Below, piece by piece: positions 1 to 12,741 of a stretch of DNA of 12,741 nt. Positions within the stretch are counted from its first letter, which is position 1, and every line of letters starts with the position of its first letter. The notes below the pieces were generated by a model. That model did not search any database. It saw nothing but the letters and a program-made list of their open reading frames with translations, and was not told where the DNA came from. The stretch is from the IMG/VR virus record IMGVR_UViG_2619619129_000002. One strand, 5' to 3'. The translations under genes were made by a program, and so were the position numbers. This DNA comes from a virus. Its lineage: Duplodnaviria > Heunggongvirae > Uroviricota > Caudoviricetes.

Positions 1-15
1 TAAAGAGAGGTGCCC

Positions 16-231
16 ATGAGCGGTAAGCGTTATCCCGAAGAGTTTAAAACTGAAGCAGTCAAACAGGTTATTGATCGCGGTTATTCTGTTGCCAGCGTTG
101 CAACACGTCTCGATATCACCACCCACAGCCTTTATGCCTGGATAAAGAAGTACGGTCCGGATTACTCCACTTTTTCATCAAGCCAATCCGCCCACCACTG
201 CATCATTTCTCTGCGCTTATCGAGATACTGA
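16..231 (+). pseudogene. IS3-family transposase OrfA remnant: about 50 aa of HTH-domain homology from the ATG at 16, then a divergent tail
   Basis: Translation MSGKRYPEEFKTEAVKQVIDRGYSVASVATRLDITTHSLYAWIKKYGPD matches the N-terminal HTH pattern of IS3-family OrfA proteins as I recall them. Similarity ends near nt 165 and no OrfB or inverted repeats follow. The track ORF starts at a GTG at 10; the ATG at 16 is the likelier start. Confidence 0.5.
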
Positions 232-263
232 GCGTGGTTGTAAATTCAGCTAACCCAGTGTGT

Positions 264-309
264 TGACAAAAAATTAGCGCAAGAAGACAAAAAAATCACC
301 TTGCGCTAA
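264..309 (-). terminator. sib/tI-like hairpin terminator on the leftward int transcript
   Basis: Inverted repeat ttagcgcaag (274-283) / cttgcgctaa (300-309) with a 16-nt loop, followed on the minus strand by a U-run (plus-strand A-run 264-273). It sits directly left of the attP P arm, as sib/tI does in lambda. Confidence 0.55.
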
Positions 310-545
310 TGCTCTGTTACAGGTCACTAATACCATCTAAGTGGTTGATTCATAGTGACTGGATATGTTGTGTTTTGTAGCATTATGCAGTCTATTTTTT
401 AGATTGAATCAATTATAAGCCGTTGATATTGATTGTTTTTACCGTTTCATATTCAACTTTTTTATACTAAGTTGGCATTATAAAAAAGCATTGCTTATCA
501 ATTTGTTGCAACGAACAGGTCACTATCAGTCAAAATAAAATCATT
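305..545. other. attP: attP attachment site with P arm, 15-bp core (456-470, ACTTTTTTATACTAA) and P' arm
   Basis: Core differs by one base from the lambda core GCTTTTTTATACTAA as I recall it. Arm-type CAGGTCACTA motifs lie on both sides (about 320 and about 518). The P' arm sequence is lambda-like up to the int stop. Confidence 0.85.
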
Positions 546-1614
546 ATTTGATTTCAATTTTGTCCCACTCCCTGCCTCTGTCATCACGATACTGTGATGC
601 CATGGTGTCCGACTTATGCCCGAGAAGATGTTGAGCAAACTTATCGCTTATCTGCTTCTCATAGAGTCTTGCAGACAAACTGCGCAACTCGTGAAAGGTA
701 GGCGGATCCCCTTCGAAGGAAAGACCTGATGCTTTTCGTGCGCGCATAAAATACCTTGATACTGTGCCGGATGAAAGCGGTTCGCGACGAGTAGATGCAA
801 TTATGGTTTCTCCGCCAAGAATCTCTTTGCATTTATCAAGTGTTTCCTTCATTGATATTCCGAGAGCATCAACATGCAATGCTGTTGGGATGGCAATTTT
901 TACGCCTGTTTTGCTTTGCTCGACATAAAGATATCCATCTACGATATCAGACCACTTCATTTCGCATAAATCACCAACTCGTTGCCCGGTAACAACAGCC
1001 AGTTCCATTGCAAGTCTGAGCCAACATGGTGATGATTCTGCTGCTTGATAAATTTTCAGGTATTCGTCAGCCGTAAGTCTTGATCTCCTTACCTCTGATT
1101 TTGCTGCGCGAGTGGCAGCGACAGGGTTTGTTGTTATATGGCCTTCAGCTATTGCCTCTCGGAATGCATCGCTCAGTGTTGATCTGATTAACTTGGCTGA
1201 CGCCGCCTTGCCCTCGTTTATGTATCCATTGAGCATTGCCGCAATTTCTTTTGTGGTGATGTCTTCAAGTGGAGCATCAGGCAGACCCCTCCTTATTGCT
1301 TTAATTTTGCTCATGTAATTTATGAGTGTCTTCTGTTTGATTCCTCTGCTGGCCAGGATTTTTTCGTAGCGATCAAGCCATGAATGTAACGTAACGGAAT
1401 TATCACTGTTGATTCTCGCTGTCAGAGGCTTGTGTTTGTGTCCTGAAAATAACTCAATGTTGGCCTGTATAGCTTCAGTGATTGCGATTCGCCTGTCTCT
1501 GCCTAATCCAAACTCTTTACCCGTCCTTGGGTCCCTGTAGCAGTAATATCCATTGTTTCTTATATAAAGGTTAGGGGGTAAATCCCGGCGCTCATGACTT
1601 CGCCTTCTTCCCAT
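544..1614 (-). CDS. int: Tyrosine integrase, lambda Int (356 aa)
   Basis: The 356-aa translation (MGRRRSHERRDLPPNLYIRNNGYYCYRDPRTGKEF...) is near-identical to lambda Int from memory. It is adjacent to attP and overlaps xis. Confidence 0.97.
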   Translation of the reverse strand: MGRRRSHERRDLPPNLYIRNNGYYCYRDPRTGKEFGLGRDRRIAITEAIQANIELFSGHKHKPLTARINSDNSVTLHSWLDRYEKILASRGIKQKTLINYMSKIKAIRRGLPDAPLEDITTKEIAAMLNGYINEGKAASAKLIRSTLSDAFREAIAEGHITTNPVAATRAAKSEVRRSRLTADEYLKIYQAAESSPCWLRLAMELAVVTGQRVGDLCEMKWSDIVDGYLYVEQSKTGVKIAIPTALHVDALGISMKETLDKCKEILGGETIIASTRREPLSSGTVSRYFMRARKASGLSFEGDPPTFHELRSLSARLYEKQISDKFAQHLLGHKSDTMASQYRDDRGREWDKIEIK

Positions 1615-1810
1615 TTCTGATCCTCTTCAAAAGGCTACCTGTTACTGGTCGATTTAAGTCAACCTTTACCGCTGATTCGTGGAACAGATACTCTCTTCCA
1701 TCCTTAACCGGAGGTGGGAATATCCTGCATTCCCGAACCCATCGACGAACTGTTTCAAGGCTTCTTGGACGTCGCTGGCGTGCGTTCCACTCCTGAAGTG
1801 TCAAGTACAT
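1592..1810 (-). CDS. xis: Excisionase, lambda Xis (72 aa)
   Basis: Translation MYLTLQEWNARQRRPRSLETVRRWVRECRIFPPPVKDGREYLFHESAVKVDL... matches lambda Xis. Its 3' end overlaps the int start as in lambda. Confidence 0.95.
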   Translation of the reverse strand: MYLTLQEWNARQRRPRSLETVRRWVRECRIFPPPVKDGREYLFHESAVKVDLNRPVTGSLLKRIRNGKKAKS

Positions 1811-2105
1811 CGCAAAGTCTCCGCAATTACACGCAAGAAAAAACCGCCATCAGGCGGCTTGGTGTTCTTTCAGTTCTTCAATTCGAATATTGGTTACGTC
1901 TGCATGTGCTATCTGCGCCCATATCATCCAGTGGTCGTAGCAGTCGTTGATGTTCTCCGCTTCGATAACTCTGTTGAATGGTTCTCCATTCCATTCACCT
2001 GTGACTCGGAAGTGCATTTATCATCTCCATAAAACAAAACTCGCCGTAGCGAGTTCAGATAAAAGAAATCCCCGCGAGTGCGAGGATTGTTATGTAATAT
2101 TGGGT

Positions 2106-2387
2106 TTAATCATCTATATGTTTTGTACAGAGAGGGCAAGTATCGTTTCCACCGTACTCGTGATAATAATTTTGCACGGTATCAGTCATTTCTCGCACAT
2201 TGCAGAATGGGGATTTGTCTTCATTAGACTTATAAACCTTCATGGAATATTTGTATGCCGACTCTATATCTATACCTTCATCTACATAAACACCTTCGTG
2301 ATGTCTGCATGGAGACAAGACACCGGATCTGCACAACATTGATAACGCCCAATCTTTTTGCTCAGACTCTAACTCATTGATACGCAT
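2106..2387 (-). CDS. ea8.5: Lambda Ea8.5-like early protein (93 aa)
   Basis: Length and position (first gene left of ea22, right of xis) match lambda ea8.5. The protein has Cys/His clusters (CRHHEG ... CPLCTKH). Confidence 0.8.
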   Translation of the reverse strand: MRINELESEQKDWALSMLCRSGVLSPCRHHEGVYVDEGIDIESAYKYSMKVYKSNEDKSPFCNVREMTDTVQNYYHEYGGNDTCPLCTKHIDD

Positions 2388-2578
2388 TTATAAACTCCTT
2401 GCAATGTATGTCGTTTCAGCTAAACGGTATCAGCAATGTTTATGTAAAGAAACAGTAAGATAATACTCAACCCGATGTTTGAGTACGGTCATCATCTGAC
2501 ACTACAGACTCTGGCATCGCTGTGAAGACGACGCGAAATTCAGCATTTTCACAAGCGTTATCTTTTACAAAACCGATC

Positions 2579-3127
2579 TCACTCTCCTTTGATGCAAATG
2601 CCAGCGTCAGACATCATATGCAGATACTCACCTGCATCCTGAACCCATTGACCTCCAACCCCGTAATAGCGATGCGTAGTGATGTCGATAGTTACTAACG
2701 GGTCTTGTTCGATTAACTGCCGCAGAAACTCTTCCAGGTCACCAGTGCAGTGCTTGATAACAGGAGTCTTCCCAGGATGGCGAACAACAAGAAACTGGTT
2801 TCCGTCTTCACGGACTTCGTTGCTTTCCAGTTTAGCAATACGCTTACTCCCATCCGAGATAACACCTTCGTAATACTCACGCTGCTCGTTGAGTTTTGAT
2901 TTTGCTGTTTCAAGCTCAACACGCAGTTTCCCTACTGTTAGCGCAATATCCTCGTTCTCCTGGTCGCGGCGTTTGATGTATTGCTGGTTTCTTTCCCGTT
3001 CATCCAGCAGTTCCAGCACAATCGATGGTGTTACCAATTCATGGAAAAGGTCTGCGTCAAATCCCCAGTCGTCATGCATTGCCTGCTCTGCCGCTTCACG
3101 CAGTGCCTGAGAGTTAATTTCGCTCAC
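2579..3127 (-). CDS. ea22: Lambda Ea22-like early protein (182 aa)
   Basis: The 549-nt ORF at the position of lambda ea22; translation MSEINSQALREAAEQAMHDDWGFDADLFHELVTPSIV... recognised as Ea22. Confidence 0.85.
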   Translation of the reverse strand: MSEINSQALREAAEQAMHDDWGFDADLFHELVTPSIVLELLDERERNQQYIKRRDQENEDIALTVGKLRVELETAKSKLNEQREYYEGVISDGSKRIAKLESNEVREDGNQFLVVRHPGKTPVIKHCTGDLEEFLRQLIEQDPLVTIDITTHRYYGVGGQWVQDAGEYLHMMSDAGICIKGE

Positions 3128-3345
3128 TTCGAACCTCTCTGTTTACTGATAAGTTCCAGATCCTCCTGGCAACTTGCACAAGTCCGACAACCCTGAACGA
3201 CCAGGCGTCTTCGTTCATCTATCGGATCGCCACACTCACAACAATGAGTGGCAGATATAGCCTGGTGGTTCAGGCGGCGCATTTTTATTGCTGTGTTGCG
3301 CTGTAATTCTTCAATTTCTGATGCTGAATCAATGATGTCTGCCAT
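3124..3345 (-). CDS. TraR/DksA-family C4 zinc-finger protein (lambda Orf73-like, 73 aa)
   Basis: Two CxxC pairs (CCECGDP ... CRTCASC) in a 73-aa protein, typical of TraR-like RNAP-binding proteins. Its stop overlaps the ea22 start. Confidence 0.8.
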   Translation of the reverse strand: MADIIDSASEIEELQRNTAIKMRRLNHQAISATHCCECGDPIDERRRLVVQGCRTCASCQEDLELISKQRGSK

Positions 3346-3443
3346 CTTTCATTAATCCCTGAATTGTTGGTTAATACGCTTGAGGGTGAATGCGAATAAT
3401 AAAAAAGGAGCCTGTAGCTCCATGATGATTTTGTTTTTCATGC

Positions 3444-3725
3444 TCACCGTTCCTTAAAGACGCCGTTTAACATGCCGATCGCCAGGCTTAAATGAGTCGG
3501 TGTGAATCCCATCAGCGTTACCGTTTCGCGGTGCTTCTTCAGTACGCTACGGCAAATGTCATCGACGTTTTTATCCGGAAACTGCTGTCTGGCTTTTTTG
3601 ATTTCAGAATTAGCCTGACGGGCAATGCTGCGAAGGGCGTTTTCCTGCTGAGGTGTCATTGAACAAGTCCCATGTCGGCAAGCATAAGCACACAGAATAT
3701 GAAGCCCGCTGCCAGAAAAATGCAT
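3444..3725 (-). CDS. Hypothetical small early protein in the lambda orf61 region; real start may be the internal ATG at 3659 (MTPQQ..., 71 aa)
   Basis: Minus-strand ORF co-oriented with the pL operon. Start codon uncertain: there is no strong Shine-Dalgarno sequence at either candidate. Confidence 0.45.
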   Translation of the reverse strand: MHFSGSGLHILCAYACRHGTCSMTPQQENALRSIARQANSEIKKARQQFPDKNVDDICRSVLKKHRETVTLMGFTPTHLSLAIGMLNGVFKER

Positions 3726-3735
3726 TCAGTGGTTG

Positions 3736-3927
3736 TCATACCTGGTCTCTCTCATCTGCTTCTGCTTTCGCCACCATCATTTCCAGCTTTTGTGAAAGGG
3801 ATGCGGCTAACGTATGAAATTCTTCGTCTGTTTCTACTGGTATTGGCACAAACCTGACTCCAATTTGAGCGAGGCTATGTGCCATCTCAATGCTCGTTCT
3901 TAACTCAACAGGAGATGCTTTGTGCAT
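3736..3927 (-). CDS. Lambda Orf63-like small protein (63 aa)
   Basis: The 192-nt ORF at the position and with the length of lambda orf63, co-oriented with the operon. Confidence 0.7.
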   Translation of the reverse strand: MHKASPVELRTSIEMAHSLAQIGVRFVPIPVETDEEFHTLAASLSQKLEMMVAKAEADERDQV

Positions 3928-4082
3928 ACAGCTCCCCGTTTATTATTTATCTCCTCAGCCAGCCGCTGTGCTTTCAGTGGATTTCGGGTAACAGAAAGGC
4001 CGGGAAATACCCAGCCTCGCTTTGTAACGGAGTAGACGAAAGTGATCGCACCTACCCGGATATTATCGTGAGGATGCTTCAT
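3900..4082 (-). CDS. Lambda Orf60a-like small protein (60 aa from MKHPHDN; the track ORF extends 2 codons further to 4088)
   Basis: The 183-nt ORF immediately downstream of exo in the transcript, overlapping the exo stop; length matches lambda orf60a. Confidence 0.65.
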
Positions 4083-4759
4083 CGCCATTGTTCCCCAAAT
4101 ACAAAACCAATTTCAGCCAGTGCCTCGTCCATTTTTTCGATGAACTCCGGCACCATCTCGTCAAAACTCGCCATGTAATTTTCATCCCGCTCAACCACGA
4201 CATAATGCAGGCCTTCACGCTTCATTCGTGGGTCATAGTTGGCAAAGTACCAGGCATCTTTTCGTGTCACCCACATGCTGTACTGCACCTGGGCCATGTA
4301 AGCCGACTTTATGGCCTCGAAACCACCGAGCCGGAACTTCATGAAATCCCGGGAGGTAAACGGGCATTTCAGCTCAAGGCCGTTGCCGTCACTGCATAAA
4401 CCATCGGGAGAGCAGGCGGTGCGCATACTTTCGTCGCGATAGATGATCGGGGATTCAGTAACATTCACGCCGGAAGTAAACTCAAACAGGGCTCTGGCGT
4501 CGTTCTCGTACTGTTTTCCCCAGGCCAGTGCTTTAGCGTTAACTTCCGGAGCCACACCGGTGCAAACCTCGGCAAGCAGGGTGTGGAAGTAGGACATTTT
4601 CATGTCAGGCCACTTCTTTCCTGAGCGGGGCTTTGCTATCACGTTGTGAACTTCTGAAGCGGTGATGACGCCGAGCCGTAATTTGTGCCATGCATCATCC
4701 CCCTGTTCGACAGCTCTCACGTCGATCCCGGTACGCTGCAGGATAATGTCCGGTGTCAT
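4079..4759 (-). CDS. exo: Lambda exonuclease (Red-alpha, 226 aa)
   Basis: Translation [65 protein letters not shown]... recognised as lambda Exo. The start overlaps the bet stop. Confidence 0.97.
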
Positions 4760-5541
4760 GCTGCCACCTTCTGCTCAGTGGCTTTCTGTTTCAGGAATCC
4801 GAGAGCTTTCACTGCTTCGGCCTGTGTCAGTTCTGACGATGCGCGAATGTCGCGGCGAAATATCTGGGAACAGAGCGGCAATAAGTCGTCATCCCATGTT
4901 TTATCCAGGGCAATCAGCAGAGTGTTAATCTCCTGCATGGTTTCATCGTTAACCGGAGTGATGTCGCGTTCCGGCTGACGTTCTGCAGTGTATGCGGTAT
5001 TTTCGACAATGCGCTCGGCTTCATCCTTGTCATAGATACCAGCAAATCCGAAGGCCAGACGGGCACACTGAATCATGGCTTTATGACGTAACATCCGTTT
5101 GGGATGCGACTGCCACGGCCCCGTGATTTCTCTGCCTTCGCGGGTTTTGAATGGTTCGCGGCGGCATTCATCCATCCACTCGGTAACGCAGATCGGATGA
5201 TTGCGGTCCTTGCGGTAAATCCGGCATGTGCAGGATTCATTGTCCTGCTCAAAGTCCATACCATCAAACTGCTGGTTTTCATTGATGATGCGGGACCAGC
5301 CATCAACGCCCACCACCGGAACGATGCCGTTCTGCTTATCAGGGAAGGCGTAAATTTCTTTCGTCCACGGATTAAGGCCGTACTGGTTGGCGACGATCAA
5401 CAATGCGATGAACTGCGCATCGCTGGCATCACCTTTAAATGCCGTCTGGCGAAGAGTGGTGATCAGTTCCTGTGGGTCGACAGAATCCATGCCGACACGT
5501 TCAGCCAGCTTCCCTGCCAGCGTTGCGAGTGCTGTACTCAT
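4756..5541 (-). CDS. bet: Lambda Bet single-strand annealing protein (Red-beta, 261 aa)
   Basis: Translation [74 protein letters not shown]... recognised as lambda Bet. Confidence 0.97.
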
Positions 5542-5546
5542 CCGTT

Positions 5547-5843
5547 TTATACCTCTGAATCAATATCAACCTGGTGGTGAGCAATGGTTTCAACCATGTA
5601 CCGGATGTGTTCTGCCATGCGCTCCTGAAACTCAACATCGTCATCAAACGCACGGGTAATGGCTTTTTTGCTGGCCCCGTGGCGTTGCAAATGATCGATG
5701 CATAGCGATTCAAACAGGTGCTGGGGCAGGCCTTTTTCCATGTCGTCTGCCAGTTCTGCCTCTTTCTCTTCACGGGCGATCTGCTGGTAGTGACGCGCCC
5801 AGCTCTGAGCCTCAAGACGATCCTGAATGTAATAAGCGTTCAT
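5547..5843 (-). CDS. gam: Gam RecBCD inhibitor, short form only (98 aa)
   Basis: Translation [21 protein letters not shown]...VDIDSEV matches lambda GamS. An in-frame TAA lies 17 codons upstream with no ATG/GTG/TTG between, so no N-terminally extended form is encoded here. Confidence 0.93.
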
Positions 5844-5918
5844 GGCTGAACTCCTGAAAATGGCTGTGAAAATATCGCCCGCGAAATGCCAGGCTGATTA
5901 GGAAAACAGGAAAGGGGA

Positions 5919-6329
5919 TTAGTGATTGAGGCCGTTACCGCGTCCGTCGAGAAAAACTTCCACGAGCAAATCACGGGTATAAGTGCGCTCGATGCCGCGA
6001 TGCAGATAAAGCCGTCCGCGTAAATTAGCTGATGCAGTCCAGGTACCATCTTTGTGTTTGACCAGCATTCCTGGCATGACCGCACCGCGATTAACGGTCT
6101 GCGTTCCGTAATGTTGATGAACCATAAAAACTCCTGCCCGTAAGCTGGGCTGCTGAACATTTAGAGACTTCTGCGCGTATTCAGGCGGTGGATGGCCGCC
6201 GGTTGTCATAACTAAGCCGCCTCGTTGAAGCGACTGAGGTATAAAGTGTTGTGTTGATTTCAGCTGGTCACACCGACGTTCACGCGTCCGTTTCACCCCT
6301 CGCACTCCCCGAAGCCTGCTGAAATTCAA
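5919..6329 (-). CDS. Hypothetical early protein at the N position (first ORF on the predicted pL transcript); start ambiguous between TTG 6329 (136 aa), ATG 6209 (96 aa) and ATG 6125 (68 aa, best Shine-Dalgarno)
   Basis: The track ORF begins at a TTG with no Shine-Dalgarno sequence. The long form carries an arginine-rich stretch [15 protein letters not shown]. The ATG at 6125 is preceded by GCAGGAG plus 5 nt. The stop coincides with the point where lambda-like sequence resumes. Confidence 0.35.
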
Positions 6330-6340
6330 ACTGCGGATCT

Positions 6341-6392
6341 AAGCGGTCATCGCAACGGTGAAACAGGTGGTTACCGTATCGTTGTGTCGTTG
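6341..6392 (-). promoter_or_regulatory. 52-nt hairpin in the 5' leader of the predicted pL transcript
   Basis: Perfect 11-bp inverted repeat TCATCGCAACG (6341-6351) / CGTTGCGATGA (6382-6392) around a 30-nt spacer that has a central GGTTACC palindrome. It lies just downstream of the predicted pL start. Confidence 0.4.
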
Positions 6393-6394
6393 CG

Positions 6395-6465
6395 ATGAAT
6401 TTATTTAAAACTATAGTTGTTTTATCGTCAACAACAAAAGTTGTTTTATCGGTTGTTCTAAATAT
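6395..6465 (-). promoter_or_regulatory. Leftward early promoter with operators (pL/OL analogue)
   Basis: Minus strand reads gttgTTGACGataaaacaactatagttTTAAAT, almost a copy of the rightward gttgTTGACTaaaaacaaccatagtttTAATCT at 7940-7975. ACAAC/GTTGT half-sites flank and overlap the -35 (6426-6431). Confidence 0.6.
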
Positions 6466-6567
6466 AACTGGTTGTATTTAGGATGGATTTATTTTGTGAC
6501 TTGCATCGCATAGCGATAACTGAAGTGAGGTGTGGTGGTTTTTTGGACGGTATGAGTTATGAGGGGG

Positions 6568-6598
6568 AGGAAAAGAAAACCCGGCGCGGTTGCCGGGT
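6568..6598 (-). terminator. Rho-independent terminator downstream of the lipoprotein gene
   Basis: Minus-strand hairpin CCCGGC-aaccgc-GCCGGG (plus-strand 6580-6597) followed by a U-run (TTTTCTTTT), right after the lipoprotein stop at 6606. Confidence 0.65.
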
Positions 6599-6605
6599 AT
6601 GATTA

Positions 6606-6986
6606 TCAGTCAGCCCAACCTGATTTCGAGTTTATTTGGGTTTCTGACATTATGTATTTCTTAATCGTGTCATCGTTAAAAAGAATAGTAAGTTCTTTTT
6701 TCGTACCGTTCGTTCCATTATGGAATAATCCATAGAATGGAATAAAAGTGGTGCCATTAACTTTTACTTTTGCAAAGGCGTACTTCCAGATCTCGTTTCC
6801 ACTGTCAGTATATGAAACAGCATCAGGAGAACCAAAGTAAGATTTAACCTCATTCTTGGTTGTTTTACCTTCCTGAAGTTTAGACTGGACACTAATTTCA
6901 GTTTCATTTTTGAGTTGCTGGTTGCCTGAAGAAGCACACCCAGCCAATACAGATGCCATCATGGCAGCGATTAGGATTTTTCTCAT
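6606..6986 (-). CDS. Lipoprotein (126 aa), BamE/OsmE (SmpA/OmlA)-like fold suspected
   Basis: N-terminal signal peptide with lipobox LAGC (Cys17); residue +2 is Ala. Motif GKTTKNEVKSYFGSPDAVSYTDSGNEIWKYAF resembles the BamE/OsmE pattern G-x-T-x-x-[QE]-V-x(3)-[LF]-G-x-P ... W-x-Y-x-F. It sits between the repressor gene and pL, the slot rexAB occupies in lambda. Confidence 0.75.
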   Translation of the reverse strand: MRKILIAAMMASVLAGCASSGNQQLKNETEISVQSKLQEGKTTKNEVKSYFGSPDAVSYTDSGNEIWKYAFAKVKVNGTTFIPFYGLFHNGTNGTKKELTILFNDDTIKKYIMSETQINSKSGWAD

Positions 6987-7215
6987 TTTATGTTTCCATT
7001 CATTATAATCAGAAACATCTTAACATAATGATTCGAAATAAAAACCGCTACGAGATAGGGGGACATTTTGCTGACAGTAGCAACAAATCTCAGCTAACAA
7101 CGAGAATATTTACTGAAATATGCAAACAGATTTGGCGTTCTTATAGAGAATTTAGTGCAATATCTAATCCGAGTGGTATAAACCTTAACCTTCGCTCCCT
7201 TAAGTCGTAGATAAA

Positions 7216-7905
7216 TTAACCATGCTTCCTGTACGTCTGCGGCATGCTTCCAATGACCTTACCGAATATGAACACCCGGTTCATCTCGTCTTTCTCGATC
7301 GGGTCCCACGGCGAGTAGCTCTTGTTATCAGAGATAACCAGCAGCTTATCCTTCATCATTTGAAGACGTTTTACATGGGCAGTGTCGTCGTACAGAAACG
7401 CATAGATGCCATCACCGTCGAAAGATTTAACAGTGATATCAACGAACAGCAGGTCACCTGGTTCGATCGTCCCTGACATGCTGTCACCTCGCACGTTAAT
7501 GATGCGGATATTTTCCGCCTTCCTGCCATCGAACATGTGACGAGCATCGTCAAACGAGTACTCAACCGAGCGTAGAACTTCTACAAACTCACGGTTGATT
7601 ACACCTGGCCCGGCACTGACTTCTATATCAAGAACGTCAATTTTGAAGTATTTGGAATGGCTGACAGTTGATTGTATTGGTTGCACTGTACTGTCTGACA
7701 TATTTCCAACGCCAGAAGATAACCATTCTGCGCGCACACCCAAAGCGTTCGCGATCTCCACGATTTTAGTTGTTTGGTTAGCTTTCCCTGTTTCGATTTT
7801 CTGAATAGCAGCCTGGCTAACCCCGACCAAATCCCCAAGCGCCTTTTGTGTAAGGCCTCGCGCTAATCTGGCTTCTTTAAGTCTTTCTGAGAGTGTTGTT
7901 TTCAT
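7216..7905 (-). CDS. CI-like phage repressor (229 aa): N-terminal XRE-type HTH, C-terminal S24 LexA-like autopeptidase
   Basis: HTH segment LTQKALGDLVGVSQAAIQKIETGK; candidate Ala-Gly cleavage site in VSAGPG; S24 catalytic motifs GDSM (Ser) and HVKRL (Lys). Divergently transcribed from the cro-like gene. Not lambda cI by sequence. Confidence 0.9.
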   Translation of the reverse strand: MKTTLSERLKEARLARGLTQKALGDLVGVSQAAIQKIETGKANQTTKIVEIANALGVRAEWLSSGVGNMSDSTVQPIQSTVSHSKYFKIDVLDIEVSAGPGVINREFVEVLRSVEYSFDDARHMFDGRKAENIRIINVRGDSMSGTIEPGDLLFVDITVKSFDGDGIYAFLYDDTAHVKRLQMMKDKLLVISDNKSYSPWDPIEKDEMNRVFIFGKVIGSMPQTYRKHG

Positions 7906-8009
7906 AGATCAAATGTACAACCAAGGTTTTATTTCATCAAACGAAAATGGTTGTTGACTAAAAACAACCATAGTTTTAATCTTGATTCGGATTAACCACG
8001 GAGGTTGTT
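7906..8009. promoter_or_regulatory. Divergent promoter/operator region (OR, pR, and presumably pRM) between the repressor and cro-like genes
   Basis: pR: -35 TTGACT (7946-7951), 17-bp spacer, -10 TAATCT. Operator inverted repeat ATGGTTGT-N9-ACAACCAT overlaps the -35; a further ACAACC-aa-GGTT element lies at about 7918-7931. The repressor ATG follows with no Shine-Dalgarno sequence, which suggests a leaderless mRNA as for lambda cI from pRM. Confidence 0.7.
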
Positions 8010-8240
8010 ATGAACCCAGCAATCAAAACAGCGATCAATATCGTTGGTTCACAAAAGAAACTAGGCGATGCCTGCGAAGTTTCACAGCAGGCCGTCTATA
8101 AGTGGCTTCACAACAAAGCAAAGGTATCCCCTGAACATGTCGGCAGCATTGTTACGGCTACTGGTGGAGTTGTGAAGGCATACCAGATTCGCCCGGATCT
8201 TCCGAAGTTGTTTCCACACACCGAAAAGAACGCAGCTTAA
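8010..8240 (+). CDS. Cro-like small HTH regulator (76 aa), YdaS-type
   Basis: GGAGG Shine-Dalgarno 6 nt upstream of the ATG. First gene rightward from pR. Small protein with an HTH-like segment QKKLGDACEVSQQAVYKWL. Confidence 0.85.
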   Translation: MNPAIKTAINIVGSQKKLGDACEVSQQAVYKWLHNKAKVSPEHVGSIVTATGGVVKAYQIRPDLPKLFPHTEKNAA

Positions 8241-8252
8241 ATTTCCATTTCA

Positions 8253-8265
8253 CGCTCTTTAACAA
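8253..8265 (+). promoter_or_regulatory. boxA-like element (CGCTCTTTAACAA), candidate nutR component
   Basis: Exact match to the GCTCTTTAACAA boxA type (rrn / phage 21 / P22) as I recall it. It lies in the cro-to-next-gene spacer where lambdoid nutR sites sit. No convincing boxB hairpin found next to it. Confidence 0.5.
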
Positions 8266-8309
8266 TAAGCAATCAACTTAACAGTCAATTCAAACTAAAG
8301 GAGTCAATT

Positions 8310-8849
8310 ATGCAACCACTTACATACCAACAGACTAGCGGATTTATTCCGACTGCGGTGATAAATCGTTCTCAAACAAAACAAGCTCCAGGCCACGAAA
8401 AAATCCGTGATGCCGTCCGCGCCTGGTCGGCTGTAGATAATCAGGATGTCGTTGCCGCACTCATTGTGAATGAGTATCGGGAGCAGGGCGACGGCACCAT
8501 CGATTTCCCTGATGATGTCAGCCGTGCACGCCAGAAGCTGTTCCGCTTCCTCGATAACAAATTCGATTCTGAAAAATACCGAAATAACGTGCGTGAACTG
8601 ACCCCGGCAATTCTGGCGGTACTACCGCTGGAATATCGCGGTTACCTGGTTGAGCAGGATAGCTTCATGACTCGGTTGGCTGAAATGGAAAAGGAACTCA
8701 GTGAGGCAAAACAGGCTGTCATTCTCAACGCACCACGCCACCAGAAACTGAAGGAAATGAGTGAAGGTATTGTGTCGATGTTTCGTGTGGACCCGGATCT
8801 GGCTGGTCCATTAATGGCGATGGTGACCACCATGCTGGGGGCAATATGA
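8310..8849 (+). CDS. YdaT-like protein (179 aa) in the cII position
   Basis: AAGGAG Shine-Dalgarno upstream. Occupies the slot between cro and O. Resemblance to the Rac YdaT family is from recall of domain character, not verified. Confidence 0.7.
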   Translation: MQPLTYQQTSGFIPTAVINRSQTKQAPGHEKIRDAVRAWSAVDNQDVVAALIVNEYREQGDGTIDFPDDVSRARQKLFRFLDNKFDSEKYRNNVRELTPAILAVLPLEYRGYLVEQDSFMTRLAEMEKELSEAKQAVILNAPRHQKLKEMSEGIVSMFRVDPDLAGPLMAMVTTMLGAI

Positions 8850-8935
8850 CAGGTTCAGAAATGGCGAAAGTCGGTCTGCGGGAACAGAACCGACTTTCAG
8901 GTGCAAATCGTAACACACTCATTGCGGGAGGAATT

Positions 8936-9865
8936 ATGGCAAACACTGCTGAGATATTCAATTTTCCAGTGCCGGATGCGGCACAAAAGGAGCCGCGCGT
9001 GGCAGATCTCGATGATGGTTATACGCGCATTGCAAATGAGTTGCTGGAAGCTGTGATGCTGGCCGGATTAACACAGCACCAGCTTCTGGTCTTCCTGGCT
9101 GTCATGCGCAAAACATATGGCTTTAATAAAAAACTGGATTGGGTGAGCAACGAGCAACTTTCCGAGTTGACCGGGATATTGCCGCACAAGTGTTCTGCTG
9201 CAAAAAGTGTTCTGGTAAAGCGTGGGATTTTTATTCAGAGCGGGCGGAATATCGGCATTAATAATGTGGTCAGTGAATGGTCAACATTACCCGAATCAGG
9301 TAAGAAAAATAAAGTTTACCTGAAAGAGGTAAATTTACCTGAATCAGGTAAGAAAAGTTTACCCAAATCAGGTAAAGGCACTTACCCGAATCAGGTAAAC
9401 ACAAAAGACAAACTAACAAAAGACAATATAAAACCTTATTCGTCCGAGAATTCTGGCGAATACTCTGACCAGCCAGAAAACGACCTTCCTGTGGTGAAAC
9501 CGGATGCTGCGATTCAGAGCGGCAGCAAGTGGGGGACAGCAGAAGACCTGACCGCCGCAGAGTGGATGTTTGACATGGTGAAGACCATCGCGCCATCAGC
9601 CAGAAAACCGAATTTTGCAGGGTGGGCCAACGACATCCGCCTGATGCGTGAGCGTGACGGGCGTAACCATCGCGACATGTGCGTTCTGTTCCGCTGGGCC
9701 TGCCAGGACAACTTTTGGTCTGGTAACGTGCTGAGCCCGGCCAAACTTCGCGACAAATGGACCCAACTCGAAATCAACCGTAACAAACAACAGGCTGGCG
9801 TGACAGCCGGAAAACCAAAACTCGACCTGACAAACACAGACTGGATTTACGGGGTGGATCTATGA
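8936..9865 (+). CDS. O: Replication initiator O (309 aa), chimeric: non-lambda N-terminal domain, lambda-identical C-terminal domain
   Basis: Start placed at ATG 8936 (GGGAGG Shine-Dalgarno 6 nt upstream; MANTAEIFNF aligns with lambda O MTNTAKILNF). The C-terminal roughly 120 aa (ENDLPVVKPDAAIQSGSKWGTAEDLTAAEWMFDMVKTIAPSARKPNFAGWANDIR...) match lambda O from memory. The track ORF extends upstream to 8846. Confidence 0.9.
   Translation: MANTAEIFNFPVPDAAQKEPRVADLDDGYTRIANELLEAVMLAGLTQHQLLVFLAVMRKTYGFNKKLDWVSNEQLSELTGILPHKCSAAKSVLVKRGIFIQSGRNIGINNVVSEWSTLPESGKKNKVYLKEVNLPESGKKSLPKSGKGTYPNQVNTKDKLTKDNIKPYSSENSGEYSDQPENDLPVVKPDAAIQSGSKWGTAEDLTAAEWMFDMVKTIAPSARKPNFAGWANDIRLMRERDGRNHRDMCVLFRWACQDNFWSGNVLSPAKLRDKWTQLEINRNKQQAGVTAGKPKLDLTNTDWIYGVDL
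9287..9435. repeat. ori: Replication origin inside O: five 18-bp iterons (starts 9287, 9316, 9335, 9359, 9382) plus an AT-rich tract (9400-9435)
   Basis: Iteron consensus TTACC(C/T)GAA(T/A)(C/G)AGGTAA(G/A), each an inverted repeat (for example TACCTGA-A-TCAGGTA), followed by cacaaaagacaaactaacaaaagacaatataaaacc. Same architecture as lambda ori but a different iteron sequence. Confidence 0.8.
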
Positions 9866-10563
9866 AAAACATCGCCGCACAGATGATTAACTTTGACCGT
9901 GAGCAGATGCGTCGGATCGCCAACAATATGCCGGAACAGTACGACGAAAAGCCGCAGGTACAGCAGGTAGCGCAGATCATCAACGGTGTGTTCAGCCAGT
10001 TACTGGCAACTTTCCCGGCGAGCCTGGCTAACCGTGACCAGAACGAACTGAACGAAATCCGCCGCCAGTGGGTTCTGGCTTTCCGGGAAAACGGGATCAC
10101 CACAATGGAACAGGTTAACGCAGGAATGCGCGTAGCCCGTCGGCAGAATCGACCATTTCTGCCATCACCCGGGCAGTTTGTTGCATGGTGCCGGGAAGAA
10201 GCATCCGTTATCGCCGGACTGCCAAACGTCAGCGAGCTGGTTGATATGGTTTACGAGTATTGCCGGAAGCGAGGCCTGTATCCGGATGCGGAGTCTTATC
10301 CGTGGAAATCAAACGCGCACTACTGGCTGGTTACCAACCTGTATCAGAACATGCGGGCCAATGCGCTTACTGATGCGGAATTACGGCGTAAAGCTGCCGA
10401 TGAGCTGACCTGTATGACCGCGCGAATTAACCGTGGTGAGGCGATACCTGAACCAGTAAAACAACTTCCTGTCATGGGCGGTAGGCCTCTAAATCGTGCA
10501 CAGGCTCTGGCGAAGATCGCAGAAATCAAAGCGAAGTTCGGACTGAAAGGAGCAACTATATGA
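9862..10563 (+). CDS. P: Replication protein P (helicase loader, 233 aa), lambda-like
   Basis: Translation MKNIAAQMINFDREQMRRIANNMPEQYDEKPQVQQVAQIINGVFSQLLATFPASLANRDQNELNEIRRQW... recognised as lambda P. ATGA start/stop overlap with O. Confidence 0.95.
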   Translation: MKNIAAQMINFDREQMRRIANNMPEQYDEKPQVQQVAQIINGVFSQLLATFPASLANRDQNELNEIRRQWVLAFRENGITTMEQVNAGMRVARRQNRPFLPSPGQFVAWCREEASVIAGLPNVSELVDMVYEYCRKRGLYPDAESYPWKSNAHYWLVTNLYQNMRANALTDAELRRKAADELTCMTARINRGEAIPEPVKQLPVMGGRPLNRAQALAKIAEIKAKFGLKGATI

Positions 10564-10733
10564 CGGGCAAAGAGGCAATTATTCATTATCTGGAGACGCA
10601 CAAGAGCTTCTGTGCGCCGGACGTTGCTGCGACAACAGGTGTGACATTAACCAGCATAAATCAGGCTGCGGCAAAAATGGCGCGGGCAGGAATCCTGGTC
10701 ATTGATGGTAAGGTCTGGCGAACGTTTGTTTAA
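10560..10733 (+). pseudogene. ren: ren, truncated (57 codons versus 96 in lambda)
   Basis: Translation MTGKEAIIHYLETHKSFCAPDVAATTGVTLTSINQAAAKMARAGILVIDGKVWRTFV* matches the lambda Ren N-terminus, then stops where non-lambda AT-rich DNA begins. It is below the length cutoff of the ORF track. Confidence 0.7.
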
Positions 10734-10879
10734 CGGTTAGCTACTCAGGATGATAGGGCGGGGCAAGTGAGTATGAAGCGGATTTTCAGGAATGCCATCA
10801 GAGTTTGGAAATAAAGTGGGTTTTCTAGTGGCAAGAGACTTGATAATATTTAGTTCTTTGAATCCAAGGAGATAGGGTT

Positions 10880-11374
10880 ATGAGAAAATTTATTTTAGCC
10901 TTTGTCATAAGTGCCTCGTTTACAGCAAATGCTGGTGTAGAGAAGTTAGGGCCGTGGATAACAAAGTCTGAGATAAATAAAATGACTGACCAGACTGACT
11001 TTGTGGCTCTTAATTTATCACCAGATTCATATAACAAAGCAGGTACTGATCGTGCAACTTCACTGGTGTTGCGTTGTAGTGATAACAAAACAGATGCCTA
11101 TTTATCATTCAATGATTATATGGGTTCGGACAACCCAAGAATTACAGTGCGGTTAGATGGCGGAAAGCCGGTCAAGAGTGTTTGGGGAGGTGGGGAAGGC
11201 GGTGATTCTGCATTTGCTCCACAACCAATACAATTTATAAAGACCTTGGCTAAGCATAAAAAAGCTATTTTTGGGTTTGAACCTTATGGATCAACTATGC
11301 AAGTAGTTGAGTTTGACTTGTCTGAGATTGATAAGGTTGTGGAAAAAATTTCACAGTCTTGCAATTGGAAATGA
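10880..11374 (+). CDS. Secreted or periplasmic protein of unknown function (164 aa) with a cleavable signal peptide
   Basis: AAGGAG Shine-Dalgarno 8 nt upstream. N-terminus MRKFILAFVISASFTANA with an A-x-A signal peptidase I site before Gly19. Two Cys residues (C66, C161). AT-rich codon usage by eye. Candidate promoter upstream (GATAAT -10-like at about 10842) and terminator downstream. Confidence 0.75.
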   Translation: MRKFILAFVISASFTANAGVEKLGPWITKSEINKMTDQTDFVALNLSPDSYNKAGTDRATSLVLRCSDNKTDAYLSFNDYMGSDNPRITVRLDGGKPVKSVWGGGEGGDSAFAPQPIQFIKTLAKHKKAIFGFEPYGSTMQVVEFDLSEIDKVVEKISQSCNWK

Positions 11375-11391
11375 CAAAAAAATTTCATATG

Positions 11392-11418
11392 AACCCAGTT
11401 GGCGCTGGGTTTTTTATT
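11392..11418 (+). terminator. Rho-independent terminator after the secreted-protein gene
   Basis: Hairpin AACCCAG-ttggcg-CTGGGTT followed by TTTTTATTT, 18 nt past the stop codon. Confidence 0.7.
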
Positions 11419-12009
11419 TCAGTAGCCAATAATGCATTCAAAATCTCTTACTTGAGAAACGGCCTATTTGAGATTTCAGTCGTGGCAGGATGATCAGTTG
11501 ATTCGAGTATTGACGCATTTGCGTTCGGAGCGATTACAGTAGATTGTAAATAATAATGAGAAACACATAGCCACATAGCCACCCCGTGGTATTGAAACCA
11601 TATAATGTTGGATTTGAAAACAGATCTTTTCCCATGTATTAATAACTACATCCCCGCGAGTGATTCAAAAAGGAGGGCCCAATTTTGTCCGAGTTTTTGT
11701 ATTCCCCCGCATGCCGCTGCGGAGCACTACATCTGAGTGTCTGACTAGGGGATAAAATTAGACTGGATAGTGAGGAAAGTGGCGCGCTAGGCTGTGCCGA
11801 GTGCTACCAGTACACCTTGGGGGTGTGCAGCTTTCGCCGAGACTGTAGTGGGTATCGGTTAATGCACGAAAAACCGAGAGGTCAGACAACCAATTTGCCG
11901 TAGGATTGTTTCCGGTGCGATACCGGTCTACTAACTGAAAGCAATGCGAAAAAGCATAAACTCGGTCCTTCAGTCGCCCTACACACTATTTACTGGTAAT
12001 GACTCCAAC

Positions 12010-12513
12010 TTATTGATAGTGTTTTATGTTCAGATAATGCCCGATGATTTTGTCATGCAGCTCCACCGATTTTGAGAACGACAGCGACTTCCGTCCCAGC
12101 CGTGCCAGGTGCTGCCTCAGATTCAGGTTATGCCGCTCAATTCGCTGCGTATATCGCTTGCTGATTACGTGCAGCTTTCCCTTCAGGCGGGATTCATACA
12201 GTGGCCAGCCATCCGTCATCCATATCACCACGTCAAAGGGTGACAGCAGGCTCATAAGACGCCCCAGCGTCGCCATAGTGCGTTCACCGAATACGTGCGC
12301 AACAACCGTCTTCCGGAGCCTGTCATACGCGTAAAACAGCCAGCGCTGGCGCGATTTAGCCCCGACATAGCCCCACTGTTCGTCCATTTCCGCGCAGACG
12401 ATGACGTCACTGCCCGGCTGTATGCGCGAGGTTACCGACTGCGGCCTGAGTTTTTTAAGTGACGTAAAATCGTGTTGAGGCCAACGCCCATAATGCGGGC
12501 AGTTGCCCGGCAT
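12010..12513 (-). CDS. insB: IS1 InsB (transposase C-terminal frame, 167 aa)
   Basis: Translation [64 protein letters not shown]... matches IS1 InsB. Confidence 0.9.
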
Positions 12514-12707
12514 CCAACGCCATTCATGGCCATATCAATGATTTTCTGGTGCGTACCGGGTTGAGAAGCGGTGTAAGTGAACTGCAGTTGCCATGTTTTA
12601 CGGCAGTGAGAGCAGAGATAGCGCTGATGTCCGGCAGTGCTTTTGCCGTTACGCACCACCCCGTCAGTAGCTGAACAGGAGGGACAGCTGATAGAAACAG
12701 AAGCCAC
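12432..12707 (-). CDS. insA: IS1 InsA (91 aa, zinc-finger/HTH regulator and N-terminal part of the InsAB' transposase)
   Basis: Translation [91 protein letters not shown] matches IS1 InsA. Confidence 0.9.
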
Positions 12708-12741
12708 TGGAGCACCTCAAAAACACCATCATACACTAAAT

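Follow-up and report, generated by a model that had tools for sequence, protein, structure and literature searches.

The operators of phage 434 are 14 bp long, with five contacted bases at each end and four uncontacted bases in the centre (PMC1636474); in the annotated 434 genome they read ACAAGAAAGTTTGT and others like it. A second relevant system is the PaaR2/YdaS/YdaT switch of CP-933P (Sp12), in which the repressor, PaaR2, lacks an S24 domain and is made from a leaderless mRNA, and is accompanied by a YdaS-type Cro and a YdaT-type CII analogue. Four repeats, 18-bp palindromes with the consensus GTTTAGTAA, lie in its ~100 bp intergenic region and overlap PR and PRM, and the YdaS-type Cro footprints over them (PMC8630535).

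The stretch of DNA analysed here (the window, 12,741 nucleotides of IMG/VR virus record IMGVR_UViG_2619619129_000002) contains the ordinary lysis-lysogeny control (immunity) region of a lambdoid E. coli phage that is almost identical to Escherichia phage PhiR26_1, and no new kind of mechanism is revealed. The immunity type is very common in E. coli prophages, the segment being present in 1524 of 5426 complete E. coli genomes (~28%), for example in DLP12-like prophages at argU. Operators of this type, whose repressor has the recognition helix SQAAIQK, are annotated in none of the records examined, and a literature search by phage name (PhiR26_1, IdasGreatGrand and others) and for experimental descriptions of the immunity type found nothing relevant. 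The original prediction of divergent early promoter-operator regions, of lambdoid type, is supported; the sites that the repressor appears to recognise are 14 bp long (ACAAC-N4-GTTGT) and share their plan with those of 434.

Lambda recombination and replication genes had also been proposed. The flanking exo-bet-gam genes are 97.7% identical to lambda's, and the replication genes are lambda-like in part (~95%), in P and in the C-terminal third of O but not in the N-terminal part of O. Unlike in lambda, the cII position holds a YdaT-type gene (Pfam YdaT_toxin, 4.3e-30; phrog_163, CII-like activator), and no N gene is recognised in the window.

The cI gene (7216 to 7905, minus strand) encodes a repressor of 229 residues with an HTH_3 domain (Pfam 5.4e-13, residues 9–62), in which the recognition helix SQAAIQK occupies residues 30–36, and a Peptidase_S24 domain (1.2e-18, residues 95–218). 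The S24 motifs (Ala98-Gly99, Ser142 in GDSM, and Lys179 in HVKRL) align to those of 434 cI and UmuD, and we predict a lambdoid/LexA-like HTH and S24 repressor that is SOS-cleavable. An S24-peptidase CI unlike that of lambda had been proposed correctly, and its close likeness to the 434 repressor and operators was overlooked: the best PDB match of the N-terminal domain is the 434 repressor N-terminal domain rather than that of lambda (1per; E 4.5e-9), with query residues 5–68 aligned to chain residues 2–65 at ~38% identity over 64 ungapped residues, although overall identity to 434 cI is 29%. A single-sequence AlphaFold model of cI is unusable (pLDDT 37.6), so the 434-like fold is assigned by sequence homology. 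The first recognition-helix position is Gln, as in 434 (Gln28), whereas the helix as a whole (TQQSIEQ in 434) is identical at two of seven positions.

The recurring unit in the control regions is a 14-bp palindrome, A[C/A]AAC-N4-GTT[G/T]T. ACAAC/GTTGT pentamers number 39 in 12.7 kb (0.31 per 100 bp), with six in 6381–6475 and five in 7895–8008, a clustering far above chance. The 14-mer ACAACNNNNGTTGT has five matches in the window at one mismatch or fewer, where 0.42 are expected (none of 200 shuffles gives as many), all of them inside the OL and OR control regions. Its significance holds for this one-mismatch set only, as the 11 matches at two mismatches or fewer across the whole window, against 6.5 expected, are not significant. 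The motif search across the window supports ACAAC/GTTGT as the operator half-site. Sites of the 17-bp lambda type (TATCACCG) have no match at three mismatches or fewer, in agreement with the earlier claim that these operators differ from those of lambda.

There are two convincing sites at OL. OL1 (AAAACTATAGTTGT, 6407 to 6420) has one mismatch, lies in the PL spacer and overlaps the -10, and OL2 (ACAACAAAAGTTGT, 6431 to 6444) is a perfect palindrome whose first base is the last base of the PL -35. A weak OL3 candidate (ATATAACTGGTTGT, 6462 to 6475) is uncertain, with three mismatches and only its GGTTGT half good; many related loci have a half-site at this position, 31–32 bp from OL2, without a conserved partner half. 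At OR there are three sites and a candidate fourth. OR3 (ACAACCAAGGTTTT, 7917 to 7930; one mismatch) lies in the PRM spacer; OR2 (ACGAAAATGGTTGT, 7941 to 7954; two mismatches) is a weak site between the PR and PRM -35 hexamers; and OR1 (ACAACCATAGTTTT, 7964 to 7977; one mismatch) is in the PR spacer, its last T being the first base of the -10. The candidate, S0 (ACCACGGAGGTTGT, 7995 to 8008; one mismatch), lies over the cro Shine-Dalgarno sequence at about +6 to +20 of PR. Because OR2 fills the gap, the OR3, OR2 and OR1 starts are 24 and 23 bp apart, and OL1 and OL2 are likewise separated by 24 bp. OR2 or S0 could be non-functional, the former being a poor match and the latter overlapping the Shine-Dalgarno sequence.

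Three promoters can be read from these regions, assigned by eye (hexamers and starts) from where they lie, their strong -35 hexamers and their conservation among relatives. PL (6403 to 6431, minus strand) has the -35 TTGACG (6426–6431), a 17-bp spacer containing ACAACTATAGTT, and the -10 TTAAAT (6403–6408). Its predicted start at ~6396 (cATCG; lambda and 434 have cATCAG) gives a leader start resembling that of 434 PL. The PL leader folds no better than shuffles (z = -1.2), so we claim no put-like antiterminator RNA, and Rfam gives nothing relevant at gathering thresholds or at E <= 1. PR (7954 to 7982, plus strand) has the -35 TTGACT (7954–7959), a 17-bp spacer containing ACAACCATAGTT, the -10 TAATCT (7977–7982), and a predicted start at ~7989. 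The near-copy early promoters of the original prediction (TTGAC[G/T], a 17-bp spacer and an A/T-rich -10) are both present, with 19-nt cores (6405–6423 and 7961–7979) that are 95% complementary. The modules number three rather than the two proposed, however, as PRM with OR3 and a leaderless cI had been overlooked. PRM (7912 to 7940, minus strand) consists of the -35 TTGATG (7935–7940), a 17-bp spacer and the -10 TACATT (7912–7917), and its predicted start is the A of the cI ATG (7905), so that the cI mRNA would be leaderless. None of PR, PL and PRM is called by a consensus promoter scanner, whose threshold their -10 hexamers do not reach.

Very probably, then, CI, with its 434-like HTH and S24 domains, binds 14-bp A[C/A]AAC-N4-GTT[G/T]T operators, and one module, [14-mer]-[-35]-[4–5 nt]-[14-mer]-[-10], is used three times: OL2, TTGACG, OL1 and TTAAAT at PL; OR2, TTGACT, OR1 and TAATCT at PR; and OR2, TTGATG, OR3 and TACATT at PRM. 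A CI dimer would occupy each two-fold-symmetric site, reading the outer 5+5 bases directly and the central four not. By analogy with the 434 co-crystal structures, Gln31 may contact A1 and Lys36 may contact G5'. Repressor on OL1 and OR1, inside the promoter spacers, would block RNA polymerase, and neighbouring sites 23–24 bp apart would be bound as cooperative pairs, helping the weak OR2. OR2 adjoins the PRM -35, the place from which the lambda and 434 repressors activate PRM, and OR3 in the PRM spacer may serve negative autoregulation and is likely the first target of Cro. Site strength is predicted to be highest at OR3 and OL2, not at OR1 and OL1, so a lambda-like order of occupancy may not be followed.

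This arrangement shares with 434 the 5+4+5 plan of 14-bp operators beginning A.AA and ending TT.T, the 22–24 bp between sites, and a site adjoining the PRM -35. It departs from 434 at base 5, a C in all good half-sites here but in none of the twelve 434 halves, and at base 2, which is C or A rather than always C. The strict ACAA-N6-TTGT rule holds for OL2 only; OR1, OR3 and OL1 each have one AAAA/TTTT half. The PR and PRM -35 hexamers overlap in 434 and are separated here by a 14-mer, and there are four sites at OR (counting the S0 candidate) and two strong ones at OL, where 434 and lambda have three. Lambda likewise has divergent PR and PRM promoters, a tripartite operator at 23–24 bp spacing with a weak middle site, an S24 autocleavage domain, accessory genes between cI and PL, and a leaderless cI mRNA as predicted here. 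Its operators are 17 bp rather than 14 bp, however, and the repressor and Cro described here are unrelated in sequence to its specificity determinants.

A species-wide scan gave 44 loci, and the 27 canonical ones, from about 20 genera of Enterobacterales, have S0, OR1, OR2 and OR3 at about -103, -72, -49 and -25 from the cI ATG. OR1 (at -72/-73) has at most one mismatch in 24 of the 27 and S0 in 22, with both outer halves of S0 conserved; the centre of S0 is the Shine-Dalgarno sequence, so part of its conservation has another cause. OR3 (-25/-26) has perfect half-sites in most relatives. Most related loci also retain OR2, at -49/-50; one of its halves is good and the other poor, and in Pantoea and Erwinia (AACAC-TTTA-GTTGT) the two sides are reversed. 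Of 28 related loci searched for an OL2/OL1 pair, 22 have one, with a separation of 24 bp in all but a single locus (23 bp), and OL2 has perfect half-sites in 20 of 21 distinct copies. Logos of OR1, OR3, OL1 and OL2, built on 20–24 distinct copies per site, show ~2 bits at positions 1, 3, 4, 5, 10, 11, 12 and 14 and 0.2–1.7 bits, mostly ~1 or less, at the central four. Next to the 14-mers, TTGAC and TAnnnT hexamers are conserved at the spacing of a promoter; the TTGAC and AAAT flanks of PL are conserved, the PR -10 equivalent is TAT[T/A]nT with T1, A2 and T6 nearly invariant, and PRM has TAnnTT directly after OR3 with T1, A2 and T6 invariant in 24 distinct relatives.

The inverted repeats named in the original prediction are all present, namely ATGGTTGT-N9-ACAACCAT at 7947–7971, GTTGT (6416–6420)-N10-ACAAC (6431–6435), and ACAAC (6431–6435)-N4-GTTGT (6440–6444), but only the last, which is OL2, is a true operator unit. 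The other two are the facing halves of adjacent 14-mers, and their spacers follow from the 23 and 24 bp site spacings (23-14=9 and 24-14=10). We consider it very unlikely that a repressor dimer binds each of these long outward-facing repeats, over the PR and PL -35 hexamers respectively, as a single unit. The OR repeat does extend to a perfect 9-N7-9 palindrome of 25 bp (ATGGTTGTT-N7-AACAACCAT), the longest inverted repeat in OR, and both repeats cover -35 hexamers; this palindrome is nonetheless the right half of OR2 and the left half of OR1, and the spacing differs (N9 or N10) within one phage, as expected from the arithmetic of adjacent 14-mers. OR3 and S0 have no long-repeat partner, the exact GTTGT-N9/10-ACAAC arrangement is kept in 17 of the 27 loci and lost in ten where the N4 14-mer positions persist, and the site of a 434-type HTH dimer is 14 bp long, its halves facing inward. 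The GGTTGT-N9-ACAACC pattern has a single good match and forms no family.

The repeats are conserved together with the repressor, SQAAIQK repressors in ~20 Enterobacterales genera keeping the sites in the same layout. Among E. coli, Klebsiella and Providencia phages with the helix GVSQAAIQKIETG and cI identities down to 50%, the half-sites are invariant and the centres and flanks vary. Relatives with the same C-terminal domain and the helix AQPTIWR (BTP1, 4A7, PhiR30_1 and others) have no ACAAC-type sites in their control regions, and nor do those with AQPSIFK, SQPSIWK or SQPTVNR. This points to the SQAAIQK helix and ACAAC sites constituting a distinct immunity specificity, because repressors with this helix keep the sites and relatives with other helices have none, and the phage can soundly be expected to be heteroimmune to lambda and 434. 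The sister type of BTP1, ST104 and 4A7 is 75–82% identical in cI overall and shares its C-terminal domain, helices 4–5, the Cro family and the frame of the control region, in which a 14-mer is closely followed by a TAAATT -10 and the cI ATG. It differs in its recognition helices (AQPTIWR in cI, [AS]QPTVWRW in Cro) and in its half-sites, which are of the ATACG/ATAGC type rather than ACAAC; ATACGCAAGCGTAT is present at the OR3-equivalent position in PhiR30_1, 4A7 and Klebsiella ST11-VIM1phi8.2, and BTP1 has a one-mismatch copy.

The cro gene (8010 to 8240, plus strand) encodes a 76-residue HTH protein of the YdaS/Cro superfamily (Pfam YdaS_toxin, 6.6e-17) with the recognition helix SQQAVYK; the protein also matches Pfam P22_Cro below that profile's cut-off. 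Its best PDB match is the Xylella Xfaso1 Cro (3bd1; E 0.0055), and 434 Cro is absent among its PDB matches at E <= 1; unlike in 434, Cro is not a paralogue of the repressor's DNA-binding domain. YdaS at the cro position and YdaT at the cII position correspond to the YdaS/YdaT-type switch of Rac and CP-933P, but the repressor, having an S24 peptidase domain, is not of the PaaR2/RacR kind, and the CP-933P palindromes are unrelated to the sites here.

The Cro helix also varies with immunity type (SQQAVYKW or SQAAVQKW as opposed to [AS]QPTVWRW) and covaries with the 14-mers as tightly as does the CI helix. The covariation is unable to separate CI binding from Cro binding. The possibility that the 14-mers are sites for the YdaS-type Cro only, or for another factor, with CI binding elsewhere, gains from this and from the CP-933P footprints noted above, but is just as improbable as binding to the long repeats. 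The CI helix covaries too, the CI N-terminal domain is homologous to a repressor (434) that reads nearly this 14-mer, OR and OL contain no alternative repeat family, and in Pectobacterium the OR3 and OL1 sites persist alongside a CI homolog though no divergent cro is nearby. Least credible is that the repeats act through nucleic-acid structure, as a hairpin terminator or attenuator at 7947–7971, flagged as terminator-like on both strands by a scanner (a by-product of adjacent half-sites), or as iteron-like 19-nt direct repeats (6409–6427 and 6433–6451; 89% identical, 24 bp apart), since the hairpin is upstream of both predicted PR and PRM starts, has only three GC pairs in nine and is not conserved as a hairpin, and conservation beyond the E. 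coli phages takes in the palindromic cores but not the TTTATCG extension of the direct repeats.

Returning to CI binding at the 14-mers, Cro, although of a different fold family, would read the same half-sites through its near-identical recognition-helix motif: CI (434-type HTH) and Cro (lambda/P22-Cro-type fold) have almost the same helix sequence, SQAA[I/V]QK. A bolder reading, to which we give somewhat less than an even chance, is that the right operator has four sites, with S0 in the transcribed cro leader, and that the CI and Cro helices and the half-site are exchanged together between immunity types. S0 is 31 bp, or three helical turns, from OR1, an arrangement mirrored at OL by the half-site 31 bp from OL2. 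Helix and 5-bp half-site would be swapped jointly on conserved protein and promoter scaffolds, ACAAC accompanying QAAIQK and ATACG accompanying QPTIWR. If so, this family would represent a natural, genus-spanning modular re-specification of a bistable switch, suited to testing how repressor, Cro and operators shift specificity in step.

The sites provide a testable operator map for an immunity type in ~28% of complete E. coli genomes and ~20 Enterobacterales genera, and superinfection-immunity groups may be predictable from sequence through the correspondence of SQAAIQK with ACAAC-N4-GTTGT. With the BTP1/4A7 sister type they make a matched pair differing only in the CI and Cro recognition helices and the 5-bp half-sites, useful for studies of specificity co-evolution and for building orthogonal switches.

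Between cI and PL there is a lipoprotein-like accessory gene, or moron (6606 to 6986, minus strand; phrog_3135, with a weak BamE match), and sister phages carry other cargo genes in this slot. An intrinsic-terminator-like hairpin (6579 to 6598, minus strand), with a 7-bp stem containing six GC pairs and followed by a T run, presumably marks the end of the cI-lipoprotein transcription unit, upstream of PL.

One geometry, ACAAC-N4-GTTGT (14 bp), fits every good half-site around the predicted promoters. ACAAC/GTTGT pentamers, present at 0.31 per 100 bp across the window, number six in 6381–6475 and five in 7895–8008. At no more than one mismatch the 14-mer occurs five times in 12.7 kb, at the predicted operators OL1 (6407–6420), OL2 (6431–6444), OR3 (7917–7930) and OR1 (7964–7977) and at a further predicted site, S0 (7995–8008); 0.42 matches are expected and none of 200 shuffles reaches five. 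A 14-mer with two mismatches at 7941–7954 (OR2) fills the gap in OR, such that sites start 24 bp apart at OL and 24, 23 and 31 bp apart at OR (OR3, OR2, OR1, S0). The original observation is real, and all of the sequence elements it named are found where it placed them. The inverted repeats then proposed as operators (GGTTGT-N9-ACAACC at OR and GTTGT-N10-ACAAC at OL) were rejected as units, as they wrongly pair the right half of one operator with the left half of the next, and they arise because the 14-mers are spaced 23 and 24 bp apart (23−14 = 9; 24−14 = 10). The original prediction is thus right in outline, but its half-site pairing is wrong, its treatment of PRM and OR3 is incomplete, and it missed a likeness to phage 434.

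The promoters PR (7954–7982, + strand), PL (6403–6431, − strand) and PRM (7912–7940, − strand) are predicted from position and conservation, and none of the three is called by a simple promoter scanner. Read in the direction of transcription they align as one module: ACGAAAATGGTTGT-TGACT-AAAA-ACAACCATAGTTTT-AATCT for PR, ACAACTTTTGTTGT-TGACG-ATAAA-ACAACTATAGTTTT-AAAT for PL, and ACAACCATTTTCGT-TTGATG-AAAT-AAAACCTTGGTTGT-ACATT for PRM. In each, the −35 starts at or adjoining the last base of the upstream 14-mer, and the −10 shares its first base or two with the end of the downstream one. PL and PR nearly repeat each other in their cores, at 95% over 19 nt. With 6 nt between the PRM −10 (TACATT) and the cI ATG, the cI mRNA is predicted to be leaderless, like that of lambda. 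Around the PL start the sequence is tcATCG, in agreement with the cATCAG found there in 434 and in lambda.

The 14-mers are conserved with the repressor. Six isolated E. coli phages, with cI at least 99.6% identical, have the same sites despite differing cargo genes between cI and PL. The helix GVSQAAIQKIETG is retained in Klebsiella phage ST101-KPC2phi6.1 (cI 77%) and Providencia phage PSTCR7lys (50%), together with all sites in unchanged order and spacing, while the central bases and flanks vary. A species-wide scan (one genome per species, with an alignment of the N-terminal DNA-binding domain, NTD, as query) returned 44 loci. The 27 canonical loci, from ~20 genera, have 14-mers at approximately −103 (S0), −72/−73 (OR1), −49/−50 (OR2) and −25/−26 (OR3) from the cI ATG, and of 28 loci searched 22 have an OL2/OL1 pair, spaced by 24 bp (23 in a single locus), at 0.8–3.3 kb downstream of where cI starts. 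Logos of OR1, OR3, OL1 and OL2 have ~2 bits at positions 1, 3, 4, 5, 10, 11, 12 and 14, and 0.2–1.7 bits, mostly ~1 or less, at the central four bases; at the expected promoter distances the flanks conserve TTGAC, and TAT[T/A]nT (PR), TAnnTT (PRM) or AAAT (PL). OR2 usually has 2–3 mismatches. The E. coli group combines a perfect half towards cro with a poor half towards cI (ACAAC....TTCGT, read along the cI strand), and in the Pantoea/Erwinia group the halves are reversed in quality (AACAC-TTTA-GTTGT). The latter form keeps the 14-mer frame but destroys the N9 palindrome, which is exact in only 17 of the 27 loci. The conservation with the repressor that the original prediction called for is seen in the 14-mers and not in the long palindromes. 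The best-matching sites in most relatives are OR3 and OL2 rather than OR1 and OL1, and the order of occupancy may therefore differ from lambda's.

The S0 14-mer (ACCACGGAGGTTGT), 31 bp from OR1, overlaps the cro Shine-Dalgarno sequence. In 22 of 27 related loci its two outer halves are kept, with substitutions limited to allowed half-site variants, and S0 is likely an extra site at ~+6 to +20 of PR. Upstream of OL2 the window has GGTTGT at 6451–6456 and 6470–6475, and most relatives have two or three extra direct-orientation ACAACC/AAAACC half-sites following a conserved AAAAATAAAT stretch; these may represent a degenerate OL3. In twelve Pectobacterium species and Samsonia (loci L019–L030), a cI homolog that shares the recognition helix is accompanied by a perfect 14-mer at −25 and, ~1.1 kb downstream, by an OL1-like site, with no divergent cro within 140 bp, and this homolog may be either a domesticated repressor or part of a different switch layout. 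One locus, in a record titled Chryseobacterium sp. 18061, is Pantoea-like sequence with this enterobacterial immunity region, likely reflecting mislabelling or contamination.

ACAAC-N4-GTTGT sites are absent from the OR and OL regions of relatives that have the helix AQPTIWR, AQPSIFK, SQPSIWK or SQPTVNR but share the C-terminal domain and helices 4–5 with the window cI. The AQPTIWR set comprises PhiR30_1, 4A7, BTP1, Klebsiella ST11-VIM1phi8.2, SaltyDalty and two Providencia loci. At the position corresponding to OR3, immediately ahead of TAAATT and the cI ATG, PhiR30_1, 4A7 and ST11-VIM1phi8.2 have ATACGCAAGCGTAT (BTP1 has a one-mismatch copy); at the position corresponding to OR1 these three have ATAGCAAT[G/T]CGTAT. 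The recognition helices of CI and Cro, proteins of different HTH families, are nevertheless nearly identical within each immunity type: in the window and loci L008, L013 and L017–L059, CI SQAAIQK accompanies Cro SQQAVYK/SQAAVQK, and AQPTIWR accompanies [AS]QPTVWR. Cro helices SQQAVYKW or SQAAVQKW occur with ACAAC operators and [AS]QPTVWRW with ATACG, such that CI helix, Cro helix and half-site covary on an otherwise conserved scaffold. The window Cro does not resemble that of 434: its Pfam matches are YdaS_toxin and, below that family's cut-off, P22_Cro, and its best solved relative is Xylella Xfaso1 Cro.

The repressor is an S24 CI unlike lambda cI, as predicted, with HTH_3 and Peptidase_S24 domains, autocleavage motifs at Ala98-Gly99, Ser142 (GDSM) and Lys179, and no lambda cI among its structure matches. 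The best solved relative of its NTD is that of 434 repressor (1per, E 4.5e-9, 64 residues, ungapped), the two cI proteins being 29% identical overall. Phage 434 has three 14-bp sites in OR and three in OL, in which the repressor contacts the outer 5+5 bases but not the central four, and the outer 4+4 are conserved (PMC1636474). Its six operators, from the annotated genome (ACAAGAAAGTTTGT, ACAAGATACATTGT, ACAAGAAAAACTGT, ACAAGGAAGATTGT, ACAATAAATATTGT and ACAATGGAGTTTGT), share the 14-bp plan, but base 5 is C in every good window half-site and never C in 434, and base 2 is C or A in the window and always C in 434. The recognition helices differ in sequence (SQAAIQK in the window, TQQSIEQ in 434). 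By the contacts in 434 co-crystal structures, the Gln kept in the window helix (434 Gln28) would read A1; Ala in place of Gln29 would fit the relaxed base 2, and Lys in place of Gln33 could read the G opposite C5. OR2 lies between the −35 hexamers of PR and PRM in the window, whereas these overlap in 434; the window also differs in the likely extra site S0, and in an OL with two strong sites and only a conserved half-site 31–32 bp beyond OL2.

From this organization we infer a lambda/434-style switch. CI dimers at OL1 and OR1 (in the spacers) and at OL2 and OR2 (at the −35 hexamers) would repress PL and PR, and the 23–24 bp spacing would let neighbouring dimers bind cooperatively and so fill the weak OR2. 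Because OR2 adjoins the PRM −35, as in 434, its position would suit activation of PRM; OR3, within the PRM spacer, would mediate autorepression and be a first target for Cro. S24 autocleavage would provide SOS induction.

Segment 7650–8240 is present in 1524 of 5426 complete E. coli genomes at 95–100% identity, one example being a DLP12-like prophage adjoining tRNA-Arg with intD, emrE, ybcK-ybcO, rusA and quuD. In the phage collection searched, this cI is confined to the six carrier phages and is shared by no classical lambdoid phage; the next-best matches are 82% identical, those tested having another helix. Literature searches found no published description of these operators, and as far as they show this widespread specificity is experimentally uncharacterised. 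CP-933P has a related YdaS/YdaT switch with four footprinted intergenic repeats (PMC8630535), but its repressor and repeat consensus differ (PMC8630535).

The region is an ordinary lambdoid immunity region. Escherichia phage PhiR26_1 (PV340555.1), 99.8% identical over the surrounding 2 kb, is annotated with integrase, exo, bet, gam, 'Kil', lipoprotein, cI, Cro, 'cII', O, P and Ren in lambda order. The window has exo-bet-gam (4079–5843, −), a Kil-containing ORF (5919–6296, −), a lipoprotein-like accessory gene (6606–6986, −), cI (7216–7905, −), cro (8010–8240, +), a YdaT-type gene in the cII position (8310–8849, +) and O and P (8846–10563, +). The predicted lambda recombination and replication genes are present as exo-bet-gam (97.7% identity to lambda), P and the C-terminal third of O (~95%), but the N-terminal two-thirds of O (8846–9400) is non-lambda, implying a different origin/iteron specificity; this segment is only 97.1% identical to PhiR26_1, compared with 99.8% for the immunity region. 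The 125-aa 'Kil' ORF matches Kil over residues 50–125 only, and its N-terminus, which begins at a GTG preceded by GGGGAG, is Arg-rich and reminiscent of an N arginine-rich motif. No N gene was recognised in the PL–kil interval (5919–6396, −), and the PL leader RNA has no significant fold or Rfam match. An exact rrn-type boxA (CGCTCTTTAACAA) at 8253–8265, directly downstream of cro, is kept in five sister E. coli phage loci and an E. coli prophage; several other genera have an identical boxA on the cI strand downstream of cI, where the E. coli phages lack it. The cI–PL gap (6559–7215) is a cargo hotspot, occupied by the lipoprotein gene in the window and by HipA-like genes, GevT/GevA toxin-antitoxin genes, RexAB or ST313-td in relatives (L003, L004, L008 and L009), and a strong terminator-like hairpin (6579–6598, −) ends the cargo unit.

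Follow-up and report, generated by a model that had tools for sequence, protein, structure and literature searches.

The immunity region of the prophage examined here carries a gene for a small lipoprotein that, judging from its coding sequence, is clearly functional and has a tightly constrained surface. By profile and structure comparison, the family to which the lipoprotein belongs is a BamE-superfamily domain, homologous to BamE at the level of the superfamily and not BamE itself. The best explanation of the gene is that it is a moron-type accessory gene of the immunity region. Its role is a more tentative matter. The favoured reading, in which confidence falls somewhat short of probable, is that the gene is a lysogenic-conversion moron encoding an envelope-level exclusion lipoprotein, which would be expressed in lysogens and would bind a conserved envelope component. 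The original prediction for this region, made from the DNA sequence alone, saw a real feature and was largely correct in its description. The family is already catalogued, and an accessory gene in the slot between cI and pL is a well-known type of element. The lipoprotein is not a surprise; as a candidate for a new lysogenic-conversion function, it is good and tractable.

The window, which is the whole stretch of 12,741 nucleotides that was analysed, contains a lambdoid/Rac-like prophage of E. coli and covers its left arm and immunity region. The left arm includes int (544–1614) and gam (5547–5843), with xis, exo and bet between them in this order, and kil, which lies within 5919–6329 and matches phrog_294. 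The CI-like repressor gene (cI) is an ORF on the minus strand at 7216–7905. It encodes a helix-turn-helix domain and an S24 peptidase, and is annotated as cI or S24 family peptidase in phage PhiR26_1 and in RefSeq. Next come cro (8010–8240, plus strand), a CII/YdaT-like gene (8310–8849), and then O and P. The prophage comes to an end after a truncated ren, and it is flanked by insertion sequences, namely an IS3-family orfA fragment (10–231) and IS1 (12010–12707). Positions 6300–8300 of the window are 99.8% identical to PhiR26_1 (PV340555), in which the same ORF is named “putative lipoprotein”. The records of PhiR26_1 and of its relative PhiR34_1 both give E. coli K-12 MG1655 as the host.

Two operator clusters place the lipoprotein gene within the immunity region. 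The OL cluster (6405–6481) has repeats in common with the OR cluster (7917–7979), which lies between cI and cro and contains a direct repeat and inverted matches to OL. The matches between the two clusters include one 19-nt pair with 95% complementarity. A candidate pL, with hexamers read from the sequence, would consist of TTGACG (6426–6431), a 17-nt spacer and TTAAAT (6403–6408). Because the repeats of OL match those of OR, the lipoprotein gene can be placed inside the interval from cI to OL/pL, and the placement that had been proposed for it, co-oriented with cI and between cI and the leftward early promoter, is confirmed.

The gene itself occupies 6606–6986 on the minus strand, ends with a TGA stop codon (6606–6608), and encodes a precursor of 126 residues that belongs to the SEN1984 family, or PHROG 3135. 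Its ATG is preceded, at a distance of 6 nt, by a Shine-Dalgarno sequence, GGAAA (6993–6997, minus strand), and homologues retain either GGAAA or GGGAT. The N-terminus of the precursor reads MRKILIAAMMASVLAGC, from which a type II signal peptide can be read directly in codons 1–17 (6936–6986, minus strand), with the lipobox L14-A15-G16-C17 at 6936–6947 on the same strand. The lipobox LAGC with Cys17 had been proposed earlier, and it is borne out by the invariance of Gly16 and Cys17 in 34 homologues. In the alignment of these 34 members, S19, S20, G21, N22, G123, W124, A125 and D126 are also invariant. The window protein thus fits the shared build of the family, which consists of a precursor of about 126 residues, a lipobox, SSGN after the cysteine and a C-terminal GWAD. 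Among more distant members, a regular expression found the lipobox in 126 of 150 cluster representatives. In E. coli, the Lol rule states that a lipoprotein with a residue other than Asp at position +2 is sorted to the outer membrane. The residue at +2 is Ala, so the outer membrane is the predicted destination, and the lipoprotein is probably located there. By profile and structure comparison, the mature protein, of about 110 residues, is a single alpha-beta, protein-binding domain of the BamE/BLIP type with a conserved hairpin insertion that is specific to the family.

It had been stated that the protein could not be assigned to a described family, and this turned out to be incorrect. Residues 1–124 match PHROG 3135 over profile positions 1–114 of 114 (E 1.8e-47), and RefSeq gives the product of a 99.8%-identical DNA as “SEN1984 family lipoprotein”. 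The exact protein is WP_032201141.1, which is labelled “outer membrane protein assembly factor BamE”. A scan of the protein against NCBIfam release 20.0 returned no SEN1984 family model; its matches (Ag473, TrsH, YgdI/YgdR and OsmE) were all at the level of the signal peptide and far below their cut-offs. In a search of 1.84 billion cluster representatives (clusters at 50% identity), 1313 relatives from Proteobacteria were found at E <= 1e-3, and nearly all of them are lipoproteins of about 130 residues with a Gly-Asn pair soon after the lipidated cysteine. Hundreds of homologues occur in Enterobacterales, and some relatives are truncated. SEN1984, the namesake, is encoded by the island ROD21 of Salmonella Enteritidis. 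It shares with the window protein the family, the length of about 126 residues, the lipobox and the predicted BamE-like fold, and differs in being carried by a mobilisable, excisable genomic island rather than by a prophage. Among the literature found, the published information on SEN1984 consists of a Phyre2 prediction of a BamE-like fold. Searches of the literature on PhiR phages, BamE-like phage proteins and OmlA prophage lipoproteins found no functional study.

The relation to BamE is detectable and limited. The Pfam BamE profile (PF04355) matches the protein with an E-value of 1.2e-4, and it is matched by 65 of 79 diverse relatives (E <= 0.01). An hhalign comparison of the family profile with E. 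coli BamE gives 92.7% probability; the BamE sequence used agrees with a PDB BamE alignment in the portions common to both. These results substantiate the BamE-like motif that had been noticed in the mature protein. Profile and structure comparison together find the BamE-type alpha-alpha-beta-beta-beta fold; the Pfam score of 22.2 bits, however, lies below the gathering cut-off of 23.2. The BamE/SmpA_OmlA-like domain comprises residues 35–111 (6654–6884, minus strand). OsmE is also a relative by fold and by profile.

Several features separate the family from BamE. In BLASTP the identity to BamE is 23%, and the Gly-Asn that follows the lipid anchor pairs with G35-N36 of BamE and is almost invariant in the family. 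The E. coli BamE residues reported to be important for contact with BamA or BamD are Y28, Y37, L63, M64, D66 and R78 (bioRxiv 10.1101/2024.10.31.621230). None of these is conserved in the hhalign alignment, in which Y28 and Y37 have no counterpart and L63, M64, D66 and R78 are replaced by D, A, S and A, respectively. Moreover, the family contains a conserved insertion of 13 residues (FIPFYGLFHNG) and a C-terminal GWAD extension, both missing in BamE, and unlike BamE it is encoded on mobile elements. The identification of the lipoprotein as the host BamE was rejected, given the sub-threshold Pfam score, the low identity and the unconserved contact residues. Databases often list such proteins as “outer membrane protein assembly factor BamE”. 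This label, found on older records, is an over-annotation, and its presence on many records misleads genome annotation.

Selection on the coding sequence was estimated from 70 unique sequences. For the mature part, the median dN is 0.026, dS is 1.21 and dN/dS is 0.023, while the signal peptide has a dN/dS of 0.33. Together with the hundreds of homologues, the low value for the mature domain argues that the ORF is not a chance occurrence, and it suggests a conserved binding partner. Genes involved in conflict between phages often evolve fast.

Comparison with close relatives shows how the gene is set into the immunity region. On the minus strand, the unit made up of cI and the lipoprotein gene ends at an intrinsic terminator (6569–6598) that reads ACCCGGC-AACCGC-GCCGGGT and then TTTCTTTT. 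Its stem-loop spans 6579–6598, with a T-run to about 6569 (−14 kcal/mol, z = −3.9). PhiR34_1 has the same cI and OL, lacks the lipoprotein gene, and carries a homologous terminator about 130 bp past the cI stop; its homology with the window picks up precisely at the terminator. This resumption indicates that the immunity transcription unit ends at the terminator and encloses the lipoprotein gene. Hence the stem-loop that had been described as the gene’s own terminator is real, but it is not private to the gene, as it follows cI in the lipoprotein-less PhiR34_1. Like PhiR34_1, phage Turner is without the gene despite the same cI, operators, left arm and terminator, while PhiR26_1 has it. PhiR26_1 and PhiR34_1, with and without the gene in the same immunity region, form a natural control pair.

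A moron is taken here in the sense of Juhala and Hendrix (PMC3594210). The lipoprotein gene is extra DNA in comparison with close relatives, and its base composition is deviant: the GC content is 34.1% in the spacer upstream of the gene and 37.8% in the coding sequence, compared to 47.0% in cI and 46.9% in the window. With regard to a promoter and a terminator of its own, a candidate extended −10 element is present, and the terminator is real but is also that of cI in PhiR34_1.

The candidate extended −10 element, TGTTAAGAT, was identified as a motif match at 7017–7025 on the minus strand, with the hexamer TAAGAT at 7017–7022. In the window it lies about 39 nt ahead of the ATG, and the predicted transcription start is near 7010. 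Of 65 distinct upstream regions, 41 carry the motif TGnTAnnnT 38–51 nt ahead of the ATG, compared to 4.0 ± 1.9 in shuffles, although this enrichment is inflated by the relatedness of the 65 regions. The element TGTTAAGAT is retained across contexts in which the flanking sequence varies, and copies in Citrobacter have a TTGACC −35 hexamer at 16 nt and are preceded by a terminator. The original prediction had placed the promoter at a TATAAT motif instead. This motif exists, at 7002–7007 on the minus strand and so one base from the 7003–7008 given for it, and it lies inside a palindrome, ATTATAAT, in the predicted 5′ UTR. As a promoter it was rejected: no usable −35 accompanies it, the resulting leader would be about 10 nt long, and the motif lacks conservation, the same position being TGCAAT in most homologues. 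A promoter scan at the palindrome gave a call on the plus strand and none on the minus strand.

The lipoprotein ATG is separated from the cI stop by an AT-rich spacer of 229 bp (6987–7215, minus strand). No terminator-like site was found when it was scanned, and positions 7030–7085 fold no better than shuffles. The upstream DNA that is common to other contexts amounts to just the 45–60 nt adjoining the ATG. The distal part of about 170 bp (~7045–7215) was considered as a remnant common to these contexts and discarded, as it is seen in the E. coli lineage only. A hairpin in the 5′ UTR is not claimed as a regulatory element because of weak covariation support. Next to homologous cI genes in other genera, the lipoprotein gene starts 48–75 bp past the cI stop, so the linkage of cI and the lipoprotein gene is old, and the intergenic DNA has been remodelled. 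The length and composition of the spacer agree with the earlier description, but they are no sign of a recent, independent acquisition.

The distribution of the family was surveyed in 99 enterobacterial phage and prophage loci, of which 80 come from IMG/VR contigs and 19 from GTDB genome contigs; the loci are not independent of one another. The contig search used an alignment of closer family members, as a diverse alignment has no conserved stretch. At 57 of the 99 loci the gene follows an S24 repressor gene in the same orientation, and the repressors beside it fall into at least five families at 60% identity. The region from cI to pL/N is a common site for morons and an accessory hotspot (Owen et al., PMC7067206). 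At about 30 of the 99 loci the gene is instead found among tail genes, between a gene for a DUF6246 chaperone-like protein and the tape-measure gene. These loci often have other secreted cargo ORFs alongside, and they feature the promoter motif and flanking terminators. The slot between tail chaperone and tape-measure genes is also that of the HK97 exclusion moron gp15 (PMC3594210).

Other arrangements were observed in smaller numbers. In Citrobacter Rac-like prophages, the repressor gene is followed by the lipoprotein gene and then by kilR and recE, and in Salmonella phage S107 the genes run cI, bstA (a defence gene), lipoprotein gene, N. In a few P22-like contigs, the gene adjoins Arc/antirepressor-like genes, gtrABC and the tailspike gene, as judged by N-terminal sequences. 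Members are also found outside phages. The Moraxella member is chromosomal and lies in the atp operon between atpG and atpD, and the Pseudovibrio member is chromosomal and near pheST. In two Paraburkholderia genomes, a member takes the bcpO position of bcpAIOB-type CDI loci, flanked by an FHA-repeat exoprotein and by a ShlB/FhaC-type Omp85-superfamily transporter directly downstream. These members, together with that of ROD21, indicate that the domain is not intrinsically anti-phage. No gene neighbour conserved across the whole family was found, and synteny holds within genera only. Among 5426 complete E. coli genomes, 78 contain the DNA of the module (6560–7215), every time on the chromosome.

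The arrangement of the gene allows two sources of expression in lysogens to be proposed. One would be read-through from the cI promoter (pRM), as there is no terminator between cI and the lipoprotein gene, and the other would probably be the candidate extended −10 promoter of the gene itself. The gap after cI is 80 bp or less at 25 of the 99 loci, which represent 15 distinct upstream regions, and in 12 of these 15 “direct” regions the gene is about 48 bp past the cI stop and TGnTAnnnT is absent. Such relatives would be transcribed only with cI, that is, in lysogens, and they offer the strongest support for lysogenic expression.

In the favoured reading, the BamE-fold domain would bind, at the periplasmic face of the outer membrane, a conserved component of the envelope. 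The permeability of the envelope would thereby be changed, so that superinfecting phage would most likely be excluded and possibly other imported toxins as well. The block would act at a step common to phages with different receptors. Proteins that are about 80% identical occur in siphoviruses, in P22-like podoviruses and in a tail-less island; since the carriers have unrelated tails and include elements other than phages, one specific receptor is unlikely as the target, and a shared envelope component appears more plausible. The fold relatives, which are BamE, BLIP and the T6SS immunity protein BtiO, all act via protein binding, and by analogy the lipoprotein would probably act via protein binding in the periplasm. 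Position and conservation of the gene are what the exclusion role rests on, and on these grounds it is plausible and the most likely role.

The rexAB genes of lambda and bstA of Salmonella BTP1, which lysogens express together with cI, share with the lipoprotein gene the slot between cI and pL/N, the orientation and the lack of a terminator after cI, but their products are unrelated to it in sequence and structure. Moreover, Rex and BstA are abortive-infection systems of the cytoplasm or inner membrane, whereas the lipoprotein is predicted to be exported. With HK97 gp15 the family shares a location, the tail-operon slot of gp15, which the lipoprotein gene occupies at about 30% of the phage loci; however, gp15 is a YebO-like inner-membrane protein of unrelated sequence, and the window copy is in the cI slot. 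Cor (of phi80, N15 and HK022) and T5 Llp are small phage-encoded lipoproteins that are targeted to the outer membrane, as is predicted for the window protein, and the original prediction took them as its model of mechanism. Both block FhuA, and Cor is made from the prophage while T5 Llp is made early in lytic infection. In the PHROG search, homology to Cor went no further than the signal peptide (residues 1–29; phrog_1119, E 0.046). A comparison of the protein with the defence models of PADLOC-DB v2 returned 0 families at E <= 1.

The main rival is that the lipoprotein is a conversion factor for host fitness or virulence, which would make the envelope of the lysogen more robust or improve its colonisation or its resistance to stress or serum, with no effect on incoming phage. 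This is rather unlikely but has to be taken seriously, since the very strong purifying selection, which counts against exclusion, fits a role in host physiology equally well: a dN/dS as low as that of the mature part is what a housekeeping-like interaction would give. It is also favoured by the namesake SEN1984 being on an excisable pathogenicity island, by the chromosomal members in Moraxella and Pseudovibrio, and by the relationship to OsmE. Lambda Bor gives serum resistance, and OsmE-type proteins are stress lipoproteins. It has been reported that the lambda prophage expresses the fitness genes bor and lom (PMC7067206). However, a phenotype for SEN1984 is absent from the published reports found, and exclusion and defence genes are what both of the slots favoured in phages are chiefly known for. 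The two roles, host fitness and exclusion, could coexist.

The remaining explanations carry less weight. Two of them, modulation of BAM and immunity to toxins, are minor rivals. A paralogue of BamE might dock on BAM or another Omp85-family transporter and retune the assembly of outer-membrane proteins, for example with fewer or altered porins and phage receptors as the outcome, as would be suggested by the homology to BamE and the BamE label of many records, by the nearly invariant Gly-Asn aligned with G35-N36, and by the two Paraburkholderia members that lie in the bcpO position directly upstream of an Omp85-superfamily transporter. BcpO lipoproteins are required for full BcpA function (PMC3415462). 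Yet canonical BcpO has just 73–74 residues, the likeness seen in Paraburkholderia is one of position, and the residues with which BamE contacts BamA and BamD have no counterpart in the family. With the Pfam score below gathering, the 13-residue insertion and the C-terminal extension, this docking is quite improbable. A similarly low probability is given to a periplasmic inhibitor or immunity protein directed against enzymes or toxins brought into the periplasm, such as colicins, effectors of T6SS or CDI, or the peptidoglycan hydrolase of an incoming phage tail; BLIP and BtiO are among the fold relatives. That the ORF is a decaying or silent passenger is hardly credible. The prophage in the window is truncated and IS-flanked, and truncated relatives exist, but the ORF is intact, full-length homologues number in the hundreds across genera, the mature domain is under strong constraint, and the lipobox and upstream motif are conserved.

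The exclusion reading can be extended, as an unlikely but consequential possibility, to a new class of envelope-level exclusion factor that is carried by many unrelated mobile elements and uses a BamE-derived domain to attach to a conserved machine of the outer membrane, be it an Omp85-family protein or another universal component of the envelope. If true, such a factor would bar macromolecules at a stage of entry that is common to phages with different receptors, and possibly bar CDI and other toxins as well, and its carriers would include lambdoid, Rac-like and P22-like prophages, siphovirus tail modules and genomic islands. In any case, the family is a frequent accessory one that is under very strong purifying selection and is found repeatedly in lysogenic-conversion slots. 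A phenotype would give the whole family a role, and the absence of one would still correct annotation. Accessory lipoproteins with the BamE fold also occur in temperate phages of Pseudomonas (B3, PP9W2 and the D14 series), where these SmpA/OmlA proteins are encoded, for example, beside the integrase gene; they differ from the window protein in being shorter, with about 31–38% identity over part of the length.

The predicted 5′ leader of the lipoprotein gene, at window 6987–7016 on the minus strand, can fold into a hairpin in which the Shine-Dalgarno sequence forms the 3′ arm. In the window leader, the two arms read GUUUCUG and UGGAAAC, while family members in the tail-operon slot, between a chaperone-like gene and the tape-measure gene, carry UUAUCCC and GGGAUGA in their place. 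In leader alignment A5, 76.8% is paired compared to 72.9% in shuffles, with the observed value reached by 16 of 500 shuffles. Covariation thus weakly supports the putative hairpin.

The early region of the window resembles that of Rac more than that of lambda, because no N-like antiterminator ORF is found between the OL/pL region and kil (6130–6400), because kil is instead preceded there by an apparently non-coding leader of about 270 nt, and because the ‘cII’ is YdaT/CII-like. Within OL, the plus strand contains a promoter-like site at 6390–6417 (TTGCGA, a 16-nt spacer and TATAGT), which is directed rightward, towards the lipoprotein gene’s 3′ end and antisense to it. This site may be a chance match.

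Some loci with a family member in the cI slot, between cI and OL/pL, carry further genes nearby. In Salmonella phage S107 (locus L003), cI and the lipoprotein gene are separated by the defence gene bstA, which occupies 2989–3911 as two ORFs of 255 and 62 residues, a split that is probably due to a frameshift or an assembly error. In many cI-slot loci, the lipoprotein gene is followed by a small conserved ORF of 69–97 residues on the opposite strand, phrog_3975 (L003 4423–4650; L006–L010 8413–8637; L011 6423–6716; L013 6422–6631), which is absent from the window. In the tail-operon slot, four loci (L126, L128, L132 and L140, 5400–6500) contain one or two more cargo ORFs between the lipoprotein and tape-measure genes. 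These encode signal peptides or a lipobox, and the slot appears to be a small hotspot of accessory genes with secreted products.

Family members also occur in non-phage loci. In two Paraburkholderia loci, both CDI loci of the Burkholderia type, a family member (L042 5881–6384; L046 5992–6384) fills the bcpO position, downstream of a BcpA-like exoprotein with Fil_haemagg_2 and an NxxLYN motif. A ShlB/FhaC-type transporter follows immediately in L042; in L046, ORF calling gave no transporter downstream. The likeness to BcpO, canonically a lipoprotein of 73–74 residues, is one of locus position. In four Moraxella species (L051, L054, L061 and L071), the ATP synthase operon holds a family member between atpG and atpD, at about 5950–6381 in each and in the same orientation as both genes, and this placement is conserved.

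The whole window is found in no complete E. coli genome of the collection, the best match covering 87%. The prophage remnant is bracketed by an IS3-family orfA fragment (10–231) and a complete IS1 (insA/insB, 12010–12707). Between IS1 and a truncated ren gene, which lies just upstream, the plus strand encodes a 164-residue protein (10880–11374) with a signal peptide and a borderline match to Pfam VasI (T6SS), which scores 26.7 bits where the cut-off is 26.5.

Follow-up and report, generated by a model that had tools for sequence, protein, structure and literature searches.

A stand-alone consensus boxA between the YdaS-type cro and YdaT-type cII genes of an N-less lambda-like E. coli phage

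The locus described here bears on the small but real question of how lambdoid phages that possess neither N nor put RNA take their early transcripts past Rho and intrinsic terminators; for one such phage, a 2025 survey guesses a 'put-like' solution (PMC12315714). The locus has a consensus boxA that stands as an orphan in the slot of nutR and offers a cheap, directly testable handle on this question. All positions refer to the window, meaning the whole 12,741-nt stretch of viral DNA that was analysed, and searches of the whole phage were performed on the complete PhiR26_1 genome (48,207 bp).

The control region and its regulator pair

The locus is the standard lysis–lysogeny control region of a very common lambda-like E. 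coli phage, and its sole unusual feature is a perfect boxA without a partner hairpin and without a phage N protein. The immunity (lysis–lysogeny) region of the window was identical (100%) to that of the plaque-forming phage PhiR26_1, four further isolated phages matched the region at 97% identity, and no N was found; the phage is therefore viable, lambda-like and N-less. Of 5426 complete E. coli genomes, 1524 (28%) carried the same immunity type. The original prediction had described an order of pR, a small HTH protein, boxA, a 179-aa protein and O, and the open reading frames were located exactly where it had placed them, the small HTH protein being of the YdaS type and the 179-aa protein of the YdaT type (table 1). 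The two genes are flanked by an S24 cI-type repressor gene, annotated as cI in PhiR26_1, and by the replication genes O and P. O forms the right border of the cro/cII slot; its start (8846) overlaps the end of ydaT (8849) by ATGA, and ori iterons, the repeats I5, I6 and I15–I18, lie within it at approximately 9287–9400.

Table 1. Features of the control region, with positions in the 12,741-nt window.
Feature	Position	Strand	Basis
pL leader, running directly into kil	6130..6395	-	without N gene, boxA or put RNA
pL and operators	6403..6449	-	-35 TTGACG 6431-6426; predicted promoter activity
cI-type repressor, N-terminal HTH and S24 autocleavage domain	7216..7905	-	Peptidase_S24 1.2e-18, HTH_3 5.4e-13 (Pfam); phrog_4 8.7e-73
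pR and operator	7947..7982	+	reading of the sequence; predicted promoter activity
YdaS-family Cro analogue, 76 aa	8010..8240	+	PF15943 6.6e-17, 61.5 bits (curated threshold 30)
cro-ydaT gap, 69 nt	8241..8309	+	A27 C15 G6 T21; G-poor, C-rich, rut-like
Stand-alone consensus boxA CGCTCTTTAACAA, without boxB; putative NusB/NusE site	8253..8265	+	exact match
YdaT-family CII analogue, 179 aa	8310..8849	+	PF06254 4.3e-30, 104.5 bits (curated threshold 21)
Replication initiator O	8846..9865	+	PF04492 8.6e-34; phrog_277 3.8e-163

The predicted pR comprises a −35 element TTGACT (7954–7959), a spacer of 17 and a −10 element TAATCT (7977–7982), and the operator, a 25-bp palindrome ATGGTTGTTGACTAAAAACAACCAT at 7947–7971, overlaps the −35 element. 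The operator and promoter words of pR are repeated at the predicted pL as the inverted repeats I1 (6421–6449 / 7936–7964) and I3 (6405–6423 / 7961–7979, 95% complementary). A further promoter-like site, directed leftward, was detected within cro at 8176–8148.

Assignment of the two proteins to the YdaS and YdaT types, as originally made from the sequence, was borne out by Pfam matches above the curated thresholds of PF15943 and PF06254, respectively. The Cro analogue is the 76-aa YdaS-family protein, made from the predicted pR: its gene is the first of the rightward operon and diverges from cI, with operators shared between both, and the protein is annotated as Cro in PhiR26_1. It matched phrog_35 (transcriptional repressor) at 1.3e-27 and, weakly, the solved Cro 3bd1 (E = 0.0055), and the P22_Cro and HTH_3 profiles both stayed under their cut-offs. 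Operator binding and repression of pRM and pR have been shown for CP-933P YdaS (PMC8630535).

The 179-aa YdaT-family protein is a CII analogue. Encoded between cro and the replication initiator gene, it matched phrog_163 ('CII-like transcriptional activator') at 1.4e-66 and was 97% identical to CII of Perceval and 52% identical to cII of HK639; solved YdaT 8bt1 (E = 5.5e-4) and 3c4r (E = 1.1e-3) were distant sequence matches. In Rac and CP-933P, YdaT is a DNA-binding tetramer with a POU-like HTH and turns on a reverse promoter from which repressor is made (PMC8630535, PMC9986795, PMC11879457); the published YdaT-box that drives this promoter, (T/A)TGATT-N6-AATCAA, lies at the end of ydaS or the start of ydaT. 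Beside ydaT, a search for the box found nothing convincing: the best candidate within the gap (8259–8276) has 3 mismatches, and a 2-mismatch site (7982–7999) adjoins pR. Since the 179-aa protein is a divergent YdaT, its own box may differ.

The reading of YdaS and YdaT as analogues of Cro and CII is correct but already published (Jobling 2018, PMC5917428; Jurenas 2021, PMC8630535; Prolic-Kalinsek 2023, PMC9986795; Wons 2025, PMC11879457; and, as quoted in Jobling 2018, Casjens 2003). That the pair forms a toxin–antitoxin module, as its Pfam family names imply ('Bacterial toxin YdaS/YdaT'), deserves practically no credence, even though the RefSeq product name is 'toxin YdaT domain-containing protein' and overexpressed Rac YdaS and YdaT are reported to be toxic (PMC5700377, PMC5700373). 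Against it, lambda CII is also toxic when overproduced (PMC5917428), and a toxin–antitoxin role has already been refuted for the homologues (PMC8630535, PMC5917428). The original argument from position, that the pair are lysis–lysogeny regulators, was upheld on two grounds, namely that both genes fill the cro/cII slot in plaque-forming phages and that in published experiments the homologues bind DNA and control promoters in the manner of Cro and CII (PMC8630535, PMC9986795, PMC11879457, PMC5917428). The value of this result is mainly corrective, as RefSeq, across thousands of E. coli genomes, still gives the 'toxin YdaT' name to what is, in a viable phage, the counterpart of CII.

The boxA and the search for its partners

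The consensus boxA that had been predicted between the two genes was recovered as CGCTCTTTAACAA, a unique exact match; with YGCTCTTTAACAA as the query and 2 mismatches allowed, the window gave a single match, at 8253–8265 (+). Within it, GCTCTTTAACA at 8254–8264 (+) is a perfect match to GYTCTTTAANA, the consensus for functional BoxA elements (PMC5725501), and this site is the one occurrence of that consensus in PhiR26_1 (48,207 bp, both strands). The chance expectation was about 8e-4 exact boxA matches per window and about 1e-4 GYTCTTTAANA matches in the sense strand of the 69-nt gap. The boxA lies 270 nt past pR in sense orientation, with no plus-strand terminator-like site predicted between the two, and ends 45 nt before the ATG of ydaT. 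When C/G ratios were calculated over 70-nt segments, the gap reached values of up to 3.4, the maximum along the pR transcript (median 0.9), and stood in approximately the top 1.4% of the window, a composition that suggests an RNA suited to Rho loading.

The boxA was intact in 80 of the 81 copies compared (78 IMG/VR loci and the phages PhiR26_1 and IdasGreatGrand). The one variant carries a G to T change, and a single boxA change among about six mutational events across the 69-nt gap is the neutral expectation. The copies are 97–100% identical, a divergence too low to separate selection from drift, and conservation of boxA within the lineage is therefore uninformative. A search of the phage collection for a donor of the 69-nt gap returned matches from its own lineage alone. 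An IMG/VR survey of CGCTCTTTAACAA followed by A, C or G yielded at least 120 loci per pattern and was set aside as evidence, because chance 14-mer matches in unrelated contigs dominated and the simple hairpin detector missed imperfect stems. An Rfam scan of the whole window (E ≤ 1) returned nothing but one spurious microRNA match.

N-type antitermination, which the original prediction had raised from the presence of boxA, was not supported, as the searches below found no N homologue, boxB, leftward boxA (nutL) or HK022-type put RNA. Its remark that boxB could not be seen beside boxA agreed with RNA folding, which gave no hairpin in 8236–8325 (−4.1 kcal/mol, z = 0.07 versus shuffles) or in 8250–8309 (−3.6 kcal/mol, z = −0.95); in the latter segment the sole pairing was a weak one of boxA with the ydaT Shine–Dalgarno sequence. 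For N itself, Pfam and PHROG searches of the pL-proximal ORFs gave no match to PF25694 or phrog_271, the N proteins of lambda and Rouxiella, used as tblastn queries, matched nothing in the whole of PhiR26_1, and no N gene is annotated in that phage. All PhiR26_1 ORFs were also scanned for arginine-rich N-termini, and one early-operon candidate was obtained, namely the part of the kil ORF that precedes the kil ATG and contains the stretch KRTRERR. It was rejected as N because its substitution pattern was non-coding (variable sites 12/10/11 at codon positions 1/2/3, versus 4/6/17 in kil proper) and because relatives carry frame-breaking 1- and 2-nt indels; in the long pL ORF, Pfam and PHROG recognized only Kil, at residues 61–136.

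A minus-strand scan of the pL operon found no boxA with one or fewer mismatches. Clear intrinsic terminators are predicted in this leftward operon, and since it is without boxA, pL transcription passes terminators by something other than boxA. For put RNA, a covariance model (R1) was trained on HK022 putL and putR and on HK639 putL, with the HK639 features taken from the GenBank annotation; it gave 66–104 bits on these three elements; in the window and in the initial 16.5 kb of PhiR26_1 its scores did not exceed 8.4 bits (E > 2). No put RNA was detected in those parts of the IdasGreatGrand and Perceval early regions that were covered.

Relatives and the role of the boxA

The region after cro was compared in 25 relatives, at species level, that carry a YdaS-type cro, and four of them (L089, L091, L094 and L095) had a boxA 6–23 nt past the cro stop. 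By the same folding test, L089, L091 and L094 have a clear GC-rich stem-loop 3′ of boxA, and L095 has a weak fold (−7.3 kcal/mol, z = −0.44). The gene downstream of boxA is a lambda-CII homologue in L091 and L095 and is not a YdaT homologue in L089 and L094; an N gene (PF25694, 1.4e-8) was present in the one boxA-bearing locus with a long enough flank. Where a YdaS-type cro was combined with a YdaT-type gene, the gap was short and without boxA in all 12 sampled relatives, measuring 19–31 nt in 10 species-level loci, 24 nt in Perceval and 29 nt in HK639. Among the loci compared, boxA was combined with YdaT only in the present E. coli lineage.

The sibling phages Perceval, 4A7 and Lambda_4C10 have nearly the same ydaT-O-P and pL-leader-kil backbones, yet are without boxA, as is HK639, and the boxA therefore cannot be essential. 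The closest non-E. coli relative of the immunity region, a Klebsiella phage whose Cro is 80% identical and which shares operator words, also lacks it. In Salmonella phage UPF_BP1 the slot after the YdaS-type cro holds a put element. Similarity to phages of other immunity starts at 8309/8310, that is, at the last base of the gap or the start codon of ydaT. The slot after a YdaS-type cro thus varies by phage (boxA with a stem-loop, putR, nothing, or boxA alone), a neat example of phage mosaicism, and its contents in the relatives make module exchange from an N-type nutR the most likely origin of the boxA.

With moderate confidence, the element is regarded as an orphan NusB/NusE-type boxA in the nutR slot, derived from an N-type cro-nutR module and mildly anti-Rho through host Nus factors. 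On this proposal, boxA would have been inherited when an N-type cro-nutR module joined a ydaT-O-P module, and would be transcribed from pR, in sense, in the middle of an unstructured and untranslated 69-nt gap. NusB and S10 would bind the nascent boxA and, with NusA, NusG and SuhB, would assemble a host-only complex as on rRNA and CRISPR leaders; the complex would then lower Rho-dependent polarity at the gap and in later long untranslated stretches of the pR operon. NusB/NusE binding is plausible because the boxA fits the consensus of functional stand-alone BoxA sites, and in E. coli such elements work independently of boxB and N (PMC5725501). To reach Q, pR transcription in PhiR26_1 has to cross approximately 2.5 kb in which no plus-strand gene is annotated, part of it antisense to a 1.5-kb defence gene, and a terminator-like site as well, which suggests that anti-Rho processivity may be needed. 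Any effect of boxA is probably modulatory and not essential.

A possible but rather unlikely alternative is that the boxA is a relic and inert: module exchange would have severed this left half of a former N-type nutR from boxB and the N gene, its intactness would reflect no more than the youth and near-clonality of the lineage, and NusB/NusE might bind it without consequence. The absence of boxA from the 12 other YdaS and YdaT loci, the non-YdaT downstream gene at all four loci with boxA after cro, its absence from sibling phages of the same backbone, and a conservation no greater than that of the remaining gap in copies that are 97–100% identical overall all speak for such a relic. However, the boxA matches the consensus at 13 of 13 positions, exceeding lambda's own boxA, and lies inside the most Rho-prone stretch of the pR transcript; a nascent consensus BoxA should recruit Nus factors whatever its history (PMC5725501), and 1524 of 5426 genomes leave ample room for decay, yet nearly all sampled copies (80/81) are intact. 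Quite improbable is a suhB-like role, in which a tethered Nus complex would block ydaT translation and the uncoupling would let Rho terminate, so that the amount of CII analogue made and, through it, the choice of lysogeny would depend on the supply of free Nus factors and on host growth. The 45-nt distance from boxA to ydaT falls within the 50-nt limit set by Baniulyte et al., who observed repression at up to 100 nt (PMC5725501); the gap is rut-like, boxA may pair weakly with the ydaT Shine–Dalgarno sequence, and a supplementary table of the same work lists the same 11-mer ahead of cII/C1 genes in prophages of E. coli S88 and 55989. Those table entries may, however, be plain N-type nutR sites, the pairing was no better than in shuffles (z = 0.07 for 8236–8325; z = −0.95 for 8250–8309), and Rho termination at ydaT would also silence O, P and Q, which are required for lytic growth.

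Very little probability is given to a true N-utilization site served by an unrecognized N-like protein of the phage or by N of a co-resident prophage. The boxA does occupy the canonical nutR position, KRTRERR upstream of kil resembles the arginine-rich motif of N, and N-like genes can have unexpected locations, mEp021 being an example (PMC11893012); but there is no hairpin for an arginine-rich motif to bind, the left operon is without a second site, the KRTRERR stretch is without coding constraint, no N family match was obtained, and both K-12 MG1655 and E. coli C serve as plating hosts for the phages. Returning to the favoured host-factor boxA, its extension to a widespread group of lambda-like E. 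coli phages without N/nut and put, which would load a host-only Nus complex (NusA/B/E/G and SuhB) on the pR transcript by a stand-alone, rRNA-type boxA or else make the amount of CII analogue follow the translational state of the host, is a doubtful generalization. If true, boxA-only loading would constitute a third solution to early antitermination in lambdoid phages, free of both protein and hairpin.

Comparison with known systems

In Rac (RacR-YdaS-YdaT; E. coli K-12) and CP-933P (PaaR2-YdaS-YdaT; E. coli O157:H7), as here, a repressor gene is followed by a divergent YdaS gene, a YdaT gene and replication genes, and both Pfam families are represented. In contrast to these prophages, the phage described here is viable, its repressor is a full S24 cI-type protein, its YdaT is distant (8bt1, E = 5.5e-4), and the published TTGATT-N6-AATCAA is not clearly present beside ydaT (best gap match, 3 mismatches). 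The gap between ydaS and ydaT is 69 nt with boxA here, as against 22 nt without boxA in Rac, and antitermination is not mentioned for YdaS/YdaT regions in Jurenas 2021, Wons 2025 or Jobling 2018.

With lambda nutR/tR1, the present site shares the position after cro, a boxA in sense orientation and untranslated rut-like surrounding RNA; it differs from nutR in being without boxB, N and nutL, and a YdaT-type protein replaces the lambda-type CII. The boxA here is of full consensus (CGCTCTTTA...), and that of lambda is not. The lambda boxA sequence is CGCTCTTA.

The rrn leaders, the suhB 5′ UTR and CRISPR leaders likewise carry a perfect GYTCTTTAANA and do not require boxB or N, whereas the putative element described here belongs to an early mRNA of a phage and is flanked by two translated genes. 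In CRISPR arrays, antitermination is reportedly driven by BoxA, which blocks Rho. Part of the literature on these arrays describes both termination and antitermination (PMC7665894). Stand-alone BoxA recruits NusB/E, NusA, NusG and SuhB, with the result that Rho is blocked at rrn, and at suhB translation is repressed and Rho termination promoted (PMC5725501). HK022 and HK639 are likewise N-less lambdoid phages, but with put RNA, and HK639 has the same layout of a YdaS-type cro and a YdaT-type cII as the phage described here.

Gene content of the window and identity of the phage

A lambda-like prophage occupies the window with its early region, the features of which are collected in the table. 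Over positions 7900-8900 it was 100% identical to phage PhiR26_1 (48,207 bp; host on record K-12 MG1655) and approximately 97% identical to PhiR34_1, PhiR5_1, PhiR47_2 and IdasGreatGrand, and 1524 of the 5426 complete E. coli genomes contained the cro-gap segment. The phage is therefore of a very common, viable type and is no decayed curiosity.

Features of the early region in the window
Feature	Position	Strand	Remarks
int	544-1614	-	
xis		-	
exo	4079-4759	-	
bet		-	
gam	5547-5843	-	
kil		-	
pL	~6403-6449	-	operator and promoter words of pR recur; taken as pL
lipoprotein moron	6606-6986	-	126 aa; weak BamE-like Pfam match; phrog_3135
S24 cI-type repressor	7216-7905	-	
pR	7954-7982	+	TTGACT-17-TAATCT, read from the sequence; within 25-bp palindromic operator
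YdaS-type ORF (cro)	8010-8240	+	76 aa
YdaT-type ORF	8310-8849	+	179 aa
O	8846-9865	+	
P	9862-10563	+	

The lipoprotein moron was placed between cI and pL, with a strong terminator of its own (6598-6579, minus strand), in the slot that holds rexAB in lambda and other cargo in relatives. Four to five copies of TTACCYGAATCAGGTAA, the iterons of the replication origin, were located within the O gene (9287-9400, plus strand), and P was followed by a gene for a secreted VasI-like (type VI secretion) protein with its own terminator (10880-11412, plus strand). An IS3-family transposase fragment was present at the left end (10-231, plus strand) and two ORFs resembling IS1 insA/insB, judged from their translations, at the right end (12010-12707, minus strand); rightward of the replication genes, the phage copy in the window may therefore be disrupted.

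The boxA and the search for nut and put elements

The sequence CGCTCTTTAACAA at 8253-8265, in the 69-nt gap between cro and ydaT, was the sole match within the window, and its core was the single match to GYTCTTTAANA, the published consensus for functional BoxA elements, on both strands of the complete PhiR26_1 genome; approximately 1e-4 such matches would be expected by chance in the gap. The boxA of the original prediction was thus recovered between the two genes and, judged by sequence, is real and non-randomly positioned, but orphaned. Of four tested features that define a nut site, only the boxA was present. RNA folding revealed no structure downstream of it (−4.1 kcal/mol, z = 0.07), in agreement with the earlier remark that no boxB hairpin adjoins it. 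Profile searches of the pL-proximal stretch detected the Kil family alone and no N gene, the pL transcript passing from a leader of approximately 270 nt directly into kil, and tblastn with lambda N and the bona fide N of a relative gave no match in the window or the complete PhiR26_1 genome. The leftward operon contained no boxA at one mismatch or fewer, and its two-mismatch matches occurred at the chance rate (23 observed versus 23.3 expected). Given no boxB, no N gene and no leftward boxA, the N-type antitermination originally proposed was not upheld, and an N-type site is a very improbable reading of the boxA.

A put covariance model built from HK022 putL and putR and HK639 putL, scoring 66-104 bits on those three, gave at most 8.4 bits, and thus no put RNA, when applied to the window, to PhiR26_1 over its first 16.5 kb and to the retrieved regions of IdasGreatGrand and Perceval.

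In the long ORF that prolongs kil upstream, the in-frame arginine-rich stretch KRTRERR (6296-6329, minus strand) was considered as an N-like RNA-binding motif and rejected as untranslated. Among 52 distinct relatives, variable sites at codon positions 1/2/3 numbered 12/10/11 in this region versus 4/6/17 in kil proper, and some relatives carried 1- or 2-nt indels; the flat pattern and the frame-breaking indels therefore mark it as leader RNA, not protein. The pL-kil leader (6130-6395, minus strand) appears non-coding, starts with a hairpin of 10-bp stem (6392-6341, minus strand), holds no boxA, N or put, and was approximately 96% identical, from just downstream of pL, in the other-immunity phages Perceval, 4A7 and Lambda_4C10.

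Probable origin and possible present function of the boxA

The comparison drew on several phages and on other Enterobacterales, which supplied 25 species-level relatives of the YdaS-type Cro. A boxA was found 6-23 nt past the cro stop in four of the 25 (Rouxiella, Serratia, Symbiopectobacterium and Siccibacter). Three of these had a clear GC-rich stem-loop approximately 8-12 nt beyond it, and the Siccibacter locus (L095) folded only weakly. The gene downstream was a lambda-CII homologue in Serratia and Siccibacter and no YdaT homologue in the other two; Rouxiella, the only one whose flank extends far enough, carried an N gene (PF25694, 1.4e-8). In the P22-like Salmonella phage UPF_BP1 (NC_047875; L114 2806-2876), the YdaS-type cro directly preceded a putR in which the segment compared visually was the same as in HK022. 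This suggests that put elements are transferred as cassettes, with unrelated phages receiving them in the nutR slot. Where the next gene was of YdaT type, all ten species-level loci had a gap of 19-31 nt and no boxA, as did HK639 and Perceval with similarly short gaps; a Klebsiella phage, the closest non-E. coli relative of the immunity region (80% Cro identity, same operator words), also lacked boxA. In other-immunity phages ydaT-O was approximately 96-97% identical from window position 8309/8310, the last gap base or the first ydaT base. The post-cro slot, given its varied content among relatives, is therefore a mosaic joint, and the boxA-then-YdaT combination is peculiar to this E. coli lineage. 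In the simplest history, a cro-boxA(-boxB) module of an N-type phage would have become joined to a ydaT-O-P module, and boxB would have been lost.

We infer, with slightly better than even confidence, that the orphan boxA continues to recruit Nus factors and gives transcription from pR a modest protection against Rho. It matches perfectly the functional-BoxA consensus of Baniulyte et al. (PMC5725501), according to whom E. coli stand-alone BoxA elements act without boxB or N and the rrn BoxA blocks Rho termination. In the same study the suhB BoxA acts over as much as 100 nt to repress translation and thereby promotes Rho termination; repression of ydaT in this manner is improbable. Its Supplementary Data 1, a genome-wide BoxA list, places GCTCTTTAACA 3 nt upstream of annotated prophage 'cII' and 'C1' genes in E. 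coli S88 and 55989, entries that may represent this lineage or ordinary nutR sites; the main text has 'phage' once and 'prophage' nowhere. Also in favour of function, the boxA lies on the pR transcript, no terminator being predicted between it and the promoter. Its surroundings, unstructured by folding, are where the C/G ratio of this transcript peaks (up to 3.4 versus a median of 0.9; approximately the top 1.4% of all 70-nt windows), and they resemble the tR1-type Rho entry region of lambda. Furthermore, to arrive at Q the PhiR26_1 pR transcript has to traverse approximately 2.5 kb with no plus-strand gene, part of it antisense to a 1.5-kb defence gene, and in addition a terminator-like site. 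In this respect it is similar to an untranslated CRISPR array, and in such arrays BoxA reportedly stops Rho termination. Against function, the boxA is missing from sibling phages that share the backbone, one boxA mutation among approximately six events in the gap within the lineage equals the neutral expectation, and the leftward operon has obvious intrinsic terminators (e.g. 3421-3407) yet no boxA. That the boxA is an inert relic is a possible but less probable reading.

YdaS/YdaT regulators and comparison with known systems

The 76-aa protein matched Pfam YdaS (PF15943; 6.6e-17, 61.5 bits, cut-off 30) and the 179-aa protein matched Pfam YdaT (PF06254; 4.3e-30) and PHROG 163 'CII-like transcriptional activator' (1.4e-66), confirming the predicted families; the latter protein is also distantly related in sequence to the solved CP-933P YdaT (8bt1, E = 5.5e-4) and to 3c4r. 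According to Jobling, who disputed the toxin label (PMC5917428), Casjens recognised in 2003 that YdaS is homologous to Cro and YdaT to CII. Cro-like and CII-like behaviour of CP-933P YdaS and YdaT was observed experimentally by Jurenas et al. 2021 (PMC8630535), and YdaT was solved as a tetrameric POU-like HTH protein with target TTGATT-N6-AATCAA, situated between ydaS and ydaT, by Prolic-Kalinsek et al. 2023 (PMC9986795). In Rac, YdaT turns on a reverse promoter inside ydaS, leading to repressor synthesis (Wons et al. 2025; PMC11879457). PhiR26_1 and relatives are already annotated with Cro and cII, and the RefSeq product name 'toxin YdaT domain-containing protein' goes back to what Pfam called the family; a toxin-antitoxin module is next to impossible. 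The original prediction was therefore sound in its observation and in its reading of the proteins as lysis-lysogeny regulators, which is correct though already known for homologues from these four studies, and failed on N-type antitermination.

YdaT-box-like sites (three mismatches or fewer) numbered 22 window-wide versus 10 expected, a count reached in 0 of 200 shuffles; either YdaT binding or local AT-rich composition could account for the excess. One two-mismatch site (7982-7999) is found past the −10 of pR and ahead of the start of cro. A leftward promoter-like site inside cro (8148-8176, minus strand; TTCACA-17-AACAAT), located where Rac has its YdaT-activated reverse promoter, and three TTGAYT words on the minus strand of the gap (8271-8308) are candidates for a pRE analogue.

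Among lambdoid immunity regions, the locus belongs to the YdaS/YdaT class, with Rac, CP-933P, HK639 and, according to PMC8630535, phi80. Unlike Rac and CP-933P, the window phage has a full SOS-cleavable repressor and, in the sequence search, next to ydaT no clear match to the YdaT-box as published; its ydaS-ydaT gap is 69 nt versus 22 nt in Rac. Put RNA, the second known way of doing without N, is used by HK022 and annotated in HK639, which shares the cro and cII types; the covariance model found none here. By these tests the locus has neither a nut site nor put, and its boxA is by sequence a candidate stand-alone BoxA element. Compared with lambda, the region is like cro-nutR-tR1-cII minus the N-specific parts.

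Follow-up and report, generated by a model that had tools for sequence, protein, structure and literature searches.

A replication module with a two-domain O and its own origin

The analyzed region is, with high confidence, a replication module of a lambdoid prophage, consisting of a two-domain O initiator translated from 8936, iterons of its own and a P of the lambda type, and its O gene is a standing allele (positions are those of the window, i.e., the whole stretch of 12,741 nucleotides that was analyzed; Table 1). The anatomy, the homologies, the co-variation of iterons with N-domains and the prevalence of the allele are shown here; the binding, the unwinding, the use of P and DnaB, and an antisense RNA are inferred. 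The N-terminal part of O matched the Pfam profile over its full length (E 7.5e-34; 116.6 bits, cut-off 28.7), and what the initial annotation had called a new iteron-binding domain is an ordinary Phage_rep_O domain. Its candidate recognition helix reads LPHKCSAAKS; a PDB sequence search with O returned no chain at E <= 1. The Pfam match and the iterons within the coding sequence support the view, already put forward in that annotation, that O is a lambda-type initiator with an intragenic origin.

Table 1. Features of the replication region (window positions)
Feature	Position	Strand	Sequence	Remarks
ydaT	8310..8849	+		phi80-type CII analogue upstream of O; Pfam YdaT_toxin, E 4.3e-30
In-frame upstream open stretch ("30-aa extension")	8846..8935	+		between ydaT and O
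Candidate pO-like promoter and oop/M3-like antisense RNA	8859..8961	-		promoter-like site, hairpin
O-type replication initiator gene	8936..9865	+		309 aa when read from 8936, the preferred start
Phage_rep_O (PF04492) origin-binding domain	8996..9280	+		aa 21-115
Iteron 1	9287..9303		TTACCCGAATCAGGTAA	extra copy relative to the four of lambda; within the 10-aa insertion
Iteron 2	9316..9332		TTACCTGAAAGAGGTAA	2 mismatches, degenerate centre; aligns with lambda ITN1
Iteron 3	9335..9351		TTACCTGAATCAGGTAA	perfect 17-bp palindrome; aligns with lambda ITN2
Iteron 4	9359..9375		TTACCCAAATCAGGTAA	aligns with lambda ITN3
Iteron 5	9382..9398		TTACCCGAATCAGGTAA	aligns with lambda ITN4
AT-rich tract, presumed unwinding element	9399..9438		ACACAAAAGACAAACTAACAAAAGACAATATAAAA	GC 0.25, strong A/T strand skew
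C-terminal half of O, lambda-type P-interaction domain	9440..9865	+		402/426 nt identical to lambda
P (helicase loader), lambda-type	9862..10563	+		Pfam Phage_lambda_P (PF06992), E 1.1e-61

The whole window was scanned for the pattern TTACCYRAATCAGGTAA with up to two mismatches allowed. Five matches were found, all inside O, against a chance expectation of 0.01, and none elsewhere in the window. The repeats had been described as five palindromic iterons of 18 bp; they are indeed five, palindromic and real, but the core unit is a 17-bp palindrome, which in the repeat at 9335-9351 consists of two arms of 8 bp flanking a single central base. Their start-to-start spacings are 29, 19, 24 and 23, the last three of which match the 20, 24 and 23 of lambda, and the degenerate centre of iteron 2 is kept likewise in relatives from Enterobacter, Kluyvera and Pseudocitrobacter. 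The AT-rich tract that had been noted after the iterons is present; it codes for a TKDxxTKD linker, has a homologue in lambda, and is conserved in lambda and in Enterobacter, Klebsiella and Xenorhabdus loci. No paper with the iteron strings in print turned up in a full-text literature search, and we found no published experiments on this O allele.

We propose that the N-terminal domain, as dimers, would bind the five iterons (9287-9398) in its own coding sequence, on the model of lambda O on its four iterons; this binding is predicted from homology and from the co-variation of iterons with N-domains. The iteron-bound array of O would destabilize the adjacent AT-rich tract, and the lambda-type C-terminal half would recruit the lambda-type P together with the host DnaB that it carries. 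In its specificity (TTACC-N7-GGTAA) the origin is unlike that of lambda or phi80, and the helicase-recruitment half is of the lambda type. A non-lambda iteron specificity joined to a P-binding half and a P of the lambda type had been predicted in the initial annotation and is the natural reading of the sequence. In this prophage copy ren is truncated and an IS1 lies nearby, so that this copy of O and its origin may no longer fire.

Mosaic structure compared with lambda and other phages

The module shares with lambda the order CII analogue, spacer with pO (a candidate in the window), O, P and ren, a PF04492 N-domain, iterons inside O in the same register, and the overlap of the O stop with the P start (ATGA, at 9862-9865 in the window). 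The N-terminal part of O is only distantly related to that of lambda (261/463 nt and 68/155 aa identical, about 44% at the amino acid level), whereas from about 9398 onward 434 of 467 nucleotides are identical. In the C-domain 145 of 154 residues are those of lambda (94.4% nucleotide identity in the C half, with 24 mismatches in 9440-9865), as are 226 of 233 residues in P (679/702 nt, 96.7%). These parts are lambda-like but not, as had been claimed, lambda-identical, and the lambda-like part of O is its C-terminal half, not a third. Homology to lambda begins at 9398, and homology to relatives of the N type stops near 9435; from these alignments the crossover is placed at 9398-9435, in the AT-rich tract, a stretch conserved in both lambda and the aligned relatives. 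A mosaic boundary against lambda at the domain boundary, as initially proposed, is thus seen as a step in identity at about 9398-9440. The window further differs from lambda in the arms of its iterons (TTACC/GGTAA vs. TCCCTC/GAGGGA, the lambda repeat being TCCCTC-N6-GAGGGA), which fall outside the ori-lambda specificity class, in having five iterons, with 10 extra amino acids, where lambda has four, and in its upstream regulator, which is a YdaT/phi80-type CII and not lambda CII. A CII-like role of YdaT has been described (PMC8630535), and the ydaT product is identical to phi80 CII at 119 of 180 residues (66%).

Phi80 gene 15/gene 14 resembles the module in the long YdaT-like CII, the antisense oop homologue (M3 RNA) in the spacer before the initiator gene, the P-like gene 14, and the gp15 sites, four of which are annotated within gene 15. 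However, the phi80 iterons are TTCCCGAAAACGGGAA, and the O and iterons of the window lie outside the ori-phi80 specificity class, which has a gp15-like N-domain. Because both halves of gp15 have diverged from O, phi80 is the donor of neither module and was rejected. Phages 21 (OL657228) and 434 were also rejected as donors, since they carry lambda-type O and iterons. Stx phages 933W and P27 have an O with six iterons and a linker that is 13 aa longer (PMC7466680; 10 aa in the window); they share with the window a lambda-type O, extra iterons and a longer linker, but their O and iterons are close variants of the lambda specificity and those of the window belong to a different class.

Named coliphages, including Perceval (OV696612), 4A7 (NC_049946), Lambda_4C10, 1W, 3W, PhiR26_1 and others, carry the same O allele in the same ydaT-O-P-ren context. 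Identity is 96-97.5% over the whole gene and 97.7-99.8% over the N-terminal part and iterons, but the C half and P differ from those of the window by about 4-6% of nucleotides. In the Perceval record, the one phage record inspected, and in the record of the E. coli E2 prophage, neither iterons nor an origin are annotated, and O starts at the upstream ATG.

Iteron classes and exchange of modules

The type of iteron follows the N-domain: we distinguished TTACC..GGTAA, TTAGC..GCTAA, lambda TCCCTC..GAGGGA and phi80 TTCCCG..CGGGAA. In the TTACC class (the window and 12 loci), 67 of 68 iterons have C4/G14, whereas in the TTAGC class, which is about 45% identical, 31 of 35 iterons (8 loci) have G4/C14, a symmetric switch that preserves the palindrome. 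The helix LPHKCSAAKS is invariant in five aligned N-domains of the TTACC class and differs in the TTAGC (HHTHVCKAKN), lambda and phi80 classes. One N class was found with C-domains that cluster by the downstream partner gene, the partners being lambda P, a DnaC/IstB-like AAA+ protein, DUF6475 and a Toprim-DnaB primase-helicase; the C-domain of the window groups with those of lambda and of further O proteins that precede a P gene. Two loci are exceptions: L018 has a P-type partner and a C-domain in the DnaC group, and in L020, which has a DnaC-type partner, the C-domain stands alone. A further locus (L022) has TTAGC iterons, yet carries the C-domain and partner of the TTACC loci L014 and L015. 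As judged from these comparisons, the type of C-domain mostly goes with that of the downstream helicase partner, and the N-domain with its iterons and the C-domain with its partner are separately exchangeable modules.

It is possible, though we hold this only tentatively, that a TTACC-N7-GGTAA origin together with an N-domain bearing the LPHKCSAAKS helix forms an experimentally uncharacterized specificity class distinct from those of lambda, phi80 and possibly 82. In phage 82 there are five repeats, and the C terminus of O resembles that of lambda. If such a class exists, its neighbour would be one symmetric base-pair switch (C4/G14 to G4/C14) and a change of recognition helix away, which would provide a natural, readable code for the recognition of iterons by O and mutually orthogonal replicons that depend on lambda P. 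For builders of orthogonal lambda-type replicons, the pairing of iteron class with candidate helix offers specificity determinants that can be tested.

The domain logic behind this modularity is already known from hybrid work that is decades old: lambda-82 and lambda-phi80 hybrids led to the deduction that O binds DNA through its N end and P through its C end (PMC6022878, crediting Furth & Yates 1978 and Wickner & Zahn 1986). According to Furth & Yates 1978, as cited in the same paper, O of phage 82 has a type-specific N end and a C end compatible with P. As a discovery, the mosaic O matters little, but it is a clean example of modularity in lambdoid replication genes.

Prevalence of the allele and alternative readings of the locus

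The initial annotation regarded O as a novel chimera, and a single recent recombination event within the gene, particular to this genome and giving rise to a novel hybrid initiator, would produce the sharp step in identity against lambda described above. Together with its iterons, however, O is 96-97.5% identical over the entire gene, without any joint, in 15 deposited isolated phages, and the same pairing of N and C parts occurs in thousands of E. coli genomes and, among the best 80 IMG/VR loci, in every one with a contig long enough to include it. The 24 differences among the 426 nucleotides of the C half are mostly synonymous, which points to long separate descent from lambda and not to a recent transfer. 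A unique recent chimera was therefore rejected, its likelihood being negligible; the modules reassort throughout Enterobacterales prophages, and the implied novelty does not hold. The O gene is 100% identical to that of an IMG/VR contig (L050), its exact 309-aa protein is found on 210 public contigs, and its 90% protein cluster has 7,825 members. The YdaT-O-P block is present in at least 2,168 of 5,426 complete E. coli genomes, and the locus has at least 573 relatives in IMG/VR. The combination of O and origin is a common, already-sequenced standing allele that is fixed in E. coli prophages. The repeats, for their part, could be a coding repeat in the linker between the two domains (LPESGK) that plays no part as initiator sites in the DNA. 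In frame, they encode the peptides LPESGK, LPKSGK and YPNQVN within a segment of low complexity between the domains, and their copy number varies from 4 to 9 in relatives. But every unit is palindromic, a property not required of a peptide repeat, and the units are in register with the experimentally defined iterons of lambda. In the relatives, the palindrome survives the change of specificity from C4/G14 to G4/C14 in another class, and the spacing of 19/20, 24 and 23 is kept from lambda to Xenorhabdus despite the changed sequence. On this conserved spacing and this palindrome-preserving switch, a pure peptide repeat was rejected and keeps a very slight likelihood.

The start of O can also be read in two ways. 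Translation from the ATG at 8846 would be coupled to ydaT and yield a 339-aa O with 30 extra functional residues. The ATGA overlap of this ATG with the ydaT stop, which had been pointed out before, is present at 8846-8849, the upstream frame is open in 82 of 82 close relatives, a gene of 1,020 nt is annotated by PGAP and in the Perceval record, and 291 deposited contigs carry the 339-aa form. Nevertheless, the 13 variable sites of 8846-8935 in the 82 relatives comprise 8 non-synonymous and 5 synonymous ones, distributed 3/5/5 over the codon positions without a third-position bias, whereas in the adjoining 3' end of ydaT the same comparison gave 1 non-synonymous and 8 synonymous sites. This pattern is without coding constraint, and the extension looks non-coding. 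In relatives belonging to other genera, this frame contains stops 1-8 codons ahead of the homologous ATG. The homology shared with lambda, phi80 and Klebsiella phages begins at 8936, lambda O aligning from its Met1, and a strong Shine-Dalgarno sequence (GGAGG) lies 5 nt before this ATG, which is itself within a conserved pO-like -10 element, as is that of lambda. We consider functional translation from 8846 unlikely, in agreement with the preference for 8936 expressed initially. O is most likely translated from 8936, with 8846-8935 as an apparently untranslated spacer; a minor extended isoform of O is possible, given the frame open in all close relatives. Annotations that give this gene, which is very common in E. 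coli prophages, a 339-aa product probably place its start 30 codons too early.

A candidate antisense RNA in the spacer

On the minus strand, a pO-like candidate promoter has a -35 element TTGAAT at 8961-8956 and TG-CATAAT at 8938-8933, overlapping the ATG of O; its -10 hexamer matches that of lambda. A hairpin in the spacer (8894-8870, minus strand) has a folding energy of -24.6 kcal/mol (z -3.4) and a weak T-run; a terminator scan found nothing. No Rfam family reached its gathering score in the whole window, and STnc450 gave a weak sub-threshold match in the spacer (8926-8859). The layout of the spacer is the same as in lambda pO/oop, in the phi80 M3 RNA region and in an Enterobacter locus (L005). 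The 90-nt spacer probably encodes an antisense RNA of the lambda-oop/phi80-M3 type, and what thousands of genomes have annotated as the N terminus of O may instead code for an oop-like sRNA that has escaped annotation.

Results

O is an abundant allele and a mosaic only relative to lambda

The initial annotation described a chimeric O initiator in which a new iteron-binding part is joined to a lambda-identical C-terminal third, followed by a lambda-identical P. Compared with lambda, the N part of O was identical at 261/463 nt and 68/155 aa, the stretch 9399-9865 at 434/467 nt, the O C-domain at 145/154 aa, and P at 679/702 nt and 226/233 aa. "Lambda-identical" was an overstatement given these differences in P and 24 mismatches, mostly synonymous, in 9440-9865, and the lambda-like portion is in fact half of O. 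Within P, 11 mismatches to lambda fall in 38 nt (10386-10423) and the rest of the gene is 97-100% identical; this has the appearance of a minor mosaic patch or of local divergence.

The novelty of O was not borne out. Its N part matches Pfam Phage_rep_O over the full profile length (E 7.5e-34). Fifteen deposited phages, among them PhiR26_1, IdasGreatGrand, Lambda_4C10, 4A7, 1W, 3W and Perceval, have an annotated O that is 96-97.5% identical over the whole gene plus 90 nt upstream, and in these phages the N part and iterons are 97.7-99.8% identical. Of 5,426 complete E. coli genomes, at least 2,168 carried the ydaT-O-P block (at least 80% of the query covered). At least 573 relatives are found in IMG/VR, with an N-domain protein 98-100% identical in the best 80; one of these (L050) matches the window without a difference from ydaS through ren. 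The exact 309-aa protein occurs on 210 public contigs and the exact 339-aa form on 291, and the 90% cluster has 7,825 members. The intragenic joint stands against lambda-type O genes only; no joint is seen against the deposited phage, IMG/VR or E. coli records. As for possible donors, phages 21 and 434 carry a lambda-type O and phi80 O is of a different class from that of the window. A full-text literature search did not find the window iteron string, and no solved structure matched O by sequence. O of the window is an ordinary, abundant and already known allele of a textbook modular system.

Two short contigs with enterobacterial O-gene sequence, one binned as a Candidatus Nanosynbacter MAG (L034, whose 3001-3327 segment is 98% identical to the window C-domain) and one as a Paraclostridium MAG (L027), are almost certainly binning contaminants.

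The iteron class tracks the N-domain class

The repeats reported in O are real: at up to 2 mismatches, TTACCYRAATCAGGTAA matched only the five iterons, whereas 0.01 matches are expected in shuffles. Every iteron is palindromic, and the third is a perfect 8+1+8 palindrome. The start spacings are 29, 19, 24 and 23, compared with 20, 24 and 23 for the four annotated lambda iterons; in the DNA alignment iterons 2-5 are in register with lambda ITN1-4, and iteron 1 falls within 10 aa that lambda O lacks. The 19/20, 24, 23 spacing of the last four iterons was kept throughout the relatives.

We examined 30 N-domain relatives from a scan, taking one genome per species. TTACC-N7-GGTAA was found in all relatives at least 64% identical that retain the iteron part and in Arsenophonus (54%), with 4 to 9 copies in Enterobacter, Pseudocitrobacter, Klebsiella, Kluyvera, Xenorhabdus, Pantoea, Providencia and Arsenophonus. 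TTAGC-N7-GCTAA iterons occur in L022-L029, a group with about 45% N-domain identity, showing that iteron class tracks N-domain class. Positions 4 and 14 of the 17-mer are C/G in 67/68 TTACC-class iterons and G/C in 31/35 TTAGC-class iterons. This switch is symmetric and keeps the palindrome, which argues for a DNA-level constraint by a dimeric reader and against the iterons being a peptide repeat. Lambda iterons read TCCCTC-N6-GAGGGA, and those of phi80 TTCCCGAAAACGGGAA.

The segment that is most likely the recognition helix co-varies with iteron class. It reads LPHKCSAAKS in five aligned TTACC-class members, HHTHVC(K/T)AKN in L024, L026 and L029 and HYTHCSAAKN in L022 of the TTAGC class, PVKRCNEAKL in lambda and SDTHVSDALK in phi80.

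Tandem copies of a 48-nt unit, made up of an iteron, 12 nt, a degenerate iteron and 2 nt, have lengthened the array to 9 iterons in Kluyvera sichuanensis (L009, 3352-3559) and to 7 in Arsenophonus nasoniae (L019, 3412-3569). The window has one such unit ahead of its last three iterons.

The AT-rich tract is the exchange point between modules

Lambda-82 and lambda-phi80 hybrids, together with biochemistry, showed that the N end of O binds DNA and the C end binds P, with a flexible linker between (PMC6022878). The predicted combination of non-lambda origin specificity with a lambda-type P is therefore a reasonable one and corresponds to the classical case. The domain-level reading of the initial annotation, specificity in the N part and P interaction in the C part, was correct. 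As in lambda, O dimers would bind the iterons through the N-domain to form an O-some, the AT-rich tract would then be destabilised, and the C-domain would recruit P-DnaB. Stx phages have extra iterons and also a longer linker (PMC7466680).

The AT-rich tract, ACACAAAAGACAnnnnnACAAAAGAnAA, directly follows the iterons, and also adjoins the last iteron in 4/4 other DNA-aligned loci (lambda, Enterobacter, Klebsiella, Xenorhabdus). It encodes TKDxxTKD/E, a motif present in most TTACC-class O proteins and absent from L023-L031. Homology to N-type relatives spans the tract and ends near 9435, and homology to lambda begins at 9398, placing the exchange point inside a shared element of about 35 bp. 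Three roles coincide here: the element is the presumed unwinding region, it encodes the interdomain linker, and it offers homology for recombination.

The C-domain class tracked the downstream partner gene rather than the N-domain class, with an imperfect fit. The C-domains of the window, lambda, L011 and L013 cluster together and precede a PF06992 P gene. Those of L005-7, L009, L010, L012 and L016 form another cluster, in which the two partners scanned, those of L005 and L010, are DnaC/IstB-like AAA+ proteins; the translations of the remaining partners carry this ATPase motif too. L008 and L017 share a downstream gene (a DUF6475 protein in L017); L014, L015 and L022 precede proteins of about 627 aa (a Toprim + DnaB-like primase-helicase in L014), and L023-L029 proteins of about 450 aa (a DnaB helicase in L023). 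The exceptions were L018, whose C-domain clusters with the DnaC group despite a P-type partner, and L020, whose C-domain stands alone beside a DnaC-type partner. Because L022 joins TTAGC iterons to a C-domain and partner of the kind found in TTACC loci, the N/iteron and C/partner modules reassort. E. coli-type relatives keep the N module at 98-100% identity, and their alleles of the C half of O and of P differ by 4-6%, which points to repeated exchange between lambda-type C/P alleles on the right side of the AT-rich tract. Among the IMG/VR loci compared (L037, L043, L050, L074 vs others), only a few share the C allele of the window.

The upstream extension of O is probably a spacer

In both the PGAP annotation of E. 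coli E2 and the Perceval record, O is given as the 339-aa form from the upstream ATG (L002 3001-4020, L004 9547-10566). The initial annotation preferred ATG 8936, and five lines of evidence agree with it. The alignment of window O to its lambda and phi80 counterparts begins at Met1 (8936), and GGAGG, a strong Shine-Dalgarno sequence, lies 5 nt before this ATG. The stretch 8846-8935 varies at 13 sites among 82 close relatives (8 non-synonymous, 5 synonymous; 3/5/5 over codon positions), against 8 synonymous and 1 non-synonymous in the adjacent ydaT 3' end. In relatives from other genera, an in-frame stop lies 1-8 codons before the homologous ATG. Finally, a promoter-like element on the minus strand encloses ATG 8936. 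It is conserved in phi80, in Enterobacter and, as pO, in lambda, and its candidate -10 overlaps the O ATG exactly as in lambda. A start 30 codons downstream of the annotated ATG is thus favoured by sequence comparison; if correct, the long form is a systematic mis-annotation across thousands of genomes.

Downstream of the promoter-like element is a hairpin followed by UUUCGCCAUUUCU, a weak U-run. Rfam STnc450 aligned to 8926-8859 on the minus strand below threshold (16 bits vs a gathering score of 37), and an oop homologue, M3 RNA, is annotated in the equivalent phi80 spacer. The two records inspected, Perceval and E. coli E2, annotate no RNA at the equivalent of 8859-8961. Together with the start-codon evidence, the promoter-like element, the hairpin and the M3 parallel suggest that the 30-aa extension is most likely a spacer carrying an oop/M3-type antisense RNA gene.

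The window corresponds to a lambdoid prophage early region

Features of the window
Feature	Position	Strand	Remark
int	544-1614	minus	
exo/bet/gam-like block	after int		by position, per annotation of the near-identical E. coli E2 prophage
S24 CI-type repressor	7216-7905	minus	
YdaS/Cro-like gene	8010-8240		
YdaT gene	8310-8849		
Candidate antisense RNA gene	8859-8961	minus	
Hairpin	8894-8870	minus	-24.6 kcal/mol, z -3.4
Promoter-like element	8961-8933	minus	TTGAAT, 17 nt, TG-CATAAT
O	8846 or 8936 to 9865		
Iterons (starts)	9287, 9316, 9335, 9359, 9382		third, 9335-9351
AT-rich tract	9399-9438		40 nt, 25% GC
P	9862-10563		
ren, truncated	10560-10733		57 aa vs 96 aa in lambda ren
VasI/TagO-like ORF	10880-11374		after ren
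IS1 transposase	12010-12513	minus	

In this immunity type YdaS is the analogue of Cro and YdaT that of CII (PMC8630535), and the "toxin YdaT" of the window is identical to the phi80 "CII decision making protein" at 119/180 aa (66%). These two genes and the S24 repressor make up an immunity region of phi80/CP-933P type, which is linked to a P module of lambda type. After the truncated ren, the VasI/TagO-like ORF and the IS1 transposase occupy the position expected for the nin region.
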